The notes beneath the pieces were generated by a model that was not told the origin of the DNA, did not search any database, and saw only the letters and a list, made by a program, of their open reading frames with translations. Positions 1 to 64,000 of a stretch of 64,000 nucleotides of DNA are shown here, piece by piece. The stretch is taken from the NCBI RefSeq assembly GCF_056712565.1, contig NZ_CM160072.1; one strand, written 5' to 3'. Made by a program: the position numbers and the translations under genes. How positions within the stretch are numbered: position 1 is the stretch's first letter; the number at the start of each line of letters is the position of its first letter.

Positions 1-234
1 GGTTATGAGCTGACAGTACTGGCTGCGGTGGTGCTTGGCGGCACTAGTTTGCTCGGCGGGCGCGGCACGTTAACCGGTACTTTGCTCGGCGTGGTGTTGT
101 TGGCAGTGATGCAAAACGGGCTAAATTTATTGGGAGTCTCGTCTTACTGGCAAACATTGATCACCGGCATCATCATCGTTGCCAGCATTAGCGCCACGGC
201 GTGGAGTCAGCATCAGAACCGGAGTCTGCTATGA
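1..234 (+). CDS. ABC transporter permease, C-terminal fragment (CUT2 / RbsC-LsrC-like); gene begins upstream of window
   Basis: Frame open from base 1 to stop at 234; C-terminal motif GGTSLLGGRGTLTGTLLGVVLL...NGLNLLGVSSYWQ typical of monosaccharide-type ABC permeases; overlaps start of next permease gene. Confidence 0.6.
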   Translation, partial: GYELTVLAAVVLGGTSLLGGRGTLTGTLLGVVLLAVMQNGLNLLGVSSYWQTLITGIIIVASISATAWSQHQNRSLL

Positions 235-1187
235 AAAAATCGTGGCGTAATAACGTTGAGTTTTACTTGATCGGCCTGCTGGTGCTAACTGTTGCCGCCT
301 TCAGCATTACTATGCCGGAGATTTTCTGGTCGATAAGTAATTTCCAGTCCGTCGCTTCGCAAATGCCCGTGCTGGGCATTCTGGCGTTGGCTATGGCGGT
401 GACCATGCTTTGCGGTGGCATTAACTTGTCAATTATAGCCACTGCTAACGCCTGTTCACTGGTGATGGCGTGGGTGGCGACTCAGTATCCACCAGGTATT
501 GCTACGGTTGTCGCTACGCTGCTGGCGGGCGCTGGCGCGGCGGTGATAATCGGTTTATGTAACGGCGTATTGATTGCTGGTATTCGAGTGTCGCCAATTC
601 TTGCAACACTTGGGATGATGACGTTGCTCAAAGGGGTTAATATTCTGGTGACAGGCGGTAGCGCCATTGCCAATTATCCCTCATGGGTGCTGTGGTTGAA
701 TCATGCACAGTGGTTCGGTATTCCGCTACCGATGTGGTTGTTTACCGCAGTGGCGCTGGGGCTGTGGATATTGCTGGAGAAAACGCCGCTCGGTAAATCC
801 ATTTATCTGATTGGTTCTAACGAACGAGCAACACTTTACTCCGGTATTAACACTCGTCGGGTGCTGATATGGGTGTATGTCATTTCCGCCTTGCTTTGTG
901 CGGTAGCGGCATTTTTGATGATGTCGAAACTCAACTCGGCTAAGGCCTCTTATGGCGAATCTTACTTGCTGGTGTCAATCCTCGCGGCAGTACTCGGCGG
1001 GGTTAATCCGGACGGCGGCAGCGGGCGGATAATTGGTATGGTGCTGGCGCTGTTTCTTCTGCAAATTATTGAAAGCGGCTTCAATATTCTCGGTATAAGC
1101 CCCTACCTGACGATGGCCTTATGGGGAACGTTGCTGCTCTGTTTCATTCAGGCTCGCGGCATGTTAGGGCTGGATCGGGTGGTTTAA
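201..1187 (+). CDS. ABC transporter permease (CUT2 family, LsrD/RbsC-like)
   Basis: 328-aa hydrophobic ORF; motifs IGSNERATLYSGINTRRV and VLGGVNPDGGSGRIIG resemble the conserved loop and C-terminal region of ribose/AI-2 type permeases; 34-bp overlap with upstream permease suggests operon. Confidence 0.65.
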   Translation: MESASEPESAMKKSWRNNVEFYLIGLLVLTVAAFSITMPEIFWSISNFQSVASQMPVLGILALAMAVTMLCGGINLSIIATANACSLVMAWVATQYPPGIATVVATLLAGAGAAVIIGLCNGVLIAGIRVSPILATLGMMTLLKGVNILVTGGSAIANYPSWVLWLNHAQWFGIPLPMWLFTAVALGLWILLEKTPLGKSIYLIGSNERATLYSGINTRRVLIWVYVISALLCAVAAFLMMSKLNSAKASYGESYLLVSILAAVLGGVNPDGGSGRIIGMVLALFLLQIIESGFNILGISPYLTMALWGTLLLCFIQARGMLGLDRVV

Positions 1188-1273
1188 ATATTGGCTATAT
1201 TCAATGGACGCGTTTTGCCGCGATGACATATCAGGCATCGCCAAATACACATAGCTAATCAGGAGTAAACACA

Positions 1274-2323
1274 ATGAAGATCAAAGCTGTTGGTGCATAT
1301 TCCGCTAAACAACCGCTTGAACCGATGGATATCACCCGGCGTGAACCGGGACCGCATGATGTCAAAATTGAAATCGCTTACTGTGGCGTCTGCCATTCCG
1401 ATATCCACCAGGTCCGTTCCGAGTGGGCGGGGACGGTTTATCCCTGCGTGCCGGGCCATGAAATTGTAGGGCGCGTGGTAGCCGTTGGTGATCAGGTAGA
1501 AAAATATGCGCCGGGCGATCTGGTTGGTGTCGGCTGCATTGTCGACAGTTGTAAACATTGCGAAGAGTGTGAAGATGGGCTGGAAAACTACTGTGATCAC
1601 ATGACCGGAACCTATAACTCGCCGACACCGGATGAACCGGGCCATACTCTGGGCGGCTACTCACAACAGATCGTCGTTCATGAGCGATATGTTCTGCGTA
1701 TTCGTCACCCGCAAGAGCAGCTGGCGGCGGTGGCTCCTTTATTGTGTGCAGGAATCACCACGTACTCGCCGCTACGCCACTGGCTGGCCGGGCCGGGTAA
1801 AAAAGTGGGCGTGGTCGGCATCGGCGGTCTGGGACATATGGGGATTAAACTGGCCCACGCGATGGGGGCGCATGTGGTGGCATTTACCACTTCTGAGTCA
1901 AAACGCGAAGCGGCAAAAGCCCTGGGGGCCGATGAAGTTGTTAACTCACGCAATGCCGATGAGATGGTGGCTCATGTGAAGAGTTTCGATTTCATTTTGA
2001 ATACAGTAGCTGCGCCACATAATCTCGACGATTTTACCACCTTGCTGAAGCGCGATGGCACCATAACGCTGGTTGGTGCGCCTGCGACACCGCATAAATC
2101 GCCGGAAGTTTTCAACCTGATCATGAAACGCCGCGCGATAGCTGGTTCTATGATTGGCGGCATTCCAGAAACTCAGGAGATGCTCGATTTTTGCGCCGAA
2201 CATGGCATCGTGGCTGATATAGAGATGATTCGGGCCGATCAAATTAATGAAGCCTATGAGCGAATGCTGCGTGGTGATGTGAAATATCGTTTTGTTATCG
2301 ATAATCGCACACTAACAGACTGA
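1274..2323 (+). CDS. yahK: NADPH-dependent aldehyde reductase, Zn-dependent alcohol dehydrogenase family
   Basis: 349-aa ORF; GHEIVGRVVAVG zinc-ADH signature, structural-zinc Cys cluster CKHCEECEDGLENYC, Rossmann GVVGIGGLGHMG; RBS aggag 8 bp upstream. Confidence 0.85.
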   Translation: MKIKAVGAYSAKQPLEPMDITRREPGPHDVKIEIAYCGVCHSDIHQVRSEWAGTVYPCVPGHEIVGRVVAVGDQVEKYAPGDLVGVGCIVDSCKHCEECEDGLENYCDHMTGTYNSPTPDEPGHTLGGYSQQIVVHERYVLRIRHPQEQLAAVAPLLCAGITTYSPLRHWLAGPGKKVGVVGIGGLGHMGIKLAHAMGAHVVAFTTSESKREAAKALGADEVVNSRNADEMVAHVKSFDFILNTVAAPHNLDDFTTLLKRDGTITLVGAPATPHKSPEVFNLIMKRRAIAGSMIGGIPETQEMLDFCAEHGIVADIEMIRADQINEAYERMLRGDVKYRFVIDNRTLTD

Positions 2324-2360
2324 AAAAATTAATAAACATCCTGTGGTTTAACATATTAAC

Positions 2361-2396
2361 TTCGCTCCACTTAACTTTTTAGTTAAGGAGAGCGAA
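2361..2396 (+). terminator. Imperfect 16-bp inverted repeat hairpin downstream of yahK (possible terminator)
   Basis: ttcgctccacttaact / tttt / agttaaggagagcgaa, 14 of 16 positions complementary; no clean U-run after stem. Confidence 0.3.
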
Positions 2397-2758
2397 ATAA
2401 TATCAAAGTAGTGGTAAACCTATAGCGTAAATTCAGATTGTTAAATTAACTCCACTACTTTACACGTTAGTTATGAGCGATTTCTGATAGTGTCTGGTTT
2501 AATCAGAGCTTTATTATCTGCGACGTTTATTTTTATTTAAGAGAGCCACCTGCAAGTTGTTATTCCACCAGAGAGTGAATCGCAAAGCAGGTCATCATTT
2601 CATCTGTATATCTGTATGCCAAATGGCATTCCCCCTCCTTTTTCGCCGATATTTTGTTGTGAACGGCGGAGTTTCGCTTAAAAAAGCACCAGTAGTGGTT
2701 TCGCAGCTATATGGTGTATAAAAAATGTTCTCATACAGATGTTTTGTGAATGTGTGGG

Positions 2759-2787
2759 TTGACATTCATATGAAAAAAATCATAATT
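2759..2787 (+). promoter_or_regulatory. Sigma70-like promoter (TTGACA, 16-bp spacer, CATAAT) facing yahM
   Basis: ttgaca at 2759-2764 and cataat at 2781-2786 in AT-rich intergenic DNA. Confidence 0.3.
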
Positions 2788-2944
2788 CCATCATGTTTGT
2801 GTGGGGTCTTTTCTGTATCTTACGCATCGCACTCAAGCCTGACAGAAAATATGCTGTAAGGCTCATATCAAAAACCGCCATTAGCTCATCAGGAAGAGCA
2901 GACGACAACCAGGATTGTTGTATGGTACGGGGTTCGAGGCCTCG

Positions 2945-3190
2945 ATGGCGGTCCAACTTTTCAAAACTCTTCTGAATCAGATCCCCTTATTTTCATCCCT
3001 GCAAAGTGGAACATTGCCATTGTTTGGCTATTCAGGACGGGTCAGAGCAATGAAAAAAGCCCACACAGGGGAGAGTGGGCTGAAATGGGAAGCTAAAGAC
3101 TCAAGTAAACTTATCGGAAATAAGGACCACGCATTACGGGGGCTATCATCGCCGATGGTCGGGATTCGGCAAATCAGGTTGATTACGTAG
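2945..3190 (+). CDS. yahM: Small hypothetical protein (81 aa)
   Basis: ATG at 2945 inside a longer TTG-initiated ORF; ends 17 bp before convergent yahN stop, matching the K-12 arrangement as I recall it. Confidence 0.35.
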   Translation: MAVQLFKTLLNQIPLFSSLQSGTLPLFGYSGRVRAMKKAHTGESGLKWEAKDSSKLIGNKDHALRGLSSPMVGIRQIRLIT

Positions 3191-3206
3191 AGAGTAAATT
3201 ATCTGC

Positions 3207-3878
3207 TCACCGCTGCGTCACCCCTTCGTAAATCAGGCGTAGCGCGAATACACCAATAATTGCACCAATAACCCGACTGGCAACGCGTTGCATACGCCCA
3301 TAAGCACGACGCACTGCGGGCAAAGAAAACGCCTGACTAAGAAAGACTCGCCAGATAATTGATGCGAGCACAATCCCCGCCCAGGCCATTAAACGTGCCC
3401 ATGTTGGTGTTTCGGCATTTAATGTTACTGAGAAAATACTGATAAAAAATAAAACGGTTTGCGGGTTAGAGAGATCGGTAATTAATCCACGGCGGAAAAA
3501 GACATACCAGGGGGCACTAATCGGTTGTTGTAGTGTGCTCATCTGCGGTGTTGACTGGCGGCGCATGCTACACCACGCAAACCATAAGAGATAAGCGCCG
3601 CCGACGATTCTGATAAGCGAAAAAATCTCCTCACACTGCGTAATTAGCGTTGCAAGACCAAACAAACCCAACCCGGAATAAAACGCATCGCCCAGCGCCA
3701 CGCCCAGTCCGGTCAGCACCCCTGCGCGTCGACCGGAAGCCAGGCTGGTTTGTACTACCACAAAGAGATTGGCTCCCGGATTAAAAAAAGTAATCACGAA
3801 CAGTCCTACGGTCAGATAAACGGCGTGCAAAGGATCCATAGTGATTTCATCCATAAATAAGTGAAGTAACTTCATCAT
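3207..3878 (-). CDS. yahN: LysE/RhtB-family amino acid exporter
   Basis: 223-aa multi-TM ORF, minus strand; size and position match yahN. Confidence 0.75.
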   Translation of the reverse strand: MMKLLHLFMDEITMDPLHAVYLTVGLFVITFFNPGANLFVVVQTSLASGRRAGVLTGLGVALGDAFYSGLGLFGLATLITQCEEIFSLIRIVGGAYLLWFAWCSMRRQSTPQMSTLQQPISAPWYVFFRRGLITDLSNPQTVLFFISIFSVTLNAETPTWARLMAWAGIVLASIIWRVFLSQAFSLPAVRRAYGRMQRVASRVIGAIIGVFALRLIYEGVTQR

Positions 3879-4024
3879 ATTTCTACCAAAAATAATCGGG
3901 TGCGAGAGAGATCACAAAGTGTCTTATTTCCGGTTACTGGCGTTTATGCCCTGACTGAACTAATTATTAATCAACCCAATAATGTGGGTGGGTGATAGTG
4001 TGATAACAACTCTGGAGCCGTAAT

Positions 4025-4300
4025 ATGAAAATAATCTCTAAAATGTTAGTCGGTGCGTTAGCGTTTGCCGTTACCAATGTCTATGCCGCAGAATTAATGA
4101 CCAAAGCGGAATTTGAAAAGGTTGAATCGCAATATGAAAAAATAGGTGATATTTCAACCAGCAATGAAATGTCGACCGCAGATGCGAAAGAAGATTTGAT
4201 CAAAAAAGCGGATGAAAAAGGGGCTGATGTGTTGGTGCTGACCTCTGGTCAAACTGACAATAAGATTCACGGCACGGCAAATATTTATAAGAAGAAGTAA
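4025..4300 (+). CDS. yahO: Small periplasmic protein (DUF1471/YdgH-BhsA family)
   Basis: 91-aa ORF with signal peptide [21 protein letters not shown] and lysine-rich mature part. Confidence 0.7.
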
Positions 4301-4400
4301 TTCTGAAACCTATGTAAACATCCCCGATGCGTAAGTTTATCGGTGATCATCATCTATTGAAATTTATGCCGGATAAAGCGTTCGCGCTGCATTCGGCAGT

Positions 4401-5987
4401 TCAGTTTTTCAGCCGCCGCCAGAAGGTCGTCCGGCTTATGCCTAAATAATTCGCCGCTGCTGTTTTATCGCCTTTAAATTTCTCCAGTGCCTGTTGTGGT
4501 GTCAGCAAGCGTGGAGCGGGAGTTTTCGCTGACTCGCGCGCCAGCTCCGGCAGTAGCAGCTGCAAAAATTGCGGCGTTAAATCCGGCGTCGGTTCCACAC
4601 TTAAAAACAGCGCCAGTCGCTCCATCATATTGCGCAGTTCACGAATATTGCCCGGCCAGTCGTAGTGCACCAGCACGGTTTCGCTTGCCTGTAATCCCTG
4701 GCGTAATGCGGCAGAAAACGGGGCGGAGAGCGCCGCCAGAGACACTTTCAAAAAGCTTTCCGCCAGCGGCAGAATATCCGTCACCCGCTCGCGCAGTGGT
4801 GGCAATTGCAGACGCAAAATACTCAGCCGATAAAACAGATCACGGCGAAACTGCCCTTGCCGCATATCTTCTTCCAGATTGCAGTGAGTGGCGCTAATGA
4901 CTCGCACATCCACCGGAACAGGCTGATGCCCGCCGACGCGGGTGACCTCTTTTTCTTCCAGCACCCGCAGCAGCCGAGTCTGCAACGGCAGCGGCATTTC
5001 GCCTATCTCGTCAAGAAACAGCGTGCCACCGTGGGCGATTTCGAACAGCCCGGCGCGACCTCCGCGTCGCGAGCCGGTGAACGCCCCTTCCTCATAGCCA
5101 AACAGCTCTGCTTCCAGCAACGATTCGGCAATCGCCCCGCAGTTGACGGCAACAAACGGATGCGACTTTTTGCCCTGTCGCGCATCGTGGCGGGCAAAAT
5201 ATTCCCGATGAATCGCCTGGGCCGCCAGCTCTTTGCCCGTCCCCGTTTCCCCCTCAATCAACACCGCTGCACTGGAGCGGGCATACAGCAAAATAGTCTG
5301 CCGCACCTGTTCCATCTGTGGTGATTGACCGAGCATATCGCCCAGCACGTAACGAGTACGCAGGGCGTTACGGGTGGCATCGTGAGTGTTATGGCGTAAC
5401 GACATGCGCGTCATATCCAGCGCATCGCTGAATGCCTGGCGCACGGTGGCGGCGGAATAGATAAAAATTCCGGTCATTCCGGCTTCTTCTGCCAGATCGG
5501 TAATCAGCCCCGCACCGACCACCGCTTCGGTGCCGTTAGCTTTTAGCTCGTTAATCTGCCCGCGTGCGTCTTCCTCGGTAATGTAGCTACGTTGATCGAG
5601 GCGCAAATTAAAGGTTTTTTGAAACGCCACCAGTGCCGGAATAGTTTCCTGATAAGTGACAACGCCGATAGAAGAGGTGAGTTTTCCGGCTTTTGCCAGT
5701 GCCTGTAACACATCGTAGCCGCTCGGTTTAATCAAAATAACTGGCACTGACAGGCGGCTTTTCAGATACGCGCCGTTAGAGCCAGCGGCAATGATGGCGT
5801 CACAGCGTTCGCTTGCCAGTTTCTTGCGGATGTAGGTCACCGCTTTTTCAAAGCCAAGCTGAATAGGGGTGATATTCGCCAGGTGATCAAACTCGAGACT
5901 GATATCGCGAAACAGCTCGAACAGGCGCGTTACCGATACCGTCCAGATAACCGGTTTGTCGTCATTAAGCCGTGGTGGATGTGCCAT
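4401..5987 (-). CDS. prpR: Sigma54-dependent transcriptional activator of the propionate operon
   Basis: Start taken at [10 protein letters not shown] (ORF track begins 4 codons earlier); AAA+ sigma54-interaction motifs GETGTGKE and GAFTGS, C-terminal HTH; divergent from prpB. Confidence 0.9.
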
Positions 5988-6030
5988 AGCGCACCGCAAA
6001 GTTAAGAAACCGAATATTGGGTTTAGCCTT

Positions 6031-6088
6031 GTTTCATAATTGTTGCAATGAAACGCGGTGAAACATTGCCTGAAACGTTAACTGAAAC
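6031..6088 (+). promoter_or_regulatory. Array of TGAAAC hexamers (one inverted, four direct at about 10-12 bp spacing); candidate PrpR enhancer
   Basis: gtttca at 6031 then tgaaac at 6049, 6059, 6071 and 6083, located 80-130 bp upstream of the sigma54 promoter. Confidence 0.35.
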
Positions 6089-6163
6089 GCATTTTTGCGG
6101 ATTACTTCATGACTTTATCTCTAACAAATTGAAATTAAACATTTAATTTTATTCAGTCAATTG

Positions 6164-6178
6164 TGGCACACCCCTTGC
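6164..6178 (+). promoter_or_regulatory. Sigma54 (-24/-12) promoter of prpBCDE
   Basis: TGGCAC-N5-TTGC (tggcacaccccttgc), 48 bp upstream of prpB ATG; fits the sigma54 consensus and PrpR being an enhancer-binding protein. Confidence 0.7.
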
Positions 6179-6225
6179 TTTGTCTTTATCAACGCAAATA
6201 ACAAGTTGATAACAAAGGATGGGCT

Positions 6226-7116
6226 ATGTCTCTACACTCTCCAGGTAAAGCGTTTCGCGCTGCACTGTCTAAAGAAAATCCATTGCAGATTGTTGGCACC
6301 ATTAACGCCAACCATGCGCTGTTGGCGCAGCGTGCCGGATATCAGGCAATTTATCTCTCCGGCGGTGGCGTGGCGGCAGGGTCGCTGGGGCTGCCCGATC
6401 TCGGTATTTCTACTCTTGATGACGTGCTGACAGATATTCGCCGTATCACCGACGTTTGTTCGCTGCCGCTGCTGGTGGATGCGGATATCGGTTTTGGTTC
6501 TTCTGCTTTTAACGTGGCGCGCACCGTGAAATCGATGATTAAAGCCGGTGCGGCAGGATTGCATATTGAAGATCAGGTTGGTGCGAAACGCTGCGGTCAT
6601 CGCCCGAACAAAGCGATCGTCTCGAAAGAGGAGATGGTGGATCGGATCCGCGCGGCGGTGGATGCGAAAACCGATCCTGATTTTGTGATCATGGCGCGCA
6701 CCGATGCGCTGGCGGTAGAGGGGCTGGACGCCGCGATCGAGCGTGCGCAGGCCTATGTTGAAGCGGGTGCCGAGATGTTGTTCCCGGAGGCGATTACCGA
6801 ACTCGCCATGTACCGCCAGTTTGCCGATGCGGTGCAGGTGCCGATCCTCGCTAACATTACCGAATTTGGTGCCACGCCGCTGTTTACTACCGATGAATTA
6901 CGCAGTGCCCATGTTGCAATGGCGCTGTACCCGCTTTCAGCGTTCCGTGCCATGAACCGCGCCGCTGAACATGTCTACAACGTCCTGCGTCAGGAAGGCA
7001 CGCAGAAAAGCGTCATCGACACCATGCAGACCCGCAACGAGCTGTACGAAAGCATCAACTACTACCAGTACGAAGAGAAGCTCGACGACCTGTTTGCCCG
7101 TAACCAGGCGAAATAA
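6226..7116 (+). CDS. prpB: 2-methylisocitrate lyase
   Basis: 296-aa ORF, isocitrate lyase/PEP mutase family; first gene of prp operon. Confidence 0.92.
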
Positions 7117-7160
7117 AACACAACGAAAAATATCTCGACCCTACAAATGACGAGGACAAC

Positions 7161-8330
7161 ATGAGCGACACAACGATCCTGCAAAACAGTACCCATGTCA
7201 TTAAACCGAAAAAATCGGTGGCGCTTTCTGGCGTTCCGGCGGGCAATACGGCGCTCTGCACCGTGGGTAAAAGTGGCAATGACTTGCATTACCGTGGCTA
7301 CGATATTCTTGATCTGGCGGCACATTGCGAATTTGAAGAAGTGGCGCATCTGCTGATCCACGGCAAACTGCCGACCCGTGACGAACTTGCCGCCTACAAA
7401 ACGAAACTGAAAGCCCTGCGCGGTTTACCGGCTAACGTGCGTACTGTGCTGGAAGCCTTACCAGCGGCGTCGCACCCGATGGATGTTATGCGCACCGGCG
7501 TTTCCGCGCTCGGCTGCACACTGCCGGAAAAAGAGGGGCACACTGTATCTGGTGCGCGGGATATTGCCGACAAACTGCTGGCGTCACTTAGCTCGATTCT
7601 TCTCTACTGGTATCACTACAGCCATAACGGCGAACGCATCCAGCCGGAAACTGATGACGACTCTATCGGCGGTCACTTCCTGCATCTGCTGCACGGCGAA
7701 AAGCCGTCGCCAAGCTGGGAAAAGGCGATGCATATCTCGCTGGTGCTGTACGCCGAACACGAGTTTAACGCTTCCACCTTTACCAGCCGGGTGATTGCGG
7801 GCACTGGCTCTGATATGTATTCCGCGATTATTGGCGCGATTGGCGCACTGCGCGGACCGAAACACGGCGGGGCGAATGAAGTGTCGCTGGAGATCCAGCA
7901 ACGCTACGAAACGCCGGACGAAGCCGAAGCAGATATCCGCAAGCGGGTGGAAAACAAAGAAGTGGTCATTGGTTTTGGGCATCCGGTTTATACCATCGCC
8001 GACCCGCGCCACCAGGTGATCAAACGCGTGGCAAAGCAGCTCTCGCAGGAAGGCGGCTCGCTGAAGATGTACAACATCGCCGATCGCCTGGAAACAGTGA
8101 TGTGGGAGAGCAAAAAGATGTTCCCCAATCTCGACTGGTTCTCCGCTGTTTCCTACAACATGATGGGTGTTCCCACCGAGATGTTCACACCACTGTTTGT
8201 TATCGCCCGCGTCACCGGCTGGGCGGCGCACATTATCGAACAACGTCAGGACAACAAAATTATCCGTCCTTCCGCCAATTATGTTGGACCGGAAGACCGC
8301 CAGTTTGTCGCGCTGGATAAGCGCCAGTAA
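7161..8330 (+). CDS. prpC: 2-methylcitrate synthase
   Basis: 389-aa ORF, citrate synthase family (GFGHPVY motif). Confidence 0.92.
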
Positions 8331-8363
8331 ACCTCTACGAATAACAATAAGGAAACGTACCCA

Positions 8364-9815
8364 ATGTCAGCTCAAATCAACAACATTCGCCCGGAATTTG
8401 ATCGTGAAATCGTTGATATCGTCGATTACGTGATGAACTACGAAATCAGCTCCAGAGTAGCCTACGACACCGCACATTACTGCCTGCTCGACACGCTCGG
8501 CTGCGGTCTTGAAGCTCTCGAATACCCAGCCTGTAAAAAACTGCTGGGGCCAATTGTCCCCGGCACCGTCGTCCCCAACGGCGTGCGCGTCCCCGGAACT
8601 CAGTTCCAGCTCGACCCCGTCCAGGCGGCATTTAACATCGGCGCGATGATCCGCTGGCTCGATTTCAACGATACCTGGCTGGCGGCGGAGTGGGGGCATC
8701 CTTCCGACAACCTCGGCGGCATTCTGGCAACGGCGGACTGGCTTTCGCGCAACGCGATCGCCAGCGGCAAAGCGCCGTTGACCATGAAACAGGTGCTGAC
8801 CGGAATGATCAAAGCCCATGAAATTCAGGGCTGCATCGCGCTGGAAAACTCCTTTAACCGCGTTGGTCTCGACCACGTTCTGTTAGTGAAAGTGGCTTCC
8901 ACCGCCGTGGTCGCCGAAATGCTCGGCCTGACCCGCGAGGAAATTCTCAACGCCGTTTCGCTGGCATGGGTAGACGGACAGTCGCTGCGCACTTATCGTC
9001 ATGCACCGAACACCGGTACGCGTAAATCCTGGGCGGCGGGCGATGCCACGTCCCGCGCGGTACGTCTGGCGCTGATGGCGAAAACGGGCGAAATGGGTTA
9101 CCCGTCAGCTCTGACCGCGCCGGTGTGGGGTTTCTACGACGTCTCCTTTAAAGGTGAGTCGTTCCGCTTCCAGCGCCCGTACGGTTCTTACGTCATGGAA
9201 AATGTGCTGTTCAAAATCTCCTTTCCGGCGGAGTTCCACTCCCAGACGGCAGTTGAAGCAGCGATGACGCTCTATGAACAGATGCAGGCAGCAGGCAAAA
9301 CGGCGGCGGATATCGAAAAAGTGACCATTCGCACCCACGAAGCCTGTATTCGCATCATCGACAAAAAAGGGCCGCTCAATAACCCGGCTGACCGCGACCA
9401 CTGCATTCAGTACATGGTGGCGATCCCGCTGCTGTTCGGGCGCTTAACGGCGGCAGATTACGAGGACAACGTTGCGCAAGATAAACGCATTGACGCCCTG
9501 CGCGAGAAGATCAATTGCTTTGAAGATCCGGCATTTACTGCTGACTACCACGACCCGGAAAAACGCGCCATCGCCAATGCCATTACCCTTGAGTTCACCG
9601 ACGGCACGCGCTTTGAAGAAGTGGTGGTGGAGTACCCCATTGGTCATGCTCGCCGCCGTCAGGATGGCATTCCGAAACTGGTCGATAAATTCAAAATCAA
9701 TCTCGCGCGCCAGTTCCCGACTCGCCAGCAGCAGCGCATTCTGGAGGTTTCTCTCGACAGAACTCGCCTGGAACAGATGCCGGTCAATGAGTATCTCGAC
9801 CTGTACGTCATTTAA
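8364..9815 (+). CDS. prpD: 2-methylcitrate dehydratase
   Basis: 483-aa ORF, MmgE/PrpD family; operon context. Confidence 0.92.
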
Positions 9816-9854
9816 GTAAACGGCGGTAAGGCGTAAGTTCAACAGGAGAGCATT

Positions 9855-11741
9855 ATGTCTTTTAGCGAATTTTATCAGCGTTCGATTAACGAACCGGAGC
9901 AGTTCTGGGCCGAGCAGGCCCGGCGTATTGACTGGCAGACGCCCTTTACGCAAACGCTCGACCACAGCAACCCGCCGTTTGCCCGTTGGTTTTGTGAAGG
10001 CCGAACCAACTTGTGTCACAACGCTATCGATCGCTGGCTGGAGAAACAGCCAGAGGCGCTGGCATTGATTGCCGTCTCTTCGGAAACAGAGGAAGAGCGT
10101 ACCTTTACCTTTCGTCAGCTGCATGACGAAGTGAACGCGGTGGCCTCAATGTTGCGTTCATTGGGGGTGCAGCGTGGCGATCGGGTGCTGGTGTATATGC
10201 CGATGATTGCCGAAGCGCATATTACTCTGCTGGCCTGCGCGCGTATTGGCGCTATTCACTCGGTGGTGTTTGGTGGATTTGCCTCGCACAGCGTGGCGGC
10301 GCGAATTGATGATGCTAAACCGGTGCTGATTGTCTCGGCTGATGCCGGAGCGCGCGGTGGCAAAATCATTCCCTATAAAAAATTACTCGACGATGCGATA
10401 AGTCAGGCGCAGCATCAGCCGCGCCACGTTTTACTGGTGGATCGCGGACTGGCGAAAATGGCGCGCGTCAGCGGGCGGGATGTCGATTTCGCGTCGTTGC
10501 GCCATCAACACATCGGTGCGCGGGTGCCGGTGGCGTGGCTGGAATCCAACGAAACCTCCTGCATTCTCTACACCTCCGGCACGACCGGCAAACCTAAAGG
10601 TGTGCAGCGTGATGTCGGCGGATATGCGGTGGCGCTGGCGACCTCGATGGACACCATTTTTGGCGGCAAAGCGGGCGGCGTGTTCTTTTGTGCTTCGGAT
10701 ATCGGCTGGGTGGTAGGGCATTCGTATATCGTTTACGCGCCGCTGCTGGCGGGGATGGCGACTATCGTTTACGAAGGATTGCCGACCTGGCCGGACTGCG
10801 GCGTGTGGTGGAAAATTGTCGAGAAATATCAGGTTAGCCGCATGTTCTCAGCGCCGACCGCCATTCGCGTGCTGAAAAAATTCCCTACCGCTGAAATTCG
10901 CAAACACGATCTTTCGTCGCTGGAAGTGCTCTATCTGGCTGGAGAACCGCTGGATGAGCCGACCGCCAGTTGGGTGAGCAATACGCTGGATGTGCCGGTC
11001 ATCGACAACTACTGGCAGACCGAATCCGGCTGGCCGATTATGGCGATTGCTCGCGGTCTGGATGACAGGCCGACGCGTCTGGGAAGCCCCGGCGTGCCGA
11101 TGTATGGCTATAACGTGCAGTTGCTCAATGAAGTCACCGGCGAACCGTGTGGCGTCAATGAGAAAGGGATGCTGGTAGTGGAGGGGCCATTGCCGCCAGG
11201 CTGTATTCAGACCATCTGGGGCGACGACGACCGCTTTGTGAAGACGTACTGGTCGCTGTTTTCCCGTCCGGTGTACGCCACTTTTGACTGGGGCATCCGC
11301 GATGCTGACGGTTATCACTTTATTCTCGGGCGCACTGACGATGTGATTAACGTTGCCGGACATCGGCTGGGTACGCGTGAGATTGAAGAGAGTATCTCCA
11401 GTCATCCGGGCGTTGCCGAAGTGGCGGTGGTTGGGGTGAAAGATGCGCTGAAAGGGCAGGTGGCGGTGGCGTTTGTCATTCCGAAAGAGAGCGACAGTCT
11501 GGAAGACCGTGAGGTGGCGCACTTGCAAGAGAAGGCAATTATGGCGCTGGTAGACAGCCAGATTGGCAACTTTGGCCGCCCGGCGCACGTCTGGTTTGTC
11601 TCGCAATTGCCAAAAACGCGATCCGGAAAAATGCTGCGCCGCACGATCCAGGCGATTTGCGAAGGACGCGATCCTGGGGATCTGACGACCATTGATGATC
11701 CGGCGTCGTTGGATCAGATCCGCCAGGCGATGGAAGAGTAG
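9855..11741 (+). CDS. prpE: Propionyl-CoA synthetase
   Basis: 628-aa ORF, acyl-CoA synthetase AMP-binding motif YTSGTTGKPKG. Confidence 0.92.
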   Translation: MSFSEFYQRSINEPEQFWAEQARRIDWQTPFTQTLDHSNPPFARWFCEGRTNLCHNAIDRWLEKQPEALALIAVSSETEEERTFTFRQLHDEVNAVASMLRSLGVQRGDRVLVYMPMIAEAHITLLACARIGAIHSVVFGGFASHSVAARIDDAKPVLIVSADAGARGGKIIPYKKLLDDAISQAQHQPRHVLLVDRGLAKMARVSGRDVDFASLRHQHIGARVPVAWLESNETSCILYTSGTTGKPKGVQRDVGGYAVALATSMDTIFGGKAGGVFFCASDIGWVVGHSYIVYAPLLAGMATIVYEGLPTWPDCGVWWKIVEKYQVSRMFSAPTAIRVLKKFPTAEIRKHDLSSLEVLYLAGEPLDEPTASWVSNTLDVPVIDNYWQTESGWPIMAIARGLDDRPTRLGSPGVPMYGYNVQLLNEVTGEPCGVNEKGMLVVEGPLPPGCIQTIWGDDDRFVKTYWSLFSRPVYATFDWGIRDADGYHFILGRTDDVINVAGHRLGTREIEESISSHPGVAEVAVVGVKDALKGQVAVAFVIPKESDSLEDREVAHLQEKAIMALVDSQIGNFGRPAHVWFVSQLPKTRSGKMLRRTIQAICEGRDPGDLTTIDDPASLDQIRQAMEE

Positions 11742-11914
11742 GTCGGATAAGGCGCTCGCGCCGCATCCGACACCGTGCGCAGATGCCTGATGCGACGCTG
11801 ACGCGTCTTATCATGCCTACAGGCCTGAACCGTAGGTCGGATAAGGCGCTCGCGCCGCATCCGACACCATGCGCAGATGCCTGATGCGACGCTGACGCGT
11901 CTTATCATGCCTAC
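11741..11914. repeat. BIME/REP cluster: about 1.85 tandem copies of a 94-bp unit containing paired REP sequences
   Basis: ggtcggataaggcgctcgcgccgcatccgaca...gcctgatgcgacgctgacgcgtcttatcatgcctac repeated with one mismatch. Confidence 0.8.
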
Positions 11915-11983
11915 CCACTGTTTTTACACAGATAAGTTTCCCCCGCCTTTTTGCACTCATTCATATAAAAAATATATCCCCCT

Positions 11984-11999
11984 ACGAAAACGATTGCTT
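11984..11999 (+). promoter_or_regulatory. PurR-box-like site upstream of codB
   Basis: acgaaaacgattgctt matches 13/16 of the PurR operator consensus ACGCAAACGTTTGCGT; codBA is a known PurR target. Confidence 0.3.
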
Positions 12000-12065
12000 T
12001 TTATCTTCAGATGAATAGAATGCGGCGGATTTTTTGGGTTTCAAACAGCAAAAAGGGGGAATTTC

Positions 12066-13325
12066 GTGTCGCAAGATAACAACTTTAGCCAGGGGCCAGT
12101 CCCGCAGTCGGCGCGGAAAGGGGTATTGGCATTGACGTTCGTCATGCTGGGATTAACCTTCTTTTCCGCCAGTATGTGGACCGGCGGCACTCTCGGAACC
12201 GGTCTTAGCTATCATGATTTCTTCCTCGCAGTTCTCATCGGTAATCTTCTCCTCGGTATTTACACTTCATTTCTTGGTTACATTGGCGCAAAAACCGGCC
12301 TGACCACCCATCTTCTTGCTCGCTTCTCGTTTGGTGTTAAAGGCTCATGGTTGCCTTCACTGCTGCTGGGCGGCACCCAGGTTGGCTGGTTTGGCGTTGG
12401 CGTGGCGATGTTTTCTATTCCGGTGGGCAAGGCAACCGGGCTGGATATTAATTTGCTGATTGCCGTCTCCGGTTTACTGATGACCGTCACCGTCTTCTTT
12501 GGCATTTCGGCGCTGACGGTTCTTTCGGTGATTGCGGTTCCGGCTATCGCCTGCCTTGGCGGTTATTCCGTGTGGCTGGCCGTTAACGGCATGGGCGGCC
12601 TGGACGTATTAAAAGCGGTCGTTCCCGCACAACCGTTAGATTTCAATGTCGCGCTGGCGCTGGTTGTGGGGTCATTCATCAGTGCGGGTACGCTCACCGC
12701 TGACTTTGTCCGGTTTGGTCGCAATGCCAAACTGGCGGTGCTGGTGGCGATGGTGGCCTTTTTCCTCGGCAACTCGTTGATGTTTATTTTCGGTGCAGCG
12801 GGCGCTGCGGCACTGGGGATGGCGGATATCTCTGATGTGATGATTGCTCAGGGCCTGCTGCTGCCTGCGATTGTGGTGCTGGGGCTGAATATCTGGACCA
12901 CCAACGATAACGCGCTCTATGCGTCGGGTTTAGGTTTCGCCAACATTACCGGTATGTCGAGCAAAACCCTTTCGGTGATTAACGGTATTATCGGTACGGT
13001 CTGCGCATTATGGCTGTATAACAATTTTGTCGGCTGGTTGACCTTCCTTTCGGCAGCTATTCCTCCAGTGGGCGGCGTGATCATCGCTGATTATCTGATG
13101 AACCGTCGCCGCTATGAGCACTTTGCGACCACGCGTATGATGAGTGTCAATTGGGTGGCGATTCTGGCGGTCGCGCTGGGGATTGCCGCAGGCCACTGGT
13201 TACCGGGAATTGTTCCGGTCAACGCGGTATTAGGTGGCGCGCTGAGCTATCTGATCCTTAACCCGATTTTGAATCGTAAAACGACAGCAGCAATGACGCA
13301 TGTGGAGGCTAACAGTGTCGAATAA
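12066..13325 (+). CDS. codB: Cytosine permease (NCS1 family)
   Basis: 419-aa multi-TM ORF with GTG start; overlaps codA by 11 bp. Confidence 0.9.
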
Positions 13326-14598
13326 TGCTTTACAAACAATTATTAACGCCCAGTTACCCGGCAAAGAGGGGCTGTGGCAGATTCATCTTCACGACGGAAA
13401 AATCAGCGCCATTGATGCGCAATCCGGGGTGATGCCCGTAACTGAAAACAGCCTGGATGCCGAACAAGGTTTAGTTTTACCGCCGTTTGTGGAGCCGCAT
13501 ATTCACCTGGACACCACGCAAACCGCCGGACAACCGAACTGGAATCAGTCCGGCACGCTGTTTGAAGGCATTGAACGCTGGGCCGAGCGCAAAGCGTTAT
13601 TAACTCATGACGATGTGAAACAACGCGCATGGCAAACGCTGAAATGGCAGATTGCCAACGGCATTCAGCATGTGCGTACCCATGTCGATGTCTCCGACGC
13701 AACGCTGACTGCGTTGAAAGCGATGCTGGAAGTGAAACAGGAAGTTGCGCCGTGGATTGATCTGCAAATCGTCGCCTTCCCGCAGGAAGGGATTTTGTCG
13801 TATCCCAACGGTGAAGCGTTGCTGGAAGAGGCGCTACGCTTAGGGGCAGATGTTGTTGGGGCGATTCCGCATTTTGAATTTACCCGTGAATACGGCGTGG
13901 AGTCGCTGCATAAAACCTTCGCCCTGGCGCAAAAATACGACCGTCTCATCGACGTTCACTGTGATGAGATCGATGACGAGCAGTCGCGCTTTGTCGAAAC
14001 CGTTGCTGCCCTGGCGCACCGTGAAGGCATGGGCGCGCGAGTCACCGCTAGCCATACTACGGCAATGCACTCCTATAACGGGGCGTATACTTCGCGCCTG
14101 TTCCGTTTGCTGAAAATGTCCGGTATTAACTTTGTCGCCAACCCGTTGGTCAATATTCATCTGCAAGGACGTTTCGATACGTATCCAAAACGTCGCGGCA
14201 TCACGCGCGTTAAAGAGATGCTGGAGTCCGGCATTAACGTCTGCTTTGGTCACGATGATGTCTTCGATCCGTGGTATCCGCTGGGAACGGCGAATATGCT
14301 GCAAGTGCTGCATATGGGGCTGCATGTTTGCCAGCTGATGGGCTACGGGCAGATTAACGACGGCCTGAATTTAATCACCCACCACAGCGCCAGGACGTTG
14401 AATTTGCAGGATTACGGCATTGCCGCCGGAAACAGCGCCAACCTGATTATCCTGCCGGCTGAAAATGGGTTTGATGCGCTGCGCCGTCAGGTTCCGGTAC
14501 GTTATTCGGTACGTGGCGGCAAGGTGATTGCCAGCACACAACCGGCACAAACCACCGTATATCTGGAGCAGCCAGAAGCCATCGATTACAAACGGTAA
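13315..14598 (+). CDS. codA: Cytosine deaminase
   Basis: GTG start at VSNNALQ (track ORF starts 5 codons upstream); amidohydrolase metal-binding HIHLD motif. Confidence 0.9.
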
Positions 14599-14625
14599 TC
14601 GGCTGGGTTACCGCGAGCGTAGTTT

Positions 14626-14707
14626 ATGCCGGATGCGGCGTGAACACCTTATCCGGCCTACGTAGATCTCTGAAATTGTAGGCCTGATAAGCGGAGCGCA
14701 TCAGGCA
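14626..14707. repeat. REP pair between codA and lacA
   Basis: atgccggatgcggcgtgaacaccttatccggcctac and inverted tgtaggcctgataagcggagcgcatcaggca. Confidence 0.8.
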
Positions 14708-14718
14708 ATTTTGCTTAT

Positions 14719-15330
14719 TTAAACTGAAGACTCAACTTTAAAATCTTTGAAATAATATTGCTTATCCCGGTCGTTTATTTCGCGAATAACCCGACAAGGA
14801 ACGCCAGCAGCCACGACGTTTGGTGGAATGTCTTTTGTGACGACACTACCCGCGCCAATAACAGAATTATCCCCGATGGTGACGCCTGGATTAATAACCA
14901 CATGACTTCCGATCCAGACGTTATTGCCAATCGTTATCGGAAAAGAGTACATCTCTCCGTTTTTTCTCAATTCATGGTGTACCGGGTGTCCCGTAACGGA
15001 AAGAGTAACGTTGGGTGCAATCAGTACGTTATCACCGATCGTTACCGTGTAGTCGTCGACAATGGTTAAATTGAAATTTGCATAAAAATTGCGGCCTATA
15101 TAGATGTTGGAACCGTAAGAGAAATAGACGGGGGGTTCTACCCAGGCGTTTTCCCCTACCGTGGCAAACATTTCTTTAATCAGACTTTCTCTTTTATCAA
15201 CTTCTGATGGATGCGAGTGATTAAACTCATACATTAACGTTTTTCCACGAAGTCTTTTTTCAGGTAAGCCTTCGCACATATCGGTAAATAGCTTGCCTGC
15301 TTTTATTCTTTCTGTCATCGACATGTTCAT
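14719..15330 (-). CDS. lacA: Galactoside O-acetyltransferase
   Basis: Start at MNMSMTERIKAGK; hexapeptide-repeat acetyltransferase; track ORF is extended 17 codons by read-through of a REP element. Confidence 0.9.
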   Translation of the reverse strand: MNMSMTERIKAGKLFTDMCEGLPEKRLRGKTLMYEFNHSHPSEVDKRESLIKEMFATVGENAWVEPPVYFSYGSNIYIGRNFYANFNLTIVDDYTVTIGDNVLIAPNVTLSVTGHPVHHELRKNGEMYSFPITIGNNVWIGSHVVINPGVTIGDNSVIGAGSVVTKDIPPNVVAAGVPCRVIREINDRDKQYYFKDFKVESSV

Positions 15331-15354
15331 TGCGATCATTCCGCCCTGATATGT

Positions 15355-15390
15355 TGGTCGGATAAGGCGCTCGCGCCGCATCCGACATTG
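15355..15390. repeat. REP element between lacY and lacA
   Basis: ggtcggataaggcgctcgcgccgcatccgaca. Confidence 0.75.
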
Positions 15391-15395
15391 ATTGC

Positions 15396-16694
<1,299 letters not shown>

Positions 16695-16700
16695 TTATTA

Positions 16701-19813
<3,113 letters not shown>

Positions 19814-19819
19814 TCACAC

Positions 19820-19849
19820 AACATACGAGCCGGACACATAGAGTGTAAA
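19820..19849 (-). promoter_or_regulatory. lacZYA promoter (-35 TTTACA, 18-bp spacer, -10 TATGTT)
   Basis: Sense strand tttacactctatgtgtccggctcgtatgtt; hexamers identical to lacP, three spacer substitutions versus K-12. Confidence 0.85.
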
Positions 19850-19861
19850 GACTGGGGTGCC

Positions 19862-19885
19862 TAATGAGTGAGCTGACTCACATTA
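19862..19885 (-). promoter_or_regulatory. CRP (CAP) binding site of lac promoter
   Basis: Sense strand taatgtgagtcagctcactcatta; TGTGA and TCAC half-sites retained, central T to C change versus K-12. Confidence 0.8.
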
Positions 19886-19906
19886 ATTGTGTTGCGCTCA
19901 CTGCCC
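19886..19906 (-). promoter_or_regulatory. lac auxiliary operator O3 overlapping lacI 3' end
   Basis: Sense strand ggcagtgagcgcaacacaatt (K-12 ggcagtgagcgcaacgcaatt). Confidence 0.7.
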
Positions 19907-20980
19907 GCTTTCCAGTCGGGAAACTTGTCGTGCCAGCTGCATTAATGAATCGGCCAACGCGCGGGGAGAGGCGGTTTGCGTATTGGGCGGAAGGGTGGTT
20001 TTTCTTTTCACCAGTGAGACGGGCAACAGCTGATTGCCCTTCACCGCCTGGCCCTGAGAGAGTTGCAGCAAGCGGTCCACGCTGGTTTGCCCCAGCAGGC
20101 GAAAATCCTGTTTGATGGTGGTTAACGGCGGGATATAACACGAGCTGTCTTCGGTATCGTCGTATCCCACTACCGAGATATCCGCACCAACGCGCAGCCC
20201 GGACTCGGTAATGGCGCGCATTGCGCCCAGCGCCATCTGATCGTTGGCAACCAGCATCGCAGTGGGAACGATGCCCTCATTTAGCATTTGCATGGTTTGT
20301 TGAAAACCGGACATGGCACTCCAGTCGCCTTCCCGTTCCGCTATCGGCTGAATTTGATTGCGTGTGAGATATTTATGCCAGCCTGCCAGACGCAGACGCG
20401 CCGAGACAGAACTTAATGGGCCTGCTAACAGCGCGATTTGCTGGTGACCCAATGCGACCAGGTGCTCCACGCCCAGTCGCGTACCGTCTTCATGGGAGAA
20501 AATAATACTGTTGATGGGAGTCTGGTCAGAGACATCAAGAAATAACGCCGGAACATTAGCGCAGGCAGCTTCCACAGCAATGGCATCCTGGTCATCCAGC
20601 GGATAGTTAATGATCAGCCCACTGACGCGTTGCGCGAGAAGATTGTGCACCGCCGCTTTACAGGCTTCGACGCCGCTTCGTTCTACCATCGACACCACCA
20701 CGCTGGCACCCAGTTGATCGGCGCGAGATTTTATCGCCGCAACAATTTGCGACGGCGCGTGCAGGGCCAGACTGGAGGTGGCAACGCCAATCAGCAACGA
20801 CTGTTTGCCCGCCAGTTGTTGTGCCACGCGGTTGGGAATGTAATTCAGCTCCGCCATCGCCGCTTCCACTTTTTCCCGCGTTTTCGCAGAAACGTGGCAG
20901 GCCTGGTTCACCACGCGGGAAACGGTCTGATAAGAGACACCGGCATACTCTGCGACATCGTATAGCGTTACTGGTTTCAC
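19898..20980 (-). CDS. lacI: Lactose operon repressor
   Basis: GTG start at VKPVTLYDVAEYAGVSYQTVSRVVNQ, ends RLESGQ; 360 aa; track ORF extends 3 codons upstream. Confidence 0.95.
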   Translation of the reverse strand: MKPVTLYDVAEYAGVSYQTVSRVVNQACHVSAKTREKVEAAMAELNYIPNRVAQQLAGKQSLLIGVATSSLALHAPSQIVAAIKSRADQLGASVVVSMVERSGVEACKAAVHNLLAQRVSGLIINYPLDDQDAIAVEAACANVPALFLDVSDQTPINSIIFSHEDGTRLGVEHLVALGHQQIALLAGPLSSVSARLRLAGWHKYLTRNQIQPIAEREGDWSAMSGFQQTMQMLNEGIVPTAMLVANDQMALGAMRAITESGLRVGADISVVGYDDTEDSSCYIPPLTTIKQDFRLLGQTSVDRLLQLSQGQAVKGNQLLPVSLVKRKTTLPPNTQTASPRALADSLMQLARQVSRLESGQ

Positions 20981-21181
20981 ATTCACCACCCTGAATTGAC
21001 TCTCTTCCGGGCGCTATCATGCCATACCGCGAAAGGTTTTGCGCCATTCGGCGAGGCTGACGCCGAAGTGAGATTTAAAATGCTGACGCCAGGTCACAGG
21101 TGAGAGAAAACCCACGCCAATACACCTACGGCGTTTACAGGTATACTCGCTAAAAATTATTCAGCGGGTTTGGAAACAAAG

Positions 21182-21721
21182 ATGGCAAAACTTACCTTAC
21201 AAGAGCAGTTGCTCAAAGCGGGACTAGTCACCAGCAAAAAAGCGGCGAAGGTGGAGAGAACGGCGAAAAAATCGCGCGTTCAGGCGCGTGAAGCTCGGGC
21301 TGCGGTAGAAGAAAATAAAAAGGCACAGCTTGAGCGTGATAAACAGCTTAGCGAACAGCAAAAACAAGCGGCGTTGGCGAAAGAATATAAAGCCCAGGTG
21401 AAGCAGCTCATTGAAATGAACCGAATCACCATTGCCAATGGCGATATTGGTTTTAACTTCACTGACGGCAATCTGATTAAGAAGATTTTTGTCGATAAGC
21501 TCACACAGGCGCAGTTGATTAATGGTCGTCTGGCGATTGCTCGCTTGTTGGTCGATAACAATAGCGAAGGTGAATACGCCATTATTCCCGCCAGCGTTGC
21601 CGATAAAATTGCTCAGCGTGATGCCAGCAGTATTGTGTTGCACAGCGCGCTCAGCGCCGAAGAGCAGGATGAAGACGATCCGTATGCCGACTTCAAAGTG
21701 CCTGATGATTTGATGTGGTAA
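21182..21721 (+). CDS. yaiL: DUF2058-family protein
   Basis: Start at MAKLTLQEQLLKAGL inside a TTG-initiated ORF; lysine/glutamine-rich charged protein, 179 aa. Confidence 0.75.
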   Translation: MAKLTLQEQLLKAGLVTSKKAAKVERTAKKSRVQAREARAAVEENKKAQLERDKQLSEQQKQAALAKEYKAQVKQLIEMNRITIANGDIGFNFTDGNLIKKIFVDKLTQAQLINGRLAIARLLVDNNSEGEYAIIPASVADKIAQRDASSIVLHSALSAEEQDEDDPYADFKVPDDLMW

Positions 21722-21729
21722 ACATAGAT

Positions 21730-21946
<217 letters not shown>

Positions 21947-22780
21947 TCAACGCATATTCAGTTTATTGGCGTGGTACGCAATATGCTCGCCAATAAAACT
22001 GGAGACAAAATAATAGCTGTGATCATAACCCTCGTGATAACGGATTAACGTCTTGATATTCATCTCCTGGCAGATCTTTTCAAGATTTGGAGTCCGCAGC
22101 TGTTCTGCGTAAAAATCATCACTCAATCCCTGATCAACCATGATTTCCGCAACGCGTTGACCTTGTGAAATAAGACTCACCGGGTCGTAATCCAACCAGG
22201 CATCTTTATTTTCACCAAGATATGCGGCAAAGGCTTGCTGTCCCCACGGTACTTGCGATGGGGAGACAATGGGCGAAAACGCCGAGACGCTGACATATTC
22301 ATCTGGGTTACGTAACGCCAGCACCAGCGCGCCCAGCCCGCCCATAGAATGACCTGAGATAGACTTTCTGGCCGTTGCTGGAAAATGATGCATCACTAAA
22401 TTCGGCAGCTCGTTGCGGATATAGTCATACATTTTGTAATGTTCATTCCACGGCGCTTGCGTCGCGTTCAGGTAAAACCCGGCACCTTGCCCGAGATCGT
22501 AACGGTCAGCATCTGCGACATGACTGCCTCGCGGACTGGTGTCCGGCGCAACAACAATAATGTTGTGCTCAGCCGCGTAACGCTGCATCCCCGATTTAGT
22601 AATGAAATTCTGCTCGTTGCAGGTCAGGCCTGAAAGCCAGTACAACACCGGCAATTTTTCATTCTCGGCTTTTGGTGGGAGATAGACGCCGACATTCATT
22701 TCACATTTCAGTGATTGGGAATAATGCCGATACACATTTTGCCAGCCGCCAAAGCTGGCATGTTTTTCAATGAGTTCCAT
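21947..22780 (-). CDS. frmB: S-formylglutathione hydrolase
   Basis: 277-aa esterase D family with GHSMGG nucleophile elbow. Confidence 0.9.
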   Translation of the reverse strand: MELIEKHASFGGWQNVYRHYSQSLKCEMNVGVYLPPKAENEKLPVLYWLSGLTCNEQNFITKSGMQRYAAEHNIIVVAPDTSPRGSHVADADRYDLGQGAGFYLNATQAPWNEHYKMYDYIRNELPNLVMHHFPATARKSISGHSMGGLGALVLALRNPDEYVSVSAFSPIVSPSQVPWGQQAFAAYLGENKDAWLDYDPVSLISQGQRVAEIMVDQGLSDDFYAEQLRTPNLEKICQEMNIKTLIRYHEGYDHSYYFVSSFIGEHIAYHANKLNMR

Positions 22781-22872
22781 CAGTCATTATCTCACGGTTA
22801 ATCCCCCGGACGGCTGCCCGGGGAGAGTATTAAGAACCCCATCTGAACTGGACGGGGTAAACCAGCGGGAAA

Positions 22873-24012
<1,140 letters not shown>

Positions 24013-24016
24013 TCAG

Positions 24017-24292
24017 CTATTTAAGATAGGCACGAACCAGTTCAATAGTGTCGTCAACGGATTGGCTGACTTCGCGGCTGTAGCAGTCATTTCGGTCAAA
24101 CGTTTCCCGGATATGGCTTTCAAGCACTTCTGCCATCAGTCCGTTAGCCGCGCCCCGAACGGCAGCGATCTGTTGGAGTATGGCACGGCATTCGGCATCA
24201 CCCTCCAGCGACCGTTCCAGAGCATCAATCTGCCCCCGAATACGACGAACTCGAGTAAGGACCTTTTTCTTCTCTTCCGGAGTACTGGGCAT
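24017..24292 (-). CDS. frmR: Formaldehyde-responsive repressor (CsoR/RcnR family)
   Basis: Start at [21 protein letters not shown]; 91 aa; track ORF has 7 extra N-terminal codons. Confidence 0.85.
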
Positions 24293-24318
24293 TTCGCACC
24301 TCATCATCTGCACGCAAT

Positions 24319-24367
24319 ATACTATAGGGGGGTATGCTATATGTCAATGCATACCCCCCTATAGTAT
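24319..24367 (-). promoter_or_regulatory. frmRAB operator: perfect 19-bp inverted repeat with G6/C6 tracts
   Basis: atactataggggggtatgc - 11 bp - gcatacccccctatagtat, 27 bp upstream of frmR start; G/C tract flanked by AT-rich inverted repeats is the RcnR/FrmR-type site architecture. Confidence 0.75.
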
Positions 24368-24480
24368 ATAACACTGGAGAATAAAATTTATCCGGTGAAT
24401 GTAGTCGGAAAACAAAGAGGAAAGGGGATAGGGGCTAATCGGCAGGGAAGGCCGCCCCGGATAGCGGGCGGCAGAAGGAA

Positions 24481-25254
24481 TCAGAATTTCCAGGTCAGAT
24501 GGGCTGCAAGTTGCAGACCGTTATAATCATCGGTTGGGGTGTCGTACCACACTTTACCTGCCGTCAACCCGAGATTAAGTTGCTCAGTCAGCGGTTGAAT
24601 ACGTTGCAAACTGATGCTCTTCATGCTGCCGTAGCGTGTTTCTGGCGTCCAGTCGTAGGTGTAAGCACCTGTTCCGCGGCTTAGCCATAGTTGCGTGTAA
24701 CCAGTGCCGCGCGGGTCATTCAGACGCACGGAAATCATATTGCTGTAACTACCACCTGCATCGCTGGAGTCATAATGGGTATAGCGATAGCTGGTGATCA
24801 CCGGGCCAGTATAGAGTGATATGCCACCTTGCCAGGCATCGACTTCGACATCATCGTAATATTTAGTGTAGCGATAACCGGTCGTGAAAAGCGTTTTTGG
24901 CAACAGGGCCAGGTTAATATCCTGACGAAAATCCTGGCGGGCAAAGACCGGCGTATTATCCGCAAAGGCAATACCCGTTCGGGTTGTCAGCCAGTTATTC
25001 CATTTGTACCAGACTGCACCCTGGCCGCGAGTGGCATTGAAATGTTCAGTTTCATAATCACGACGCCCCTGGGAAAGATTAAAAAGCAGCGTTGCGTTTT
25101 CAACTTTCGCCACCAGTTCAGCATACGCTAAATTACGGTTGCCATGATCGCCAGAATAATCGGTAAAATCGTAGCCCGCGGTAATGGAAGTTAACCCGGC
25201 ATAAACGGGTAATGCGCTAAAAATTGCCGCCGCTAATAACGTCCGTTTTATCAT
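24481..25254 (-). CDS. yaiO: Outer-membrane beta-barrel protein
   Basis: 257 aa; signal peptide MIKRTLLAAAIFSALPVYA; alternating aromatic/polar strands; C-terminal TWKF. Confidence 0.75.
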   Translation of the reverse strand: MIKRTLLAAAIFSALPVYAGLTSITAGYDFTDYSGDHGNRNLAYAELVAKVENATLLFNLSQGRRDYETEHFNATRGQGAVWYKWNNWLTTRTGIAFADNTPVFARQDFRQDINLALLPKTLFTTGYRYTKYYDDVEVDAWQGGISLYTGPVITSYRYTHYDSSDAGGSYSNMISVRLNDPRGTGYTQLWLSRGTGAYTYDWTPETRYGSMKSISLQRIQPLTEQLNLGLTAGKVWYDTPTDDYNGLQLAAHLTWKF

Positions 25255-25255
25255 T

Positions 25256-25966
25256 TTAATCTCCTGTACGGATAAGTTCTTGTCGGAGTGAATAAGTTCC
25301 GGTAGGTAAATTACGTTCTACAATCACGCGCGGGCCAAGTTGCGTGTTCGGGGAAATAATTCGCCCAGGCAAAATAATAACTTGTACGCCAAGGCGTGAA
25401 CGCTGCCCGATATAACAACCTAATTTATCGCATCCGGTAGCGATAATTCCATCTGGAGTTCGAACAGACACGGGCTGTTCATCCAGACGATGATTACTGG
25501 TTCGTACTTGTGCGCCCAAATATGCCTGGTTTGCAACTACCGAGTCGGCAATAAAGCATTGCGGACCAATCGTGGCTTCCGCTTCAATAACCGCATTTTT
25601 AATTTCGGTGGCAAAACCAATTCTTACGCCATTGCTGATTATTGTGCCAGGACGAATAAACGCATAATTACCTATTAGGCAGTTTGCGCCAATCACTACC
25701 GGACCCTGAATAACGGCACCGTGGCAAATACGGGTATTCGCGCCGATAACAACCTCACCGGCACTTTCATCAATAATCACCTGGTCTGCAATCTGAATAT
25801 TTTTCTCTTTAACATTAAGCTTCAGATAGTTTTTCAGTTCCTGTGACAGAAGGGTGGGAATAAGCGGTTGACACTTCCACCAGTGCGGAATAGCGGGTGG
25901 GTTTGTCGCGCTGAGGTTCGCGTCCAGTAAAAAAGGCAATAAGTCCATAAATAATCCAGATGGCAT
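25256..25966 (-). CDS. yaiX: Hexapeptide-repeat (left-handed beta-helix) acyl/acetyltransferase; start codon uncertain
   Basis: Repeated [LIV]-G-x-x-x-x hexapeptides (VIGANTRICHGAVIQGPVVIGANCLIGNYAFIRPGTIISNGVRIG); 5' end overlaps yaiP by up to 152 bp; stop is 1 bp from yaiO ATG. Confidence 0.6.
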   Translation of the reverse strand: MPSGLFMDLLPFLLDANLSATNPPAIPHWWKCQPLIPTLLSQELKNYLKLNVKEKNIQIADQVIIDESAGEVVIGANTRICHGAVIQGPVVIGANCLIGNYAFIRPGTIISNGVRIGFATEIKNAVIEAEATIGPQCFIADSVVANQAYLGAQVRTSNHRLDEQPVSVRTPDGIIATGCDKLGCYIGQRSRLGVQVIILPGRIISPNTQLGPRVIVERNLPTGTYSLRQELIRTGD

Positions 25967-27071
25967 AAGCTAATAATACATACACAACGGAAAGCGGTGC
26001 TAAAGGCACCAACAACCAGCAACGATGAAACCAGGCGCTAAATGCACCAATAACACAAACTACGCCGACCCAGATAAGCGGGAACATTGCCAACACCACA
26101 CCATGTGGCCCGGTGGTGATGAATTCATTAAACCAGGTAGTGAGATAAATACCAACGCCATAAAGCACAACCAACAGCATAGGAAATATACTGAAGATAC
26201 CGAAGCGGCTAAATAAAAGTCTTTTATGCAGGCGCATACAGACCGCGTAGCCCACAATCCAACGCCGCCAGCGGCGCCACTCCTCACGCGGACTGTTACA
26301 TTCCTGTGGGTATACGATGCAGCGATTCGCCTGCCGAATACGGTAGCCGTTTGCCACCAATGTCCAGGTGAGATCAAGGTCTTCGACTTTAGTACGATCC
26401 GAGAAACCGAACTTACGCAATACATCAGTACGGAACATCCCGCAGGCACCGCTGATGATAAACGGTGCGCCGCCCAGAAGCTGCTGTAGCGTGCGCTTCA
26501 TAACAATCATCGGCAACTTTACGGTCGCGCGGATGTGTAGCTGCTGTAGCGTGCGCTTCATAACAATCATCGGCAACTTTACGGTCGCGCGGATGTGTGG
26601 TAACAGACCCGCGCCTTTCAACGCAGTAGAGGGAATGCCGCCTACGGCATCAGCGCCACGCTCAATTTCCGCCAGCATATAGCCCATTCCGTCTTGATCG
26701 GGCGGAACATAGGTGTCGGCATCACTTAAAAAAACCTGATCGCAGGTGGCGTAATTGAGGCCATTCATCAGCGCACCACCTTTACCGGTATTTTTTTGCG
26801 TGACGGCAACAAAGCGGTCGCCCCATTTGCGTTTGACTTCCGCCATGACCGCTTCGGTATTGTCCATGGAGCCGTCGTTAACGCAAATTACCCGGCAAAA
26901 ATAAGGGTTACGCAGCAGATTATCCAGTGACTGCGCCAGACACGGGCCTTCGTTATAAGCAGGTATAATGGCGTCAATACAGCCTTTCTTTTGGCTGGGC
27001 TTACGCCTTAACGTACTCAGAAACCATAGCAATATTGCTACGGCCATACATATAAAGATCCAGGTTTTCAT
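25815..27071 (-). CDS. yaiP: Integral-membrane family-2 glycosyltransferase (synthase-like topology)
   Basis: 418 aa; N-terminal TM, CVNDGSMDNT and SDAD (DxD) motifs, EEWRRW (QxxRW-like), four or more C-terminal TM helices; contains a 20-aa tandem duplication. Confidence 0.75.
   Translation of the reverse strand: MKTWIFICMAVAILLWFLSTLRRKPSQKKGCIDAIIPAYNEGPCLAQSLDNLLRNPYFCRVICVNDGSMDNTEAVMAEVKRKWGDRFVAVTQKNTGKGGALMNGLNYATCDQVFLSDADTYVPPDQDGMGYMLAEIERGADAVGGIPSTALKGAGLLPHIRATVKLPMIVMKRTLQQLHIRATVKLPMIVMKRTLQQLLGGAPFIISGACGMFRTDVLRKFGFSDRTKVEDLDLTWTLVANGYRIRQANRCIVYPQECNSPREEWRRWRRWIVGYAVCMRLHKRLLFSRFGIFSIFPMLLVVLYGVGIYLTTWFNEFITTGPHGVVLAMFPLIWVGVVCVIGAFSAWFHRCWLLVPLAPLSVVYVLLAYAIWIIYGLIAFFTGREPQRDKPTRYSALVEVSTAYSHPSVTGTEKLSEA
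26479..26598. repeat. Perfect 60-bp tandem duplication (2 copies) inside yaiP
   Basis: agctgctgtagcgtgcgcttcataacaatcatcggcaactttacggtcgcgcggatgtgt at 26479-26538 repeated exactly at 26539-26598; encodes HIRATVKLPMIVMKRTLQQL twice in frame. Confidence 0.95.
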
Positions 27072-27080
27072 GCAATTTGC

Positions 27081-27767
27081 TCAAAGAATCATTTTATGAA
27101 TAACAAAACCTTCACCCAGATCGCTATTGACCTGTTGCCCGCGAAATTGAGCAACTGCACGCAGACGCTCCGGGCGCATATAATCTCGCTGGCTCTGACT
27201 TTTATGTTTTTTTAACGCAGTCAGTTTAAGAGAAAAATATTCTTCTTTCACGGATTCAAAAACCTGAGGCATAAATGAAAGCCAGGTACTTGGTGTTTCA
27301 TAGCCGAGAATTTGCGGAATAGCGCGACAGGCAACCATTGAGGCTTGATAGACTGCAAGATGATCCTGATGGCGGTCAGCATCATGCATGGTATATACAC
27401 GTATAATTTCAACATCAGAGGGAATTTGATTTTTTATGATGTTTTCCAGGGCAGAAATCATATCATTGAGCTGTAAATGAGCGCGGGTGTCAGCAAAATT
27501 AAGATGAATAGTTTGGTGGCACCCTAATATCTTTAGAGCGTTGCGTGATTCTTCGTGGCGATCGATTATTCCATCTACGCCAGAATTACCGGTAGTCATC
27601 ACTACGGTAGCAATATAAATTCCTTTTTGCGCAAGGCGAGCTAGCGATGCGCCACAGCCTAATTCTATATCGTCAGGATGCGCGCCAATGGCAAGGATAC
27701 CCTTTCTTTTATTTGCCGAAGAAAGGATCGCTGAATCTAAAACCTTATCCACTTTATGACACTCCAT
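27081..27767 (-). CDS. yaiS: PIG-L/LmbE-family de-N-acetylase
   Basis: 228 aa; LAIGAHPDDIELGCG and HQDH metal-binding motifs; stop is 9 bp from yaiP start. Confidence 0.75.
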   Translation of the reverse strand: MECHKVDKVLDSAILSSANKRKGILAIGAHPDDIELGCGASLARLAQKGIYIATVVMTTGNSGVDGIIDRHEESRNALKILGCHQTIHLNFADTRAHLQLNDMISALENIIKNQIPSDVEIIRVYTMHDADRHQDHLAVYQASMVACRAIPQILGYETPSTWLSFMPQVFESVKEEYFSLKLTALKKHKSQSQRDYMRPERLRAVAQFRGQQVNSDLGEGFVIHKMIL

Positions 27768-28359
27768 TTTATTTATTATACTACAAGCACAACGACGCCC
27801 CCAGAGACGTAACCTCTGACGCAGACAGATGCTAATTTTTAAGTGTTAAAAATAGCTGATAGCTGAAAAACAAGGGGCTGTCAGGTACGGGGGTAAGAGT
27901 GTGTAATCTTTTATGTAGTTCATATGTTAAGTGTTTGTGTGTTTGGTTTGTATGGTTATTTTATTTTATATATTGTATTTAAATGTGATTTAGTTTGTCA
28001 ATTAATTGCATATTAAAAATATGTTCTATGCACAAATATTGATTATATACATTATGTGAATACATTATGTGGTTGATTGAGAATGATACATTTATATATG
28101 CAATGTGAATATAATGGTTTCATTATATGTGTTGCTGTTAATAAAATAACAGACATTAGAACCTGCTTGTTTATGCATTAATAAAATGAAGTGCAGTAAT
28201 TTACTGAGTTATCAGAGTGGGCGTAATTGCATATTTAATCTTTCCTTTGCCGCTTTTTTGCTAAGAATAAAATCATCTGTACGATAACGACTAATTCTTT
28301 TAATGAATGTTTTTATTCCTGAATACTGCTCCCATAACAAGACGGGGGAGCAGACAATC

Positions 28360-29322
28360 ATGGTAATTTCATCGCGTAACACATTTCTTGCCGCACTGGC
28401 ATTCATCGCTTTTCAGGCGCAGGCGGTGAACGTCACCGTGGCGTATCAAACCTCCGCCGAACCGGCGAAAGTGGCTCAGGCCGACAACACCTTTGCTAAA
28501 GAAAGCGGAGCAACCGTGGACTGGCGTAAGTTTGACAGTGGAGCCAGCATCGTGCGGGCGCTGGCTTCGGGCGATGTGCAAATCGGCAACCTCGGTTCCA
28601 GCCCGTTAGCGGTTGCAACCAGCCAACAGGTGCCGATTGAAGTCTTCTTGCTGGCGTCAAAACTGGGTAACTCCGAAGCGCTGGTGGTAAAGAAAACTAT
28701 CAGTAAACCGGAAGACTTGATTGGTAAACGCATCGCCGTACCGTTTATCTCCACCACCCACTACAGCCTGCTGGCGGCGCTGAAACACTGGGGTATTAAA
28801 CCTGGGCAAGTTGAGATTGTGAACCTGCAGCCGCCCGCAATTATCGCCGCATGGCAGCGGGGAGATATTGATGGTGCTTATGTCTGGGCACCGGCGGTTA
28901 ACGCCCTGGAAAAAGATGGCAAGGTGCTGACCGATTCTGAACAGGTCGGGCAGTGGGGCGCGCCGACACTGGACGTCTGGGTCGTGCGGAAAGATTTTGC
29001 CGAGAAACATCCAGAGGTCGTGAAAGCGTTCGCTAAAAGCGCCATCGATGCTCAGCAACCGTACATTGCTAACCCAGACGCGTGGCTGAAACAGCCGGAA
29101 AACATCAGCAAACTGGCGCGGTTAAGCGGCGTGCCGGAAGGTGACGTTCCGGGGCTGGTGAAGGGAAATACCTATCTGACGCCGCAGCAACAAACGGCAG
29201 AACTGACCGGACCGGTGAACAAAGCGATCATCGACACCGCGCAGTTTTTGAAAGAGCAGGGCAAAGTCCCGGCTGTAGCGAATGATTACAGCCAGTACGT
29301 TACCTCGCGCTTCGTGCAATAA
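28360..29322 (+). CDS. tauA: Taurine ABC transporter periplasmic binding protein
   Basis: Start at MVISSRNTFLAALAFIAFQAQA (signal peptide); 320 aa; track ORF begins 19 codons upstream. Confidence 0.9.
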   Translation: MVISSRNTFLAALAFIAFQAQAVNVTVAYQTSAEPAKVAQADNTFAKESGATVDWRKFDSGASIVRALASGDVQIGNLGSSPLAVATSQQVPIEVFLLASKLGNSEALVVKKTISKPEDLIGKRIAVPFISTTHYSLLAALKHWGIKPGQVEIVNLQPPAIIAAWQRGDIDGAYVWAPAVNALEKDGKVLTDSEQVGQWGAPTLDVWVVRKDFAEKHPEVVKAFAKSAIDAQQPYIANPDAWLKQPENISKLARLSGVPEGDVPGLVKGNTYLTPQQQTAELTGPVNKAIIDTAQFLKEQGKVPAVANDYSQYVTSRFVQ

Positions 29323-29334
29323 AAGGAGGCGCAG

Positions 29335-30102
29335 ATGCTGCAAATTTCTCATCTTTACGCCGATTATGGCGGCAAACCGGCACTGGAAGATATCAACCTG
29401 ACGCTGGAAAGCGGCGAGCTTCTGGTAGTTCTGGGGCCGTCTGGCTGCGGCAAAACTACGTTGCTGAATTTGATTGCTGGTTTTGTGCCTTATCAGCATG
29501 GCAGCATTCAACTGGCGGGTAAGGGTATTCAGGGACCGGGAGCAGAGCGTGGCGTAGTTTTTCAGAATGAAGGGCTGTTACCGTGGCGCAATGTACAGGA
29601 CAACGTGGCGTTCGGCCTGCAACTGGCAGGTGTAGAGAAAATGCAGCGACTGGAAATCGCACACCAGATGGTGAAAAAAGTCGGGCTGGAAGGCGCAGAA
29701 AAACGCTACATCTGGCAGCTTTCCGGTGGTCAACGTCAGCGGGTGGGGATTGCCCGCGCGTTGGCGGCAAATCCCCAGCTGTTATTACTCGACGAACCGT
29801 TTGGTGCGCTGGACGCCTTCACCCGCGACCAGATGCAAACTCTGCTGCTGAAACTCTGGCAGGAGACGGGAAAGCAGGTGCTGTTGATTACCCACGATAT
29901 AGAAGAAGCGGTGTTTATGGCGACTGAACTGGTTCTGCTTTCACCCGGCCCAGGCCGTGTGCTGGAGCGGCTGCCGCTCAACTTTGCTCGCCGCTTTGTT
30001 GCGGGAGAGTCGAGCCGCAGCATCAAGTCCGATCCACAATTCATCGCCATGCGCGAATATGTTTTAAGCCGCGTATTTGAGCAACGGGAGGCGTTCTCAT
30101 GA
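29335..30102 (+). CDS. tauB: Taurine ABC transporter ATP-binding protein
   Basis: Walker [13 protein letters not shown] signature LSGGQRQRV, Walker B LLLDEP. Confidence 0.92.
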
Positions 30103-30926
30103 GTGTGCTCATTAATGAAAAACTGCATTCGCATCGGCTGAAATGGCGCTGGCCGCTCTCGCGTCAGGTGACCTTAAGCATTGGTACGTTAGCGGTTTTG
30201 CTCACTGTATGGTGGGCAGTCGCGGCGCTGCAACTGATTAGCCCGCTGTTTTTGCCGCCACCGCAACAGGTACTGGCAAAACTGCTCACCATTGCCGGGC
30301 CGCAGGGATTTATGGACGCCACGCTGTGGCAGCATCTGGCAGCCAGCCTGACGCGCATTGTGCTGGCGCTACTCGCGGCGGTGTTGATCGGTATTCCGGT
30401 CGGGATCGCCATGGGGCTAAGCCCGACGGTGCGCGGCATTCTGGATCCGATAATCGAGCTTTATCGTCCGGTGCCGCCGCTGGCTTATTTGCCGCTGATG
30501 GTGATCTGGTTTGGTATTGGCGAAACCTCGAAGATCTTACTGATCTATCTAGCGATTTTTGCGCCGGTGGCGATGTCGGCGCTGGCGGGGGTGAAAAGCG
30601 CGCAGCAGGTTCGCATTCGTGCCGCCCAGTCGCTGGGTGCCAGCCGTGCGCAGGTGCTGTGGTTTGTCATTTTGCCCGGCGCGCTGCCGGAAATCCTCAC
30701 CGGATTACGCATTGGTCTGGGTGTGGGCTGGTCTACGCTGGTGGCGGCGGAGCTGATTGCCGCAACGCGCGGTTTAGGATTTATGGTTCAGTCAGCGGGT
30801 GAATTTCTCGCGACTGACGTGGTGCTGGCGGGGATCGCGGTGATTGCGATTATCGCCTTTCTTTTAGAACTGGGTCTGCGCGCGTTACAGCGCCGCCTGA
30901 CGTCCTGGCATGGAGAAGTACAATGA
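30099..30926 (+). CDS. tauC: Taurine ABC transporter permease
   Basis: 275-aa multi-TM ORF; 4-bp overlaps with tauB and tauD. Confidence 0.92.
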
Positions 30927-31774
30927 GTGAACGTCTGAGCATTACCCCGCTGGGGCCGTATATTGGCGCACAAATTACGGGGGCCGACTTAACGCGCCCG
31001 TTAAGCGATAATCAGTTTGAACAGCTTTACCATGCGGTGCTGCGCCATCATGTGGTGTTTCTGCGCGATCAAGCTATTACGCCGCAGCAGCAACGCGCGC
31101 TGGCCCAGCGTTTTGGCGAGCTGCATATTCACCCTGTTTACCCTCATGCTGAAGGGGTTGACGAGATCATCGTCCTGGATACCCATAACGATAATCCGCC
31201 GGATAACGACAACTGGCACACCGATGTGACATTTATTCAAACGCCACCCGCAGGGGCGATTCTGGCGGCGAAAGAGTTACCCTCGACCGGCGGCGATACG
31301 CTCTGGGCCAGTGGTATTGCCGCATATGAGGCGCTCTCTGTTCCCTTCCGCCAGCTGTTGAGCGGGTTGCGTGCGGAGCATGATTTCCGTAAATCGTTCC
31401 CGGAATACAAGTACCGCAAAACCGAGGCTGAGCATCAACGCTGGCGTGAGGCGGTCGCGAAAAATCCACCGTTGCTACATCCGGTGGTGCGAACGCATCC
31501 GGTGACCGGTAAACAGGCGCTGTTTGTGAACGAAGGTTTTACCACACGAATTGTTGATGTCAGCGAGAAAGAGAGCGAAGCCTTGTTAGGTTTTTTGTTT
31601 GCCCATATCACTAAACCGGAGTTTCAGGTGCGCTGGCGCTGGCAACCGAATGATATTGCGATTTGGGATAACCGCGTGACTCAGCACTATGCCAATGCGG
31701 ATTACCTGCCACAGCGGCGGATTATGCATCGGGCGACGATTCTTGGGGATATTCCGTTTTATCGGGCGGGGTAA
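30923..31774 (+). CDS. tauD: Taurine dioxygenase (Fe/2-oxoglutarate dependent)
   Basis: 283-aa ORF, HTD facial-triad motif (WHTDVTF). Confidence 0.92.
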
Positions 31775-31781
31775 GGGGGAA

Positions 31782-31805
31782 ATGCCGGGTTGGATAACCC
31801 GGCAT
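31782..31805. terminator. Hairpin between convergent tauD and hemB (bidirectional terminator candidate)
   Basis: atgccgggtt ggat aacccggcat, 10-bp perfect stem. Confidence 0.55.
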
Positions 31806-31813
31806 AATGATCA

Positions 31814-32788
31814 TTAACGCAGAATCTTCTTCTCAGCCAAATCCAGCGCAAAGTAGCTGAAAATCAGATCCGCACCCGCACGCTTAATCGAACCTAAGCT
31901 TTCGAGCACGACTTTCTCTTCATCTATAGCACCCGCCAGCGCGGCGAACTTAATCATCGCGTACTCACCGCTCACCTGATACGCGCCAATCGGCAATTCA
32001 GTACGTTCACGCAGCTCACGCACGATGTCGAGGTATGCTCCGGCAGGTTTAACCATCAGGCAGTCTGCGCCCTGGGCTTCATCCAGCAGCGACTCACGAA
32101 TCGCCTCACGACGGTTCATTGGGTTCATCTGATAGCTTTTGCGGTCGCCTTTTAATGCGCTTCCGGCAGCTTCACGGAACGGGCCATAAAAGGAGGAGGC
32201 GAACTTGGTCGAATACGACATAATCGCCGTATCTTTAAAGCCCGCAGCGTCCAGCGCCTGGCGAATCGCCTGTACCTGACCATCCATCGCGGCAGAAGGG
32301 GCGATGAAGTCTGCGCCTGCAGCAGCTGCAACCACAGCTTGCTTGCCTAAATTTTCCAGAGTCGCGTCGTTGTCGACGCCATGCTCGCACAGAACACCGC
32401 AGTGACCGTGAGATGTGTATTCACAGAAGCAGGTGTCTGACATAACGATCATTTCTGGCACGGTCTGCTTGCAGATGCGCGACATACGCGCCACCAGTCC
32501 ATCTTCCCGCCAGGCATCGCTGCCGGTTTCATCGGTATGGTGAGAGATGCCGAAAGTCATCACGGAACGAATACCGGCGTTGGCGATGCGTTCAATTTCG
32601 CGTGCCAGATGTTTCTCTGGAATGCGCATCACGCCTGGCATGGCTTCAACGGCTTTGTAGTCGTCAATTTCTTCTTCAACAAAGATCGGCAACACCAGGT
32701 CGTTAAGGCTAAGTGTTGTCTCTTCAAACATAGCGCGCAGCGCAGGAGATTTGCGCAGGCGACGAGGGCGTTGGATTAAATCTGTCAT
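31814..32788 (-). CDS. hemB: Porphobilinogen synthase (delta-aminolevulinate dehydratase)
   Basis: Start at [18 protein letters not shown]; 324 aa; track ORF extended 11 codons. Confidence 0.92.
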
Positions 32789-33313
32789 GGTCTGCCTGAT
32801 GTTTGTGGAATCGAGGAGCATAGTATACCTGAAGCAGGCTGGGTGTGTTTTACGAAAGTTGTCGCGATGTTGACAAAAAGAGAATGAAAAAGAGGTCAGG
32901 ACATCTTTGTAATAGAAATAGCAATAATTTCATATTCACTGAAAATATTTTTAATTTTTATTTATAGCCATAGATTATTGTTTTTGGGGATTTGGTGACG
33001 TTTCCAAAAAGTGAATAGCTTAAAGTTCATTGCTTATTGATACATTATTTGTCTGTTTTTGTTGTTTTATATTTTCATGGTCTATGTTTTAAAATTAACG
33101 CTTTCATTAACGTATTGAAATATTGTGTTTTTGTTATTTCTTTCTTTGTGTGTGTTCACGTGCTTTATATATGTCCGCAATCGGACTTAGGGGAAAGAAT
33201 AATTGAACCATTCCTCTATAACGCCGCATAATCGTAAACGCGAAACATAATATGTTTTCTATGCATTGATAATTGATGGATCAACTTATTACGTCCCTGA
33301 GGAGGGATGACAA

Positions 33314-33970
33314 ATGCACTCCTGGAAAAAGAAACTTGTAGTATCACAATTAGCATTGGCTTGCACTCTGGCTATCACCTCTCAGGCTAATGCAGCAAAC
33401 TATGATACCTGGGGGTATCATGACAACACCACGACCGATTTAGTTTGGCCGTATGACACTGACAATGATGGAATTGCCGATGCTGGCGGCATGGACCCGA
33501 TGGGTTCAGACGGTAACTACGTAACTTACAATGGTTTTGTTTACTATAACAATGCCAATGGCGATTTCGATACTGTCTTTAAAGGCGATACCGTTAACGG
33601 TACCATTTCTACTTATTACTTGAATCATGATTACGCTAGCGGTTCTGTTAACCAGGTAGATATCAGCAATTCAGTAATTCATGGGGCAATCACCTCTGAA
33701 CTGCCATTTGGTTATTACAGCATTACTCCTGCAGAAGTTAATGCTAAAGGTGAAGTTGTAACTCCACAGACCTATAATGGCTATAATTTCTATAACGGAA
33801 TCACTACTGACCTTGACTACAATTGGTACGATGGTGACGTATTCACTCTGAACGTATCCAATTCCACCATTGATGATGACTATGAAGCTCTTTACTTCAC
33901 TGACACATATCTTGATGGTGATAAATCTAAGTCAACCAATGAAACGTTCTATACCGCTCTGGGTGTTGCA
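33314..33970 (+). pseudogene. yaiT: Autotransporter-family protein, N-terminal fragment, truncated by IS2
   Basis: Signal peptide MHSWKKKLVVSQLALACTLAITSQANA, N/T/D-rich passenger repeats; reading frame runs into the IS2 end at 33971. Confidence 0.7.
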
Positions 33971-33981
33971 TGGATTTGCCC

Positions 33982-34887
33982 CTATATTTCCAGACACCTG
34001 TTATCACTTAACCCATTACTGGCTTGCTGCCGTAGATATTCCCGTGGCGAGCGATAACCCAGTGCACTATGCGGATGCCATTCGTTATAATGCTCGAACG
34101 CCTCTGCAAGGTTCTTTGCTGCCGTTAACCCGTCTGGTTTGGGCATGACACTGATGTAGTCACGCTTTATCGTTTTCACGAAGCTCTCTGCTATGCCGTT
34201 ACTCTCCGGACTCCGCACCGCCGTGCTCTTCGGTTCAAGCCCCAACATCCGGGCAAACTGCCGTGTTTCATTAGCCCGGTAGCATGAACCATTATCCGTC
34301 AGCCACTCTACTGGAGACGCCGGAAGCTCGTTGCCGAAGCGGCGTTCCACCGCTCCCAGCATGACGTCCTGTACTGTTTCACTGTTGAAGCCGCCCGTAG
34401 TGACCGCCCAGTGCAGTGCCTCACGGTCACAGCAGTCCAGCGCGAACGTGACTCGCAGTTTTTCTCCGTTATCACAGCGGAACTCGAACCCGTCAGAGCA
34501 CCATCGCTGATTACTTTCTTTCACAGCCACTCTGCCTGTATGTGCCCGTTTCGATGGCGGTACAGCAGGTTTTCGCTCAAGCAACAGCGCATTCTGGCGC
34601 ATGATCCGGTAAACACGTTTGGCATTGATCGCAGGCATACCATCAAGTTCTGCCTGTCTGCGAAGCAGCGCCCATACCCGACGATAACCATACGTGGGCA
34701 GCTCTCCGATAACATGGTGTATACGGAGAAGCACATCCGTATCATCAGTGTGACGACTGCGGCGGCCATCCATCCAGTCATCGGTTCGTCTGAGAATGAC
34801 GTGCAACTGCGCACGCGACACCCGGAGACAACGGCTGACTAAGCTTACTCCCCATCCCCGGGCAATAAGGGCGCGTGCGCTATCCAC
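33982..34887 (-). CDS. insD: IS2 transposase OrfB
   Basis: 301-aa ORF with DDE integrase core, ends [29 protein letters not shown]. Confidence 0.9.
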
Positions 34888-35210
34888 TTTTTTGCCCGTC
34901 CATATTCAACGGCTTCTTTGAGGAGTTCATTTTCCATCGTTTTCTTGCCGAGCAGGCGCTGGAGTTCTTTAATCTGCTTCATGGCGGCAGCAAGTTCAGA
35001 GGCAGGAACAACCTGTTCTCCGGCGGCGACAGCAGTAAGACTTCCTTCCTGGTATTGCTTACGCCAGAGAAATAACTGGCTGGCTGCTACACCATGTTGC
35101 CGGGCAACGAGGGAGACCGTCATCCCTGGTTCAAAGCTCTGCTGAACAATTGCGATCTTTTCCTGTGTGGTACGCCGTCTGCGTTTCTCCGGTCCTAAGA
35201 CATCAATCAT
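34845..35210 (-). CDS. insC: IS2 transposase OrfA (HTH)
   Basis: Start at [26 protein letters not shown]; 121 aa; overlaps insD as expected for programmed -1 frameshifting. Confidence 0.9.
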
Positions 35211-49621: not shown

Positions 49622-50146
49622 ATGACACAACCTCTTTTTCTGATCGGGCCTCGGGGCTGTGGTAAAACAACGGTCGGAATGGCCCTTGCCGATTCGCTTA
49701 ACCGTCGGTTTGTCGATACCGACCTGTGGTTGCAATCACAGCTCAATATGACGGTCGCGGAGATCGTCGAAAGGGAAGAGTGGGCGGGATTCCGCGCCAG
49801 AGAAACGGCGGCGCTGGAAGCGGTAACTGCGCCATCCACCGTTATCGCTACAGGCGGCGGCATTATTCTGACGGAATTTAATCGTCACTTCATGCAAAAT
49901 AACGGGATCGTGGTTTATTTGTGTGCGCCAGTATCAGTCCTGGTTAACCGACTGCAAGCTGCACCGGAAGAAGATTTACGGCCAACCTTAACGGGAAAAC
50001 CACTGAGCGAAGAAGTTCAGGAAGTGCTGGAAGAACGCGATGCGCTATATCGCGAAGTTGCGCATATTATCATCGACGCAACAAACGAACCCAGCCAGGT
50101 GATTTCTGAAATTCGCAGCGCTCTGGCACAGACGATCAATTGTTGA
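49622..50146 (+). CDS. aroL: Shikimate kinase II
   Basis: 174 aa; Walker [10 protein letters not shown]. Confidence 0.92.
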
Positions 50147-50186
50147 TTTTCGAGCGCCTATACTTAACGTTCATCCCGTGAAATAA

Positions 50187-50387
<201 letters not shown>

Positions 50388-50644
50388 CCGCATCAGACTG
50401 CTCGGAAGGGATTCTGAGTGCCGCCACAAGGGATCTGCGTCACATTTTTCACAATTCATGTTTTTCAAATAATTAGAATATTAAACAATAACAATCCATT
50501 ACTGGAATCATTTGGAATCTTTACATTATGCAGTGCAGGTCTGCTGCTACGCTTTTTGTCATTTGTAGCACAAGTAAGTGTCAGCAGTGGTGCTTAACAC
50601 TTGCCCGGTAATTAACGACGAAATAAAAGTAAGGTGGAAGAACA

Positions 50645-51322
50645 ATGAGTGCGTCGTTGGCGATCCTGACTATCGGCATTGTACCTATGCAGGAAGTTTT
50701 GCCGCTCCTGACAGAATACATTGACGAAGATAATATTTCCCATCATAGCCTGCTGGGGAAGTTAAGCCGCGAAGAAGTGATGGCGGAGTACGCGCCAGAA
50801 GCAGGCGAAGACACAATTCTCACATTATTAAATGACAACCATCTGGCCCATGTTTCGCGTCGCAAAGTGGAGCGAGACCTGCAAGGTGTGGTTGAAGTGC
50901 TCGATAATCAGGGTTACGACGTCATTATATTAATGAGTACAGCAAACATTAGTAGTATGACCGCGCGTAATACGATCTTTCTTGAGCCGTCGCGGATATT
51001 GCCACCGCTGGTTTCCTCTATTGTTGAAGATCATCAGGTGGGGGTTATCGTACCGGTTGAGGAGTTGCTGACCGTTCAGGCGCAAAAATGGCAAATTTTG
51101 CAGAAACCGCCAGTATTTTCATTGGGTAACCCCATTCATGATTCGGAACAAAAAATCATTGATGCCGGGAAAGAATTACTGGCAAAAGGTGCAGATGTCA
51201 TCATGCTGGATTGTTTGGGATTTAACCAGCGTCATCGCGATTTACTGCAAAAACAGCTCGATGTTCCTGTCTTGCTCTCTAACGTATTGATTGCACGGCT
51301 GGCTGCGGAATTACTAATGTAA
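50645..51322 (+). CDS. aroM: AroM family protein
   Basis: 225-aa ORF in aroL-yaiA-aroM arrangement. Confidence 0.8.
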
Positions 51323-51393
51323 TTTTGCGTGACAGCCAGCGCCTCTGGCCCCTATAGTGAAGTAGATGTTCAACTACCAGACAGGGCCAGTTT

Positions 51394-51678
51394 ATGCTTC
51401 AAAGTAATGAGTACTTTTCCGGCAAAGTGAAATCGATCGGCTTTTCCAGCAGCAGCACTGGTCGCGCCAGCGTGGGTGTTATGGTTGAAGGTGAATACAC
51501 CTTCAGCACCGCTGAGCCTGAAGAGATGACGGTAATCAGTGGCGCGCTGAATGTGTTACTGCCTGACGCGACCGACTGGCAAGTGTATGAAGCCGGTTCG
51601 GTGTTTAATGTTCCCGGTCACAGCGAGTTTCATCTGCAAGTTGCCGAACCCACCTCTTATCTGTGCCGCTATCTGTAA
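51394..51678 (+). CDS. ppnP: Pyrimidine/purine nucleoside phosphorylase (cupin, UPF0345)
   Basis: 94-aa [20 protein letters not shown]. Confidence 0.8.
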
Positions 51679-51684
51679 TTCCTC

Positions 51685-51715
51685 GCCTTCCCCTTGAACG
51701 GGAGGGCATTTTTCT
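51685..51715 (+). terminator. Terminator hairpin after ppnP
   Basis: gccttccc / cttgaac / gggagggc (one G-U pair) followed by atttttctg. Confidence 0.5.
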
Positions 51716-51885
51716 GAAATGTCCTCTCTTTAACCCATAATAATATTTCCTTTGCTGGGATTTTTTCGATTTCCGATATATTCATAATTCATCAAGGTTG
51801 ATATAAATATCAGCGAAGATCTCCAGATATTGTTGCGGAACTGGCGACGATAAAAGATAAATCAGATGATGAATGGTGGCGTGCA

Positions 51886-52167
51886 TTGCTGCAAAGTCGC
51901 AATGATCATTTGCGCCAAACGGCATTGCACAACGCACATACCCCGGTGTTGTTGTTAACGACATTGACTGAGCCTCAGGAGCGGTCGCTGGCTATTAATA
52001 ATTCACAGCTGGCTGCCGATGTGAAAACGGCGTGGTTAAAAGAGGAGCCATCATTACTCTTATTTGTCGAACAACCCGATCTTTCGCTGTTACGTGATTT
52101 AGTGAAAACCGGGGCAACGCGAAAAATTCGCAGTGAAGCGCGTCACCGGCTTGAGGAAAAACAATGA
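51886..52167 (+). CDS. Hypothetical protein or gene remnant (ykiA-like)
   Basis: Frame is open from 51802 but has no ATG before the TTG at 51886; leucine-rich 93-aa product; no recognisable RBS. Confidence 0.3.
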   Translation: MLQSRNDHLRQTALHNAHTPVLLLTTLTEPQERSLAINNSQLAADVKTAWLKEEPSLLLFVEQPDLSLLRDLVKTGATRKIRSEARHRLEEKQ

Positions 52168-52272
52168 CACAACGCCCCTGGAGCAAGTTACAGCATAAAA
52201 CGCATAATATTGCTGCGCTAAGAATTATTGCCCGCTGTAGCTAACGATTATATTCCTGGTGTGGCTTTGTAC

Positions 52273-52305
52273 GCCGGATAAGACGCGGCAGGCGTCGCAT
52301 CCGGC
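52273..52305. repeat. REP element downstream of rdgC
   Basis: gccggataagacgcggcaggcgtcgcatccggc. Confidence 0.7.
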
Positions 52306-52324
52306 ATTAAAGGTAAATCAGCAA

Positions 52325-53236
52325 TTAACGTTGTGCTTCGCCACCTAATCCTTCAATCAGGTTTTGAATTAACGCTGCCAGTTCACCAGTCATCAGGATG
52401 AAATCGGCATCAAAGCGCTGGGCGAAATCTTCACGGTCGATATCTTCGTTTTGATCGCGCAGCTCGTCGCAGAACTTCAGACGCTTGAGCGAACCATCGT
52501 CGCACATCACAAACTGAATGCGCTGCTGCCAGTCAAGCGCCAGTTTAGTCACCACTTTTCCGGCTTCAATGTGGTTGGTGATCTCTTCGCTGGTCAGATC
52601 TTGTTTCTTCGCGCGGATCACGCCGCCATCTTCCAGCAACGATTTCAGCTCGGCTTCATCAAGCAGCTGGAAGCCCTGTGCCGCGCTGCCGGAACGTACC
52701 CATTCGGTCAGCGTCAGTTCAATCGGGTTTTCCATGCTCAATGGTACAACCGGTAACGACCCCAGGCTTTTACGCAGCAGTGCCAGCGTATCTTCCGCTT
52801 TTTTGGCGCTGGCGCAGTCCACCATAATCAAACCGTTAACCGTGTCGATCCACATCATTGTCTGGCTAAAACGGCTGAAAGCACGCGGCAGCAGAGAGTG
52901 CAGCACTTCGTCTTTCAGCGAATCTTTTTCGGTTTTCTTCAGCTTACGCGCCTGTTCTGCTTCCAGTTTGGCGATTTTCGCTTCCAGCGCCTGTTTAATC
53001 ACCGGGGACGGGAGGATTTTTTCTTCTTTGCGCGCACAGATAACAATTTGACCATTGGCAACGTGCGTTAACGCATCGCTGTGCGATCCCATCGGAGGTA
53101 CCCAGCCCATCTTCGCCATGTCCTGGCTGCCGCATGGGGTAAATGCCATCGAGGCTAGCTGTTTTTCCATCTCTTCTGCACGCAGCGAAATCTCGCGGCT
53201 AAGACGGTAAACCATTAAATTTTTGAACCACAGCAT
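52325..53236 (-). CDS. rdgC: Recombination-associated protein RdgC
   Basis: Start at [12 protein letters not shown]; 303 aa; track ORF extended 24 codons. Confidence 0.9.
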
Positions 53237-53360
53237 GATAATTTCCACGGCCTTGTCGTTAAATTTAGCGGGCATGATAACGAATTGTCGGCGGCCTTGC
53301 ATTGCCAATCCGGTTGTCCGTCTCTACGCTATTGATATTGAAAAAAATAAGGAGAGTACC

Positions 53361-54269
53361 GTGCGTATAGGTATCGATTTAGGCGGCACCAAAACTGAAG
53401 TGATTGCATTGGGCGATGCAGGGGAGCAGTTGTACCGCCATCGTCTGCCCACGCCGCGTGATGATTACCGGCAGACTATTGAAACGATCGCCACGTTGGT
53501 TGATATGGCGGAGCAGGCAACAGGGCAGCGCGGAACGGTAGGTATGGGCATTCCAGGTTCGATTTCGCCCTACACCGGCGTGGTGAAGAATGCCAATTCA
53601 ACCTGGCTCAACGGTCAGCCATTCGATAAAGACTTAAGCGCGCGGTTGCAGCGGGAAGTGCGGCTGGCAAATGACGCCAACTGTCTGGCGGTTTCAGAAG
53701 CGGTAGATGGCGCGGCAGCGGGAGCGCAGACGGTATTTGCCGTGATTATCGGCACGGGATGCGGCGCGGGCGTGGCATTCAATGGGCGGGCGCATATCGG
53801 CGGCAATGGCACGGCAGGCGAGTGGGGACACAATCCGCTACCGTGGATGGACGAAGACGAACTGCGTTATCGCGAGGAAGTCCCTTGTTATTGCGGTAAA
53901 CAAGGTTGTATTGAAACCTTTATTTCAGGCACGGGATTCGCGACGGATTATCGTCGTTTGAGCGGACATGCGCTGAAAGGCAGTGAAATTATCCGCCTGG
54001 TTGAAGAAAGCGATCCGGTAGCGGAACTGGCATTGCGTCGCTACGAGCTGCGGCTGGCAAAATCGCTGGCACATGTCGTGAATATTCTCGATCCGGATGT
54101 GATTGTCCTGGGCGGCGGAATGAGCAATGTAGACCGTTTATATCAAACGGTTCCACAGTTGATTAAACAATTTGTCTTCGGCGGAGAATGTGAAACGCCG
54201 GTACGCAAGGCGAAACATGGTGATTCGAGCGGCGTACGCGGCGCTGCATGGTTATGGCCACAAGAGTAA
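53361..54269 (+). CDS. mak: Fructokinase/mannokinase (ROK family)
   Basis: GTG start at [14 protein letters not shown] with RBS aaggagag; ROK zinc motif CYCGKQGC; 302 aa. Confidence 0.88.
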
Positions 54270-54289
54270 AAAAACCAGGCAATTGGCGT

Positions 54290-54530
54290 ATCATGCCTGA
54301 TGCGACGCTTGCCGCGTCTTATCAGGCCTACAAAGTGAGCCGTCCGGTAGGCCGGATAAGGCGCTCGCGCCGCATCCGACAACAAATAACGCGCACAGTG
54401 GCGGCAACCCCCCAGTGCTCCGATGCCTGATGCGACACTGGCGTGTCTTATCAGGCCTACAAAATGAACAGTCCCGTAGGCCGGATAAGGCGTTCACGCC
54501 GCATCCGGCAACAAGCGATGCGCACTGCGA
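54290..54530. repeat. REP/BIME cluster (four REP copies) between mak and araJ
   Basis: Alternating gcctgatgcgacgct...cgtcttatcaggcctac and ggccggataaggcgctcgcgccgcatccgaca units. Confidence 0.8.
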
Positions 54531-54537
54531 CTGCTAT

Positions 54538-55722
54538 CTACCCCAGTGGTTTCGCCAGCACCGAACTATCCGCCGCTTGCTGGCGCTTATAGCGACCATA
54601 CAGCAGCAACGACGACATCGCAGCAAACGAAAGCAGGGCGGCGGGCAGCGCCACGTAATTATATGCCAGCCCCAGCGTCAGCATCATACCACCGCAATAT
54701 GCGCCGACGGCGCTACCGAGGTTAAACGCTATTTGCCCACCTGCGGCACCTAATAACTCTCCGCCTTTGGCATTTTGCAGTAATAATATTTGTAGAGGTG
54801 CTGATAGGGCAAATAATCCCGCGCAACAAATAAAAGCAAAAATAAGCGACGTTGTTTTCATACCGCCGAAGAAAAAGAGCATCAGCAGTGCCAGTACAAT
54901 GATAAAGTCAGTCACTGCTGCAATGCGCAGTGGTGAATAACGTCCTGAAATCCTGCCACTTAGCATATTCCCCAGCACCATCCCTAGCCCAACTAACATC
55001 ATAATAAAGGTCATCGCCGTTTCCGAAAAACCGGAAATAAACATCATGTATGGCTTTACGTAGCTGAACCAGGCAAACACACCTGCGTTGCCAAACATCG
55101 TAGCGGCGAAAATTAACCACGGGGCAGGGCTGCGTAAAAAGTGAAATTGTTCGCGTAGTTTTCCTTTCGCCTCGTCGCGAATATCCGGCACCCAAAAATA
55201 GACCGATGCCATCACCGCAATATTAAAAACAGCGATCAACAAAAAGGTGTAGCGCCAGCTAAATTCCTGACTTAAATACGTTCCCAGTGGAATGCCCAGC
55301 AAATTGGCGACTGTCATCCCGGAAACCATCCCTGCCACGGCGGCGGTGACTTTGCCGGGTTTGATAATTTTTGATAACACGATCGCGCCGACGCCAAAAA
55401 ATGCACCATGCGGAAAGCCGGAAACCAGCCGACCAATGGCGAGCATCAGGTAAGACGAAGAGAGCGTGAACATGGCGTTGCCAATGACGCACAACGCCAC
55501 CAGAAACAACAAGATATGTTTGAGTGAGTAGCGGCTGGAAAAAAGCGCGATTATAGGCGCACCGACCACCACCCCCAGCGCATAATACGAGATCATATGC
55601 CCGGCGGCAGGAATCGAAATTCCTACGTTATGCGCCAGCTCCGTGAGCACGCCCATAATGCCAAATTCGGCCATCCCCAAACCAAACGTGCCCAGAGCCA
55701 AAGATAAAATAACTTTTTTCAT
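54538..55722 (-). CDS. araJ: MFS transporter AraJ
   Basis: Start at MKKVILSLALGTFGLGMAEFGIMGVL; 394 aa, 12 TM. Confidence 0.88.
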   Translation of the reverse strand: MKKVILSLALGTFGLGMAEFGIMGVLTELAHNVGISIPAAGHMISYYALGVVVGAPIIALFSSRYSLKHILLFLVALCVIGNAMFTLSSSYLMLAIGRLVSGFPHGAFFGVGAIVLSKIIKPGKVTAAVAGMVSGMTVANLLGIPLGTYLSQEFSWRYTFLLIAVFNIAVMASVYFWVPDIRDEAKGKLREQFHFLRSPAPWLIFAATMFGNAGVFAWFSYVKPYMMFISGFSETAMTFIMMLVGLGMVLGNMLSGRISGRYSPLRIAAVTDFIIVLALLMLFFFGGMKTTSLIFAFICCAGLFALSAPLQILLLQNAKGGELLGAAGGQIAFNLGSAVGAYCGGMMLTLGLAYNYVALPAALLSFAAMSSLLLYGRYKRQQAADSSVLAKPLG

Positions 55723-55847
55723 ACCACCATCACAACCACCAGAACGGCTACCAATCACCGTAGCCAATAAAGTGATAGATTGCAGGATAACGACCAGCGA
55801 GGCCAAGAGATAATTCGCCCCTCTGTATTCATTATCCTGCTGAATAG

Positions 55848-58800
55848 TTATTTCATTGCAAACGCACTTTCCAGTTTGCTGTAGCCCAGTCCATTGATCT
55901 TCTTCACTTTGATCTGCACCGGAATACGCTCTTTCATCGCCTCAACGTGGCTAATCACCCCGATGGTTTTGCCACTGGCATTCAGGGCATCCAACGCATC
56001 AAGGGCGGTATCCAGCGTTTCGCTATCCAGTGTGCCAAAACCTTCATCAAGGAACAGCGAGTCAATACGCGTTTTATGGCTGACCAGATCTGAAAGCGCC
56101 AGTGCCAGCGCCAGACTGACGAGGAAACTTTCGCCGCCGGAAAGGGTACGGGTATCGCGTACCGCATCAGCCTGCCAGGTATCAACAACCTCAACTTCCA
56201 GCGCTTCGCTGGCTTTGCGCTGTAACAGATAGCGCCCGTGTAGCCGGGTGAGTTGCTGATTAGCGAGATGGACTAAATTATCCAGCGTCAGCCCTTGGGC
56301 AAACTTGCGGAATTTATCGCCCTCTTTGGAACCTATTAGCGAATTCAGATATCCCCAGTCCTCAACCTGCTGCGTCATTTGAGCAATTTGCTGCATTAAG
56401 GTTTGTTGTTGCTGACGGTTATCTGCATCCTGCTTCAGCTGCTGGCGAATCTCGCCTTGACTCGTGGTGTTTTCACGCAACTTTTGGTGAGTTTGCGCTA
56501 ACTCTTGCTGAATCTGCTCCACCGTCACAGTGAGAGACAACCCGCCAGGTCGGTGTTGCTGATGCTGTGTCAGCGTTTCTGCTGTCTGAGTGACCAGCGT
56601 TTGCGCCTGACGGCGCTGGTTTTCCAGATTCTGCTTGAGCTGTTCCAGCTGCGTTAGTGTTTGTTCATCCATTAGCGCCGCAAGGAACGCCTGCTGATCG
56701 TCAAAGACGCTCGCCTGTAGCGCGGTGTCAAACTGCGCCTGGGCTTTTTGCAGACTTTGCGCCGCCAGAACATCCTGTTGCTGTAACGTCTGCTGCTGGC
56801 TGTGTAATGCGAGACATTGTTCATGAACCTGCCGCCAGTTTTCCAGCGCCACAGTTTCTTCGCTGTGCGGGAGTTCATCACTTTGCGGCAACGTTTCCAG
56901 AATCGGCGTCAGTTGCTGAATACGGTTTTGCAGCGCGGTTAATTCGTTCTGGCGATGCTGCCAGCTCTGCGCTTCTTGCTGACGCGTCGCCAACCAGCTC
57001 TCTTCTTCATCTTCCTGTGGCAATGTCAGTGCATAACCCGCCAATGCCGTTAAGAGCTGCTGCTGGCGTTGTTCAATTTGCTGTTGATACTGGATAATTT
57101 GCTGATTATGCGCGGCAATCTGCCCTTGTAATTCATGCCGTTGGCTGAGTAACCGCAGCTGGCGTTCGTGCTCATCTTGTGCATCTAGCCACGGTTGAAT
57201 ATCGTCCTGTGGCTGCAAGGTGATATTGAGGCTGGCCGTGACGGCTTGCCATTGTTGAGTAAGTGCTTGCTCATCTTGTCGGAGGCTTTGCGCTTCGTTT
57301 TCATCACGCTGAAGTTGCTTTGTTAAGGCGTCCAGTTGCCCACGTAGCGTCGCACCTTCTTCGCCGAGCTTTTTCACTTCTTTTTCCAGCGTTAATAGCC
57401 GGGCCTGATTAACGCCCGGTTCCAGCGCCTGATACGCCTCGACCGCCGGGTGGCTGGTGGAACCACAAAGTGGACAAGGCTGACCCGCTTGTAACTGCGC
57501 GCGCTGGGCTTCCAGCGTTTTAATGCGAGTTTCCTGCTCGCAAATGGTTTTCACATCGGCAAGTTGTTGCGTTTTTTCTTTATAACGATGGCGCATTTCG
57601 TTAAGTGCGGCATTACGTTGCGTCTGTTCCAGAGTGACATTCTGGATAGCGACCTGTAACTGCGCCAGACGTTTTTGTTGGGGAACAATCTGCCCATGCA
57701 GTGCGACCAGGCGCTGACGCAGTGGGCGTTGCTCAGCATGTTGCGCCAGGGCGCTAGCAACTTCATCGGCGGTTAACGTCAACGTGATCGCCGCAAGTGC
57801 ATTAAGTTTTTGCTCAGCATGAGTTAACTGTTGCTGCCATTGCCGCAGATGCTCGCGATCGCTGGTTTGTTGGGAGAACTGCGCACGCCAACCCGCCAGT
57901 TCGTTGTTCCACTGACGTAAGCGGTCGTGTTCCTGTAACCAGGCATTCAGGCTTTGTTGCTGCTGCTGTAATTCTGCTGACTGCTTCGCCGCGTGGTGGC
58001 GAATGCTCGCACGAAGCGCCATTGTGCTCTGTAAGCGAGTATTTACTTCTTCAATCTGCTGGCGAGTATGCGCCAGCGCCGTGCTGTATTCTGCGATGCG
58101 TTCCCAGTGCGGACGAAGATTTCGTGCCGGTTGTGCCAGACTGAGCGCCGCCAGTTGAGGTTGCGCTTTTTCTTCTTCGGCTAACGCCTGTTGCAAGGCC
58201 TGTTGACGGCGGCTGCCTTCTTGCTGCAATTCGTCCAGACGCGTTAACCAGTTTAGCGATTGTTGTTCTTGCTGCTGCGCGGTAATTAACTGTTTTTCTT
58301 CGTCAGTAAGTACCTGCAAACTCGCTGTCAGCGATTGCACTTGTTCTGGCGTGAGCAACGCGACGCCGCTGGCCTGCGCTTGCAGCTTCTCCAGCTCTGT
58401 GCGGGCCGATTTGTGCTGCTCAAAAACCATCGCCGAGATTTGCCCGTAGATTTCAGTGCCGGTTAACTCCTCGAGCAATTCTGCGCGTTCTTTGGGTTTG
58501 GCATTCAGGAAGGCAGCAAATTGCCCCTGCGAAAGCAGCATCGAACGGGTGAAGCGCCCGTAATCCAGTCCGGTTAACGTCGCCGTCAGTTCCAGCTTAT
58601 CTTTCACTTTGTCGGCGAGAATTTTGCCGTCTGCACAGCGCGCCAGCTCTACGCGTGGCACCTGCAAATTACCGTCCGGCTGGTTACGCGCCCGATTCTG
58701 GCTCCAGAACGCGCGATACGCTTCACCTTTGACTTCAAACTCCACTTCCGCCAGACATTCGGCGGTATCGCGGGTCATGAGATCATTTTGCGATTGTGAA

Positions 58801-58991
58801 ACGTTAGAGAGGCGCGGGGTTTCGTGATACAGCGCCAGACAAATGGCGTCCAGCAGGGTGGTTTTCCCCGCACCGGTTGGGCCGGTAATAGCAAACAGCC
58901 CGTTGCTGGCGAACGGCTCGCGGGTGAAATCAATCTTCCATTCGCCTTTTAATGAGTTCAGGTTTTTCAGGCGCAGGCTGAGAATTTTCAT
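55848..58991 (-). CDS. sbcC: SbcCD nuclease ATPase subunit (SMC-like)
   Basis: 1047 aa; N-terminal Walker [10 protein letters not shown], long coiled coil with CPLCGS zinc hook, C-terminal signature LSGGESF and DEGFGTLD. Confidence 0.93.
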
Positions 58992-60190
58992 GCTTCGTGT
59001 TCTCCGGCGAGGCTATGCAACGTCGTGGCGAAAAGATGCTGCAGACGTTGCTGCTGTGATTCATCCAGTTCTTCCAGTGCCAGACGGCGATTGAACACCT
59101 CTTCGACGCTGAGTTCGCTGAGGGTTTCACGCTGTTGGCTGGCTAACACACGCTCGCGCTGTTCACGACTCCGGCGTACCAGCAATACTTCGACAGGCAA
59201 TGATTCGGTTAATGCCTGGATTTTGCGCTGAATATCATGCAGATACTCATCAGTAGTGATTTCGATATCCAGCCAGACAGGCGGCTCCTGTGATATATCG
59301 CGCCACTGTTCCAGCTGTGCGGTAATCGACGCCAGATCGCCTTTCAGCACCGCCATGGGTTGCGTTACCGGTACGTTCAGGTTTTCCACGCTCTCTAATT
59401 TGCCGTTTGAAAATGTCACCAGATGGACATATTTACTCTTACCGCATTCATCAAAACTCAGTGGTATGGGGGAACCGCAATAGCGAACATGTTCCATGCC
59501 GCCAATAATCTGCGCGCGGTGAATATGCCCGAGCGCGATGTAGTCGGCTGGTGGAAAGTTTTGTGCCGGAAACGCGTCCAGCGTGCCAATATAAATGTCA
59601 CGCACGGCGTCACTTTTACTGGCACCCACGGTCGTTAAATGTCCAGTGGTGATGATGGGCAGAGGCTGAGCGCCGCGCAGTTTGCAGGCATCGGCATAAT
59701 GTTGTTGATAATAATCAGTAATAGCCGCCAGCAAATGCTGCTGTTTTTCAATACCGTTAAGCCCCGCCTGGCTGGTAATAATGTCACGCGGGCGTAAAAA
59801 AGGTATGGGACACAGCACCGCGCCTGGCGTCCCGTCGCGACGGGGCAATATTTGCGGCGCATGTCCGGCGCTGGCGACCACGGTAGTATTGAGGAACGCC
59901 ATGATATCGCGCGATTCATTCAGCGTGGCGACCGAGTCATGGTTTCCTGCCAGTACCACCAGATGACAGCCAGTTTGCTGTAAATTGACAACAAAACGGT
60001 TGTATAACGTGCGGGCGTAACTGGGCGGCGAGCCGGTATCGAAAACATCACCGGCAACAATAATCGCATCCACCTGATGGGCTTGTGCTGTCTCCAGCAG
60101 CCAGTCAAGAAAAGCCTGATGTTCGGCTTCGCGGCTTTTACTGTAGAAGTTCTGGCCGAGATGCCAGTCTGAGGTGTGAAGGATGCGCAT
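58988..60190 (-). CDS. sbcD: SbcCD nuclease subunit (Mre11-like phosphoesterase)
   Basis: Start at [12 protein letters not shown]; GDVFD and GNHD phosphoesterase motifs; 4-bp overlap with sbcC. Confidence 0.93.
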
Positions 60191-60298
60191 AACGGTTCCC
60201 TGGCGAAAAAGCATGGGCGCGATTATACCCAAACAGATGTGCCATTTGCTTTTTTCTGCGCCACGGAAATCAATAACCTGAAGATATGTGCGACGAGC

Positions 60299-60327
60299 TT
60301 TTCATAAATCTGTCATAAATCTGACGC
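60299..60327 (+). promoter_or_regulatory. Pho boxes of phoBR promoter
   Basis: ttttcat aaat ctgtcat aaat ctgacgc: three 7-bp PhoB half-sites at 11-bp periodicity. Confidence 0.8.
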
Positions 60328-60379
60328 ATAATGACGTCGCATTAATGATCGCAACCTATTTATTACAACAGGGCAAATC

Positions 60380-61069
60380 ATGGCGAGACGTATTCTGGTC
60401 GTAGAAGATGAAGCTCCAATTCGCGAAATGGTCTGCTTCGTGCTCGAACAAAATGGCTTTCAGCCGGTCGAAGCGGAAGATTATGACAGTGCTGTGAATC
60501 AACTGAATGAACCCTGGCCGGATTTAATTCTCCTTGACTGGATGTTACCTGGCGGCTCCGGTATCCAGTTCATCAAACACCTCAAGCGCGAGTCGATGAC
60601 CCGGGATATTCCAGTGGTGATGTTGACCGCCAGAGGGGAAGAAGAAGATCGCGTGCGCGGCCTTGAAACCGGTGCGGATGACTATATCACCAAGCCGTTT
60701 TCTCCGAAGGAGCTGGTGGCGCGAATCAAAGCGGTAATGCGCCGTATTTCGCCAATGGCGGTGGAAGAGGTGATCGAGATGCAGGGGCTAAGTCTGGACC
60801 CGACATCTCACCGGGTGATGGCGGGCGAAGAACCGCTGGAGATGGGGCCGACAGAATTTAAACTGCTGCACTTTTTTATGACGCATCCTGAGCGCGTGTA
60901 CAGTCGCGAGCAACTGTTAAATCACGTATGGGGAACCAACGTGTATGTGGAAGATCGTACGGTCGATGTCCACATTCGTCGCCTGCGTAAAGCACTGGAG
61001 CCCGGCGGGCATGACCGCATGGTGCAGACCGTGCGCGGTACAGGGTATCGTTTTTCAACCCGCTTTTAA
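60380..61069 (+). CDS. phoB: Phosphate regulon response regulator
   Basis: 229 aa; receiver domain ([10 protein letters not shown]) and OmpR-type winged helix. Confidence 0.95.
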
Positions 61070-61126
61070 GGCCTTGCTCATCGGACGTAGAGCAGGGCTT
61101 ATGATTTCTTAACTGGAGTATCTTAC

Positions 61127-62422
61127 GTGCTGGAACGGCTGTCGTGGAAAAGGCTGGTGCTGGAGCTGCTACTTTGCTGCCTCCCGGCTTTCATCCTGGG
61201 TGCATTTTTTGGTTACCTGCCCTGGTTTTTGCTGGCATCGGTAACAGGACTGCTTATCTGGCATTTCTGGAATTTATTGCGCCTTTCATGGTGGCTGTGG
61301 GTGGATCGTAGTATGACCCCGCCACCGGGGCGTGGTAGCTGGGAACCGCTACTATACGGCTTACACCAGATGCAGCTGCGAAATAAAAAACGCCGCCGTG
61401 AACTGGGCAATCTGATTAAACGCTTTCGTAGCGGCGCGGAGTCGCTGCCCGACGCGGTGGTGCTGACCACGGAAGAGGGCGGTATTTTCTGGTGCAACGG
61501 TCTGGCGCAACAGATTCTTGGCTTGCGCTGGCCGGAAGATAACGGGCAGAACATCCTTAACTTGCTGCGTTACCCGGAGTTTACGCAATATCTGAAAATG
61601 CGTGATTTCTCTCGCCCGCTCAATCTGGTGCTCAATACCGGGCGGCATCTGGAGATTCGCGTCATGCCTTATACCCACAAACAGTTGCTGATGGTGGCGC
61701 GAGATGTCACGCAAATGCATCAACTGGAAGGGGCGCGGCGTAACTTTTTTGCCAACGTGAGCCATGAGTTACGTACGCCATTGACCGTGTTACAGGGTTA
61801 CCTGGAGATGATGGATGAGCAACCGCTGGAAGGCGCGGTACGTGAAAAAGCGTTGCACACCATGCGCGAGCAGACCCAGCGGATGGAAGGGTTGGTGAAG
61901 CAATTGCTGACGCTGTCGAAAATAGAAGCCGCACCGACGCATTTGCTCAATGAAAAGGTTGATGTGCCGATGATGCTGCGCGTCGTTGAGCGCGAGGCTC
62001 AGACTCTGAGTCAGAAAAAACAGACATTTACCTTTGAGATAGATAACGGCCTCAAGGTGTCAGGCAACGAAGATCAGCTACGCAGTGCGATTTCGAACCT
62101 GGTCTATAACGCCGTGAATCATACGCCGGAAGGCACGCATATCACCGTACGCTGGCAGCGAGTGCCGCACGGTGCCGAATTTAGTGTTGAAGATAACGGA
62201 CCGGGCATTGCACCGGAGCATATTCCGCGCCTGACCGAGCGTTTTTATCGCGTTGATAAAGCGCGTTCCCGGCAAACCGGCGGTAGCGGATTAGGGTTAG
62301 CGATCGTGAAACATGCGGTGAATCATCACGAAAGTCGCCTGAATATTGAGAGTACAGTAGGAAAAGGTACACGTTTCAGTTTTGTTATCCCGGAACGTTT
62401 AATTGCCAAAAACAGCGATTAA
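61127..62422 (+). CDS. phoR: Phosphate regulon sensor histidine kinase
   Basis: 431 aa; N-terminal TM helices, H-box [11 protein letters not shown]-box [11 protein letters not shown]. Confidence 0.95.
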
Positions 62423-62449
62423 TTCGCCTTTGTCATCTTTTATTGCCAT

Positions 62450-62478
62450 AAGCCAGCCGATGCTGGCTTATTTTCTTT
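62450..62478 (+). terminator. Rho-independent terminator after phoR
   Basis: aagccagc cgat gctggctt followed by attttcttt. Confidence 0.7.
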
Positions 62479-62828
62479 GCAGTCGAAATACGGGCGTTAG
62501 ATTTTACAACGGTTGGTGATTTTTTGTTCGCATGATTAGCCATGTCTTTTTCACGGAAATAGTGTTTTGTACTGGTTGGTGATTTCTTATCGCTATATAC
62601 CTCTGGTTTTTAGATCCCTTCTTGCTTTAAAACGTTATAAGCGTTTAAATTGCGCTTCAGGTGCTGTCATACTGACTGCATTCACGCGGTAAATCGAAAA
62701 ACTATTCTTCGCCGCGCCTGGTTGGGAGTATTTCCCGCTAAAATTGTTTAAATATACCGCTGTATCATCCCCAGGGATTGGCACAAAAATTTAACGTTAC
62801 AACACCACATCCACAGGCAGTATGATTT

Positions 62829-64000: not shown

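Follow-up and report, generated by a model that had tools for sequence, protein, structure and literature searches.

The window analysed here is a stretch of 64,000 nucleotides (NCBI RefSeq assembly GCF_056712565.1, contig NZ_CM160072.1) that opens inside a permease gene. The 3' end of this gene, consisting of the last 77 codons and the stop, is situated at positions 1–234 on the plus strand. In the sequence and its list of open reading frames, the frame is open from base 1, and the stop codon TGA occupies positions 232–234. A second permease gene, complete and coding for 318 amino acids (WP_000750346.1), follows on the plus strand at 231–1187. Its ATG start codon at position 231 overlaps the stop of permease 1 by four bases (ATGA), so that the overlapping permease pair described in the original prediction is found at these coordinates. 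Permease 2 is followed by a spacer of 86 bp (1188–1273), which carries AGGAG, the ribosome-binding site of yahK. The yahK gene itself (1274–2323, plus strand) encodes an NADPH-dependent aldehyde reductase of 349 amino acids with zinc-type ADH domains (Pfam). It is a core gene that lies outside the transporter. A scan of the corresponding region of the type strain (L001 15700–21400, see below) revealed no terminator-like hairpin in the 86-bp spacer (L001 21188–21273), a result that bears on possible read-through into yahK. In the accessible part of the published RNA-seq results for EHEC, yahK is not among the L-arabinose-responsive genes.

The product of permease 2 matches the Pfam family BPD_transp_2 with an E-value of 2.4e-31. 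The 77-residue fragment of permease 1 matches the C-terminal end of the same family with an E-value of 9.8e-06 and 25.3 bits, just below the cut-off of 26.8; this score is marginal because only a fragment of the protein lies in the window. The full-length permease 1 of Escherichia coli ATCC 11775 gives an E-value of 4.6e-34. Both products thus belong to the family expected of a CUT2-type importer with two permeases, as had been predicted. The labels "RbsC/LsrC-like" and "LsrD-like" that had been attached to them are valid at the level of the family and not beyond it. In NCBIfam, both permeases fall in the RbsC/AraH/LsrC/LsrD group, with all scores far under the equivalog cut-offs.

Window bases 1–1273 are 100% identical to the type strain E. 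coli ATCC 11775, and positions 1–21273 differ from it at 3 bases. Of the transporter, only the permease genes are inside the window; the binding protein, the ATPase and the promoter were read from the public genome of ATCC 11775 (locus L001). In this genome, permease 1 begins 738 bp before the first base of the window and has a full length of 323 amino acids (WP_000818902.1, L001 19263–20234). The gene order is yahE, fdrA (yahF), yahG, yahI, yahJ, an ASCH-domain gene, the binding protein, a fused ATPase, permease 1, permease 2 and yahK. The ATPase and the binding protein, which it had been proposed to look for upstream, are both present there. The periplasmic binding protein (L001 16754–17737) matches PF13407 (Peripla_BP_4) with an E-value of 4.5e-63, and the ATPase is a single polypeptide of 494 amino acids with two fused ABC_tran stretches (Pfam). 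With two BPD_transp_2 permeases, a double ATPase and a Peripla_BP_4 protein, the locus encodes an importer of the CUT2 family (TC 3.A.1.2).

Between the binding-protein and ATPase genes (L001 17747–17764), the sequence TCGGGGCGAAAGCCCCGA can form a G+C-rich hairpin, and a T-rich tail comes after it. This element may lift the expression of the binding protein over that of the membrane components. Published EHEC RNA-seq gives an induction by L-arabinose of 26-fold for Z0415 and only 7-fold for Z0418, which is consistent with such a role; the value for Z0417, however, is 43-fold.

The ASCH-domain gene (L001 16090–16500, 136 amino acids) lies between yahJ and the binding-protein gene, in E. coli only. 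Among the loci taken from one genome per species, no ASCH homologue was found beside the operon in other genera; the only match outside E. coli, at 45% identity, is in a single Serratia locus at a distance of 10 kb from the operon. The gene was considered as a part of the transporter and rejected, as the transporter has no ASCH companion in other genera, although K-12 has lost both. In the published RNA-seq, L-arabinose raises the expression of Z0414, which is probably the ASCH gene, 3.7-fold.

The locus as a whole is almost certainly the aau operon of EHEC, Z0415–Z0419, with window positions 1–1187 as its distal end. Aau ("accessory L-arabinose uptake") was described on O-island 17 by Cottam et al. 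(Nat Commun 2024, PMC11127945), and Z0418 and Z0419, the orthologues of permeases 1 and 2, are its two permeases (Cottam et al.). The binding protein of ATCC 11775 is identical in 326 of 327 residues (E-value 1.8e-213) to Protein Data Bank entry 9I1M, which is AauA of EHEC (Cottam et al., Nat Commun 2025, PMC12307932); the sole difference is D199V. Permease 1 is identical to the copy in O157:H7 strain 611 in 322 of 323 residues and permease 2 in 314 of 318, and strain 611 has the same layout of yahJ, ASCH gene, aau and yahK at the same site. The published reverse primer for cloning the end of Z0419 matches window positions 1170–1187 exactly. The residues that contact ribulose, Lys-37, Trp-43, Glu-118, His-167, Glu-196 and Ser-223, are all retained in AauA of ATCC 11775 (6/6), where these numbers follow 9I1M and are equal to the ATCC 11775 numbering plus one. 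The statement that the substrate of the transporter is unknown does not stand, as the system has been published and AauA has been crystallized with D-ribulose. Published work thus already covers the transporter together with its regulator, ligand and role in gut colonization.

In EHEC, the aau promoter is active only with L-arabinose and requires AraC (PMC11127945). Isothermal titration calorimetry gave AauA a Kd of 1.98 µM for D-ribulose and 598 µM for L-arabinose, and in the crystal α-D-ribulose is contacted by Trp-43, His-167, Glu-118, Lys-37, Glu-196 and Ser-223 (PMC12307932). D-Ribulose itself does not induce aau (Cottam et al.; PMC12307932, PMC11127945). When L-arabinose is present, D-ribulose imported by Aau is phosphorylated by AraB, and growth is faster (PMC12307932). 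An aau deletion mutant grows normally on L-arabinose alone and is outcompeted in the mouse gut (Cottam et al.; PMC11127945, PMC12307932). Transport of D-ribulose and the growth benefit with L-arabinose were reported for EHEC ZAP193 only.

Applied to the locus studied here, the two permeases would pair as a heterodimer to form the membrane channel of an ABC importer of the CUT2 family, which AauA and one double-domain ATPase polypeptide would complete. AraC together with L-arabinose would switch on aau, and D-ribulose would enter through Aau. The L-ribulokinase AraB would then phosphorylate D-ribulose and feed it into the pentose phosphate pathway, with an advantage in growth and gut colonization. 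The aau genes of ATCC 11775 are all open, and its ATPase has Gln-87 where that of O157:H7 strain 611 has a stop codon (Q87*, L084 4286–5770). A premature stop at nucleotide 259 of the ATPase gene is the null allele reported for TUV93-0. The stop in strain 611 matches it, so the system is probably dead in this strain. Judging from the near-identity to the EHEC proteins, the open genes, the absence of Q87*, the six retained contact residues and an AraC-like site described below, the Aau copy of ATCC 11775 is probably functional and works in the same mode as in EHEC. This strain could serve as a non-EHEC model for Aau, with a copy that is apparently intact, unlike that of EDL933-type O157.

The original prediction had also suggested an importer of the autoinducer-2 (Lsr) type. 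In RefSeq, the binding protein bears the product name "autoinducer 2 ABC transporter substrate-binding protein", LsrB structures are distant matches to it (E-values about 1e-24), and the LsrC and LsrD models match the permeases weakly. Against the NCBIfam cut-offs, the scores are 111 versus 384 for LsrB, 383 versus 586 for LsrA, 115 versus 388 for LsrC and 147 versus 500 for LsrD, so that the RefSeq name is a misnomer and the suggestion is not supported. Moreover, no lsrK, lsrR, lsrF or lsrG lies in the 20 kb to each side of the locus in ATCC 11775, and the published EHEC work has D-ribulose in the AauA pocket and induction by L-arabinose. We regard the probability of an Lsr system as negligible. 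Membership in AraFGH was rejected in the same way (AraG 418 versus 689; AraH 157 and 141 versus 378), as was membership in Rbs (RbsB 46 versus 337; RbsA 372 versus 745; RbsC 150 and 161 versus 398). Because all equivalog scores are far under their cut-offs, Aau is a separate subfamily of CUT2.

In K-12 MG1655, the end of yahJ is separated from yahK by 376 bp, with no transporter between them. The original prediction was correct that K-12 has no ABC transporter before yahK, and the transporter of the window does not occur at this position in MG1655. The additional claim that K-12 has different genes here is mistaken: yahF (fdrA) to yahJ are also upstream in ATCC 11775, and K-12 merely lacks about 5.1 kb. 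Within the 376-bp spacer, three blocks align to ATCC 11775. Block 1 comprises 62 bp after yahJ. In block 2 (70 bp), the final 15 ASCH codons are followed by 22 bp of downstream sequence, and in block 3 (158 bp), 72 bp from the 3' end of permease 2 are joined to the spacer that precedes yahK. Between consecutive blocks, K-12 lacks about 0.6 kb and about 4.6 kb of the ATCC 11775 sequence. The permease 2 remnant is 98% identical over the aligned stretch, which extends through yahK, and the ASCH remnant lies inside an open reading frame of 20 codons (L002 12579–12641). In BL21(DE3), a 75-bp permease remnant is marked as a partial pseudogene by PGAP. Because both ends of the locus remain, K-12 is a deletion derivative and not a naive empty site. 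The core gene yahK adjoins a deletion scar in K-12 and the Aau operon in the window.

The distribution was surveyed in 5,426 complete E. coli genomes, and the transporter was counted as present when at least 80% of window positions 1–1273 was matched. It is present in 2,217 genomes (41%), in agreement with the expectation of strain-variable content. The K-12-type scar occurs as one contiguous piece in 2,803 genomes (52%), at 95–100% identity. About 2,800 genomes match only positions 1116–1273 of the plus strand, which is the right edge of the scar as it survives in K-12-type genomes. Window base 1116 is the right breakpoint in 16 of the 17 partial matches of a spread sample. The remaining genomes have neither the transporter nor a contiguous scar, for example as a result of an IS1-associated deletion. 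In strain 2017.02.04CC (L003 7288–8044), IS1 replaces the sequence from the middle of yahE to 44 bp before yahK.

Several side observations concern other parts of the window. The yahL gene is missing at positions 2545–2546: the interval from yahK to yahM lacks 835 bp that K-12 has (L002 14171–15005). As aau and yahL occur together in O157:H7 strain 611, this is a second, independent indel beside aau. Between codA and lacA (14599–14718), cynR-cynTSX are lacking. Between lacI and yaiL (20981–21200), a 99-bp fragment of a GlxA-family regulator is all that remains, and the mhpR-mhpT block is lacking. Between iprA and hemB there is an intact autotransporter gene of 995 amino acids (33264–36251, minus in the orientation of the record; L085 27760–30747), at a position where K-12 presumably has the disrupted yaiT pseudogene. 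The transporter gene araJ is situated at 53142–54326 on the minus strand; it is among the genes induced by L-arabinose (PMC11127945).

Two accounts of the origin of aau have to be compared. In the Cottam papers, aau is called horizontally acquired and island-borne (PMC11127945, PMC12307932). Taken literally for the present locus, it would be recent O-island 17 cargo gained by ATCC 11775 and EHEC, and K-12 would represent the original empty site. No close homologue was found in representative genomes of other Escherichia species, and the binding proteins of Klebsiella, Franconibacter and Mangrovibacter are 90–92% identical to AauA, which would suit such a gain. The K-12 site, in contrast, still contains remnants of permease 2 (its last 72 bp) and of the ASCH gene (its last 15 codons), and the scar itself varies, with 95–100% identity among the 2,803 genomes. 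The annotation of ATCC 11775 contains no integrase, tRNA or IS element at the borders of the locus and no flanking repeats there. There is also no compositional sign of a recent transfer, the G+C content of the aau genes being 48–51% against 52% for the region. Finally, a lineage with about 10% divergence has the operon at the same place. This is SCPM-O-B-8794 (L031), which is labelled E. coli and has about 90% DNA identity to ATCC 11775, with the operon directly upstream of yahK. From its divergence, it probably belongs to another Escherichia lineage. In SCPM-O-B-8794, the whole yahB-yahJ block is absent, and pdeL directly adjoins the final 100 bp of the ASCH gene, beyond which lie the aau operon and yahK (L031 8065–15803).

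We consider a recent island insertion very improbable. The scar remnants, the G+C content, the lack of mobile genes and the operon in SCPM-O-B-8794 favour a long residence at the yahJ-yahK site followed by loss. In such a history, aau would have been at this site before the K-12-type lineages arose, and a later deletion would have left the scar. The 41% of genomes with an intact operon and the 52% with the scar would then represent an old presence/absence polymorphism in E. coli. Long residence would still leave room for an older horizontal acquisition that preceded the loss or the diversification of E. coli, and such an acquisition would also agree with the absence of close homologues from the single representatives of other Escherichia species.

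A comparative set with one genome per species returned 80 loci, and the four-gene unit is present in the same order in about 78 of them. The loci fall into two groups. The closer group, with binding proteins 65–92% identical to AauA, occurs in Enterobacterales, Pasteurellaceae, Vibrio and Aeromonas and resembles Aau. The distant group, at 58–61% identity, occurs in Citrobacter amalonaticus, Pluralibacter, Cedecea, Serratia and Pantoea and resembles Rbl of Citrobacter rodentium. In the closer group, araC is adjacent in 26 loci, and araB, araA and araD are adjacent in Providencia, Limnobaculum, Budvicia and Leminorella. In the distant group, an FGGY pentulose kinase and a SIS-domain gene are found in 18–19 loci. 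The neighbours exceed their NCBIfam cut-offs, with scores of 491 versus 208 for AraC, 801 versus 428 for ribulokinase, 822 versus 622 for AraA and 695 versus 409 for the pentulose kinase.

In ATCC 11775, a candidate AraC site with TCCATA and TAAC half-sites, TGCCCGTTTTGTCCATA-TTTA-TAACCAAATTTTTAATA, is situated 112 bp before the aauA start codon (L001 16602–16639). The motif used to detect it upstream of the binding-protein gene consists of TCCAT(A/G), 4 bp and a TAGC-like box, which we take to be the half-site arrangement of araBAD I1-I2. An I1-I2-like motif is present upstream in 52 of 79 loci, where the background expectation is 0.011 per 460 bp, and the loci that carry it span Enterobacterales and Pasteurellaceae. 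Most loci of the closer group have it, and the group at 58–61% identity lacks it throughout. This pattern supports direct control of aau by AraC through the putative site. An AraC binding site upstream of aau is not described in PMC11127945 or PMC12307932. The AraC-like site conserved across the loci and the presence of araC or araBAD beside the operon in many genera are, together with the deletion scar of K-12 and the intact allele of the type strain, the modest additions made here.

Because the family often lies beside araC or araBAD and the I1-I2-type site is conserved (52/79), we think it fairly probable, though well short of certain, that control by AraC is ancestral in a widespread gammaproteobacterial family and not a "hijack" by EHEC, with the pattern in E. 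coli reflecting an old deletion. The scar and the conserved site would move the account of an acquired island and of hijacking towards ancestral membership of the AraC regulon with later loss. If AraC control is indeed ancestral, it could be speculated further that the original substrate of the family was a sugar of the arabinose pathway and not D-ribulose.

A related proposal is that Aau in nature serves mainly to take up L-arabinose or one of its derivatives, such as its furanose form or L-ribulose, with D-ribulose as a secondary substrate. The operon responds to L-arabinose through AraC and not to D-ribulose, and the I1-I2-like site in 52 loci and the adjacency of araC in 26 loci and of araBAD in the four genera named above all point in this direction. 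The Rbl-like clade at 58–61% identity, which has its own pentulose kinase and no AraC site, fits the same division. These arguments are opposed by calorimetry, in which D-ribulose binds more than 200-fold tighter than L-arabinose, by the D-ribulose seen in the crystal and by the deletion mutant, which has no growth defect on L-arabinose alone. For Aau this proposal is therefore unlikely in our judgement, and it is speculative where L-ribulose and arabinofuranose are concerned. The conserved link to araC and araBAD leaves room for a different main substrate in some carriers.

The closest known system is Aau of EHEC O157:H7, with which the ATCC 11775 locus shares the chromosomal site, the gene order, near-identical proteins and the contact residues. 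The hosts differ, as ATCC 11775 is a phylogroup-B2-type strain and not EHEC, and the ATPase gene is intact in ATCC 11775, whereas EDL933-type O157 carries Q87*. The Klebsiella pneumoniae orthologue in Protein Data Bank entry 3D02, a structural-genomics structure, matches AauA over residues 26–327 with an E-value of 3.6e-188 and nearly all residues identical. It comes from another genus and was deposited under the misleading name "putative LacI-type transcriptional regulator"; no paper on this entry was found.

Among the CUT2 systems of K-12 (TC 3.A.1.2), AraFGH, RbsACB, LsrACDB and YtfQRT-YjfF are built from parts like those of Aau, including a double ATPase of about 500 amino acids. Lsr and Ytf have two different permeases, as does Aau, whereas AraFGH and Rbs each have just one permease gene. 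[quoted passage not shown] Rbl-type loci contain their own FGGY pentulose kinase (695 bits versus a cut-off of 409) and a SIS-domain gene and have no AraC-type site. In contrast, Aau has no kinase of its own and relies on AraB.

Follow-up and report, generated by a model that had tools for sequence, protein, structure and literature searches.

The interval analysed here (positions 2324-2944) lies near one end of a 64,000-nt stretch of contig NZ_CM160072.1, hereafter the window, and separates yahK from the annotated yahM ORF (Table 1). The 901 bases around it are 100% identical to E. coli ATCC 11775, the identical record being NZ_CP033092.2, in which the annotated order is yahK, yahM, yahN, yahO and prpR and the yahK-yahM gap carries no annotation. 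The locus as a whole was found in 5,176 of 5,426 complete E. coli genomes. In K-12 the equivalent stretch contains yahL, plus a recently added 60-aa gene, xtpA, which overlaps the start of yahM. An earlier sequence-only reading of the window had described the interval as about 620 bp of AT-rich, non-coding DNA. Its AT-richness is borne out by a G+C content of 38%, compared with 51% in the whole window; the interval is, however, not wholly non-coding, because the start of xtpA and a tRNA-like element both fall within it.

Table 1. Features of the yahK-yahM interval and its borders (window coordinates).
Feature	Position	Strand	Basis and remarks
yahK, NADPH-dependent aldehyde reductase	1274-2323	+	349-aa ORF; annotated in NZ_CP033092.2; left boundary of the spacer
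yahL 5' region, orphaned	2324-2545	+	homologous to the yahK-yahL spacer of K-12
Hairpin directly after yahK	2361-2396	+	arms 2361-2376 / 2381-2396, 16 nt, 88% complementary
Inverted repeat AAAGTAGTGG / CCACTACTTT, perfect 10 bp	2405-2414, 2452-2461		loop of 37 nt; confined to the deletion haplotype
Junction of the 835-bp yahL deletion	2545-2546		lost piece corresponds to K-12 344170-345004
Third motif copy, AGTAGTGG	2691-2698	+	in K-12, in the spacer downstream of yahL
Sigma-70-type promoter	2759-2786	+	TTGACA 2759-2764, 16-nt spacer, CATAAT 2781-2786
xtpA (K-12 b4845)	2793-2975	+	60-aa ORF without Shine-Dalgarno sequence; predicted to be leaderless
tRNA-like element	2875-2955	+	ARAGORN; encoded CCA end; unannotated in the PGAP record
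yahM ORF, annotated	2945-3190	+	ORF and annotation; ATG within the acceptor stem (3' strand) of the tRNA-like element

The gene yahL, which K-12 has between yahK and yahM, is missing here, as the sequence-only reading had proposed, and its absence relative to K-12 is clean. To set the boundaries of the deletion, the window was aligned with K-12, with O157:H7 and with L010, a lineage of Escherichia that is divergent from E. coli. Homology runs unbroken from yahK to the yahL Shine-Dalgarno sequence AAGAGAG (2539-2545), stops there, and restarts at CCACCTGC (2546), which in K-12 lies 13 bp past the yahL stop; the alignment reveals no microhomology at the deletion ends. The orphaned yahL 5' region is 89% identical to its K-12 counterpart (L002 1935-2170). 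Very probably a single illegitimate deletion took out the 816-bp yahL ORF together with 6 bp upstream of its ATG and 13 bp downstream, joining the orphaned 5' region and its ribosome-binding site to the post-yahL spacer. The possibility that most E. coli lack yahL, so that K-12 would be the exception, is contradicted by the occurrence of yahL DNA in 4,076 of the 5,426 complete genomes (75%). The exact 2545/2546 junction is found in 1,072 of these genomes, among them CFT073, Nissle, EC958 and APEC IMT5155, which we take to be phylogroup B2 strains, and the deletion allele is a common one of B2 type. It resembles the presence/absence polymorphism of orphan genes in the E. coli pangenome, in that a small AT-rich orphan has been lost in a restricted lineage by single illegitimate deletion and IS insertions occur nearby in other strains; compared with such losses, the yahL deletion is unusually tidy, comprising the ORF and only 19 bp and leaving the ribosome-binding site intact.

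Loci from several Escherichia lineages were recovered by using YahN as the anchor, with one genome per species. Lineage L010, which is approximately 11-13% divergent from E. coli at yahK and yahN (87-89% identical), holds an intact yahL of 271 aa in the same position as in K-12. Between K-12 and L010 the dS of yahL is 0.66 and that of the flanking yahK is 0.62, and the dN/dS of yahL is 0.17. Since L010 has a syntenic copy with a dS close to that of yahK, yahL is a real gene, inherited along with its flanks by vertical descent and older than the E. coli radiation, and on the same grounds the B2 state is a derived gene loss. The opposite polarity, in which the lack of yahL is the original state and other E. 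coli lineages acquired the gene as an inserted cassette, would suit an AT-rich (39% G+C) orphan gene and an indel almost exactly the size of its ORF. It would also suit the absence of yahL from E. albertii and from L009, the sister of L010 (92% identity), which is without the whole yahL segment; the yahL-bearing divergent lineages behind the polarity argument number one, L010. This course of events is nevertheless very improbable in view of the intact copy of L010, as divergent from K-12 at synonymous sites as yahK is, and also because the B2 allele keeps the Shine-Dalgarno sequence at the correct distance from the would-be yahL ATG, a coincidence that an insertion leaves unexplained. As L009 is the sister of L010, its absence of yahL is best read as a separate loss. 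A different deletion at the locus was seen in L033, and the region is one that loses DNA repeatedly.

The gene lost from the B2 haplotype is an Escherichia-only orphan under purifying selection. No relatives of YahL outside Escherichia were detected among 5.8 billion proteins, and there was no match above threshold in Pfam, NCBIfam or PHROG. A phage or plasmid origin was considered and rejected, PHROG and a phage tblastn search having both returned no match; the matches on plasmids look like chromosomal DNA carried on plasmids (several being laboratory records of K-12) or like chromosomes entered under the label of plasmids. The idea that constraint on the orphaned 5' region is relaxed in B2 was likewise discarded, as with L010 as the outgroup the substitutions are roughly symmetric and only indels are in excess on the B2 side.

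Several further rearrangements were observed around the junction. In L005 (JNE120442; 3125-3560), which has the deletion junction, the left spacer is of B2 type (98.7% identical to the window) and the right spacer of K-12 type (92.4%), indicating a recombination breakpoint close to the junction. Three independent IS insertions were found in the region in other strains (L004, L038, L044); an IS1 truncates yahL in MARGA_3, an ISKpn26 lies between yahK and the inverted repeat in GN05056, and an IS1 lies within the tRNA-like element of DETEC-S792. A 54-aa ORF (2557-2721) begins with a TTG 11 nt downstream of the orphaned yahL Shine-Dalgarno sequence and is a possible fusion product of the deletion; no family match was obtained for this ORF, and it is probably meaningless. 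Upstream of yahK (window 1-1187 and further; L001 1-4988) there is an autoinducer-2-type sugar ABC transporter operon, also present in O157:H7. K-12 has yahJ where ATCC 11775 and O157:H7 carry this operon, and the difference is a second, independent presence/absence polymorphism at the locus.

Within the orphaned region, the imperfect 16-bp hairpin claimed directly after yahK is present, with a folding energy of -19.6 kcal/mol (z = -7). A scan for an intrinsic terminator at this hairpin was negative, no T-run being present and AATAATATC coming next. Its stem sequence is conserved across the genus, including L009 and E. albertii, and the B2 copy has a 2-bp deletion.

The perfect 10-bp inverted repeat, with its arms 37 nt apart, and the third copy of the motif were both confirmed. 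The 8-mer AGTAGTGG occurs four times in the 64 kb compared with 0.79 expected, three of these copies being in the spacer and one outside it, with no enrichment elsewhere in the window. When the 621-bp interval was shuffled by dinucleotides, 135 of 1000 shuffles (13.5%) contained some 8-mer at least three times, and the triple occurrence is therefore not remarkable once the search is counted. A perfect inverted repeat of at least 10 bp with a loop of 3-60 nt appeared in 43 of 1000 dinucleotide shuffles (4.3%), a marginal value, and the repeat is only weakly improbable by chance. Comparison among genomes tied the inverted repeat to the deletion, as the spacer form with the repeat is found in 1,069 genomes and the junction in 1,072, essentially the same set. 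In K-12, O157 and L010 there is no inverted repeat, because 11 extra bases occupy the right arm and the left arm is altered, reading AAAGTAGCAG in K-12 and O157 and TAAGTGAAGG in L010. Since K-12 and L010 agree at this site, the 11-bp deletion is derived on the B2 haplotype. Moreover, 650 of the 1,069 carriers (~60%) differ from the window by one base in the inverted-repeat stretch; in CFT073 and the soil isolate SC455 the changed base is the outermost of the right arm, which reads TCACTACTTT. The third copy is present in K-12 and altered in L005 (AGCAGTGG), SC455 (AGTAGTGA) and L010 (AGTATCGA).

The sequence-only reading had offered two explanations for this motif, a regulator binding site or the scar of a deletion, and neither agrees with its distribution and position. 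The inverted repeat is absent from yahL-positive haplotypes and from L010 and imperfect in carriers of the CFT073 type, and the third copy of the motif is variable. A distance of 84-140 bp separates the inverted repeat from the junction, which shows that it is not the scar of the yahL deletion. An operator formed by the AAAGTAGTGG inverted repeat and the third copy, at which a transcription factor would control the neighbouring genes, could be argued from the low frequency of such repeats in shuffled sequence (4.3%) and from the concentration of three of the four 8-mer copies in the spacer. However, the site is not conserved, being absent from the orthologous spacer of K-12, O157 and L010; one arm is mutated in about 60% of its carriers and the third copy in L005, SC455 and L010; a 37-nt gap between arms is atypical; the arms are located about 300 bp upstream of the only conserved promoter; and three or more copies of some 8-mer are common in shuffles (13.5%). 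An operator is thus extremely unlikely.

The direct copies of AGTAGTGGT (2407-2415 and 2691-2699) could alternatively be a target-site duplication of a yahL-bearing insertion, or the repeats behind a deletion in, for example, L009; L009 and E. albertii served as the "empty" sites in this comparison. The two copies match at 9/9 positions in this strain, and L009 has a single AGTAGGGG after the yahK hairpin, whose flanks loosely resemble those of copy 1 on the left and copy 3 on the right. Against this, the match falls to 7/9 in K-12 and to about 5/9 in L010, gap-tolerant alignment gives no single clean gap between the copies, no transposase is present, and no terminal inverted repeats lie inside the copies (3/30 ungapped matches), the local score of 6 in this test being below the shuffle mean and reached in 820 of 1000 shuffles. 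We consider such an origin very improbable. We read the motif as having arisen neutrally while the sequence of this AT-rich spacer turned over: the inverted repeat and the third copy are incidental to the haplotype, and the right arm was made by the derived 11-bp deletion. The RNA hairpin of the inverted repeat has a folding energy of -14.5 kcal/mol here (z -4) versus -7 kcal/mol in K-12, and is stable only in the deletion haplotype; from this stable fold and the rarity of the repeat in shuffles (43/1000) a lineage-specific role could be argued, although it is improbable. Elsewhere in the spacer, a tandem 8-bp unit, ATCTGTAT (2601-2618), is present in two copies here and in three in SC455, and an inverted copy of the unit (CATACAGATG) lies at 2732-2741.

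The near-consensus promoter reported downstream of the junction proved to be well founded, with 11 of 12 consensus matches and conservation throughout the genus. Its sequence does not vary among the E. coli examined, nor in L009 and L010, and E. albertii departs from it by one deletion and one substitution; immediately upstream the lineages diverge freely. From the -35 hexamer to the xtpA stop (2759-2975) the window is 100% identical to K-12 (L002 3219-3435). The 60-aa translation of xtpA is also identical to that of K-12, and the exact protein belongs to a UniRef cluster named XtpA. The -10 element CATAAT ends 7 nt before the A of the ATG at 2793, and the intervening TTCCATC contains no Shine-Dalgarno sequence. 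From this spacing and the K-12 annotation we infer a transcription start at or beside that A, in which case the start predicted earlier near 2793 would coincide with the first base of the xtpA ATG annotated in K-12. RegulonDB v12 traces XtpA to a paper by Muto et al. (2022; J Biochem 171:459; PMID 35081614) on a leaderless mRNA with a tRNA-like sequence in it. The promoter and the leaderless xtpA mRNA are already known, having been described in K-12. With respect to the K-12 xtpA locus, the ATG, the 60-aa product and the tRNA-like insert are the same; the promoter is situated 213 bp downstream of the deletion junction rather than downstream of yahL, and the loci are otherwise the same.

The promoter is very probably the one functional signal in the interval and would drive a leaderless xtpA mRNA whose body contains the tRNA-like element and which continues into the poorly conserved yahM ORF. 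A Reg-Seq preprint reports a yahM transcription start in K-12 with IHF as a repressor; its text gives no coordinates, and the yahM promoter studied there may therefore not be exactly 2759-2786. No exact match to the IHF consensus WATCAANNNNTTR occurs in the interval. According to RNA-seq, the transcripts of yahM and yahN overlap convergently. On the minus strand at 3052-3085, within yahM and some 120 nt beyond the stop codon of yahN, a GCCCAC...GTGGGC hairpin is followed by TTTTTT; it looks like a yahN terminator, is conserved in E. albertii, and fits the reported overlap.

Taken jointly, the spacer is very probably a yahL-deletion haplotype with a chance haplotype-specific repeat and the promoter of the known leaderless mRNA with its tRNA-like insert. 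The loss of an uncharacterised orphan gene in one lineage, combined with a chance repeat, is routine pangenome variation and matters little, and the locus of the promoter is already published and entered in EcoCyc and RegulonDB. There is a value for annotation, as the PGAP records of B2 strains, the type strain included, label this stretch empty, missing xtpA and the tRNA-like element and retaining the non-conserved yahM ORF.

The cloverleaf of the tRNA-like element is the minimum-free-energy fold of 2875-2955, also in the context of the whole ORF. It consists of a 7-bp acceptor stem, a 4-bp D stem, a T arm whose loop reads TTCGAGG and a 3' end at which TCCA is encoded, with an anticodon arm that is not the canonical 5-bp stem and 7-nt loop, having a 7-bp stem and a 6-nt loop, CCAGGA. 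ARAGORN sets the anticodon at the abnormal position 38, and the Rfam tRNA model (RF00005) found no match in 2200-3300 even at E values up to 10, failing because of this 7-bp stem and 6-nt loop. Other known RNA families gave only sub-threshold chance matches to the spacer in Rfam, and covariation in the leader hairpins was essentially none (1 compensatory pair in 49). A role of the element as an integration site was considered and rejected: the only truncated copy, present in a single genome, carries an IS1 insertion rather than an island.

Relatives of the element were found in the ileZ-argN-argO cluster that lambdoid and Stx phages (phiP27, TL-2011c, PhiR49_2, mEp460) carry downstream of the antiterminator Q. 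Over its acceptor, D and T arms, the chromosomal element shares 77-85% identity with the phage element between ileZ and argO, and the aberrant phage variants of phiP27 type share the left half of its unusual anticodon stem. Unlike the phage cluster, the chromosomal copy is solitary and has neither ileZ nor argO beside it; it comes with a sigma-70-type promoter of its own and a leader of 82 nt, and is fixed across the genus with its 7-bp anticodon stem and 6-nt loop. The middle slot of the phage cluster is occupied by a true tRNA-Arg (tcg) in PhiR49_2, by a variant with a tgg anticodon in TL-2011c, and by aberrant 81-nt forms in phiP27, mEp460 and one plasmid. A search of 2.9 million viral contigs for a donor phage yielded none with exactly the anticodon arm of the chromosomal element. 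Across the middle slots (L041 1512-1588; L007 2501-2582; L003 3009-3089), the acceptor, D and T body is constant and the anticodon arm is swapped or disrupted.

Of 5,170 E. coli records, 4,757 carry the tRNA-like element without any change over 91 nt, and among five Escherichia lineages 1 of its 86 columns is variable, compared with 26 of 77 in the leader just upstream (Fisher p = 7e-9). The reading frames that overlap it are less stable. The xtpA frame remains open in every E. coli examined, as it does in L009; its fourth codon is TGG in E. coli and TAG in L010 and E. albertii (L011), and the ORF may have opened recently or its peptide may be dispensable. The yahM frame is broken by a stop at codon 12 in O157:H7, by a frameshift in CFT073 and GN05056, and by multiple stops in three other Escherichia lineages, and the element is invariant in the genomes with broken frames (O157, CFT073, L009, L010 and E. 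albertii). The constraint therefore acts, at least outside E. coli, on the shape of the RNA (or DNA) and not on the peptides. An ordinary protein-coding yahM mRNA, with the tRNA-like sequence as a dead relic in its leader, would be in line with the annotation of yahM in most genomes and with several studies reporting regulated yahM transcripts; it is unlikely, as the frame is interrupted in these five genomes while the supposed relic is unchanged in them, and as the yahM ATG falls inside the acceptor stem.

A tRNA-shaped segment that is invariant across species, overlapped by two frames that are not, suggests that more than the peptide function reported so far may be at work here. Tentatively, and with somewhat less than even confidence, we propose that the product under selection is the tRNA-like RNA itself, and neither the XtpA peptide nor YahM, the RNA being a domesticated relic of the argN-slot tRNA of lambdoid phages. 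If RNase P and 3' processing release this RNA, neither the xtpA nor the yahM message would survive the cleavage, and the RNA and peptide outputs would be mutually exclusive. The conservation of the element and its phage homology may be the only part of the locus that goes beyond published work, and the lead that remains is whether the selected product is RNA or peptide. The tRNA-Other of Bacillus cereus is a regulatory pseudo-tRNA with a non-canonical anticodon arm, unlikely to decode and yet conserved. Like it, the present element is chromosomal, tRNA-shaped, unlikely to decode and nevertheless conserved, with a non-canonical anticodon arm; in contrast to it, the RNA sits here in an mRNA reported to encode a peptide.

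Follow-up and report, generated by a model that had tools for sequence, protein, structure and literature searches.

The cluster of TGAAAC hexamers at 6031-6088 of the window, the 64-kb stretch of Escherichia coli chromosome analysed here (64,000 nucleotides), is very probably the upstream activating sequence, or enhancer, for PrpR, with TGAAAC/GTTTCA as the recognition half-site. The feature is already known as the control region of the E. coli propionate operon, and it is an ordinary one, because the repeat is the half-site of PrpR's published binding sequence. Judged from an alignment of 12 taxa, the E. coli "array of five" appears as the Escherichia version of this known enhancer, with one half-site degraded and the two near-sites flanking it turned into perfect copies.

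The array lies in the spacer between the divergent prpR and prpBCDE (5988-6225). The surrounding 5700-6500 matches E. coli ATCC 11775 and further strains at 100% identity and is found in 5,223 of 5,426 complete genomes. Gene names follow the RefSeq annotation of the ATCC 11775 record, which was matched at 100% across the queried 5700-6500 only. The genes of the locus are:

4401-5987, minus strand: prpR coding sequence, 528 aa (open reading frame list, Pfam, RefSeq annotation).
6226-7116, plus strand: prpB, 2-methylisocitrate lyase (open reading frame list, RefSeq; match to PDB 1MUM, E = 3e-189).
7161-8330, plus strand: prpC (open reading frame list, RefSeq annotation).
8364-9815, plus strand: prpD (open reading frame list, RefSeq annotation).
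9855-11741, plus strand: prpE (open reading frame list, RefSeq annotation).

PrpR has the domain order PrpR_N, Sigma54_activat (Pfam, E = 1.5e-65) and HTH_8 (Fis-type), the make-up predicted of the cognate AAA+ enhancer-binding protein for a sigma-54 promoter. Together, prpC, prpD and prpE (7161-11741, plus strand) form the remainder of the operon under the -24/-12 promoter. The gap between prpB and prpC (7117-7160) is 44 bp here versus 439 bp in K-12 (349573-350011), in agreement with the variable repeat content published for this interval.

Within the spacer, the hexamers and their near relatives are arranged as follows:

6031-6036, minus strand: H1, GTTTCA on the plus strand and so TGAAAC on the minus strand; unchanged in 12/12 Enterobacteriaceae.
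6042-6047, minus strand: variant hexamer GTTGCA, one mismatch; unchanged in 12/12 Enterobacteriaceae, and likely the prpR -35 element.
6049-6054, plus strand: H2, TGAAAC; kept in 11/12 taxa, TAAAAC in Kluyvera.
6059-6064, plus strand: H3, TGAAAC; perfect only in E. coli and E. marmotae.
6065-6070, minus strand: ATTGCC, degenerate left half of a GTTTCA/TGAAAC palindrome, from gap-free alignment with the Salmonella sequence.
6071-6077, plus strand: H4, TGAAACG; in 12/12 taxa, and the right half of the published PrpR consensus.
6083-6088, plus strand: H5, TGAAAC; TGACAC in all eight non-Escherichia taxa.

The variant GTTGCA and H2 make a near-dyad, GTTGCA-A-TGAAAC. Five exact hexamers fall within 58 bp, and the five together with two near-hexamers lie 75-133 bp upstream of the TGGCAC element, which places several half-sites at enhancer distance from a -24/-12 promoter. 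The positions that the initial annotation gave for the hexamers and for that promoter are all exact to the base. Over the window as a whole the hexamer shows no enrichment (48 copies, 39.4 ± 5.9 expected), and its clustering far exceeds chance: 2000 dinucleotide-preserving shuffles of the window produced at most three copies within 58 bp and never four or five, a Poisson estimate gives about 5e-6 clusters of such size per window, and five copies did not occur in any of 20,000 shuffles of the 238-bp spacer by itself.

The initial annotation doubted that the repeat is a defined PrpR site. That doubt was misplaced, as the motif is in the literature: the table of a review (PMC4987338, Table 1) gives CGTTTCATGAAACG as the PrpR enhancer of Salmonella, citing the footprinting of Palacios and Escalante-Semerena (2004). 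This sequence is an inverted pair of the TGAAAC hexamer, that is, two half-sites. Salmonella loci were reached from the PrpB sequence of PDB 1O5Q through identical Salmonella PrpB proteins to their contigs, and S. Typhimurium DNA contains cGTTTCATGAAACg verbatim (retrieved locus L083, 1314-1327). This palindrome aligns without gaps onto E. coli 6064-6077, so that the comparison with the Salmonella prp enhancer, put forward earlier as a check, returns the same hexamer at the orthologous position. The full consensus CGTTTCATGAAACG is not matched in the E. coli spacer, where only the right half, TGAAACG (6071-6077), is present and the left half, ATTGCC, agrees at 3/6 positions. Every one of the E. 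coli hexamers is a putative PrpR contact, the two at 6059 and 6083 most tentatively so. In E. coli Nissle, a promoter part opening with gtcttGTTTCA, and so taking in 5 bp ahead of H1, functions as a PrpR/propionate sensor (PMC9452892). The initial reading of the region, a sigma-54 promoter with a multimeric PrpR site made of TGAAAC, thus gains support from the Salmonella consensus, the orthologous position, the sensor part, and the arrays found elsewhere that are described below.

Since TGAAAC followed by G is the left half of the Cra (FruR) box, the TGAAACG repeats could instead be Cra operators. According to PMC5829826, genomic SELEX (Shimada 2011) lists a Cra site for the prpB regulatory region, and RSTGAAWCSNTHHW matches 6081-6094 with one mismatch and 6069-6082 with two. 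However, the window holds 16 one-mismatch Cra matches, which is chance level, so such matches carry little information, and the palindromic Cra box GCTGAAACGTTTCAGC has no match at five or fewer mismatches. What is conserved across genera is the everted GTTTCA/TGAAAC and not the Cra arrangement TGAAAC/GTTTCA, and purified Cra gave no shift of prpB DNA (PMC5829826). We reject Cra operators on the negative gel shift and the chance-level matches, and consider them highly improbable; the hexamers are best read as PrpR half-sites.

How the E. coli enhancer differs from that of Salmonella can be followed in an alignment of E. coli (two strains), E. albertii, E. marmotae, three Salmonella subspecies, four Citrobacter and Kluyvera. 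From H1 to past H5 these 12 taxa align without gaps. The distal element GTTTCA-taaWTGTTGCAA-TGAAAC (6031-6054) is nearly invariant and the distance from H2 to H4 is 22 bp in all 12, while the 10 bp 3' of H2 vary. Salmonella and four of the five Citrobacter/Kluyvera taxa carry the whole palindrome; in the four Escherichia its left half reads ATTGYC or AGTGTC instead. Position 6059 reads TGAAAT in E. albertii and TGATTC in S. Typhimurium and is variable elsewhere. Across genera, then, only the hexamers at 6031, 6049 and 6071 are conserved among the five exact copies, those at 6059 and 6083 being perfect only in Escherichia, and it is this pattern that marks the array as an Escherichia version of the known enhancer.

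Within E. coli, 5,218 genomes show an identity of 95% or more over the 70 bp of the array region, and K-12 and the lowest-identity E. coli variants sampled keep all five hexamers intact, with substitutions only in the spacers between them. The prpR-prpB spacer of the window differs from that of K-12 only at 6027, 6093, 6105 and 6154-6156, none of these in a hexamer or in the -24/-12 element. One sampled strain, E. coli TB354 (NZ_AP038814.1, locus L093), has a 12-bp tandem duplication of CTGAAACGTTAA, aligning with 6070-6081 of the window, that creates a sixth TGAAAC.

Tandem duplication raises the prospect that the direct repeats are a neutral slippage product of the 12-bp unit and have no function: H4 and H5 lie within a two-copy 12-bp tandem repeat, and TB354 has a third copy and six hexamers. 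At the same positions, however, other genera hold a point-diverged TGAAACGTTAGCTGACACG that is invariant among them, which makes substitution, not duplication, the origin of H5; for this hexamer slippage is rejected on the cross-genus alignment. Moreover, H3 is outside the 12-bp unit, and within E. coli the hexamers are invariant while the spacers vary. We give functionless slippage almost no credence, less even than Cra, and retain the PrpR enhancer as the explanation of the direct repeats.

The initial annotation also placed the hexamers on one face of the DNA, which holds approximately. The plus-strand hexamers at 6049, 6059, 6071 and 6083 are spaced by 10, 12 and 12 bp, roughly one turn each, and H2 and H4 are two turns apart, so that a common face may be presumed in a loose sense. 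The offsets of 0, 10, 22 and 34 bp nevertheless accumulate about 85 degrees of helical drift over the four sites, and a single face is for this reason only approximate. Nor is strict phasing with the promoter kept, since the array-to-promoter distance differs between genera (93, 103-104 or 117-118 bp) and is no strict multiple of the helical turn.

Downstream of the array lie a candidate IHF site and the promoter:

6122-6134, minus strand: best candidate IHF site TTTCAATTTGTTA, one mismatch to WATCAANNNNTTR, in AT-rich DNA between the array and the promoter.
6164-6178, plus strand: prpBCDE sigma-54 -24/-12 promoter, TGGCAC-N5-TTGC, TGGCACACCCCTTGC, ending 47 nt before the prpB ATG (6226).

The match to gTGGCACaccccTTGCt at 6164-6178 is the only -24/-12 match in the 64-kb window, but at least one such match occurs in 29/100 shuffles and the lone match is therefore not significant by itself. 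The element is credible because of its position, its conservation and a published SELEX peak. Its GG and GC are 10 bp apart, as the sigma-54 consensus YTGGCACG-N4-TTGCW demands; TGGCA[CT]-N5-TTGC is kept in all 12 aligned Enterobacteriaceae and at 9/12 more distant PrpR-orthologue loci examined, upstream of prpB where prpB is adjacent; and a genomic SELEX peak of RpoN holoenzyme lies, in vitro, within the K-12 prpR/prpB spacer (PMC8743547). The conserved alignment columns T.TAA......TG fit the TTR and CA positions of the candidate IHF site at 6122-6134. The prpB 5' leader contains a perfect IHF consensus TATCAACTTGTTA on the minus strand (6199-6211) and an inverted repeat ATCAAC...GTTGAT (within 6188-6214), both conserved in Escherichia, Citrobacter and Kluyvera and not in Salmonella. 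As an RNA hairpin, the inverted repeat was discarded, its fold being no better than that of shuffled sequences (z = -0.93).

The architecture is the classical one of upstream activating sequence, predicted IHF bend and -24/-12 promoter. In Salmonella, expression of prpBCDE needs PrpR, sigma-54 and IHF, with 2-methylcitrate as co-activator, and the E. coli promoters PprpB and PprpR are reported to depend on CRP. In the corresponding E. coli scheme, 2-methylcitrate formed from propionate would relieve the inhibition exerted by the PrpR_N domain, and oligomers of PrpR would be bound some 75-135 bp ahead of TGGCAC, the -24 element, roughly -100 to -160 if transcription is assumed to start near 6190. 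Bending of the AT-rich DNA around 6122-6134 by IHF would let PrpR contact the closed complex of sigma-54 RNA polymerase at TGGCAC-N5-TTGC, with ATP spent on its opening, and CRP-cAMP would contribute catabolite control. The NtrC-glnAp2, NorR-norV and NifA-nifH systems likewise have multiple activator sites about 100-150 bp upstream, an IHF-type bend, as predicted for prp, between these and the promoter, a GG-N10-GC promoter and an AAA+ activator with a Fis-type HTH encoded nearby. They use two or three copies of a fixed dyad, whereas E. coli prp has 6-bp half-sites in mixed orientation and at variable spacing, GTTTCA copies coming first and TGAAAC copies after them. A secondary statement in PMC9452892 has it that mutating a CRP site that overlaps the PrpR operator abolished regulation by PrpR; in a scan with the CRP consensus the best sites had 3-4 mismatches, and no convincing match lay inside the hexamer array.

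The prpR-proximal end of the array is shared with other signals:

6022-6048, minus strand: prpR sigma-70 promoter part (K-12 ttgcaacaattatgaaacaagactaaa), 27 nt, from the supplement of PMC9452892 and mapped by sequence.
6031-6048, minus strand: PhoB ChIP-chip/MEME motif TTGCAACAATTATGAAAC (PMC3465305, Table 2), two 7-mers at an 11-bp period.

A sigma-70 promoter scan of 5900-6300 gave 0 matches, and the prpR promoter is placed from the published part alone. That part includes H1 and the TTGCAA/GTTGCA element, and the correspondence of the published wild-type part to 6022-6048 puts H1 within the prpR core promoter. At 6027, inside the promoter part, the window departs from K-12, and this may be the prpR "-10 box" polymorphism reported for a Crohn's-disease isolate (PMC7360682). 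The centre of the PhoB motif is given as -52.5 from prpR and -186.5 from prpB (PMC3465305), and both values correspond to 6039.5 of the window. The motif coincides with H1, GTTGCA and the prpR promoter part, and PhoB, PrpR and RNA polymerase may compete there. The two 7-mers at an 11-bp period resemble the Pho box CTGTCAT-N4-CTGTCAT, although the match of 6031-6048 to that consensus is weak, reaches no further than the distal part of the array, and bears on prpR, not on the activation of prpB.

These overlaps allow the reading that H1 and GTTGCA (6031-6048) are mainly a PhoB operator and prpR core promoter, conserved for the control of prpR, and that only the promoter-proximal hexamers are the PrpR enhancer. 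The PhoB ChIP-chip motif falls at exactly 6031-6048, and in the same study PhoB-His gave a gel shift and prpR had a log2 expression ratio of -1.9 on the microarray (PMC3465305). In addition, the 27-nt promoter part covers 6022-6048, and the K-12 annotation labels PrpR a dual regulator. Such a role and binding of PrpR are not mutually exclusive, however, and H2-H5 are left unexplained by it. Orthologous arrays with other spacer layouts also start with GTTTCA copies on the prpR side, and the functional PPrp sensor part keeps H1. We regard this restricted enhancer as unlikely, and H1 as a part of the PrpR enhancer. Because the array and the prpR sigma-70 promoter overlap on this side, occupancy by either PrpR or PhoB there could modulate prpR as well.

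Similar arrays are found beside PrpR orthologues in distant taxa. Among the matches listed, at least three exact hexamers lie in the prpR-prpB spacer beside TGGCA[CT]-N5-TTGC at 9/15 full-length PrpR-orthologue loci, while clusters of at least three hexamers were found at 3/65 loci of other sigma-54 activators, one of the three being PrpR_N-type. On these counts, hexamer clusters co-occur with PrpR orthologues across taxa. Arrays are present in Photorhabdus, Massilia, Rugamonas, an Oxalobacteraceae metagenome-assembled genome (MAG) and a Burkholderiaceae MAG, and they follow a common grammar of GTTTCA copies toward prpR and then TGAAAC copies toward prpB, 6-12 bp apart. The clearest is that of the Oxalobacteraceae MAG, with start-to-start spacings of < 7 < 9 > 10 > 10 > 11 >. 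From a spirochaete to Proteobacteria, arrays of 3 to 6 units with variable spacing accompany PrpR_N-type activators. The spirochaete example (Spirochaetae bacterium HGW-Spirochaetae-2 MAG, L023) has a PrpR_N/Sigma54_activat/HTH_8 protein at 2854-4749 and then an array in 4790-4960, in the order GTTTCA three times, TGAAAC twice, about 90 bp of AT-rich DNA, TGGCAT-N5-CTGC and a PdxA-family/TctB operon; here the architecture occurs outside Proteobacteria and outside prp genes. In Massilia (L007, Massilia glaciei; L006), an additional gene separates prpR from prpB, and distinct hexamer clusters lie beside prpR (2904-2921) and beside the -24/-12 promoter of prpB (718-738). The recognition helix of the PrpR HTH, LGISRTT[FL]WR[RK]L, is nearly invariant among proteobacterial orthologues from E. 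coli to Oxalobacteraceae, which is weak evidence since the motif is common to many Fis-type activators.

The closest counterpart remains the prpBCDE enhancer of Salmonella enterica (Palacios and Escalante-Semerena 2000, 2004), which is like that of E. coli in its genes, its divergent layout and its -24/-12 class of promoter. The two systems have in common the activator family and the effector 2-methylcitrate, and both carry GTTTCA-taaWTGTTGCAA-TGAAAC as distal element with, 22 bp further on, the invariant TGAAACG. They differ in that Salmonella has the perfect 14-bp palindrome CGTTTCATGAAACG where E. coli has ATTGCC/TGAAACG with two extra perfect direct hexamers at -12 and +12, and in that the array is 24-25 bp nearer the promoter in Escherichia than in Salmonella.

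Beyond confirmation the importance of these findings is small. The prpR-PprpB cassette is in wide use for propionate-inducible expression and as a biosensor, and the hexamer map, with its conserved sites (6031, 6049, 6071), Escherichia-specific sites (6059, 6083) and overlap with the prpR promoter and PhoB motif, could guide sensor tuning. The Escherichia-specific rearrangement poses a modest question of binding-site turnover and is mainly useful for the tuning of propionate sensors. Tentatively, and with the odds in our view against it, Escherichia could have rebuilt its PrpR enhancer by losing one half of the palindrome and perfecting two direct hexamers one helical turn away, in which case PrpR would read single 6-bp modules with flexible orientation and spacing and not a fixed dyad. 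If so, there may be one 6-bp module for each HTH of the PrpR oligomer, and half-site turnover might account for the roughly three-fold lower strength of the E. coli system relative to that of Salmonella. The comparison of the two is also a small, clean case of binding-site turnover inside a conserved enhancer.

Follow-up and report, generated by a model that had tools for sequence, protein, structure and literature searches.

The spacer between prpE and codB in the window (the whole 64,000-nucleotide stretch of DNA that was analyzed) almost certainly contains an ordinary two-unit BIME-2, an element of an already known kind that shows known behavior, and its two-unit state is probably old in the lineage to which the window belongs. 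The window is part of a phylogroup-B2 E. coli chromosome and runs from yahK, through the prp, cod, lac, frm, tau, pho and sbcCD genes, to brnQ. Within the spacer, the whole array (11738-11914) comprises two Y-S-Z2 units and one tail-to-tail linker (94 + 83 nt), arranged as follows:

11738-11772, minus strand: Y-type REP of unit 1, with a GTAG tail that overlaps the prpE stop codon TAG (11739-11741)
11773-11783: short head-to-head linker (S-like) of unit 1, CCGTGCGCAGA, 11 nt, containing G11775
11784-11820, plus strand: Z2-type REP of unit 1
11821-11831: tail-to-tail linker from unit 1 to unit 2, AGGCCTGAACC, 11 nt
11832-11866, minus strand: Y-type REP of unit 2
11867-11877: short head-to-head linker of unit 2, CCATGCGCAGA, 11 nt, containing A11869
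11878-11914, plus strand: Z2-type REP of unit 2, with the tail ATCATGCCTAC

The gene prpE ends at 11741 and codB starts at 12066; the array is extragenic, with only the GTAG tail lying on the stop codon. The original prediction had described a 94-bp unit carrying a REP pair, repeated about 1.85 times with one mismatch, and this repeat is real. Tandem Repeats Finder reported it at 11738-11914 with a period of 94, 1.9 copies, 98% matches and a score of 347, and a direct-repeat search returned two copies spaced 94 nt apart. The two units differ only by G11775 versus A11869, one mismatch in 83 compared positions.

The type of each REP was assigned by aligning it with the published consensus sequences for Y, Z1 and Z2 (PMC11208160). 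In both units the Y REP is 30/35 identical to the Y consensus, the best of the three types, and the Z2 REP is 34/36 identical to the Z2 consensus. GTAGG or CCTAC tails are present in all four REPs. The head-to-head linkers CCGTGCGCAGA and CCATGCGCAGA share their motif with GCCGTGCGCAGA, the head-to-head linker of a second array in the window, between yaiL and frmB. Folded as single REPs, both types are predicted to form hairpins with internal loops in the stem (Y, -18.8 kcal/mol, z = -4.1; Z2, -14.8 kcal/mol, z = -5.0). For the whole array region the predicted fold (-98.7 kcal/mol, z = -6.0) involves long-range pairing of the two units with each other; as this shows only the mutual complementarity of Y and Z2, we relied on the single-REP folds instead.

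A BIME-2 has been described as a y + z2 combination that has a short S linker and is present in several tandem copies; the copies at one locus are well conserved and the copy number per locus differs between strains (PMC3333891). Length polymorphism of BIME-2 loci has been recorded over 51 isolates (PMC1187871). The array after prpE agrees with this description at the level of sequence: Y and Z2 REPs, imperfect palindromes with a GTAG/CTAC foot, alternate as inverted pairs, in tandem copies, in intergenic DNA at a 3' end. Its 11-nt head-to-head linkers would correspond to the S linker, and the tail-to-tail linker is also 11 nt long. The copies are alike within the locus and their number differs between strains. 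The array departs from the type in its Y subtype (GTCGGA...TCCGAC, not GCCGGA...TCCGGC), in the overlap of its first REP with the prpE stop codon through the GTAG tail, and in its Z2 tails (ATCATGCC, not ATCAGGCC); none of these differences is essential. The significance of the array beyond correct annotation is small, as it is a standard BIME-2 whose behavior fits publications since the 1990s. The published picture of BIMEs accommodates its tandem units and length polymorphism, as well as the IS621 targeting and the involvement of neighboring BIME-1 copies in a deletion described below.

Since BLAST coverage cannot count the alleles of such an array, its copy number across E. coli was determined with flank-only queries, consisting of 500 bp on either side with the array cut out, so that the span of the match in each record gives the insert length. 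Even a genome with a single unit aligns, in two overlapping pieces, to approximately 97% of a query that holds two. Among 60 of the 5233 records that match the flank-only query, sampled systematically, the following alleles were found:

1 unit: 14 of 60 sampled genomes
2 units: 32 of 60
3 units: 4 of 60
8 units (O157:H7 and relatives): 5 of 60
9 units: 1 of 60
interrupted by IS621: 3 of 60
partial match: 1 of 60

The prpE-codB array is a copy-number-variable locus. In O157:H7 its eight units (7.6 copies at 94%) consist of the same components (Y, S, Z2 and linker) and are joined by the same tail-to-tail linker, AGGCCTGAACC, and BEC1-S17 carries 8.8 copies at 97%. With one to nine units, with or without IS621, the spacer is a handy natural length marker that separates E. 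coli lineages. The original prediction had suggested comparing REP copy number between strains, and rather than being identical everywhere it varies at all three BIME-2-like sites of the window. Of 40 genomes sampled with flank-only queries, 24 have a single unit in the yaiL/frmB array and 15 have two; by the same approach, the mak/araJ spacer has four REPs (268 or 244 bp) in 12 and two REPs (approximately 142 bp) in 17 of 30.

In the three interrupted genomes, IS621, a bridge-RNA recombinase element of the IS110 family, is inserted in the last Z2 REP of the array at ...ATCAGGCCT^AC. This site matches the published natural target of IS621, ATCAGGCCTAC (PMC11208160). The window itself contains no IS621, and both of its Z2 REPs are one base off the target (ATCATGCCTAC versus ATCAGGCCTAC).

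The alleles also differ in how the array begins. K-12, O157:H7 and most other strains have, as the first element after prpE, a non-REP perfect palindrome composed of two REP "head" arms, which in K-12 are TTGTCGGATGCG...CATCCGGCA (example form TTGTCGGATGCG-TCGCGTGG-CGCATCCGACA). In these strains the head-head palindrome is followed by S and Z2, and then by zero to eight Y-S-Z2 units. Tandem Repeats Finder returned nothing at the K-12 locus at a score of at least 80, because the first element is this palindrome and not a Y-REP, which leaves no more than about 1.4 periodic units. The first palindrome unit is missing from B2 and GPEC464, where the Y-REP abuts the stop codon of prpE; its stem begins 1 nt past the stop in the B2 allele. 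K-12 reads GAAGA-GTAGGT-TATTG at the prpE stop and AACC-GTAGGT-CGGAT at the next unit, and a 97-bp deletion between these GTAGGT microhomologies would yield the exact B2 junction. The fusion of Y-REP and stop codon in B2 would most simply reflect such a loss of the K-12-type non-REP first palindrome. None of the sampled three-unit alleles matches the B2 units base for base. The K-12-type first palindrome together with the last 20 nt or so of prpE was also considered as a dispersed repeat family and rejected, as it occurs at a median of one place per genome and at most at two. In SCU-109 and E29, cynX has a 3' end that resembles this palindrome plus the end of prpE.

The picture that we propose is that of an array of Y/Z2 hairpins, organized as head-to-tail repeats at the 3' end of the prpBCDE operon, in which misalignment of the 94-bp repeats, through replication slippage or unequal recombination, would add or remove units. 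TnpA_REP binds REPs that carry GTAG plus a bubble, cleaves and recombines BIMEs in vitro, and has been proposed as the cause of copy-number variation (PMC3333891); it may also contribute here. Slippage, RecA and TnpA_REP would not be distinguishable from sequence.

REP hairpins at the 3' end of operons protect the upstream mRNA and can attenuate transcription. By analogy, the hairpins in the prp transcript may form a 3' structural barrier that stabilizes the mRNA and causes partial termination. A scan of 11600-12120 found no canonical intrinsic terminator on the plus strand from prpE to codB. Gyrase cleavage sites are enriched in BIME-2 elements, which are transcription-independent preferred gyrase sites (PMC6379681), and as DNA the array could likewise be a gyrase-binding site. 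REPs that start no more than 15 nt from a stop codon can stall ribosomes and reduce expression of the gene that precedes them (Liang 2015, as cited in PMC12306157), which suggests that translation of prpE may be lowered here. Spacings of 15 nt or less are found in the window after prpE (approximately 0 nt), lacY (8 nt) and frmB (14 nt).

These considerations raise the question whether copy number and the REP/stop fusion are selected settings that tune PrpE translation, by way of ribosome stalling and trans-translation, and the half-life of prp mRNA per phylogroup. The Y-REP stem, 1 nt past the prpE stop, falls within the 15-nt limit (Liang 2015, as cited in PMC12306157), and the two-unit allele is very stable within B2; both speak for such tuning. 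However, copy number ranges from one to nine without an obvious link to lifestyle, and a low slippage rate for two units explains the stability in B2 equally well. Nor need an effect on translation be specific to B2, since a strong hairpin also follows the prpE stop in the K-12 and O157 alleles, at a distance of approximately 8 nt. We regard selected settings as unlikely. A more explicit version, in which the B2 fusion is a lineage-specific brake on PrpE translation acting through stalling and trans-translation, and the number of units (1-9) is a heritable, reversible dial for the prp operon instead of neutral instability, strikes us as quite improbable.

The array could alternatively be a gene for a naRNA4-like, nucleoid-associated small RNA, whose product binds HU and condenses DNA, with the duplication doubling its dose. 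Both units match the Rfam model of naRNA4/REP325 (RF02564) in sequence and structure above the curated threshold (11741-11817 at 70.2 bits and 11835-11911 at 68.3 bits; gathering score 59.5). The array lies at a different locus, however, and the match reflects the shared sequence of the BIME-2 unit: RF02564 is effectively a generic model of a Y-Z2 BIME-2 unit, which matches the yaiL/frmB array as well. In addition, a scan for a sigma-70-like promoter consensus found none in 11600-12120. A small RNA gene is an unlikely reading of the array.

The original prediction had taken the near-identity of the units as a sign of recent expansion, that is, of a strain-level tandem duplication of the 94-bp REP pair with little time to diverge. 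The units do differ at just one of 83 positions, and are more alike within the array than units are between phylogroups. Yet ST95-32, ST131 MB1159 and SCU-124, with flanks 98.4-99.9% identical to the window, carry a 176-nt array identical to that of the window, the G/A mismatch included. The presence of the same array and mismatch in divergent B2 lineages indicates that the duplication is older than their diversification. The exact insert length of the window was found in 13 of 13 B2-like sampled records (flanks at least 98.4% identical to the window), and among 60 genomes with flanks identical over 1000/1000 positions, 58 had two units, two had one unit and none had three. The difference between the units (1.2%) is of the same order as the divergence of the flanks among B2 lineages (0.1-1.6%). 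Homogeneity within a locus is, moreover, general for BIME-2 (PMC3333891), and because units at one locus stay homogeneous for long, near-identical tandem BIME units should not be taken as evidence of a recent event. A recent duplication is very unlikely. A repeat collapsed or expanded in a single assembly has a practically negligible probability: although short-read assemblies are error-prone at tandem repeats, the same 176-nt array is present in many independent complete genomes.

From these comparisons, the two-unit allele is most probably ancestral to the sampled B2 lineages, old and nearly fixed there. The genomes with identical flanks and one unit are FDAARGOS_1304 and DE17, and GN02050 is a third B2 strain with one unit; the recent events seen at the array in B2 are contractions.

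The window is collinear with the type strain ATCC 11775 (NZ_CP033092.2) at approximately 99.99% identity. The two differ by a few SNPs and by two insertions private to the window:

26479-26598: perfect 60-bp tandem duplication in yaiP
33971-35301: 1331-bp IS2 within a yaiT-like autotransporter gene

These strain-private changes, the yaiP duplication and the IS2, are located away from the prpE array.

A pattern scan of the window returned 16 REPs, whereas 50 shuffled versions averaged 0.5. The 16 are distributed over prpE/codB (4), codA/lacA (2), lacY/lacA (1), yaiL/frmB (4), the region downstream of rdgC (1) and mak/araJ (4). Outside the prpE-codB array, the REPs and one REP-like palindrome are:

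14627-14707: BIME-1 between the convergent codA and lacA, composed of Y (plus strand), a 16-nt linker and Z1 (minus strand)
15353-15387, minus strand: single Y-type REP between lacY and lacA, with the tail CCAAC, not CCTAC; the same REP is present in K-12
21744-21932: BIME-2 (Z2, Y, Z2, Y) between yaiL and frmB/fghA, with a 101-bp period and 2.1 copies
approximately 42201-42232, minus strand: degenerate REP-like palindrome between yaiW and yaiY, without a GTAG/CTAC tail
52269-52306, minus strand: single Z2-like REP, 18 nt past the rdgC stop codon
54294-54510: four REPs (Z2, Y, Z2, Y) between the convergent mak and araJ, with a 42-nt head-to-head linker, an atypical BIME

Sites thus exist after the genes for which REPs had been predicted (prpE, codA, lacA, yaiL, yaiW, rdgC and mak), with two corrections: the one after yaiW is degenerate, and the one placed after lacA sits between lacY and lacA, inside the lac operon. 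The K-12 counterpart of the yaiW/yaiY palindrome barely passes the scan, and only at three mismatches. K-12 has a two-unit BIME-2 between prpB and prpC, whereas the window has none there. The statement that REP clusters mark most operon boundaries does not hold, as just seven of the 28 intergenic regions that measure 40 bp or more and include the 3' end of a gene have REPs (yaiW counted). They are present in five of the six convergent intergenic regions of at least 40 bp, and the enrichment really belongs to such roomy convergent spacers.

It had further been proposed that several REPs coincide with places where gene content differs from K-12 and act as recombination junctions. Alignment of the whole window to K-12 revealed four differences in gene content:

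left end: ABC-transporter genes in the window versus yahJ and its neighbors in K-12
yahL: 835 bp, present only in K-12
cynRTSX: 3625 bp, present only in K-12
mhp operon: 8920 bp in K-12 versus 62 bp in the window

For cynRTSX, at the codA-lacA junction, the proposal is borne out. BIME-1 elements are pairs of Y and Z1, often with an IHF site. The one at 14627-14707 is such a pair in inverted orientation, a single copy in the window (Y 33/35 and Z1 28/29 identical to consensus), and its linker, GTAGATCTCTGAAATT, resembles K-12 linkers. The cynRTSX breakpoint lies inside this element, where the K-12 blocks overlap at 14662-14710 (megablast) or 14651-14710 (blastn). In K-12, copies of the BIME-1 flank cynRTSX on both sides: the BIME-1 after codA has been duplicated along with a 3' fragment of cynR, and a truncated Y, the linker and Z1 are found between cynX and lacA. 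The single copy of the window is a hybrid of the two, in that its left flank and Y match the left copy of K-12, and its linker and right flank match the right copy. A hybrid of this kind would be the expected product if two direct BIME-1 copies had recombined and deleted the DNA between them. Because the right-hand copy in K-12 has a truncated Y, the parental configuration of this deletion is one that we infer. Of 5299 genomes, 985 have the cyn-less codA-BIME-1-lacA junction, and in every one of those sampled the spacer measures 120 bp. Judging by the sampled rows, the junction seems to be mostly restricted to B2-like genomes, whose flanks are at least 98.5% identical to the window.

At the other three differences the proposal fails. 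In the comparison of the window with K-12, no REPs were present at the yahL, mhp or left-end breakpoints, which fall outside REPs, and REP involvement in these differences was rejected. The coincidence of gene-content boundaries with REPs is therefore limited to one of four cases, and does not extend to several. A degenerate REP-like hairpin is present approximately 25 bp inside the right boundary of mhp in K-12. E29 offers a further natural example of a REP at such a junction: lacA is missing there, and the left arm of a head-head palindrome after cynX is joined to the right arm of the lacY/lacA REP and its flank.

In three of the 60 systematically sampled genomes, IS621 was found inside the last Z2 REP of the prpE|codB BIME-2, with the insertion point at ...ATCAGGCCT^AC. 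IS621 is a member of the IS110 family and uses a bridge-RNA recombinase. The Z2 tails of the BIME-2 in the window read ATCATGCCTAC, with one mismatch to the published IS621 target. The features at this and the neighboring sites are as follows:

L010 (2012EL-2448), L020 (E29) and L021 (CPww7): prpE|codB spacers bearing IS621
K-12 L007 1350–1633: 200-bp tandem duplication of BIME-1 and the cynR 3′ end (codA|cynR)
Window 15353–15387: lacY|lacA Y-REP

The codA|cynR duplication of K-12 carries the annotation "partial hypothetical protein," and in some cyn+ strains (E29 and CPww7) the codA|cynR spacer measures 39 bp and is without any BIME-1. Strain E29 also lacks lacA. At its cynX|lacY junction (L023), the left arm of a head-head palindrome after cynX runs directly into the lacY|lacA Y-REP, of which the right arm and its flank are present. 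Judged from the structure of this junction, the loss of lacA looks like a REP-mediated deletion.

The 3′ end of cynX and its palindrome in SCU-109 (L022) closely resemble the 3′ end of prpE and the first palindrome after it in K-12 (L003). The last approximately 20 nt of the SCU-109 gene and the next palindrome read CGCCAGATGATGGAAGAGTAA-ATTATTGTCGGATG...CATCCGACA, and the corresponding K-12 prpE sequence is CGCCAGGCGATGGAAGAGTAG-GTTATTGTCGGATG... The cynX gene of K-12, in contrast to that of SCU-109, terminates inside a truncated BIME-1. A dispersed family of such gene-end-plus-palindrome sequences was ruled out, as they occupy a median of one and at most two places per genome.

Three other sites differ from K-12. 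The two-unit BIME-2 (4 REPs) present between prpB and prpC in K-12 is wholly missing from the window (7117–7160), where the segment is 27 bp long compared to 236 bp. In place of the 8.9-kb mhpR-mhpABCDFE-mhpT region of K-12, the window holds 62 bp (21051–21112) annotated as a GlxA-family regulator gene fragment; the breakpoints between the two lie outside REPs. Between tauD and hemB, K-12 has a GC-rich palindromic element (CCCTCGCCCCCTTGGGGAGAGGGTTAGGGTGAGGGG), presumably similar to the BoxC repeat; at this position the window (31775–31813) carries just a simple hairpin, GCCGGGTT-GGAT-AACCCGGC.

Two further features lie within genes:

Window 26479–26598, minus strand: 60-bp tandem duplication within yaiP (glycosyltransferase), 2.0 copies, 100% identity
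Window 33971–35301: IS2 copy of 1331 bp, interrupting a yaiT-like autotransporter gene

The yaiP duplication keeps the reading frame and adds 20 codons. It was not found in the ATCC 11775 record or in any top-scoring complete genome, the segment spanning 261 bp in all of these best hits versus 321 bp in the window, and is therefore a strain-private mutation or an assembly error. Likewise, IS2 was not found at the yaiT-like site in ATCC 11775 and the complete genomes among the best hits. The ATCC 11775 alignment blocks that flank it overlap by 5 bp, which is consistent with a target duplication. In K-12, the same yaiT-like gene is instead interrupted by IS3, and an IS2 copy sits in yaiX.

Follow-up and report, generated by a model that had tools for sequence, protein, structure and literature searches.

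A perfectly symmetric inverted repeat with two G6/C6 tracts lies just upstream of frmR, and the question it raises is what this palindrome does. Our analysis of the 64,000-nucleotide stretch of DNA that carries it (hereafter the window) leads us to conclude, with high confidence, that the palindrome is the operator-promoter of the frmRAB formaldehyde-detoxification operon, in which two inverted FrmR boxes are arranged around the core promoter.

The frmR-yaiO intergenic region and its palindrome

The window comes from Escherichia coli. Its positions 24250 to 24520 share 100% identity with ATCC 11775, the type strain, and find a match in 5,415 of the 5,426 complete E. coli genomes. Within this segment, the span from 24293 to 24480 corresponds exactly to the 188-bp intergenic region between frmR and yaiO, 53 bp of which are taken up by the palindrome. 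The genes and the parts of the palindrome are located as follows.

24481-25254, minus strand: yaiO (open reading frame list)
24017-24292, minus strand: frmR, 91 amino acid residues plus stop (open reading frame list, NCBIfam FrmR equivalog, RefSeq annotation of the identical sequence)
22873-23982, minus strand: frmA (open reading frame list)
21947-22780, minus strand: frmB (open reading frame list)
24317-24337: frmR-proximal arm, ATATACTATAGGGGGGTATGC, holding FrmR box 1
24319-24335: FrmR box 1, 17-mer read on the minus strand, ATACTATAGGGGGGTAT on the plus strand, with G6 at 24327-24332
24338-24348: asymmetric spacer, TATATGTCAAT, 11 nt, carrying the -35 hexamer
24349-24369: frmR-distal arm, GCATACCCCCCTATAGTATAT, holding FrmR box 2
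24351-24367, plus strand: FrmR box 2, ATACCCCCCTATAGTAT, with C6 at 24354-24359, directly upstream of the -35 hexamer

The identity of the adjoining gene was confirmed by a score of 189 bits against the NCBIfam equivalog NF008464 (cut-off of 133), and FrmA (adh_III_F_hyde), FrmB (fghA_ester_D) and YaiO likewise exceed their curated NCBIfam cut-offs. The order of the operon is frmR, then frmA and frmB, and it includes the gene for glutathione-dependent formaldehyde dehydrogenase, as expected downstream of an FrmR operator. frmR starts at the ATG at 24292 (minus strand) and its 91-residue product begins with Met-Pro-Ser; the GTG at 24313 proposed by the open reading frame finder was rejected because it would bury Pro2, which is the formaldehyde-reactive residue (Denby et al. 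2016; Osman et al. 2016, for the roles of Pro2 and Cys35). Both formaldehyde-sensing residues, Pro2 and Cys35 (...GDAEC35), are present in the translation, as are His60, Cys70, Lys10, Arg14, Arg16 and Arg17. frmR thus encodes the repressor that acts on the palindrome and is also the first gene of the operon under its control.

A repeat search delimited a perfect inverted repeat at 24317-24369, with 100% complementary arms of 21 nt and a spacer of 11 nt. The sequence-only reading had announced a perfect palindrome with 19-bp arms (24319-24337 and 24349-24367); its perfection stands, and its arms extend to 21 nt. The 11-bp spacing and the two G6/C6 tracts are as it described, and its distance of 27 bp to frmR agrees with the near end of the 19-nt arm, 24319, which falls at -27 from the ATG. 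Expressed as intervening nucleotides, 24 nt separate the ATG from the 21-nt arm and 26 nt from the 19-nt arm.

Both arms contain the 17-mer ATACCCCCCTATAGTAT, of the form ATAC-N9-GTAT, and the two boxes are inverted and 32 bp apart from start to start. With up to three mismatches allowed, this 17-mer occurs exactly twice in the 64-kb window, once per strand (expected count of 0.02), and two matches were reached in none of 100 shuffles. No further FrmR box was found in the window at this tolerance, and the loose ATAC-N9-GTAT pattern matches the two arms only. The palindrome is also the longest inverted repeat of the window among those with arms within 60 nt of each other, the runner-up being the lac operator at 19780-19826. 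By the definition of type I operators quoted by Denby et al., each site should comprise an uninterrupted G/C tract of 3-8 bp surrounded by A/T-rich inverted repeats, and we observed both properties: a G6 or C6 tract in each box, flanked by ATAC and GTAT. The family architecture that had been recognized from the letters is therefore borne out. Each box is a pseudo-palindrome, symmetric from the tract outward through ATA/TAT; for the outer flank ATACTATA, a good counterpart on the inner side is provided by TATGC alone.

Other repeats were noticed in the vicinity. Directly past the yaiO stop codon, a G+C-rich hairpin at 24450-24472 (GCCGCCC, 8-nt loop, GGGCGGC) with no adjoining T-run may be a weak yaiO terminator, separate from the operator. 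Downstream of frmB, a 101-bp unit with REP-like content (GCCTGATGCGACGC..., GCCGGATAAGGCG...) is present twice at 21731-21941, its copies being 90% alike. The glycosyltransferase gene yaiP carries at 26479-26598 a perfect 60-bp tandem duplication that yields an in-frame 20-residue repeat (HIRATVKLPMIVMKRTLQQL twice) in a protein of 418 amino acid residues; in 10 of 12 records sampled across the ranking, the alignment covers 141 bp instead of 201 bp, which corresponds to a single copy.

Promoter and FrmR-binding sites within the palindrome

A sigma-70 promoter scan of positions 24200-24600 returned a single match, TTGACA-17 nt-TAGTAT on the frmR strand, with 10 of 12 consensus positions. The promoter elements and their surroundings are listed below.

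24347-24342, minus strand: -35 hexamer TTGACA, perfect consensus, within the spacer (sigma-70 scan)
24324-24319, minus strand: -10 hexamer TAGTAT, within box 1 (sigma-70 scan)
24293-24316, minus strand: 5' leader of about 20 nt, with the Shine-Dalgarno sequence GAGGTG at 24302-24297 (sequence)
24370-24395: A/T-rich upstream flank that stays with the promoter (E. coli strain alignment)

From this match, the transcription start of frmRAB is predicted at about 24311-24314 (minus strand); in Denby et al. (2016, PMC5146963) the center of the repeat lies at -29 from the predicted start site. Upstream, the distal box stops 3 nt short of the -35 hexamer, and the proximal box covers most of the 17-nt spacer between -35 and -10 and includes the -10 hexamer. 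The spacer carrying the -35 hexamer is asymmetric and so gives a direction to an otherwise symmetric element. Since -35 and -10 both lie within the palindrome, bound FrmR should exclude RNA polymerase.

We propose that, without formaldehyde, disc-shaped tetramers of FrmR, which belongs to the CsoR/RcnR family, would occupy the boxes, probably with direct readout of the ATAC/GTAT flanks and recognition of the G/C tract through its shape. The combination of shape readout of the tract and base readout of the flanks is a published idea (Denby et al. 2016). Bound FrmR would keep RNA polymerase from the -10 hexamer, the spacer and the DNA upstream of -35, and would repress its own synthesis because frmR comes first in the operon. 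Formaldehyde cross-links Pro2 to Cys35 between FrmR subunits, whereupon FrmR leaves the DNA and frmR, frmA and frmB are transcribed. We infer which E. coli nucleotides FrmR would contact, that each box would hold one tetramer and that repression would operate by keeping polymerase out. In the literature searched, which did not extend to the Pfrm sort-seq study (Rohlhill 2017, PMC5569641), we found no nucleotide-level footprint or point-mutation map of the E. coli FrmR site.

This interpretation is supported by published binding data on the same locus. Denby et al. (2016, PMC5146963, Sci Rep 6:38879, Fig. 6a) depicted the inverted repeat of E. coli Pfrm as type I FrmR sites in tandem, in line with the double site suspected from the sequence. 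Using BLItz, they measured a Kd of about 220 nM for E. coli FrmR on MG1655 Pfrm DNA versus 3,600 nM for a control promoter, and they reported that formaldehyde dissociates the FrmR-Pfrm complex and that FrmR represses transcription in vitro. Their K-12 fragment and the window are identical at 74 of 76 positions: it is the same locus, with its large inverted repeat and its two ATAC/GTAT-flanked G/C-rich sites, and both 17-bp boxes, the spacer and the -35 and -10 hexamers are unchanged. The comparison with the K-12 operator that the sequence-only reading had suggested thus leaves one mismatch in the arms, at 24336.

A second line of support comes from Salmonella Typhimurium (Osman et al. 2015, 2016, J Biol Chem). 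The 33-bp oligonucleotide frmRAPro (TTCTGATAGTATACCCCCCTATAGTATATGGAG), which is bound by purified FrmR, holds the same 17-mer as each arm of the palindrome (17/17, or 19/19 with the flank, ATACCCCCCTATAGTATAT), another point in favor of the operator assignment. Two FrmR tetramers bind frmRAPro at about 1e-7 M, and formaldehyde weakens this binding by about 6.5-fold at 10 uM and by at least 70-fold at 20 uM. The flank that holds ATAC is needed, as binding was lost when ATAC was destroyed by changing GATAGTATA to GTTCAACA (Osman et al.). Unlike the E. coli palindrome, frmRAPro is a single C6 site in a near-perfect 8-bp inverted repeat (ATAGTATA / TATAGTAT), and Salmonella frmRA lacks both the second box and frmB. 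As the single Salmonella site already takes two tetramers, and as Denby et al. suggested that one tetramer using both of its faces might bridge the two E. coli sites, the stoichiometry on two boxes is uncertain, between independent tetramers and one bridging tetramer.

The palindrome can also be compared with the tandem sites of RcnR, a protein of the same family, in the rcnR-rcnA intergenic region (Iwig and Chivers 2009; Salmonella rcnRAPro, Osman 2016). These sites follow the same type I logic, with a G/C tract of 6-7 bp, short A/T-rich inverted repeats and two copies that each bind one tetramer. They differ in their motif (TACT-G6/7-N-AGTA, with the tract centered between 4-bp arms), in the distance between centers (19 bp versus about 32 bp for the FrmR boxes) and in their effectors, Ni(II)/Co(II) instead of formaldehyde.

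Experiments with engineered promoters bear on how much DNA is needed for repression. A 2024 study (PMC11127321) named ATACN9GTAT "the FrmR binding site in E. coli" and made the promoter J23100 repressible by FrmR by placing one box upstream of -35 and one in the spacer, although transplantation of the boxes succeeded in only one of two host promoters. In the same study, FrmR repression was reportedly lost when the E. coli frmR promoter was truncated so as to retain the two boxes without the upstream DNA. This loss hints that flanking DNA, from about 24370 onward, contributes to FrmR repression, as DNA wrapping does for RcnR. On both counts, the two boxes may not be sufficient. Alignment of E. 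coli strains indicates a loss of homology at about 24385 or at about 24395, the point from which the strains have different neighboring genes: the upstream gene is fbpC in O157:H7, tauA in RM14723 and yaiO in the window. The yaiO-side sequence is kept in 4,280 of 5,415 genomes, and about 21% have no yaiO-side sequence next to Pfrm. Homology among natural strains thus ends 16-26 bp upstream of the distal arm, so that any specific upstream requirement would be confined to that stretch.

Distribution of one-box and two-box promoters among species

We examined 80 loci encoding FrmR relatives with 52-100% identity, one genome per species, using a pattern in which the ATAC and GTAT flanks are fixed by definition. 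Within the 110 nt upstream of frmR (8.8 kb in all), ATAC-N9-GTAT was counted 83 times, distributed over 65 of the 80 loci, as against 3 times in the other 245 kb of these loci, an enrichment of about 770-fold upstream of the gene. This recurrence next to frmR across species further strengthens the operator reading. The tract itself varies among species (CCCCC, CTCCCA, GGGG, GTGGAG), as does its G/C polarity, and the G6/C6 runs are therefore typical rather than defining: the conserved recognition unit, as judged from these loci, is the 17-bp box and not the G6 tract as such.

A box at the proximal position is kept across three classes of Proteobacteria, and in most species the promoter has just one box, located between -35 and -10. 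In these promoters, of which Tatumella, Pasteurellaceae, Brucella/Ochrobactrum and Comamonadaceae provide examples, the box lies between a TTGACA-like -35 and the -10 hexamer, with its TATAGTAT end toward the gene. In Lysobacter and relatives (loci L038-L040, L057, L060 and L082), ATACTCCCCCCCACTATG reaches straight into the start codon inferred by tblastn, which means that the start has been placed wrongly or that operator and coding sequence adjoin each other.

The distal box is found in 17 of the 80 loci (13 distinct versions), 32-35 bp from the proximal box. These two-box loci belong to Escherichia, to a second type of frm cluster (Edwardsiella plasmid, Enterobacter, Morganella, Providencia, Serratia and Aeromonas) and to Deefgea. 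In all 13 distinct two-box promoters a TTGAC-like -35 sits 1-3 nt past the distal box (TTGACN in 10, TTGATT in 1 and TTGCAT in 2, the latter in two Deefgea loci). The two-box layout, with one box against the -35 and the other over the spacer and the -10, tracks promoter geometry. The second frm type, with FrmR proteins 84-90% identical, is probably mobile, and resembles the window in having two inverted ATAC-N9-GTAT boxes that form a perfect palindrome with arms of 18-21 nt around a TTGAC -35; its -10 hexamer is TATAGT. It differs in its tract (GTGGAG/CTCCAC instead of G6/C6), in its 17-nt spacer and in its box spacing of 34 bp start to start. We noted this palindrome at about -80 to -25 from frmR in an Edwardsiella anguillarum plasmid, Enterobacter sp. 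and Morganella psychrotolerans (L012, L014 and L022).

Strict helical phasing of the two boxes was considered and rejected. Exact ATAC-N9-GTAT pairs are spaced 32-35 bp apart, boxes of the Citrobacter/Klebsiella type 40 bp, and the difference between 32 and 34 bp arises because the -10 hexamer is TAGTAT or TATAGT; spacing thus follows the -10 hexamer in use, and promoter geometry suffices to account for it without cooperativity.

The prevalence of single-box promoters raises the alternative that FrmR works through the proximal box alone, the one between -35 and -10, the distal copy being auxiliary or dispensable and the symmetry resulting from duplication and homogenization and not from selection. 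One site does suffice for repression in Salmonella, and the two arms are slightly more alike within a locus (6.4 of 9 variable positions) than between loci (5.7), with a permutation p of about 0.003 that is not a real probability since the sequences are phylogenetically related and non-independent; this is a weak hint of concerted evolution of the arms. On the contrary, the distal box is intact in thousands of E. coli genomes and in 13 distinct two-box versions, where it always abuts the -35, its tract is rarely altered (5 of 80 metagenome contigs), and the synthetic promoter that was successfully repressed had both box positions (PMC11127321). The conservation of the distal box and its constant position against the -35 argue for its use, and we regard the sole operation of the proximal box as unlikely.

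A palindrome of this size could also act through nucleic-acid structure, either as a cruciform in supercoiled DNA or as an RNA hairpin that ends yaiO read-through into frmR. Its potential to form a hairpin is strong, with a fold of -21.5 kcal/mol as single-stranded DNA (z = -7.4), and yaiO does lie upstream of frmR on the same strand. However, the stem is not followed by a T-run, the upstream gene is not yaiO in many E. coli, and the single-box promoters of most species cannot form such a hairpin. An intrinsic terminator or RNA element was accordingly set aside, the terminator scan having made no call and Rfam having returned no bacterial RNA family, its only matches being sub-threshold eukaryotic miRNA hairpin models. 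Orientation of the boxes bears on the same point. They are inverted in 10 of the 13 two-box versions, and Erwinia endophytica (L020) has ATACTGGGATATAGTAT and ATACTGGTGTATAGTAT at -79 and -46 from frmR, in direct orientation around the -35. The palindromic arrangement is thus frequent without being compulsory, and this favors a pair of separate protein sites over a DNA or RNA structure. We give very little credence to a structural role, and retain two FrmR boxes around the promoter as the preferred interpretation.

Variation within E. coli and an inverted spacer

Of 5,135 matching E. coli records, 3,554 (about 69%) carry the 53-bp element at 100% identity, and 1,578 have one or two differences. 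Among metagenome contigs, the perfect allele accounts for 66 of 80 and the K-12 type for 9 of 80. The perfect palindrome is thus the majority allele of E. coli and the K-12 sequence a minority variant, in which T replaces G at 24336 (TATTC and not TATGC), leaving arms that pair perfectly over 19 nt before a mismatch at position 20 of 21; K-12 also differs in the leader, with a T at 24313. All six of the ordinary one-mismatch alleles sampled were of this K-12 type. Because the arms are perfect in other Escherichia species, the K-12 mismatch looks derived. The exact symmetry that had been put forward as an asset for binding studies is true of the window allele, and it is probably of no consequence, as 24336 lies just outside the conserved 17-bp box, which is unchanged in K-12.

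Tract variants are rare. Those of the proximal tract are G5, G7 and GGGAGG, and those of the distal tract are C5, CCTCCC, CTCCCC and CCCCTG (tract variants overall include loci L004, L085, L091, L092 and those among the metagenome loci L093-L172). Some of the variants in homopolymer length may be sequencing errors. As the proximal tract lies within the spacer between -35 and -10, changes in its length would also alter promoter spacing.

In strain FJ_Ec_21 (NZ_CP143627.1; L002 301-376), the center of the operator, window positions 24336-24350, is inverted relative to the K-12 allele, TATTC-TATATGTCAAT-GCATA having become TATGC-ATTGACATATA-GAATA. The consensus -35 and a 10/12 promoter match now face yaiO, and the frmR strand is left with a 9/12 match. 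Such an allele raises the alternative that the operator doubles as a minimal invertible promoter, in which an exchange between the arms, by recombination or template switching, turns the spacer around together with its -35 hexamer, silencing frmRAB, pointing an equally good promoter the other way and later restoring it. FJ_Ec_21 displays exactly this inversion of a K-12-type allele, with the 10/12 match changing strand, and if the event were reversible and recurrent it would amount to a recombinase-free on/off switch for formaldehyde detoxification. An invertible switch as a regular phenomenon was nevertheless rejected, given that the inverted allele is a singleton, with one full-length match among 5,426 complete E. 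coli genomes, and that metagenome contigs contain no inverted junction as opposed to 88 normal junctions in the control search. Inspection of the open reading frame list from 21500 to 28500 also showed no recombinase-like product near frmR. We take the FJ_Ec_21 allele for an assembly error or for an inversion that arose sporadically between the 19-bp inverted repeats, and the probability that we attach to a genuine switch is close to nil. The FrmR operator-promoter with a fixed direction is the reading that we retain.

Deregulation of the operon has been described in another context. A 2026 paper on formaldehyde-resistant urinary isolates explained resistance by mutations on the chromosome through which frmAB is deregulated and which it discussed as frmR mutations; the words promoter, intergenic and binding site are absent throughout that paper.

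The palindrome, its reading as tandem sites and the formaldehyde-reversible binding of FrmR were already known, having been published in 2015-2016, and the ATAC-N9-GTAT box is already in use for building biosensors. What our analysis adds is small: the perfect palindrome is the majority allele in E. coli, the double site is limited to some lineages, and the spacer is inverted in a single genome.

Follow-up and report, generated by a model that had tools for sequence, protein, structure and literature searches.

In the window, a 64,000-nucleotide stretch of the genome of Escherichia coli SF-468, the genes yaiS, yaiP, yaiX and yaiO are tightly packed on the minus strand (Table 1), and we read them, with chances that we hold to be roughly even, as a variant synthase-dependent cassette for the synthesis and export of a surface glycan, derived from GlcNAc (HexNAc), by which cells stick together. 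YaiP, in the inner membrane, would work as PgaC does, drawing on UDP-HexNAc from the cytoplasmic side, joining the sugars into a beta-linked chain and guiding this chain out between its own transmembrane helices. YaiS and YaiX, soluble in the cytoplasm, would edit the N-acyl group of the GlcNAc unit before it leaves this compartment, their target being a primer or terminal residue, or the sugar donor: YaiS would take off the acetyl group, and YaiX would add an acyl group to the freed amine or to a hydroxyl. YaiO, a TPR-less 14-strand barrel of the size of OmpG or CymA, would be the outer-membrane exit, while H-NS, binding an AT-rich promoter region, would normally keep expression low. We document below which domains the proteins have, how they sit in the membrane, the fold of the barrel, the strict co-inheritance of the four genes and purifying selection; the sugar, its assembly as polymer or oligomer, the substrates of YaiS and YaiX with their order of action, the export role of YaiO, and the silencing by H-NS are what we infer.

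A sequence-only reading of the window had described four minus-strand frames forming one packed unit, with a 9-bp gap, an overlapping junction and a 1-bp gap. Coordinates and junctions hold, the overlap with ATG 25966 as the start of yaiX. Nine nucleotides (GCAAATTGC, read from the sequence) separate the yaiS stop from the yaiP ATG, and a single one separates the yaiX TAA from the yaiO ATG, with an AGGAG Shine-Dalgarno motif within the end of yaiX. If ATG 25966 is used, yaiX overlaps yaiP by 152 nt; alternative starts are ATG 25948 (230 aa) and GTG 25780 (174 aa), the latter being the choice of PGAP here, which leaves a 34-nt gap after yaiP. In each of the 14 Escherichia loci examined, no stop codon interrupts the 236-codon frame. 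When frames are taken from stop to stop, the longest one matching the left-handed beta-helix (LbH) profile overlaps the GT2 frame in 17 of 18 orthologous loci, and the gene calls of further contexts have the two genes overlapping by 14–83 nt. As for yaiS, it probably starts at GTG 27752 (223 aa): GGAG is found 8 nt upstream, and non-B2 strains have a stop codon directly ahead of the equivalent GTG. The ykiC-like frame, annotated where PGAP calls the full-length yaiS frame a pseudogene, recalls YkiC, a small protein detected in K-12 (PMC6001520); it probably does not belong to the four-gene module.

Table 1. Features of the yai locus, in positions of the window.
Feature	Position	Strand	Description
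yaiO	24481-25254	-	signal peptide and 14-strand outer-membrane barrel; C-terminal aromatic residue; putative exit channel
yaiX	25256-25966	-	longest ATG ORF, 236 aa; cytoplasmic left-handed beta-helix acyltransferase
yaiP	25815-27071	-	inner-membrane GT2 glycosyltransferase, PgaC homologue; 418 aa
yaiS	27081-27767	-	cytoplasmic PIG-L/LmbE-family zinc de-N-acetylase; 228 aa from ATG 27767
Tandem duplication in yaiP	26479-26598		perfect 60 bp, TRF
Sigma-70 promoter-like site TTGACA-18-TACAAT	27972-28001	-	faces yaiS; consensus scan
yaiS-tauA intergenic region	27768-28302		AT-rich; probably H-NS bound
ykiC-like 39-codon ORF	27096-27215	+	antisense to yaiS 3' end; PGAP hypothetical protein

Upstream of the cassette, 592 bp extend from yaiS to the annotated start of tauA, and the intergenic region has 29.9% GC, against 51% for the window. 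The promoter-like site reaches a consensus score of 11/12, about 205 nt upstream of the yaiS ORF. Identical hexamers are given for yaiS, and flagged HNS, in a genomic SELEX table for K-12 (PMC3946193), and a table from a section on the formation of H-NS complexes counts the K-12 yaiS upstream region among its 'promoter islands' (PMC3661553). An AT-rich promoter region of some 590 bp, as first described, is thus present, and it is probably bound by H-NS; the silencing proposed along with it stays at the level of what H-NS may do there.

The four genes were expected to occur together in other genomes, and they do: the same genes in the same order are found in 18 of 18 orthologous loci from Gamma- and Alphaproteobacteria (Enterobacterales, Lysobacterales, Pseudomonadales, Ignatzschineria and Sphingomonadales), with differing flanks in which no conserved fifth gene was seen. 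Seven further contexts, including Citrobacter, Salmonella and metagenomic sequences, carry the set beside transposases, ccdAB or integrase genes, and none of seven loci with more distant GT2 genes has it. The cassette is self-contained and horizontally mobile, having entered new sites on repeated occasions. Purifying selection acts on each of the four genes, with dN/dS of 0.04–0.17 both within E. coli and between genera. About 78% of complete E. coli genomes carry the locus at a coverage of at least 80%. The frames of yaiS, yaiP and yaiX are open in 10 of 10 sampled strains other than K-12, and that of yaiO in nine, one strain having a stop codon there. An intact cassette is therefore nothing special but the norm of the species, and K-12 is the exception: its yaiX is disrupted by IS2, as first stated, and its yaiS is truncated by a nonsense mutation. 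Nor has the module wholly escaped study, as was thought probable. It has been studied in part: EcoGene 3.0, citing a 2011 meeting abstract, records that repair of yaiX in K-12 results in YaiP-dependent vegetative clumping (PMC3531124), and a 2026 paper reports that overexpression of YaiX alters antimicrobial tolerance (PMC13058169). The clumping, as relayed in that entry, arises in K-12 despite the truncated yaiS, so that YaiS may be dispensable for it.

Strain SF-468 itself has an atypical yaiP. A 60-bp repeat (TRF: 2.0 copies, 100% match) adds in frame a second copy of the 20 residues HIRATVKLPMIVMKRTLQQL, making YaiP 418 aa long here against 398 aa in other strains, and T69M falls inside the DGSTD motif. 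The duplication is absent from 27 other YaiP sequences, in which the site belongs to a segment with many invariant residues; of 5426 complete E. coli genomes, 10 contain its junction, and 209 contigs encode a protein identical to the 418-aa form. In an AlphaFold2 model, pLDDT is below 50 across residues 146–183. Together with the lesions and H-NS flags of K-12, the deletion of the cassette in B strains (an IS1-associated event leaves only yaiO in C43(DE3)), its absence from some lineages, the 85 bp of the query that are all that the three weakest of 30 evenly spaced E. coli matches retain, and the occasional yaiO stop codon, this might suggest a cryptic, decaying remnant, devoid of current function in E. 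coli. We find this very improbable. Purifying selection acts on all four genes, every frame is open in nine of ten sampled natural isolates, the cassette is strictly kept as a unit in distant genera and repeatedly gained anew, and the repair of yaiX is recorded, in the EcoGene entry, as giving a phenotype; at the level of the species, selection and co-inheritance already largely refute this interpretation.

What, then, would be made? The assignments of deacetylase, GT2 glycosyltransferase, acyltransferase and barrel were all four backed by Pfam and NCBIfam profiles, and the motifs AHPDD, HQDH, DGS, DAD and WRRW are all present, in alignment columns that are invariant or nearly so. YaiP matches Pfam Glycos_transf_2 (E 2e-25) and Glyco_trans_2_3, and its best NCBIfam match, by far, is PgaC_IcaA with 90 bits (cut-off 422), all others remaining at or below 41 bits. 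Aligned with E. coli PgaC (hhalign probability 99.4%, E 1e-21, 282 columns, 28% identity), it follows this protein through residue 315, with DGSTD, DxD, ED and QRLRW/RWRRW in register. Hydropathy bears out the predicted helices at both ends, one N-terminal and three to four C-terminal (segments 1–23 and 284–384). The AlphaFold2 model is of moderate confidence only (pLDDT 67.7); with it, the highest Foldseek query TM-scores are for Chlorella virus hyaluronan synthase (0.50–0.53), while E-values do not separate processive synthases from the polyprenyl-phosphate GT2 enzymes GtrB, ArnC and DPMS.

The latter enzymes have the top E-values, and ArnC chains are among the top PDB sequence matches of YaiP. 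This would fit the addition of an amino sugar to a molecule already present in the envelope (LPS core or lipid A, ECA, peptidoglycan or a protein): in the style of ArnC/ArnD or of Francisella FlmF2/NaxD, YaiP would charge undecaprenyl phosphate with HexNAc, from which YaiS would remove the acetyl group, and the changed surface charge would account for both clumping and altered drug tolerance. A GT2 enzyme paired with a deacetylase at the cytoplasmic face is indeed the logic of the Arn and Nax systems. We nevertheless judge this unlikely. These matches span the generic GT-A domain only (residues ~30–148). YaiP has the ED and RW motifs and an alignment with PgaC as far as residue 315, features that, to our knowledge, polyprenyl-phosphate GT2 enzymes lack. 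An ArnT- or GtrC-like GT-C transferase and a flippase are linked to the cassette in none of about 24 contexts, and a dedicated outer-membrane barrel would be left without a role. The change in tolerance that follows YaiX overexpression, which might speak for a modified envelope, is strongest with a 71-aa fragment of a pseudogene (PMC13058169), and therefore says little about the native function.

YaiS is a PIG-L protein (Pfam E 3e-24), its best NCBIfam match being BshB1 (79 bits), under the cut-off, as it is for every characterised equivalog. Its closest kin among solved structures, archaeal diacetylchitobiose deacetylase, BC1534 and BshB1, each remove the acetyl group from a terminal GlcNAc glycoside. 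The motifs AHPDD and HQDH show no variation, hydropathy of YaiS revealed no hydrophobic segment, and the C-terminal 43 aa, missing in K-12, are conserved in all homologues. YaiX, in which hydropathy revealed no hydrophobic helix either, matches Pfam Hexapep/LbH and, among NCBIfam profiles, the C-terminal domain of Arch_glmU (129 bits, against 44 for LpxD). Its best solved relative is the acetyltransferase domain of ST0452 (128 bits; the alignment spans the LbH domain in full, a long insertion loop included), an enzyme that N-acetylates GlcN-1-P and GalN-1-P. YaiX lacks the nucleotidyltransferase domain of ST0452 and archaeal GlmU; it conserves the position of Asn331, but an invariant Pro replaces the catalytic His308, an invariant His following the conserved Asn. 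The analogy with fatty acylation by LpxC/LpxD, put forward at first, is weakened by this kinship with acetyl-CoA-dependent enzymes.

All characterised PIG-L enzymes, as far as we know, act just after a GlcNAc transferase. This and the homology of YaiP to PgaC make the Pga-like or Nod-like analogy of the sequence-only reading a reasonable one. The logic of PIG-L enzymes also accommodates a glycolipid or lipo-oligosaccharide, a possible if rather doubtful product: YaiP would put one or a few GlcNAc residues on a membrane lipid or small acceptor, YaiS would de-N-acetylate, YaiX would N-acylate the amine and a FadL-like YaiO would deliver the amphiphile to the surface or the medium. Precedents are GPI (PIG-A then PIG-L), mycothiol, bacillithiol, the Nod factors (NodC, NodB, NodA) and teicoplanin (glycosyltransferase, then deacetylase, then N-acyltransferase), and the trio of glycosyltransferase, PIG-L protein and acyltransferase agrees with the setting in which PIG-L enzymes are generally known. 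The small GlcNAc glycosides used by relatives of YaiS, the location of YaiS and YaiX in the cytoplasm, where a product would be kept at the inner face until finished, and the four to five helices of YaiP, few as in NodC, are consistent with such a product. So is RWRRW (RxxRW) of YaiP, standing where PgaC-type synthases have QxxRW, with a weak Pfam GT21 match (E 2e-4); the RxxRW variant occurs in GT21 glycolipid synthases. Against it, YaiP is much nearer PgaC/IcaA than NodC (28 bits) or lipid-phosphate GT2 enzymes, YaiX is far from the fatty-acyl-ACP enzymes LpxA and LpxD (28–44 bits), and the flanks of the cassette contain no conserved gene for a flippase, an ABC exporter or a GT-C transferase.

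The barrel bears on the same alternative. YaiO scores 183 bits against TIGR04390, the profile of the YaiO barrel family (cut-off 32), and, as anticipated, has a Sec signal peptide and an aromatic C-terminus (...TWKF), with 236 mature residues; its outer-membrane location is known from the literature. It is not an orphan: the family to which it belongs, a small one, accompanies the cassette. The model is a confident 14-strand barrel, with the carbohydrate channels CymA and OmpG among the best structural matches, and FadL and TodX resembling it about as much as OmpG does. With the 14-strand monomeric channels CymA, OmpG, Omp33 and FadL the likeness is at the level of the fold only (8–9% identity); these are uptake channels, not encoded with a synthase, and the N-terminal plug found in CymA and FadL, the hatch that a FadL-like role would lead one to expect, is missing from YaiO. 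In one distant locus, for which two contigs show identical gene order, the neighbours of a long YaiO-domain protein are a PgaC-like GT2 enzyme (115 bits), WecB (UDP-GlcNAc 2-epimerase) and a weak LbH protein; in another, such a protein is encoded directly downstream of an Epimerase_2 gene. This company, typical of polymer systems, argues against a glycolipid.

How far does the HexNAc glycan of our preferred reading resemble known systems? The Pga/Ica machinery for PNAG (PgaC/IcaA, PgaB/IcaB, IcaC, PgaA) shares four types of function with it, combining a GT2 synthase in the membrane with a de-N-acetylase, an acyltransferase and a barrel in the outer membrane, and cell aggregation, the phenotype recorded for yai in EcoGene, is that of PNAG. 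Yet YaiS and YaiX are cytoplasmic, so they could not modify an extruded polymer as PgaB, IcaB and PelA do, and YaiO is a 14-strand barrel devoid of TPRs, in contrast to PgaA, BcsC, PelB and AlgE. The Nod core has a similarly small GT2 enzyme, its helices being one at the N-terminus and about three at the C-terminus, and in the cytoplasm a GlcNAc unit is first deacetylated and then N-acylated; but YaiP falls short of the NodC equivalog cut-off of 550, the folds of YaiS and YaiX are unrelated to those of NodB (CE4) and NodA, and a barrel takes the place of the NodIJ exporter. With the PIG-L/LmbE pathways (GPI anchor, mycothiol, bacillithiol, aminoglycosides, teicoplanin) YaiS shares its fold family, intact AHPDD and HxDH motifs, and genetic linkage to a GlcNAc-type glycosyltransferase and a possible derivatiser of the freed amine, although its partner is a membrane GT2 enzyme of processive type where those pathways use GT4. 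Finally, NfrB/NfrA/YbcH with WecB form an E. coli ManNAc-polymer system, the receptor of phage N4. It too is normally silent, combining a GT2 synthase, an outer-membrane protein and a UDP-HexNAc, and the distant loci with WecB beside a PgaC-like enzyme recall it, but NfrA is large and contains TPRs, and NfrB has a c-di-GMP-binding domain, of which YaiO and YaiP have neither.

Several features count against the HexNAc glycan: a GlmU-like acetyltransferase would seem only to undo the work of the deacetylase unless it has another acyl donor or target, the ST0452 histidine is missing from YaiX, YaiP has RxxRW and its weak GT21 match, YaiO is TPR-less and about as much like FadL and TodX as like OmpG, and a c-di-GMP-binding domain was not detected. 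Be that as it may, this is a cassette that most E. coli strains carry, and the one piece of functional evidence for its operon, in the form in which EcoGene 3.0 relays it, is that cells clump once yaiX is repaired.

In E. coli SF-468, a human blood isolate with whose chromosome the window is 100% identical, yaiS, yaiP, yaiX and yaiO lie on the minus strand between frmRAB and tauABCD, with open reading frames exactly where the sequence-only reading had placed an intact operon. The genes are tightly packed: nine nucleotides separate the yaiS stop from the yaiP ATG, a single one lies between the TAA of yaiX and the ATG of yaiO, with a Shine-Dalgarno AGGAG within the end of yaiX, and yaiP overlaps yaiX by 152 nt if the latter starts at its first ATG. 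PGAP chooses otherwise, placing the yaiX start at GTG 25780 in SF-468 (174 aa, no overlap with yaiP) and calling a 193-aa protein in most other strains. We favour the upstream, overlapping start, because the 236-codon frame is open at all 14 Escherichia loci examined, because orthologues in other genera are called with an overlap of 14-83 nt with the GT2 gene, and because a 2026 paper (PMC13058169) worked with the 236-aa form. A conserved 'WW' near the N-terminus of YaiX was set aside as proof of that start: the same stretch lies over the 3' end of yaiP, which is conserved too and constrains it in the other frame. As for yaiS, its probable start is GTG 27752, with a GGAG 8 nt upstream; in non-B2 strains a stop codon directly precedes this position.

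Features of the yaiS-yaiP-yaiX-yaiO region (window positions)
Feature	Position	Strand	Remark
yaiO	24481-25254	-	ORF
yaiX	25256-25966	-	longest ORF, first ATG start
yaiP	25815-27071	-	ORF
60-bp perfect tandem duplication in yaiP	26479-26598		adds 20 residues
yaiS	27081-27767	-	ORF
ykiC-like ORF, 39 codons	27096-27215	+	PGAP annotation; opposite strand to yaiS
PGAP yaiS pseudogene call	27390-27767		annotated alongside ykiC-like ORF
TTGACA-18-TACAAT promoter-like site	28001-27972	-	upstream of yaiS

The domain assignments proposed for the four products (deacetylase, GT2 glycosyltransferase, acyltransferase and barrel) all hold. YaiS belongs to the PIG-L/LmbE family by profile match (PF02585, E 3e-24), by motif and by full-length fold. 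It covers positions 4-223 of the 226 of the BshB1 profile, and H30, P31, D32 and D33 (AHPDD) as well as H133, Q134, D135 and H136 (HQDH) are invariant in the alignment of homologues. Among solved structures, archaeal diacetylchitobiose deacetylases, BC1534 and BshB1 are closest to it. Hydropathy analysis reveals a signal peptide or hydrophobic segment neither in YaiS nor in YaiX, and both are predicted to be cytoplasmic. The yaiS frame of SF-468, like that of eight of ten sampled strains, bears the PGAP flag 'incomplete, missing C-terminus'. We reject this pseudogene call: the frames are full length and reach the conserved C-terminus, so that the flag looks like an annotation artefact, which perhaps stems from the use of the truncated K-12 protein as a reference. 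Compared with window positions 27081-27767, K-12 yaiS has a premature stop after ...KKHKS and encodes 185 aa; the 43 C-terminal residues that are missing are conserved in all homologues. The truncated yaiS is a second lesion of the K-12 module, beside the IS2 in yaiX, which the sequence-only reading had named and which we confirm.

YaiX is a left-handed beta-helix (LbH) protein, with homology over the full length of this fold. It scores 129 bits with the C-terminal domain of archaeal GlmU (Arch_glmU), 44 bits with LpxD and 128 bits with the acetyltransferase domain of ST0452, of which chain residues 233-398 are aligned; it remains under the Arch_glmU cut-off, which is set for the full-length protein, since YaiX lacks the N-terminal domain. 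At the position of the catalytic histidine (ST0452 His308, GlmU His363) the sequence alignment has a proline in an invariant GPQC motif. The substrate of YaiX is stated to be unknown (PMC13058169). The same paper reports that overexpression of a 71-aa K-12 fragment increased tolerance to several antimicrobials and virulence in silkworms, the 236-aa form having a smaller effect. YaiO, finally, is a member of its own family (183.5 bits on TIGR04390 for a cut-off of 32; PF19413, E 5e-26). It has a signal peptide and 236 mature residues, which make a single Pfam domain, the barrel only, modelled confidently by AlphaFold2 with 14 strands (pLDDT 89.4). Exopolysaccharide porins with 16 strands come lower in the structural ranking (PelB 14.9, BcsC 14.0, PgaA 12.9). 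Experiments place the protein in the outer membrane, and PCR assays target its gene as an E. coli 'orphan' (PMC4453288).

YaiP consists of a Pfam GT2 and a Glyco_trans_2_3 region, with a weak match to Pfam GT21. Its best NCBIfam family is PgaC_IcaA at 90.4 bits, all others giving at most 41 (28 bits for the NodC equivalog, the cut-off of which is 550). As the cut-off of the PgaC/IcaA PNAG synthase equivalog, TIGR03937, is 422.3 bits, YaiP is by its score a homologue, not an orthologue, of PgaC. Structural searches left it unclassified: among PDB sequence matches, with the single sequence or with a profile, there was no processive synthase, only the generic N-terminal GT-A half being matched, while Foldseek with a model of moderate confidence gave polyprenyl-phosphate GT2s and hyaluronan synthase at near-equal E-values. 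Direct comparison with E. coli PgaC by hhalign (probability 99.4%, E 1e-21, 282 columns) resolved the motifs. VNDGSTD, DxD (DAD) and ED (VEDLD) are aligned, and QRLRW of PgaC faces RWRRW in YaiP, which thus does have the QxxRW motif, except that R replaces Q at its first position. The ED and RW motifs are invariant in the YaiP alignment. Hydropathy adds one N-terminal hydrophobic helix (1-23) and three to four C-terminal ones (284-384). YaiP has the features of processive-type inner-membrane GT2 enzymes (D, DxD, ED, QxxRW in its R variant, helices), and may itself be processive. An alternative would be that the cassette acts by lipid-carrier modification, along a route similar to that of Arn or Gtr. 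ArnC and GtrB do match YaiP, within the limits of residues 30-148, but the presence of ED and RW motifs places it outside the polyprenyl-phosphate GT2s (GtrB, ArnC, DPMS), and neither a GT-C transferase nor a flippase is linked to the cassette. We hold this route to be quite improbable.

The yaiP allele of SF-468 is unusual, not typical. A tandem duplication makes the protein 418 aa long, instead of 398 aa in other strains, and the duplicated 20 residues fall where 28 YaiP sequences hardly vary; the region is modelled at pLDDT <50. The duplication is rare: of 5426 complete E. coli genomes, ten contain its junction, among them that of APEC O2:K1:H7 and those of human isolates. With respect to its relative STIN_95 (99.7% identical), SF-468 YaiP also displays two substitutions, A380V and T69M, the latter within the DGSTD motif; T69 is present in all 14 other Escherichia alleles examined. 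Another variant, represented by 15 member sequences, is an E. coli protein of 481 aa that combines a GT2 C-terminal region with hexapeptide domains and is 99% identical over 71% of the YaiP query. This is an apparent YaiP-YaiX fusion, possibly born from a frameshift in the overlap region.

Most E. coli strains carry the module. At least 80% of the 4.1-kb query is matched in 4250 of the 5426 complete genomes (78%), and each of the ten natural isolates that we sampled has open frames for yaiS (223 aa), yaiP (398 aa) and yaiX; yaiO is open in nine. The module had been singled out as intact; its frames are, yet this is the norm of the species, not a special feature, and it is K-12 that is the exception. 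The B-derived strain C43(DE3) has kept only yaiO, next to IS1 (IS1A) and tauA. The three weakest of 30 evenly spaced matches (FDAARGOS_943, PNUSAE019785 and FORC_044) have nothing of the query beyond its first 85 bp; FDAARGOS_943, which we inspected, has a cluster comprising fbpC, an ABC transporter, uhpC and a MASE1 kinase after frmR instead of the cassette. A transporter cluster of the same fbpC/uhpC type also flanks the cassette of Citrobacter braakii. The yaiO gene has homologues in Citrobacter and Salmonella (44-81% identity) and is lacking in some E. coli lineages. Like its place on a mobile cassette, this bears on the specificity and sensitivity of the diagnostic PCR assays in which yaiO widely serves as an 'E. 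coli-specific orphan'.

Far beyond E. coli, the four genes travel together. A YaiP-profile scan of one genome per species, for 100,044 species, yielded 18 orthologous loci: Escherichia whittamii, three in Citrobacter (two of them in one C. braakii genome), Superficieibacter, Ignatzschineria, Lysobacter, four in Stenotrophomonas, Acinetobacter, Pseudomonas viridiflava, Sphingomonas and Sphingomonadaceae, and three proteobacterial MAGs. The other three proteins, searched with HMMs, were present and in order at all 18; the same HMMs had no match beside seven more distant GT2 genes. The claim of a four-gene unit, which was to fall if its members did not co-occur in other genomes, has stood. Likewise, every neighbourhood of YaiO homologues down to E ~1e-19 (including those of C. 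braakii, Salmonella and two metagenomic contigs with an MvaT neighbour) shows PIG-L, GT2, LbH and YaiO in the same order, amid unrelated and often mobile flanks: transposase, resolvase, ccdAB, integrase, papB. The flanks of 24 cassettes hold no conserved fifth gene, only within-genus synteny and generic ABC ATPases. Pairwise dN/dS is 0.04-0.17 per gene, within Escherichia and against Citrobacter. From co-occurrence and dN/dS together it follows that the four genes form a co-inherited, mobile module under selection. One might have thought, in view of the K-12 lesions, of a cassette decaying at the level of the species; selection and co-inheritance contradict this, and we deem it very unlikely.

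Mobility is visible within E. coli itself. Genomes with 78-79% coverage of the query match the cassette alone, without its flanks, and in the one inspected, 1162T7 (NZ_CP051661.1 729557-738725), it sits at a different site, beside an IS66 remnant and ibrAB-like genes. With respect to the window, dS in this strain is 0.05-0.18 for yaiP, yaiX and yaiO and about 1.9, with a dN of 0.27, for yaiS; so divergent a yaiS beside three close genes makes the cassette a mosaic. Between SF-468, which is of B2 type, and other E. coli, dS of yaiS is 0.33-0.36 as against 0.07-0.12 for the other three genes, which suggests an old or recombined allele at yaiS. C. braakii ATCC 51113 has two diverged whole cassettes on different contigs, with YaiP 77% and 75% identical to the query.

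Regulation may be sketched from the ends of the unit. The 535 bp upstream of yaiS have 29.9% GC and contain a promoter-like site (table) that a K-12 genomic SELEX study lists as the promoter of yaiS, the spacer being flagged as H-NS associated (PMC3946193). The region is also a 'promoter island', tabulated in a section on H-NS complex formation (PMC3661553). A scan of 24300-28400 with Rfam for a riboswitch, such as one for c-di-GMP, in the leader of about 200 nt gave only sub-threshold chance matches, and no convincing intrinsic terminator was found between yaiO and the frmR promoter. In the yaiO-frmR interval a palindromic stretch (24301-24384), with sub-threshold miRNA-type Rfam matches only, overlaps a promoter-like site of frmR (TTGACA-17-TAGTAT, 24347-24319). 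It may be linked to frmR regulation.

What, then, does the cassette make? The best-supported reading, in which confidence and doubt have equal parts, is that of a variant among synthase-dependent pathways, producing an adhesive glycan built on HexNAc. YaiP would polymerise and translocate the glycan, YaiO would be its outer-membrane exit, and YaiS and YaiX would edit the N-acyl state of a GlcNAc unit on the cytoplasmic side. Like Pga, Bcs, Pel and Alg, the cassette encodes an outer-membrane barrel in its own putative operon, linked to a GT2 at 18 of 18 loci. Unlike theirs, the barrel has 14 strands, as against 16-18 in known exopolysaccharide porins; it comes without the TPR scaffold that is fused to these porins or partners them, the cassette flanks having no conserved TPR protein; and the periplasmic enzyme that modifies the polymer is missing, YaiS and YaiX being predicted to be cytoplasmic. 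Pfam scans of the four proteins found no PilZ, GGDEF, EAL or MshEN domain, although PgaCD binds c-di-GMP without a recognisable domain. Independent support for the synthase-dependent pathway comes from a distant YaiO-domain locus, present with identical gene order on two contigs. It has a longer barrel protein (7001-8347), encoded directly downstream of an Epimerase_2 gene that scores as the UDP-GlcNAc 2-epimerase WecB, together with a PgaC-like GT2 (115 bits), a weak LbH protein and three unannotated proteins. At another, a long YaiO-domain protein (1587-3221) is encoded directly downstream of an Epimerase_2 gene. The long proteins (448 and 544 aa) have the barrel at the C-terminus, after an N-terminal part without known fold and with a weak SPOR match; judged by gene content, the locus found on two contigs looks like a second, uncharacterised YaiO-type system. 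For a secreted polysaccharide the evidence is indirect: EcoGene 3.0, citing a 2011 meeting abstract, reports YaiP-dependent clumping (PMC3531124). That clumping was reported in K-12 after repair of yaiX alone, despite the truncated yaiS. The operon is not as unstudied as had been supposed (PMC3531124, PMC13058169), but we found no paper that identifies its product.

The main difficulty of the synthase-dependent pathway is topology: cytoplasmic enzymes cannot modify an extruded chain. Furthermore, where one enzyme removes an acetyl group and the other, acetyltransferase-like, puts one back, nothing is gained, unless acyl donor or target is a different one. Both difficulties make a discrete glycolipid or lipo-oligosaccharide the chief rival, possible though on the unlikely side. 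Its logic, a glycosyltransferase, then a PIG-L enzyme, then an N-acyltransferase, is common to GPI, mycothiol, bacillithiol, teicoplanin and Nod factors, and it is compatible with the RxxRW variant and the weak GT21 match of YaiP and with the FadL-like matches of YaiO. With NodABC the likeness is one of analogy only, as the deacetylase is PIG-L, not the CE4 enzyme NodB, and the acyltransferase is LbH, not NodA. A bolder and more doubtful version would have the cassette make no bulk polysaccharide, but a discrete N-acylated glucosamine glycolipid or lipo-(chito)oligosaccharide, Nod-factor-like or GPI-like, built by the same three-step logic and released or displayed via a dedicated FadL/CymA-like channel of 14 strands. 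In that event a hitherto unknown class of mobile surface or signalling glycoconjugate would be common to Enterobacteria, Stenotrophomonas, Acinetobacter and Sphingomonas. The initial proposal of a glycan or glycolipid synthesis and export module holds in part: the module is real and cohesive, and the proposed role is plausible.

The best-studied of bacteria harbours a four-gene unit under clear purifying selection to which no product is attached. That it was overlooked would be explained by the two K-12 lesions, the deletion in B strains and a K-12 promoter region flagged as H-NS associated. This is a well-defined and testable gap in the biology of E. coli, though it will not astonish the specialist. 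If the synthase-dependent pathway is the right one, it would join cellulose, PNAG, colanic acid and the Nfr polymer as a further system for an exopolysaccharide or adhesin, with an unusual architecture where N-acyl editing is cytoplasmic and a minimal 14-strand porin works without TPR scaffold. It would provide a compact, portable system of four genes, with a small synthase and a small barrel, for the study of glycan transit over two membranes, and it would bear on aggregation and biofilm formation in pathogenic E. coli, Salmonella, Citrobacter, Stenotrophomonas and Acinetobacter.

Follow-up and report, generated by a model that had tools for sequence, protein, structure and literature searches.

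Where does translation of yaiX begin, and can it share so much DNA with the end of yaiP? In the window (the whole stretch of DNA analysed, 64,000 nucleotides in length), the minus strand carries the genes yaiS, yaiP, yaiX, yaiO, frmR and frmA in this order (Table 1). The sequence is 100% identical to that of Escherichia coli strain HS13-1, and at least 80% of the yaiP-yaiX region is present in 4819 of 5426 E. coli genomes. Both yaiP and yaiX would serve the synthesis of a sugar polymer of the cell surface. The limits of yaiP come from the list of open reading frames (ORFs), from Pfam and from the RefSeq annotation of the identical strain HS13-1, and its product is a family-2 glycosyltransferase (Pfam Glycos_transf_2, 9.9e-26). 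The yaiX frame is open from a stop located just 5′ of ATG 25966 to its own stop. The initial annotation had observed that this ATG lies 152 nt inside yaiP, that no in-frame ATG follows the yaiP stop, and that a GTG at 25780 is in the yaiX frame; all of this is borne out, with methionines found only at residues 1 and 7 of the translated ORF. The second of these corresponds to an ATG that had been overlooked, 18 nt 3′ of the first. Overlaps of more than 60 nt between bacterial genes are usually explained by start-site mis-annotation, and long ones have mostly been dismissed as annotation errors. In this case, the comparison of related loci points to another answer: yaiX is probably translated from the overlooked ATG 25948, and since this codon lies 134 nt inside yaiP, the two genes would overlap by about 45 codons, with yaiX in the +1 frame.

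Table 1. Position of the genes, candidate starts and conserved segments of the yaiP-yaiX junction in the window.
Feature	Position	Strand	Remarks
yaiS	27767-27081	minus	PIG-L deacetylase (Pfam)
yaiP coding sequence	25815..27071	minus	418 aa in this strain; TAA stop at 25817-25815
yaiX coding sequence, proposed	25256..25948	minus	230 aa; start ATG 25948-25946, stop 25258-25256
yaiO	25254-24481	minus	YaiO-family outer-membrane barrel (Pfam)
yaiP/yaiX overlap, proposed	25815..25948	minus	134 nt; yaiX frame is yaiP frame +1
First in-frame ATG	25964..25966	minus	Candidate of the initial annotation; no Shine-Dalgarno (SD)-like duplex (+0.9)
Weak SD-like TGGAT	25954..25958	minus	yaiP Trp and Ile codons; GGA core, 6 nt to the ATG
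Conserved ATG	25946..25948	minus	Last two bases of a yaiP Tyr/His codon and first G of a Gly codon
Zone 1	25923..25958	minus	yaiP W-I-I-Y-G-L-I-A-F-F-T-G; MDLLPFLLD in the yaiX frame
Linker	25893..25922	minus	yaiP R-E-P-Q-R-D-K-P-T-R (10 codons)
Relic of the ancestral start site	25883..25895	minus	Arg CGC 25895-25893, ATT 25891-25889, CAC 25885-25883
TGGTGG (Trp-Trp motif)	25877..25882	minus	Extreme N-terminus (M-W-W) of most YaiX homologues
Zone 2			Begins at the Tyr codon that precedes WW by three codons, ends at the yaiP stop; ratio in the yaiP frame 0.14-0.55 (14 loci), 0.36 (9 representatives)
YaiP C-terminal tail	25818..25874	minus	19 codons gained when the ancestral stop was lost
RefSeq CTG starts	25835..25849	minus	CTG 25849-25847 (197 aa), CTG 25837-25835 (193 aa)
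RefSeq GTG start	25778..25780	minus	174-aa model, in some records

Public gene models do not agree on this start. RefSeq places it at CTG 25849 in this strain and at the CTG equivalent to 25837 in most sampled strains, while ENA gene calls mostly use ATG 25948 (230 aa; cluster P0001, 1737 members). In K-12, where IS2 interrupts yaiX, a RefSeq record describes only part of the N-terminal region, as a pseudogene fragment with its 5′ edge at ATT 25891; another strain carries an IS1. Our literature search found no paper addressing either the yaiX start or the overlap.

What the gene has to include is best seen from its product. A protein search yielded 530 YaiX homologues, and in 50 of the 86 that were aligned, a Trp-Trp pair (WW) comes directly after the first residue, as in MWWRELQ... 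or VWW.... In two loci from the candidate phyla radiation (CPR), yaiX directly follows a PIG-L gene without any overlap and still starts with M/V-WW; the motif is therefore a feature of YaiX, and not a by-product of the yaiP Val-Val codons. In E. coli it is found in the context ...AIPHWWK..., with its TGGTGG located 62–67 nt 5′ of the yaiP stop. Because this is upstream of the RefSeq GTG and of both CTGs, all of these models drop the family-wide N-terminal motif. Pfam recognizes Hexapep (PF00132, 2e-17), LbH_EIF2B and GMPPB_C in YaiX, and AlphaFold2 models its hexapeptide repeats as a left-handed beta-helix (LbetaH) with a pLDDT above 90, although only one of the five models was confident (mean of 88 for the best model, 52–67 for the other four). 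Residues 1–18 score below 50, and residues from about 21 to 57, all encoded upstream of GTG 25780, score 77–97. The best Foldseek match is the LbetaH domain of the GlmU-like ST0452 of S. tokodaii (PDB 5z09, 2ggo; E = 4e-13, 33% identity over 186 columns), with further matches to GlmU and LpxD. YaiX is thus a predicted stand-alone LbetaH acetyltransferase resembling the C-terminal domain of GlmU; it shares the fold of ST0452, but is without the nucleotidyltransferase part and has its own N-terminal WW segment. Very likely, the coding sequence of yaiX starts at or before WW, upstream of the yaiP stop, which alone would make an overlap of at least 68 nt.

The junction was compared in 25 loci, 18 of them of an enteric type (the window, E. 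whittamii, Citrobacter, Superficieibacter, Enterobacter, Salmonella, plasmid-like copies and others) and 7 of an ancestral type (Pseudomonas viridiflava, Acinetobacter, sphingomonads and other Proteobacteria). In the ancestral type, YaiP ends with ...TGREPxRDKPTRYxxVVx followed by the stop, and yaiX starts at an ATG or GTG directly before TGGTGG (MWW), overlapping yaiP by 14 nt (ATGTGGTGGnnTGA). The Arg codon of TRY is AGG in 6 of these 7 loci, and makes a GAGG SD about 7 nt 5′ of the start. In enteric-type loci, the ATG before WW is gone, the same Arg codon is CGN, so that the AGG-based SD is lost, and the yaiP stop is displaced by 2–24 codons. The relic of this site in the window has CGC in place of the SD-supplying AGG and CAC in place of the ancestral ATG, along with an ATT that is a near-cognate start candidate. 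The ancestral yaiP stop aligns to GTG 25874-25872, and the YaiP tail that follows differs in sequence and length between genera. This tail has no detectable constraint and is overprinted on the old N-terminal region of YaiX, whose TGGTGG is kept in every locus, all 18 enteric-type ones included, despite saturated synonymous divergence. The initial annotation had set two homologue patterns against a true overlap, and one is indeed found: distant yaiP homologues end 20 codons earlier. Distant yaiX homologues, however, start upstream and not downstream of the position of the E. coli yaiP stop.

Measured in the same way, the overlap ranges from 83 to 149 nt in 14 enteric-type loci, and both frames are open across it in all 18. 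Together with the strong dual-coding signatures described below, this means that the open overlap exceeds chance. The linker is a special case: none of its yaiP codons has a T at position 2, no synonymous choice can create a stop in the yaiX frame, and its openness is therefore uninformative.

The conserved ATG is made from the I-[YH]-G of yaiP and is always followed by GA. ATGGA stands 21–23 codons 5′ of WW in 18/18 enteric-type loci, as compared to 3/7 ancestral-type loci having ATGGA, although the 18 loci are related and represent perhaps 7–9 deep lineages, so that 18/18 amounts to fewer independent observations than it suggests. In the codon table of 14 loci, the wobble T of the Tyr/His codon and the Gly GGA are invariant, with no differences where 21.5 and 62.3, respectively, were expected. 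In many enteric loci an in-frame stop is found 1–8 codons 5′ of this ATG. The SD-like site before it is weak, having only a GGA core; 14 of the 18 enteric-type loci have TGGAT here, while L020 and L023 carry TGGGG/TGGGT instead and L021 and L037 carry TGGAA. ATG 25948 has an anti-SD duplex of −3.1 kcal/mol and a local MFE of −3.9; no other canonical (ATG/GTG/TTG) in-frame candidate lies in so little local structure, and a simple proxy of anti-SD pairing and local folding ranks its context best among them. Two unconserved in-frame codons, ATT 25798 (GTT in one of the 11 other Escherichia sampled) and ATT 25792, score similarly. By the anti-SD proxy, SD-like pairing is absent at CTG 25849, CTG 25837, GTG 25780, ATT 25891 and ATG 25966. 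Three lineages (L008, L021 and L023/L037/L038) have an extra ATG 2–4 codons before WW, which public annotation uses in L008 and L021.

Is selection acting on both frames? In codon alignments, observed synonymous differences were compared with those expected from per-pair, per-degeneracy rates in the non-overlapping part of the gene. Upstream of the overlap, the ratio in the yaiP frame is 1.00 ± 0.09 for nine-codon windows in 14 loci (minimum 0.67, 362 windows), and 1.01 ± 0.08 for twelve-codon windows in nine divergent representatives (minimum 0.65, 349 windows), any pair of which differs at 45–71% of identical-residue codons. In zone 1 the ratio falls to 0.21–0.31 in the nine-codon windows of the 14 loci and to 0.35 over 12 codons in the nine representatives, and this suppression starts at the Trp-Ile codons just before ATG 25948. 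In the nine representatives, zones 1 and 2 are both about 8 standard deviations below the upstream mean. The linker between them stays at 0.7–0.94 (14 loci) or 0.92 (nine representatives), its yaiP residues being strongly conserved and its yaiX-frame residues almost unconstrained. The mirror analysis of the yaiX frame gives 0.09–0.35 for codons 1–21 and about 1.0 from WW onward. It follows from these mirrored ratios that the older frame is the constrained one in each half of the overlap, and that the YaiP tail is effectively free. Compared with the rest of each gene, synonymous change in the overlap is suppressed in yaiP and in yaiX.

The ancestral-type loci act as a control. Their Tyr/His-Gly site has a ratio of 1.0–1.2, with no suppression, and only the last 7 codons or so are suppressed; the zone 1 signal is therefore confined to those lineages in which the old start has disappeared. 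Within zone 1, the invariant codons GGA, ATT, GCC, TTT, TTT, ACT and GGA keep D/E-L-L-P-F-L-L-D in the yaiX frame, which argues for translation of that frame, beyond the mere preservation of a ribosome-binding site. Translation through the linker would be expected from zone 1 together with the open frame. An antisense promoter was considered as the source of the zone 1 signal, but neither strand has a promoter-like site between 25600 and 26200. A structured RNA was rejected as well: Rfam gave nothing except a chance-level rne5 match elsewhere, no family matching here, and all other canonical candidate sites are more structured than this region. One paper (PMC4666370) mentions an antisense RNA in yaiP, its position not being given.

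The following path would account for these observations. In the ancestral state, yaiX starts 14 nt before the yaiP stop, behind a GAGG SD that the Arg codon AGG of yaiP provides. The enteric lineage lost the ATG (now CAC), the SD (AGG to CGC) and the yaiP stop, YaiP being extended by 19 codons. Initiation then probably shifted to the upstream in-frame ATG provided by the Tyr-Gly codons (TAT GGA) in the last membrane-helix region of yaiP, behind the weak SD furnished by its Trp-Ile codons (TGGAT). The first 22 codons of YaiX (MDLLPFLLD and a variable linker) would accordingly be new, written over a conserved C-terminal motif of YaiP, while the last 19 codons of YaiP form an unconstrained tail on top of the ancient part of YaiX, its N-terminal region with WW. 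A functional two-way overprint, in which MDLLPFLLD arose inside the coding of the YaiP membrane-proximal motif and is now selected in its own right, is a tentative reading for which the odds may be somewhat short of even. Ribosomes would need to initiate internally on the yaiP message. The initial annotation had suggested translational coupling as the mechanism, but the classical stop-start type fits only the 14-nt arrangement of the distant relatives; it is unlikely in E. coli because ribosomes terminating on yaiP would need to scan backward over 134 nt.

Three other uses of the overlapping DNA were rejected. The TAATG at the yaiP stop (25817-25813) is out of the yaiX frame and as a coupled start would open an ORF of only 12 codons; its ATG (25815-25813) is not conserved, the sequence being TAATAT in E. 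whittamii. For a −1 slip, the A5 run that follows this ATG offers no canonical slippery heptamer, and the ATG itself is not conserved. An ORF in the third frame (25834-26022, 62 aa) is interrupted by stops in other genera.

The main rival to ATG 25948 is a start at the near-cognate ATT 25891-25889, three codons before WW, which would give 211 aa and a 77-nt overlap. On this view, the codon is what is left of the ancestral start, in a shifted position, and the long form beginning at ATG 25948 may be produced in addition. Every locus has a potential initiator at this position (ATT in seven, ATG in three, ATA in three and TTG in one of 14 codon-aligned loci), and L027, L029, L037 and L038 have the same four codons there. 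The yaiP Tyr codon that makes it is TAT in 13/13 loci, with no differences against 30 expected; zone 2 suppression begins exactly here, and so does the K-12 pseudogene of RefSeq. When the position is occupied by ATG, public annotation uses it as the start, in Superficieibacter and in Enterobacter sp. PGRG2. Against this, the site has no SD-like pairing (+0.4 kcal/mol), its context is the most structured of all candidates (−18.5 kcal/mol), and the synonymous sites of its would-be SD region vary freely. In E. coli, AUU and AUA initiate with roughly 1% or less of the efficiency of AUG, and such poor initiators count against the site on general grounds. A conservative hydrophobic position (Ile/Met/Leu) explains the set of codons equally well, and the enteric-specific constraint on zone 1 would be left unexplained. 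Overall, a start at ATT 25891 is unlikely.

The first ATG of the frame, 25966, would give a protein of 236 aa and an overlap of 152 nt. It comes first among the start codons of the open frame and is kept in the 12 Escherichia sequences compared, but it is confined to that genus, being absent in Citrobacter and other genera, and lacks SD-like pairing. Moreover, in-frame stops separate its position from the conserved ATG in seven loci (L009, L010, L022, L023, L025, L027 and L038), and the yaiP Tyr codon from which it is made is free to be TAT or TAC (45 differences against 35.7 expected). A start there is improbable, and the true overlap of about 50 codons envisaged by the initial annotation survives as the best-supported option only with its start moved to ATG 25948, and hence with 45 codons instead.

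It is quite improbable that yaiX begins at one of the RefSeq codons, CTG 25849, CTG 25837 or GTG 25780. These starts have the weight of the reference annotation, they reduce the overlap to 0–35 nt, and the GTG model is without any overlap. However, GTG 25780, the alternative named by the initial annotation, is GTA in 8 of the 11 other Escherichia sampled across the identity range, and selection as well as conserved, confidently modelled residues are found upstream of it. All three codons lack SD-like pairing, and all three cut away WW along with confidently modelled residues. The synonymous suppression in yaiP extends well upstream of them, the yaiX frame behaves as normal coding sequence from WW on, and RefSeq itself is inconsistent between strains. 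A mis-called terminus, also suspected at the outset, is thus real for RefSeq, with its three or more downstream non-ATG yaiX starts, but not for the ORF.

Could yaiX be reached with no initiation of its own? A +1 slip, for example on the T6 run of GCC TTT TTT ACT (25937-25926), would fuse YaiP to YaiX; the two frames are in the right register, the ancestral start and its SD are gone, and the run lies inside conserved zone 1 in 12 of the 18 enteric-type loci. It is broken in the other six (L005, L021, L022, L023, L027 and L037), however, while ATGGA is universal among them. The run has neither the stop nor the rare codon used by known +1 sites, the combination of conserved shift site and stimulator expected for programmed +1 frameshifting was not found, YaiP and YaiX are two separate proteins in the ancestral relatives, and the constraint in zone 1 starts upstream of ATG 25948, as expected for an initiation region. 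This makes a slip very improbable. Equally doubtful is the idea that enteric yaiX has no efficient start and is decaying or silent, the overlap being an unused open frame: the IS2 and IS1 insertions and the weakness of all initiation signals found speak for it, but the frame has stayed intact and shows purifying selection between genera (50–97% identity), the region is present in most E. coli genomes, and a repaired yaiX′ makes K-12 clump in a manner that needs YaiP, from which it follows that yaiX is functional when intact (EcoGene 3.0; PMC3531124).

The proposed initiation of yaiX at ATG 25948 can be placed among known systems. The anatomy of the overlap, its conservation and its dual-coding selection signatures are direct observations, and from them we infer that ATG 25948 is the start actually used. 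Genes overprinted out of frame on the same strand include Rz/Rz1 in phage lambda, comS within srfA in B. subtilis, and gndA within gnd in E. coli. As in these, one stretch of yaiP-yaiX DNA would be read in two frames, synonymous variation is suppressed, and the younger frame is less constrained. Unlike these nested genes, yaiP and yaiX are two old genes overlapping at their ends. The overprint would go both ways, with 22 N-terminal codons of YaiX added over YaiP and a 19-codon tail of YaiP added over YaiX. Classical coupling relies on short stop-start overlaps (ATGA, TAATG, up to about 20 nt), such as that of dcm-vsr. The ancestral junction (ATGTGGTGGnnTGA, with its SD inside yaiP) belongs to this type, as does the yaiX-yaiO junction of the window, where the yaiX TAA is followed by one base and an ATG, with AGGAG inside yaiX. 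The likely yaiX start of the window does not, as it lies 134 nt 5′ of the yaiP stop, the TAATG being out of frame and unconserved. Mis-annotated overlaps offer a partial likeness: the longest-ORF call at ATG 25966 is probably 18 nt too long, and pipelines disagree on the start. The difference is that comparison finds the short yaiX models to be wrong, and the long overlap remains.

Judged by these comparisons, yaiP-yaiX appears to be a well-supported fresh example of a known phenomenon, overprinting. Some 4,800 complete E. coli genomes contain the pair. The RefSeq models of yaiX that were inspected all use one of three non-ATG codons as their start, and these starts would drop 33–56 conserved N-terminal residues of YaiX, WW included. 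Work on the protein needs the correct N-terminus, whether it concerns the repair of the pseudogene or the 71-aa K-12 YaiX fragment used in a 2026 overexpression study (PMC13058169). At this locus, the route by which a coupled junction of 14 nt would have grown into a reciprocal overprint of 134 nt can be traced. Clean separation-of-function mutations should be possible, as replacing TAT by TAC leaves YaiP unchanged but removes the ATG of yaiX. If the two-way overprint is true, YaiX would be made by internal initiation within a translated membrane-protein gene, an arrangement that could set the ratio of YaiX to YaiP.

In the layout of the junction upstream of the Trp-Trp (WW) motif, the Salmonella-type lineage, represented by loci L023, L037 and L038, looks intermediate. 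Its YaiP retains RYAVVD..., of which the ancestral counterpart is RYAxVVD*, and a single codon has been deleted in this region, so that the old ATG directly before WW was lost and a new one arose two codons before it (A-M-P-W-W). The upstream ATGGA, proposed as the yaiX start inside yaiP, is kept in this lineage as well. Immediately after WWK in the yaiX frame, the window carries TGT (Cys) at 25871-25873, where CGT (Arg) stands in all 11 sequences from other Escherichia used for comparison; read in the yaiP frame, the same variant gives Val in the window and Ala in those 11.

The passage from yaiX to yaiO is a textbook coupled junction. The AGGAG lying within the 3' end of yaiX, before the yaiO ATG, is a strong signal (-7.4 kcal/mol), whereas those of yaiS, yaiP and yaiX are weak.

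Features of the yaiS-yaiO region
Feature	Window position	Locus L001 position	Strand
yaiX-yaiO junction (yaiX stop TAA, one base, yaiO ATG)	25250-25265		
Perfect 60-bp in-frame tandem duplication in yaiP	26479-26598		minus
yaiS	27081-27767	834-1211	minus

The duplication in yaiP adds 20 residues inside the glycosyltransferase domain (unit HIRATVKLPMIVMKRTLQQL, present twice), for a protein of 418 aa instead of 398. Since HS13-1 provides the only E. coli alignment without a 60-nt gap in yaiP among the matches listed, it looks strain-specific, and it could impair YaiP function. As for yaiS, RefSeq labels it a pseudogene "missing C-terminus" in the window strain, although its ORF runs to full length at 228 aa and its product can be aligned from end to end with the PIG-L protein that strain 4/1-1 carries intact. 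A small YkiC-like gene on the opposite strand (L001 1386-1505) coincides with the truncated RefSeq call.

YaiX homologues of about 50% identity occur in candidate phyla radiation bacteria (Candidatus Kaiserbacteria and Paceibacterota MAGs; L015, L016), where their genes adjoin a PIG-L deacetylase gene on its 3' side with no glycosyltransferase between, an adjacency suggesting that the pairing of deacetylase and acetyltransferase is the more ancient unit. Among E. coli genomes (H6-H8, H14), yaiX is interrupted by IS2 in K-12-like strains and by IS1 in another isolate, independent events that hint at recurrent inactivation of the operon.

Follow-up and report, generated by a model that had tools for sequence, protein, structure and literature searches.

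A 60-bp in-frame tandem repeat in Escherichia coli yaiP, probably a heritable copy-number polymorphism of one ST95 sub-lineage

Tandem repeats within bacterial genes have been described in several settings, and the repeat in yaiP reported here is a known kind of variation with known mechanisms. The closest class comprises the bacterial intragenic VNTR or minisatellite (MLVA) loci. Like these loci, yaiP carries perfect head-to-tail units longer than 10 bp within its coding sequence, with a unit length divisible by 3, and the copy number (1, 2, or 3) varies among close relatives. Unlike these loci, the yaiP repeat is very young and found in one lineage, with the single copy ancestral in nearly all E. 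coli, and it lies in a conserved helix of a catalytic domain and not in a tolerant linker or surface repeat, with 1 to 3 copies observed. What is specific to the yaiP case is a combination: a young repeat, a single lineage, a conserved catalytic-domain helix of a PgaC/HAS-like synthase, and three allelic states.

A second precedent is provided by the 101-bp tetA duplications on pSTL plasmids (PMC7145654), which, like the yaiP array, are perfect tandem direct repeats of less than 200 bp inside a gene. Close direct repeats of less than 200 bp in E. coli undergo RecA-independent deletion, together with expansion, by slippage or by template switching behind the replication fork (PMC7145654). For yaiP, as for tetA, deletion and expansion are expected by template switching, slippage, and sister-strand exchange, and triplication is a known outcome (PMC7145654). 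In contrast to the tetA plasmid duplications, the yaiP repeat is natural and chromosomal, has a 60-bp unit, and is in frame, so that there is no frameshift inactivation. A third comparison is with slipped-strand contingency loci, with which yaiP shares a repeat number that changes among close relatives in a gene of the surface-polysaccharide type; unlike those loci, the 60-bp unit of yaiP never shifts the frame and has no ON/OFF logic, and the rate expected for a 2-copy, 60-bp array is far lower than that of long short-unit tracts. At the level of the enzyme, YaiP is like PgaC/IcaA and the hyaluronan and cellulose synthases in having a GT-A domain with a DxD motif and, judged by position, putative ED and RW-containing motifs, followed by C-terminal transmembrane (TM) helices, and, as in pgaABCD, the neighbors of yaiP include a deacetylase and an outer-membrane barrel. 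It is unlike PgaC/IcaA in its family score (99.7 bits versus 422) and in a QxxRW-like motif that starts with E, not Q.

The window (the whole 64,000-nucleotide stretch of DNA that was analyzed) contains a yaiP gene in which two identical 60-bp units are arranged head to tail at 26479-26598, as read from the raw sequence. The gene, the two units, and the two motifs that flank them are as follows.

25815 to 27071, minus strand: yaiP, GT2 glycosyltransferase gene (ORF of 418 aa; RefSeq annotation yaiP, WP_024186107.1)
26479 to 26538, minus strand: 60-bp unit, lower-coordinate copy (copy 2 in the protein, residues 179-198 of 418-aa YaiP)
26539 to 26598, minus strand: 60-bp unit, higher-coordinate copy (copy 1 in the protein, residues 159-178; identical to the other copy)
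26715 to 26723, minus strand: DxD motif of GT2 enzymes, D117-A118-D119 (invariant in 42 homologs)
26259 to 26279, minus strand: WRRWRRW, residues 265-271, a QxxRW-like motif by homolog alignment

Tandem Repeats Finder returned the same array with a period of 60, 2.0 copies, 100% matches, 0 indels, and a score of 240. The chance of a perfect 60-bp tandem repeat in 64 kb is about 64000 x 4^-60, which is effectively nil. At the protein level, the peptide HIRATVKLPMIVMKRTLQQL occurs twice in 418-aa YaiP, at residues 159-178 and 179-198. The repeat unit is one base out of codon phase, and the junction codon is CTA versus the original CTT; both encode Leu, and the peptide duplication is therefore exact. 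The repeat follows D117-A118-D119 and precedes WRRWRRW. Three statements of an earlier note on this DNA were thus borne out, namely, that a 60-bp unit occurs in exact tandem (raw sequence and Tandem Repeats Finder), that the ORF of 418 aa compared with 398 aa reflects an in-frame gain of 20 codons (single-copy alleles encode 398 aa), and that the insertion lies between the DxD and WRRW motifs of the GT-A domain (residue positions). At the duplication breakpoints, microhomology amounted to 0 bp, and a search there for register-shifted short repeats found none, the best candidate being an out-of-register 4-mer. The right breakpoint falls within the loop of a potential hairpin.

Next, the distribution of the two-copy allele was examined. 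yaiP was present in 4,838 of 5,426 complete E. coli genomes. The best, 100%-identical matches (ATCC 11775, S88, APEC O1, and others) span just 1,197 bp, and ATCC 11775, S88, and APEC O1 are therefore single-copy. A 90-bp junction probe, centered on the copy-to-copy junction, was matched in 4,822 complete genomes and at full length in only 10 of them, all ST95-like; in this comparison with other E. coli yaiP genes, which the earlier note had proposed, the two-copy form was rare (10 of ∼4,820 complete genomes). The 10 carriers represent 7 countries and three host species (human, dog, and chicken): HS13-1 (China), SF-468 (USA), Z0117EC0054 (dog, Korea), MS15052 (cerebrospinal fluid, Sweden), APEC E18055 (O2:K1:H7, chicken, Korea), APEC 16-1068 (chicken, Australia), 10035004-3 (China), AH21G053 (Australia), UID2404240036 (Thailand), and AF6 (UK). 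All 10 have exactly two copies with the same breakpoints and encode the identical protein, WP_024186107.1. The window represents an eleventh carrier, distinguished from the other 10 by a private SNP (position 30903) and a private IS2 of 1,331 bp, both of which they lack. A literature search on strains MS15052 and HS13-1 gave nothing useful. Taken with the copy-number and lineage data below, the repeat is best read as a real, heritable intragenic tandem-repeat (minisatellite/VNTR-like) polymorphism of yaiP that is confined to one ST95 sub-lineage, a reading to which we assign a probability of roughly 85%.

The earlier note had also proposed that the repeat may expand or contract. Hypothetical three-copy and four-copy proteins were built and then looked up exactly. 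The three-copy protein (438 aa, P0135) was recorded on 13 contigs, including the complete chromosome OZ040249.1, in keeping with that proposal. Six three-copy loci, OZ040249.1 among them, were fetched; all were perfect triplets with the marker background of the window, and no private SNP common to the six loci was present in 21 kb. The four-copy protein (458 aa) had no exact match among these records, which are mostly short-read assemblies that may hide at least 4 copies. Assembly with 127-mers should suffice for an array of 180 bp but would fail at 240 bp or above, and the missing 458-aa protein is therefore compatible with four or more copies. Both the two-copy array and the perfect triplets consist of head-to-tail units, as in an intragenic VNTR, and the copy number is polymorphic as in such loci, with one copy in ATCC 11775 and other ST95 strains and two or three in related strains. 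The 398-, 418-, and 438-aa forms are all full-length ORFs, the unit being 20 codons; a frameshift ON/OFF phase switch was ruled out, as every copy number is in frame.

A clearer, independent instance of copy-number change came from two assemblies of a consecutive accession series. Contig JAZJDE010000009.1 (L021) is 180,005 bp long and has three copies, while JAZJFW010000011.1 (L022) is 179,945 bp long and has two; nine further contigs resemble the latter (179,945 bp, two copies). In L021 and L022, the gene starts at 177,608 and the contigs have the same end inside yaiP, and L021 minus one unit is identical to L022 over the 2.3 kb read. In this otherwise identical two- and three-copy pair, the copy number has changed recently among isolates that are nearly identical. 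Several more contigs stop at or within the array (P0138, P0140, P0141, P0145, and P0146). With respect to breaks at the repeat, the relevant partial proteins are those of the 438-aa cluster; the partial proteins of the 398-aa cluster were ruled out as such breaks, the single-copy alleles being truncated elsewhere. One-copy revertants were sought with SNP probes for the two carrier subgroups described below, and none was found among just 8 informative complete genomes.

To place the repeat in the enzyme, the family, fold, and motifs of YaiP were analyzed. In the protein, an N-terminal TM helix precedes the GT-A domain, and further TM helices lie at the C terminus. Residues 34-220 match Pfam PF00535 (GT2) with an E value of 1.7e-25, and a sequence search of the PDB with YaiP matched GT2 entries. 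An AlphaFold model of the 398-aa form (pLDDT 81, pTM 0.80) contains the N-terminal TM helix, the GT-A domain, and C-terminal helices at 276-362. The best Foldseek matches of this model were the hyaluronan synthases 8smn and 7sp7 (TM 0.61-0.67, E 1e-14), BcsA 4p00 was also among the matches, and the overall fold of the model is that of membrane-embedded GT2 synthases (HAS/BcsA/PgaC type). In addition to the DxD motif and the QxxRW-like motif, one further motif was located.

26373 to 26387, minus strand: VEDLD motif, residues 229-233 of the 418-aa form (V209 E210 D211 L212 D213 in wild-type numbering), invariant

We take VEDLD to be the presumed catalytic-base motif of processive GT2 synthases, a role known from the family. 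Residues E244-W245-x-R247-W248 are invariant in the homologs and have E in place of the canonical Q, their equivalence to QxxRW being judged by position. The best curated family for YaiP was PgaC_IcaA (TIGR03937), with 99.7 bits versus a cutoff of 422.3; with a score this far below the cutoff, YaiP was ruled out as a PgaC equivalog. On these models, YaiP resembles the membrane-embedded GT2 enzymes of the hyaluronan-synthase/PgaC type. A literature search on yaiP function found no phenotype and no YaiP product.

The duplicated residues, 159-178, almost exactly fill helix H156-178 of the 398-aa AlphaFold model, which sits between the DxD and ED motifs. Eight positions in this segment (R161, K165, P167, M168, I169, K172, R173, and Q176) are invariant in 42 homologs with identities down to 62%, and the stretch is among the most conserved of the YaiP family; none of the 42 homologs has an insertion at the duplicated segment. 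Its hydrophobic moment of 0.39 makes the helix moderately amphipathic, and one face carries the basic residues. In a sequence-profile search of the PDB for a name for the helix, the alignments ended at about residue 148, before the helix. The AlphaFold model of the 418-aa form (pLDDT 75.9) kept the GT-A core and placed copy 2 in the native helix position, while residues 153-175, i.e., most of copy 1, formed a low-confidence extension with pLDDT values below 50. The placement of copy 2 in that model depends on the homolog alignment.

AlphaFold is a poor judge of destabilization, and the 418-aa model is equally compatible with an insertion that is tolerated and with one that does damage. Given the conservation of the segment, it is plausible that the duplication alters or inactivates the enzyme, as the earlier note had surmised. 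The effect would most likely be a tolerated loss or reduction of activity, with a neutral, functional enzyme as the main alternative. Hundreds of isolates keep the allele with an intact frame, which could also mean that the longer protein is functional or even favored.

The state of yaiP in ST95 bears on this question. The substitution T69M is present in every ST95 allele; the other residues at this position in the homologs shown are T or S. On the UTI89/SF-173 branch, the D-A-D motif, which is invariant elsewhere, has been changed by A118V. Truncated single-copy yaiP genes are common in other lineages, with a 250-aa form recorded on 185 contigs and a 276-aa form on 82. In the two-copy lineage, 104 assemblies have contigs that stop at the same point inside the gene (window position 26362), a shared end that is consistent with an inserted repeat element; in 11 assemblies, contigs stop at 26234. 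The locus thus appears to be dispensable and under relaxed constraint in ST95, in which case reduced or lost YaiP activity would be tolerated.

An adaptive reading of the repeat was weighed against these data. It holds that the longer helix tunes the enzyme, or that loss of a surface polysaccharide is selected, with copy number acting as an in-frame tuning knob. In its favor, the two- and three-copy forms stay in frame, the allele has lasted through a worldwide spread, no revertant was seen among the marked genomes, the conservation of the segment marks it as functionally important, and the core fold is retained in the AlphaFold model. Persistence and frame, however, follow automatically from a neutral 60-bp unit. 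Moreover, no homolog has an insertion here (42 sequences), and the further truncation of the two-copy gene in more than 100 assemblies, together with the ST95 substitutions at conserved positions, argues for relaxed constraint. We consider an adaptive role improbable. A narrower version, in which the number of helix repeats is an in-frame, reversible device for tuning or disabling a cryptic PgaC/hyaluronan-synthase-like exopolysaccharide system and was selected in a globally successful ExPEC ST95 sub-lineage, is a shade more doubtful again; if it were true, then, for example, a surface polymer seen by host immunity or phages might be altered.

The origin of the duplication was addressed by comparison of the flanking DNA. 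The 25-kb left flank has 0 to 4 mismatches to UTI89, S88, IHE3034, NU14, and ATCC 11775, and 151 records match it at 99% or higher; judged by these matches, the carrier background is the ST95 complex. The closest single-copy genome, that of ATCC 11775, is separated from the window over 13 kb only by the 60 bp and one SNP; otherwise it is identical to the carrier consensus over the same length. The 10 carriers and the window have ∼15 variable sites over 41 kb. Subgroup I (HS13-1, 16-1068, and AF6) is marked by 7667T, 19881T, and 28117A and subgroup II (SF-468, MS15052, 10035004-3, AH21G053, and UID2404240036) by 23674A; the window, Z0117EC0054, and E18055 make up the remainder. In all carriers, 14049T and 37764T are derived in comparison with UTI89, SF-173, and the outgroup Nissle, and derived 25873A is common to all carriers and ATCC 11775. 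No SNP in the 41 to 48 kb compared separates all carriers from their nearest single-copy relatives, and the monophyly of the carriers therefore rests on the duplication itself.

The lack of a carrier-exclusive SNP in the compared region is what would be seen if yaiP were a recurrent hotspot, in which the same duplication arises repeatedly in unrelated strains and the carriers form no clade; the potential hairpin loop at the right breakpoint might stall replication and so promote such events. Several results speak against this reading, which we regard as quite unlikely. Since the breakpoints have 0 bp of microhomology, independent duplications would not be guided to one and the same junction. 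The junction is confined to one ST95 allele background among ∼4,820 complete genomes, and an exact lookup of the same duplication built on the UTI89, Nissle, and commonest E. coli alleles gave no match. The sole apparent conflict involves SNP 23674, which is A in five carriers and G in six (counting the window), with A also present in non-ST95 B2 strains. When UTI89, SF-173, and Nissle were added, both ST95 branches had G, and the four-gamete conflict was ruled out as evidence of recurrence or reversion. A 2.25-kb probe confined 23674A on the ST95 background to those same five carriers, and 23674A in subgroup II would most simply be one back-mutation. The sequence comparisons thus point to a single origin on an ATCC 11775-type allele, followed by vertical inheritance.

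Two further alternatives, which take up the very recent event and the assembly artifact of the earlier note, did not hold up. That the two-copy allele is a private, very recent mutation of one strain or an event of laboratory passage is highly improbable: although the copies are perfectly identical and the nearest single-copy genome is one SNP away over 13 kb, the allele is shared by isolates of 7 countries, 3 hosts, and many collection years (SF-468 dates from 2007-2010), and the carriers have since split into SNP-marked subgroups. At typical bacterial substitution rates, two 60-bp copies would be expected to stay identical for decades to centuries, so a perfect copy does not imply the recency that had been read into it. 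Equally improbable is that the extra 60 bp is an assembler artifact in a strain that truly has one copy; a perfect duplicate could look like misassembly and some draft contigs break at or in the array, but the structure is identical in 10 independent complete genomes that different laboratories produced (including that of SF-468, a published ST95 strain whose PacBio assembly was polished with MiSeq [Illumina] reads), the exact 418-aa protein is recorded on 209 public contigs, and a 120-bp array would be spanned by reads of at least 150 bp and by 127-mers. Two-copy yaiP is an established lineage allele and is neither an artifact, nor the common E. coli allele, nor private to one strain.

For this heritable polymorphism, a stepwise history can be proposed. 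A single non-homologous 60-bp tandem duplication, with no microhomology at its ends, would have occurred on an ATCC 11775-type ST95 allele, and the two-copy allele has since spread worldwide and diversified with its lineage, most likely by vertical inheritance. The perfect direct repeats would have served as a substrate for RecA-independent template switching, slippage, and unequal sister-strand exchange, from which the three-copy alleles may have arisen and from which one-copy revertants would also be expected. Each extra unit would add another in-frame copy of the 20 residues that cover most of the conserved amphipathic helix, and enzyme activity would probably be reduced or lost, a change that the cell would tolerate.

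The repeat leaves current understanding unchanged, and its interest is modest. It is a PCR-scorable marker of an ST95 sub-lineage, among whose members are bloodstream, meningitis, canine, and avian isolates, and its three or more allelic states could aid fine-scale typing. As a young tandem duplication that is natural, chromosomal, and in the course of expansion, it could serve to measure RecA-independent repeat dynamics outside plasmid assays. For finding the yaiSP-yaiO product, the naturally occurring series of alleles, with 0, +20, or +40 residues in a conserved helix, would be useful.

The genes next to yaiP form an apparent four-gene operon, yaiS-yaiP-acetyltransferase-yaiO, of the exopolysaccharide type, with the following features.

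27972 to 28001, minus strand: sigma-70-like promoter match upstream of yaiS (TTGACA-18-TACAAT, 11/12; a consensus match only)
27081 to 27767, minus strand: yaiS, PIG-L/LmbE-family deacetylase gene, first gene of the apparent operon, intact in the window
25256 to 25849, minus strand: left-handed beta-helix (hexapeptide) acetyltransferase gene, yaiX-like
24481 to 25254, minus strand: yaiO, outer-membrane beta-barrel gene (TIGR04390, 183.5 bits versus a cutoff of 32)

The possibility that yaiS is a pseudogene in the carriers was ruled out, its DNA being identical to that of genomes in which the gene is annotated as intact. In UTI89 and Nissle, yaiS is annotated likewise.

The yaiP duplication has no microhomology at either breakpoint, and GC-rich sequence around the right one (GCGCGG...CCCGCGC) could fold into a hairpin, with that breakpoint in its loop. 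This hairpin and two altered codons of the gene are located as follows.

Sites in yaiP (window coordinates)
about 26585-26620: potential hairpin at the right breakpoint; the single-copy equivalent lies at about 6710-6745 in locus L001
about 26718-26720: codon 118, A118V
about 26865-26867: codon 69, T69M

The T69M substitution, within a DGS-T-D stretch where other homologs carry T or S, was present in every ST95 yaiP allele, and A118V, within the otherwise invariant D-A-D motif, was present in the UTI89/SF-173 branch (loci L013 and L012). Together, these substitutions suggest that yaiP is under relaxed constraint in ST95. The two-copy gene also runs off its contig at a single shared coordinate, window position 26362, in 104 assemblies (loci L023 and L024), and a second shared contig end within yaiP, at position 26234, was found in another 11 assemblies (the three-copy contig L021 and the two-copy contig L022). 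Behind these shared ends there is probably an IS or other repeat that interrupts yaiP in carrier sub-lineages.

The neighboring yaiS gene (window 27081-27767; loci L002-L014) is annotated as intact (WP_000362014.1) in ATCC 11775 and 10035004-3 versus "pseudogene, missing C-terminus" in SF-468, UTI89, Nissle, and others, where a 39-residue YkiC-like ORF is annotated on the opposite strand. A true difference in yaiS between strains is disfavored, since its DNA was identical across the ST95 records checked (HS13-1, ATCC 11775, and 10035004-3); judged from the sequences, the discrepancy looks like inconsistent annotation.

Further from yaiP, lacY is frameshifted in four two-copy genomes (loci L003, L005, L008, and L010) by the deletion of 1 bp from a GGGCATTTTTCCC run near window position 15776. 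The span corresponding to window positions 1-25000 is also 1 bp shorter in three single-copy ST95 genomes (ZJ3920, E16002, and E18006). Either a sequencing error in the homopolymer or a mutational hotspot accounts for the lacY deletion. In UTI89, codon 113 of prpR (L013, 4401-5987) is an internal stop, SF-173 is annotated likewise, and prpR is whole in the window (4401-5987) and in Nissle; it is a branch-specific pseudogene without relation to the yaiP repeat.

Elsewhere in the window, an IS2 element lies within an autotransporter gene.

IS2 insertion and its host gene (window coordinates)
33314..37637, plus strand: autotransporter gene, 995 aa, host of the insertion
33971-35301: IS2 element, within the autotransporter gene; TnpA and TnpB each exceed NCBIfam cut-offs

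The same insertion was not found in any of the 10 two-copy genomes, in the three-copy loci spanning the site, or in UTI89, SF-173, or Nissle, and it is therefore private to the window strain. Flanked by a TTGCA target duplication (33966-33970 and 35302-35306), the element breaks up the autotransporter gene in that strain.

Follow-up and report, generated by a model that had tools for sequence, protein, structure and literature searches.

What does the AT-rich DNA between the divergent genes yaiS and tauA of Escherichia coli control, and do the repeats and the GT-rich tract that it contains take any part in that control? The original prediction for this locus, made from the letters of a 64-kb stretch of DNA (the whole of which is called the window here), had placed a Cbl/CysB-dependent tauA promoter and a promoter of the yaiSPXO operon in the spacer, and had suggested that the repeats could be regulator sites or H-NS nucleation sites keeping the yai genes silent. 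The answer that I will argue for, with a probability of roughly 0.8, is that the spacer combines a tauA promoter, a yaiS promoter and an H-NS-silenced AT-rich core into one composite region of divergent control, and that the repeats and the GT-rich tract are local events within it. The features on which this reading is built are collected in Table 1.

Table 1. Features of the yaiS–tauA spacer and of the adjoining yai cluster, in window coordinates
Feature	Position	Strand	Basis
yaiS-yaiP-acetyltransferase-yaiO cluster	24481-27752	-	RefSeq annotation; intact in E. coli ATCC 11775
yaiS–tauA divergent spacer	27753-28359, 607 bp	.	ORFs and RefSeq annotation of identical record, composition
AT-rich core	27906-28205	.	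GC 0.237, promoter-like density, orthology to K-12 promoter island 383994_309
GT-rich tract GTGTTTGTGTGTTTGGTTTGTATGG	27931-27955	+	Sequence, strand composition
Predicted sigma-70 promoter of yaiSPXO, TTGACA-18-TACAAT	28001-27972	-	11/12 consensus match and conservation
Exact 12-nt tandem direct repeat, ATACATTATGTG x2, period 13	28047-28071	+	Sequence, shuffles
Distal tauA-direction promoter-like site, TTGAGA-16-TGCAAT	28077-28104	+	K-12 counterpart printed by Shimada et al., 2014
Second TGTGAAT, overlapping a perfect TATAAT hexamer (28110-28115)	28104-28115	+	Sequence
Conserved upstream box of the tauA promoter, CTTTCCTTTGCCGCTTTTTTGCTAAGAAT, putative Cbl activator site	28240-28268	+	Cross-taxon invariance
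tauA core promoter: TAATTCTTTTA (-35 region), AATACT (-10, 28322-27)	28292-28329	+	Invariant columns, 6 taxa

The locus and its AT-rich core

The window comes from the E. coli type strain, ATCC 11775, to whose chromosome 721 nt around the spacer are 100% identical, and both the RefSeq annotation of this identical record and Pfam agree with the identities first proposed for yaiS (a PIG-L deacetylase gene) and tauA. In RefSeq, yaiS begins on the minus strand with a GTG at 27752, an in-frame ATG lying further upstream at 27767, and tauA, which belongs to the operon for taurine uptake, begins on the plus strand with an ATG at 28360. Between 27900 and 28200 the GC content is 0.215-0.24, against 0.40-0.46 in yaiS and 0.50-0.60 in tauA; a few hundred base pairs this much poorer in GC than the genome as a whole, with flanks at about 0.5, are what is looked for in DNA subject to xenogeneic silencing, and the 300 nt at 27901-28200 (GC 0.237) are the most AT-rich of the entire window. 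The AT-rich divergent region with its repeats and GT-rich tract is therefore present in the sequence as it had been described, the earlier coordinates being off by a few bases at most. Compared by BLAST with the rest of the window, the spacer gave chance matches of 11-19 nt only.

The four genes on the yaiS side, yaiS, yaiP, an acetyltransferase gene and yaiO, lie 1 to 34 nt apart in the RefSeq annotation and look like one operon, and this cluster is patchy in its distribution. About 1050 of 5426 complete E. coli genomes either lack yaiSPXO or carry something else in its place: in 594 of them (e.g. M70) frmR adjoins tauA, and the yaiO-yaiS cluster and the AT-rich DNA are missing, while in another 451 (e.g. 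O157:H7) the site upstream of tauA is occupied by genes for a response regulator, a MASE1 histidine kinase and a UhpC-like transporter. Three alternative arrangements upstream of tauA are thus found in E. coli, and the promoter there has two old alleles. The O157-type arrangement recurs in Citrobacter and Enterobacter; in Klebsiella mmuPM adjoins tauA (the genes were pointed to by Pfam matches), and in E. fergusonii yaiS is present and separated from tauA by a spacer of 676 bp. The same four yai genes also occur in Citrobacter sp. FP75, 77-79% identical at the DNA level and in another genomic context, with a cytochrome c peroxidase gene on one side (a trehalase gene lying beyond it) and fimbrial genes on the other. 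Homology of this Citrobacter locus to the window stops exactly at the yaiS start codon, and the idea that the AT-rich region is homologous to the DNA upstream of the Citrobacter sp. FP75 yaiS was rejected for that reason. After Citrobacter sp. FP75, the next closest relative of YaiS, at 48% identity, is found in Stenotrophomonas, and the distribution of close relatives is very patchy. Since yaiSPXO is absent or replaced in many genomes and stands in other surroundings in Citrobacter sp. FP75, it can be regarded as a horizontally moving cluster; to judge from this distribution, yaiSPXO was probably acquired horizontally. The approximately 470 bp of spacer in between occur only beside this cluster in Escherichia, the AT-rich DNA being specific to that site. 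The association with horizontally acquired genes that is expected of promoter islands is also found at the yaiS–tauA spacer.

For the K-12 coordinates, the offset between the MG1655 versions U00096.2 and U00096.3 was taken to be 776 bp. Via ykiC coordinates (PMC6001520) and haplotype alignment, the K-12 promoter island 383994_309 was then mapped onto 27906-28205 of the window, a span that holds the GT-rich tract, the yaiS promoter, the tandem repeat and the TGTGAAT copies. This island, described as yaiS(-)/tauA(+), is one of the 78 K-12 promoter islands tabulated by Panyukov and Ozoline (2013; PMC3661553, Table 1), where three foreign-gene predictors flag it and where it is H-NS-bound in all of the ChIP studies cited. 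Furthermore, RpoD holoenzyme was found by genomic SELEX to bind the K-12 spacer in vitro, and the spacer was marked HNS in the same work (Shimada et al., 2014, PMC3946193); an RpoS holoenzyme peak between yaiS and tauA, again from genomic SELEX, is listed for K-12 as well. The published K-12 ChIP data for the region upstream of tauA, with which a comparison had been proposed, hence show the orthologous spacer bound by H-NS, and because the K-12 orthologue is listed as H-NS-bound, the H-NS reading of the present spacer is supported by orthology. The suggestion that H-NS silences the yai operon gains credibility from these K-12 ChIP and SELEX results, although a search of the literature found no documented derepression of yaiS in an hns mutant.

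The spacer is orthologous to the K-12 island and resembles it in being AT-rich, in having predicted foreign genes as neighbours and, by a relaxed count, in its dense promoter-like sites, but the B2 haplotype of this strain differs from it by the perfect repeat, the TGCAAT of the distal -10 and the intact yai cluster. As a class, promoter islands (Shavkunov/Panyukov/Ozoline) are at least 300 bp long and are recognized by exceptionally dense overlapping promoter-like signals scored with PlatProm, whereas relaxed and strict consensus counts were used here. In the relaxed count of -35/-10 pairs, the core is the densest part of the window: it has 9 per 300 nt, where the window averages 1.64. Under the strict consensus, 1 promoter-like site was detected versus 3.6 expected in shuffles of the same composition, and since the strict scan gives no excess over shuffles, the density of promoter-like sites follows from AT-richness. 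With a strong sigma-70 promoter that lies, beside an acquired cluster, in DNA of low GC content, the locus is also similar to known cases of H-NS xenogeneic silencing (Navarre et al., 2006; Shimada et al., 2014), except that no nucleation motif stands out in this spacer: the high-affinity H-NS motif TCGATAAATT has two matches there, each with 2 mismatches, and its 83 matches in the window, against 64 ± 8, do not amount to an enrichment.

The promoters of yaiS and tauA

A promoter for yaiSPXO had been expected inside the spacer, and a good candidate is there. Its -35 element TTGACA (28001-27996) and its -10 element TACAAT (27977-27972) are separated by 18 nt and form the sole strict consensus match in the region, and a promoter identical to it was printed for K-12 yaiS by Shimada et al. 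(2014; PMC3946193). The transcription start would lie near 27965, which would give a leader of approximately 213 nt. Both among E. coli haplotypes and in comparison with E. fergusonii, the promoter block is the best-conserved distal part of the spacer: a run of 25 nt (27983-28007), comprising the -35 element and the promoter spacer, is invariant across 7 E. coli haplotypes, and the block at 27956-28012 is 82% identical to E. fergusonii versus 28-59% for the neighbouring blocks. In RegulonDB, yaiS is listed among sigma-54 promoters; a search for sigma-54 promoters yielded nothing in the spacer that points towards yaiS, and the one good site is inside the yaiS coding region.

The predicted yaiS leader would also contain the GT-rich tract, which reads as CA-rich on that strand and would occupy about +10 to +34. 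The tract had been placed at 27921-27950 and is real, with the limits given in Table 1, and the strand bias around it is pronounced, the plus strand at 27905-28000 having 3 C, 54 T and 18 G. As the tract is only 59% conserved in E. fergusonii, it gives no evidence of function. Could the repeats and this skewed composition instead reflect an unannotated gene for a small protein or a small RNA? A hydrophobic ORF of 30 codons (27924-28016, plus strand) is indeed open in both the B2 and the K-12 haplotypes, but by hand count the two differ by 6-7 amino-acid-changing substitutions versus 1 silent one, the stop codon shifts, a Shine-Dalgarno sequence is missing, and hydrophobic ORFs arise by chance in T-rich DNA; as a small protein gene, the ORF was rejected on its substitution pattern and the missing ribosome-binding site. 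An RNA gene fares no better, since an Rfam scan of 27000-29000 at E-values up to 1 returned only a chance snoRNA match inside yaiS, and the folding of the predicted yaiS leader and of the distal rightward transcript (z -0.41 and +0.38) was no better than that of shuffles. With neither a relevant family match nor better-than-shuffled folding in the spacer, I regard a hidden small gene as hardly credible.

On the other side, the tauA promoter makes up the last 120 bp or so of the spacer (about 28240-28359), that is, roughly one fifth of it. These tauA-proximal 120 bp align without gaps among 6 taxa, with both E. coli promoter types, E. fergusonii, Citrobacter, Enterobacter and Klebsiella in the alignment, and the pattern CT..CC.TT.CCG.TTTT.T.CTAA.AA of the upstream box varies neither among the 6 nor between the two promoter types of E. 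coli. Other invariant motifs of this promoter are TAATT..TT.A (28292-28302), AATACTGC (28322-28329), ATAACAA and the ribosome-binding site. A further candidate for a conserved structure, an inverted repeat of 8 bp around the start of tauA and the ribosome-binding site, was rejected given that its inner pairs are neither kept nor compensated in E. fergusonii.

The spacing of the hexamers suggests a tauA start near 28334, and from this start the upstream box is centred near -80. Cbl reportedly leaves a footprint from -112 to -68 at the tauA promoter, and the position of the box agrees with this, so the box may well be the Cbl site. A conserved activator site upstream of a weak -35 element, as is characteristic of Cbl-type promoters, is therefore found here, with Cbl as its presumed activator. 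The conserved motifs at the expected activator, -35 and -10 positions are what likens this promoter to the Cbl/CysB-dependent tauABCD promoter (van der Ploeg et al., 1997), and it differs by filling the last fifth of the spacer and by existing as two E. coli alleles. BLAST identity with E. coli lacking yaiSPXO begins at 28322, 38 nt before the tauA ATG, and the two alleles are deeply diverged upstream of this point, where they share about 55-60% identity, and nearly identical beyond it. The allele of the present strain is the yaiS-linked one and is shared with E. fergusonii.

As for the claim that the spacer holds the Cbl/CysB-dependent tauA promoter, a conserved tauA promoter is present, but it is confined to the tauA-proximal fifth and the AT-rich core has no share in it: genera without the upstream AT-rich DNA keep the tauA promoter, and basic Cbl-dependent expression can therefore do without the distal region. 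The spacer as a whole has also diverged quickly. This strain and K-12 are about 87% identical over it and down to 67% in parts (28125-28215), the identities per 100 nt being 0.76, 0.92, 0.83, 0.67 and 0.93, in comparison to 0.96-0.99 over most of yaiP and tauA. These results bear on whether the AT-rich core might hold additional CysB sites that modulate tauA, which would make the distal region a part of sulfur regulation after all. CysB is said to protect multiple sites upstream of the K-12 tauA promoter. In addition, CysB is named among the factors acting on tauABCD in a paper based on RegulonDB, and a 15-nt element, TAATTGCATATT(A/T)AA, occurs both at 28224-28238, immediately upstream of the conserved tauA box, and at 28003-28017, next to the yaiS -35. 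However, Citrobacter, Enterobacter, Klebsiella and about 1000 E. coli keep the tauA promoter without any AT-rich region, the distal region with its 67% identity to K-12 is the least conserved part of the spacer, and E. coli without yaiSPXO have a promoter type that lacks the TAATTGCAT element. Nor do the multi-copy 9-mers of the spacer (ATTGCATAT three times and ATAAAATAA three times) help this case, a triple 9-mer being seen in 191 of 2000 shuffles and thus not significant. Extra CysB sites in the core are possible and yet doubtful, and given the other genera they could not be essential.

The tandem repeat across strains and species

The tandem direct repeat that had been predicted at 28048-28073 consists of two exact units of ATACATTATGTG, at 28047-28058 and 28060-28071. 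When the spacer was shuffled 5000 times with its dinucleotides preserved, 28 shuffles produced 12 or more consecutive matches at a lag of 4-30 nt, as did 59 of 5000 when the AT-rich core alone was shuffled. Being this rare in shuffles, the repeat can be taken for a genuine local duplication; across all the spacers of a whole genome, a few such repeats probably arise by chance. TGTGAAT is found at 28055-28061 and, close to the predicted further copy around 28101, at 28104-28110, and the 20 nt at 28092-28111 are 80% identical to 28043-28062, i.e., to the first unit with its left flank.

It is on account of this rarity that one may wish to see in the tandem repeat, together with the third copy containing TGTGAAT, the site of a specific transcription factor controlling yaiSPXO and/or the distal tauA-direction promoter. 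Its location would suit such a role, as the repeat lies between back-to-back -35 elements at 28001 and 28077, with the first unit midway between the two predicted promoters, and GTGAATATA (28105-28113) is kept in E. fergusonii (10/11). Similarly, the strains with the perfect repeat keep the yai cluster intact, whereas K-12 has an IS2 inserted in the cluster and a shorter yaiS. The rightward promoter itself was printed for K-12 as TTGAGA-16-TACAAT by Shimada et al. (2014; PMC3946193); in the present strain its -10 element (28099-28104) reads TGCAAT rather than TACAAT, the key A at position 2 being replaced by G, and the site is poorly conserved in E. fergusonii.

Conservation among strains had been named in advance as a point on which a role for the repeats would be judged, and it turns out to be poor. 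The repeat part of the spacer is carried by 4279 of the 5426 complete genomes, and an exact-word search with 36 nt spanning the repeat found it perfect in 449 of the 5426, including CFT073, 536 and NC101, while in roughly 3800 other carrier genomes the second unit matches the first at 10/12 or 8/12 positions. This second unit reads ATACATTATGTG in ATCC 11775 and 536 (12/12), ATGTATTATGTG in several hundred genomes such as KKa019 and CT265 (10/12), and ATGTAATATGCG in the K-12-like majority (8/12), which makes up the 80-90% identity band with about 3243 of the 4279 carriers; from the homologous spacer of E. fergusonii the tandem repeat is absent. The first unit behaves differently, in that none of the seven E. 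coli haplotypes examined varies at 28043-28061, which speaks for a transcription factor site, and this unit may be under some local constraint. Since GT at positions 3-4 of the second unit is common to both imperfect haplotype groups, AC is the derived state, and a two-base change from GT to AC, probably templated from the adjacent unit, would have perfected an older imperfect duplicate in one B2 sub-lineage. By its distribution, the perfect repeat would then be a recent quirk of that sub-lineage.

A dedicated transcription factor also finds little to hold on to in the geometry of the repeat, where a period of 13 nt, set against the helical repeat of approximately 10.5 bp, turns the two units to different sides of the helix, or in its recurrence, where the motif has 8 matches in the window versus 4.8 expected and is absent from the Citrobacter yaiS locus. 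By eye, no match between the tandem repeat and the consensus sequences of CRP, ArgR, PhoP, IHF or Lrp stood out. The direct-repeat operators of response regulators and the iterons do come to mind, because two to three short repeat copies stand between divergent promoters here, but the period is 13 instead of about 10-11, only two units are exact, and they are neither conserved nor recurrent. Put differently, conservation across strains and species, phasing of about 10-11 bp and recurrence at targets, by which regulator repeats are recognized, are all lacking in this tandem repeat. I consider a transcription factor site at the repeats unlikely, and the proposal that they are regulator sites finds no support in the comparison. 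The companion proposal, that the tandem repeat or the GT-rich tract are H-NS nucleation sites, finds none either, given the same poor conservation and the absence of enrichment of the published high-affinity motif. What the strain and species comparisons point to instead is that the tandem repeat, the extra TGTGAAT and the GT-rich tract are composition-driven or recent local events in fast-evolving AT-rich DNA.

What the spacer means for Escherichia coli

Returning to the composite control region, its parts might work together as follows. The approximately 120 bp next to tauA would act as a compact, activator-dependent tauABCD promoter with its upstream box (the putative Cbl site), its weak -35 and its AATACT -10, so that a Cbl-activated tauA promoter would sit at the very edge of the AT-rich core. 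Within that core of about 300 bp (27906-28205) and about 24% GC, a near-consensus sigma-70 promoter of yaiS would be embedded. By orthology with K-12, the core would be coated by H-NS, which in this strain too would largely silence a yaiS promoter that is otherwise strong, along with the many promoter-like sites that overlap there. In these respects the spacer is ordinary, namely a catalogued H-NS-bound AT-rich region of K-12 joined to a characterized tauA promoter.

A more consequential view is that the B2 haplotype, with its perfect repeat, its three exact copies of ATTGCATAT and its weakened distal -10, and likewise the tauA promoter alleles, are functional regulatory variants. I find this decidedly improbable. 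If it were true, the B2 haplotype might alter H-NS nucleation or recruit a factor, with the consequence that the surface-polysaccharide-type cluster yaiSPXO would be expressed unlike in K-12-like strains, and the two tauA promoter alleles, alike only in the activator box and the core hexamers, may give strain-specific responses to sulfur starvation. The B2 haplotype occurs in ExPEC strains that keep yaiSPXO intact.

With the spacer read as a composite control region, the practical gains are that conservation across genera delimits the tauA promoter to about 120 bp and that conservation likewise pins down the promoter of yaiS. Furthermore, anyone comparing the expression of tauABCD or yaiSPXO between K-12 and pathogenic B2 strains should bear in mind that the control regions of the two differ by 13-33% in places.

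Arrangements at the site upstream of tauA

The site 5' of tauA (window about 24455-28322) takes three arrangements among 5426 genomes: 4279 carry yaiSPXO (the yaiS-yaiP-acetyltransferase-yaiO cluster) together with the AT-rich spacer, 594 have frmR immediately next to tauA, and 451 have a cluster of a response regulator, a MASE1 kinase and a UhpC-like protein, which is also how Citrobacter and Enterobacter are arranged. Flanking frmR/yaiL (146-300 and 2678-2730 of the compared locus L001, against locus L004) are short inverted matches, 53-60 nt long, that look like REP-type palindromic elements; one of them lies immediately to the left of the point where yaiSPXO is inserted.

The state of yaiS and a sigma-54-like site within it

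In ATCC 11775 (window 27081-27767) yaiS runs to 223 codons, with an unbroken acetyltransferase gene in the same cluster; in K-12 (locus L002, 5496-6053) yaiS has 185 codons, the acetyltransferase gene is split by IS2 and the small gene ykiC is present. Several other strains have yaiS annotated as a pseudogene, one strain carries an IS1 within the 721 nt that the query matched, and an IS5 insertion into yaiS has been described in an evolution experiment. The coding region also holds a sigma-54-like site, which reads TGGCGCATCGCTAGCT in the window and TGGCGCATCGCTTGCT in K-12 (one mismatch to TGGCAC-N5-TTGCW), and this site may be the reason why RegulonDB lists yaiS among sigma-54 promoters.

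Features of the spacer, yaiS and other AT-rich stretches (window coordinates)
Feature	Coordinates	Strand or orientation	Location
TAATTGCATATT(A/T)AA copy	28003-28017	direct	adjoins the yaiS -35
TAATTGCATATT(A/T)AA copy	28224-28238	direct	upstream border of the conserved tauA block
Core ATTGCATAT, third copy	28096-28104	inverted	
Sigma-54-like site	27639-27654	minus	inside the yaiS coding region, ~100 nt in
Perfect 8-bp inverted repeat CTGCTCCC / GGGAGCAG	28326-28353		spans the predicted tauA start and ribosome-binding site
AT-rich stretch	32851-33100		between hemB and an autotransporter gene
AT-rich stretch	44201-44450		

Recurrent elements and other AT-rich stretches

A 15-nt element occurs twice in the spacer, and its core once more; in K-12 two of these three copies of element or core carry one mismatch. 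A triple 9-mer was seen in 191 of 2000 shuffles, so this recurrence is not significant. Two further stretches of the window, with a GC of 0.27-0.30, are strongly AT-rich and contain many promoter-like sites, and the one next to hemB holds ATACATTATTTG, a copy of the spacer's tandem 12-nt repeat unit with one mismatch.

Two tauA promoter alleles

The tauA promoter of E. coli exists as two deeply diverged alleles (window 28225-28322 versus L003 and L004 5890-6001, two loci of the non-yaiS type), which share ~55-60% identity upstream of 28322 and are nearly identical downstream, the breakpoint at 28322 being sharp. The first allele is linked to yaiS and is also found in E. fergusonii, while the second, almost identical to that of Citrobacter, belongs to O157:H7 and to strains with frmR adjoining tauA. 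The inverted repeat at the tauA start is kept in both E. coli promoter types, and in E. fergusonii its four innermost pairs no longer match, with no compensating changes to restore them. What the two E. coli alleles have in common is a putative activator box and the core hexamers only.
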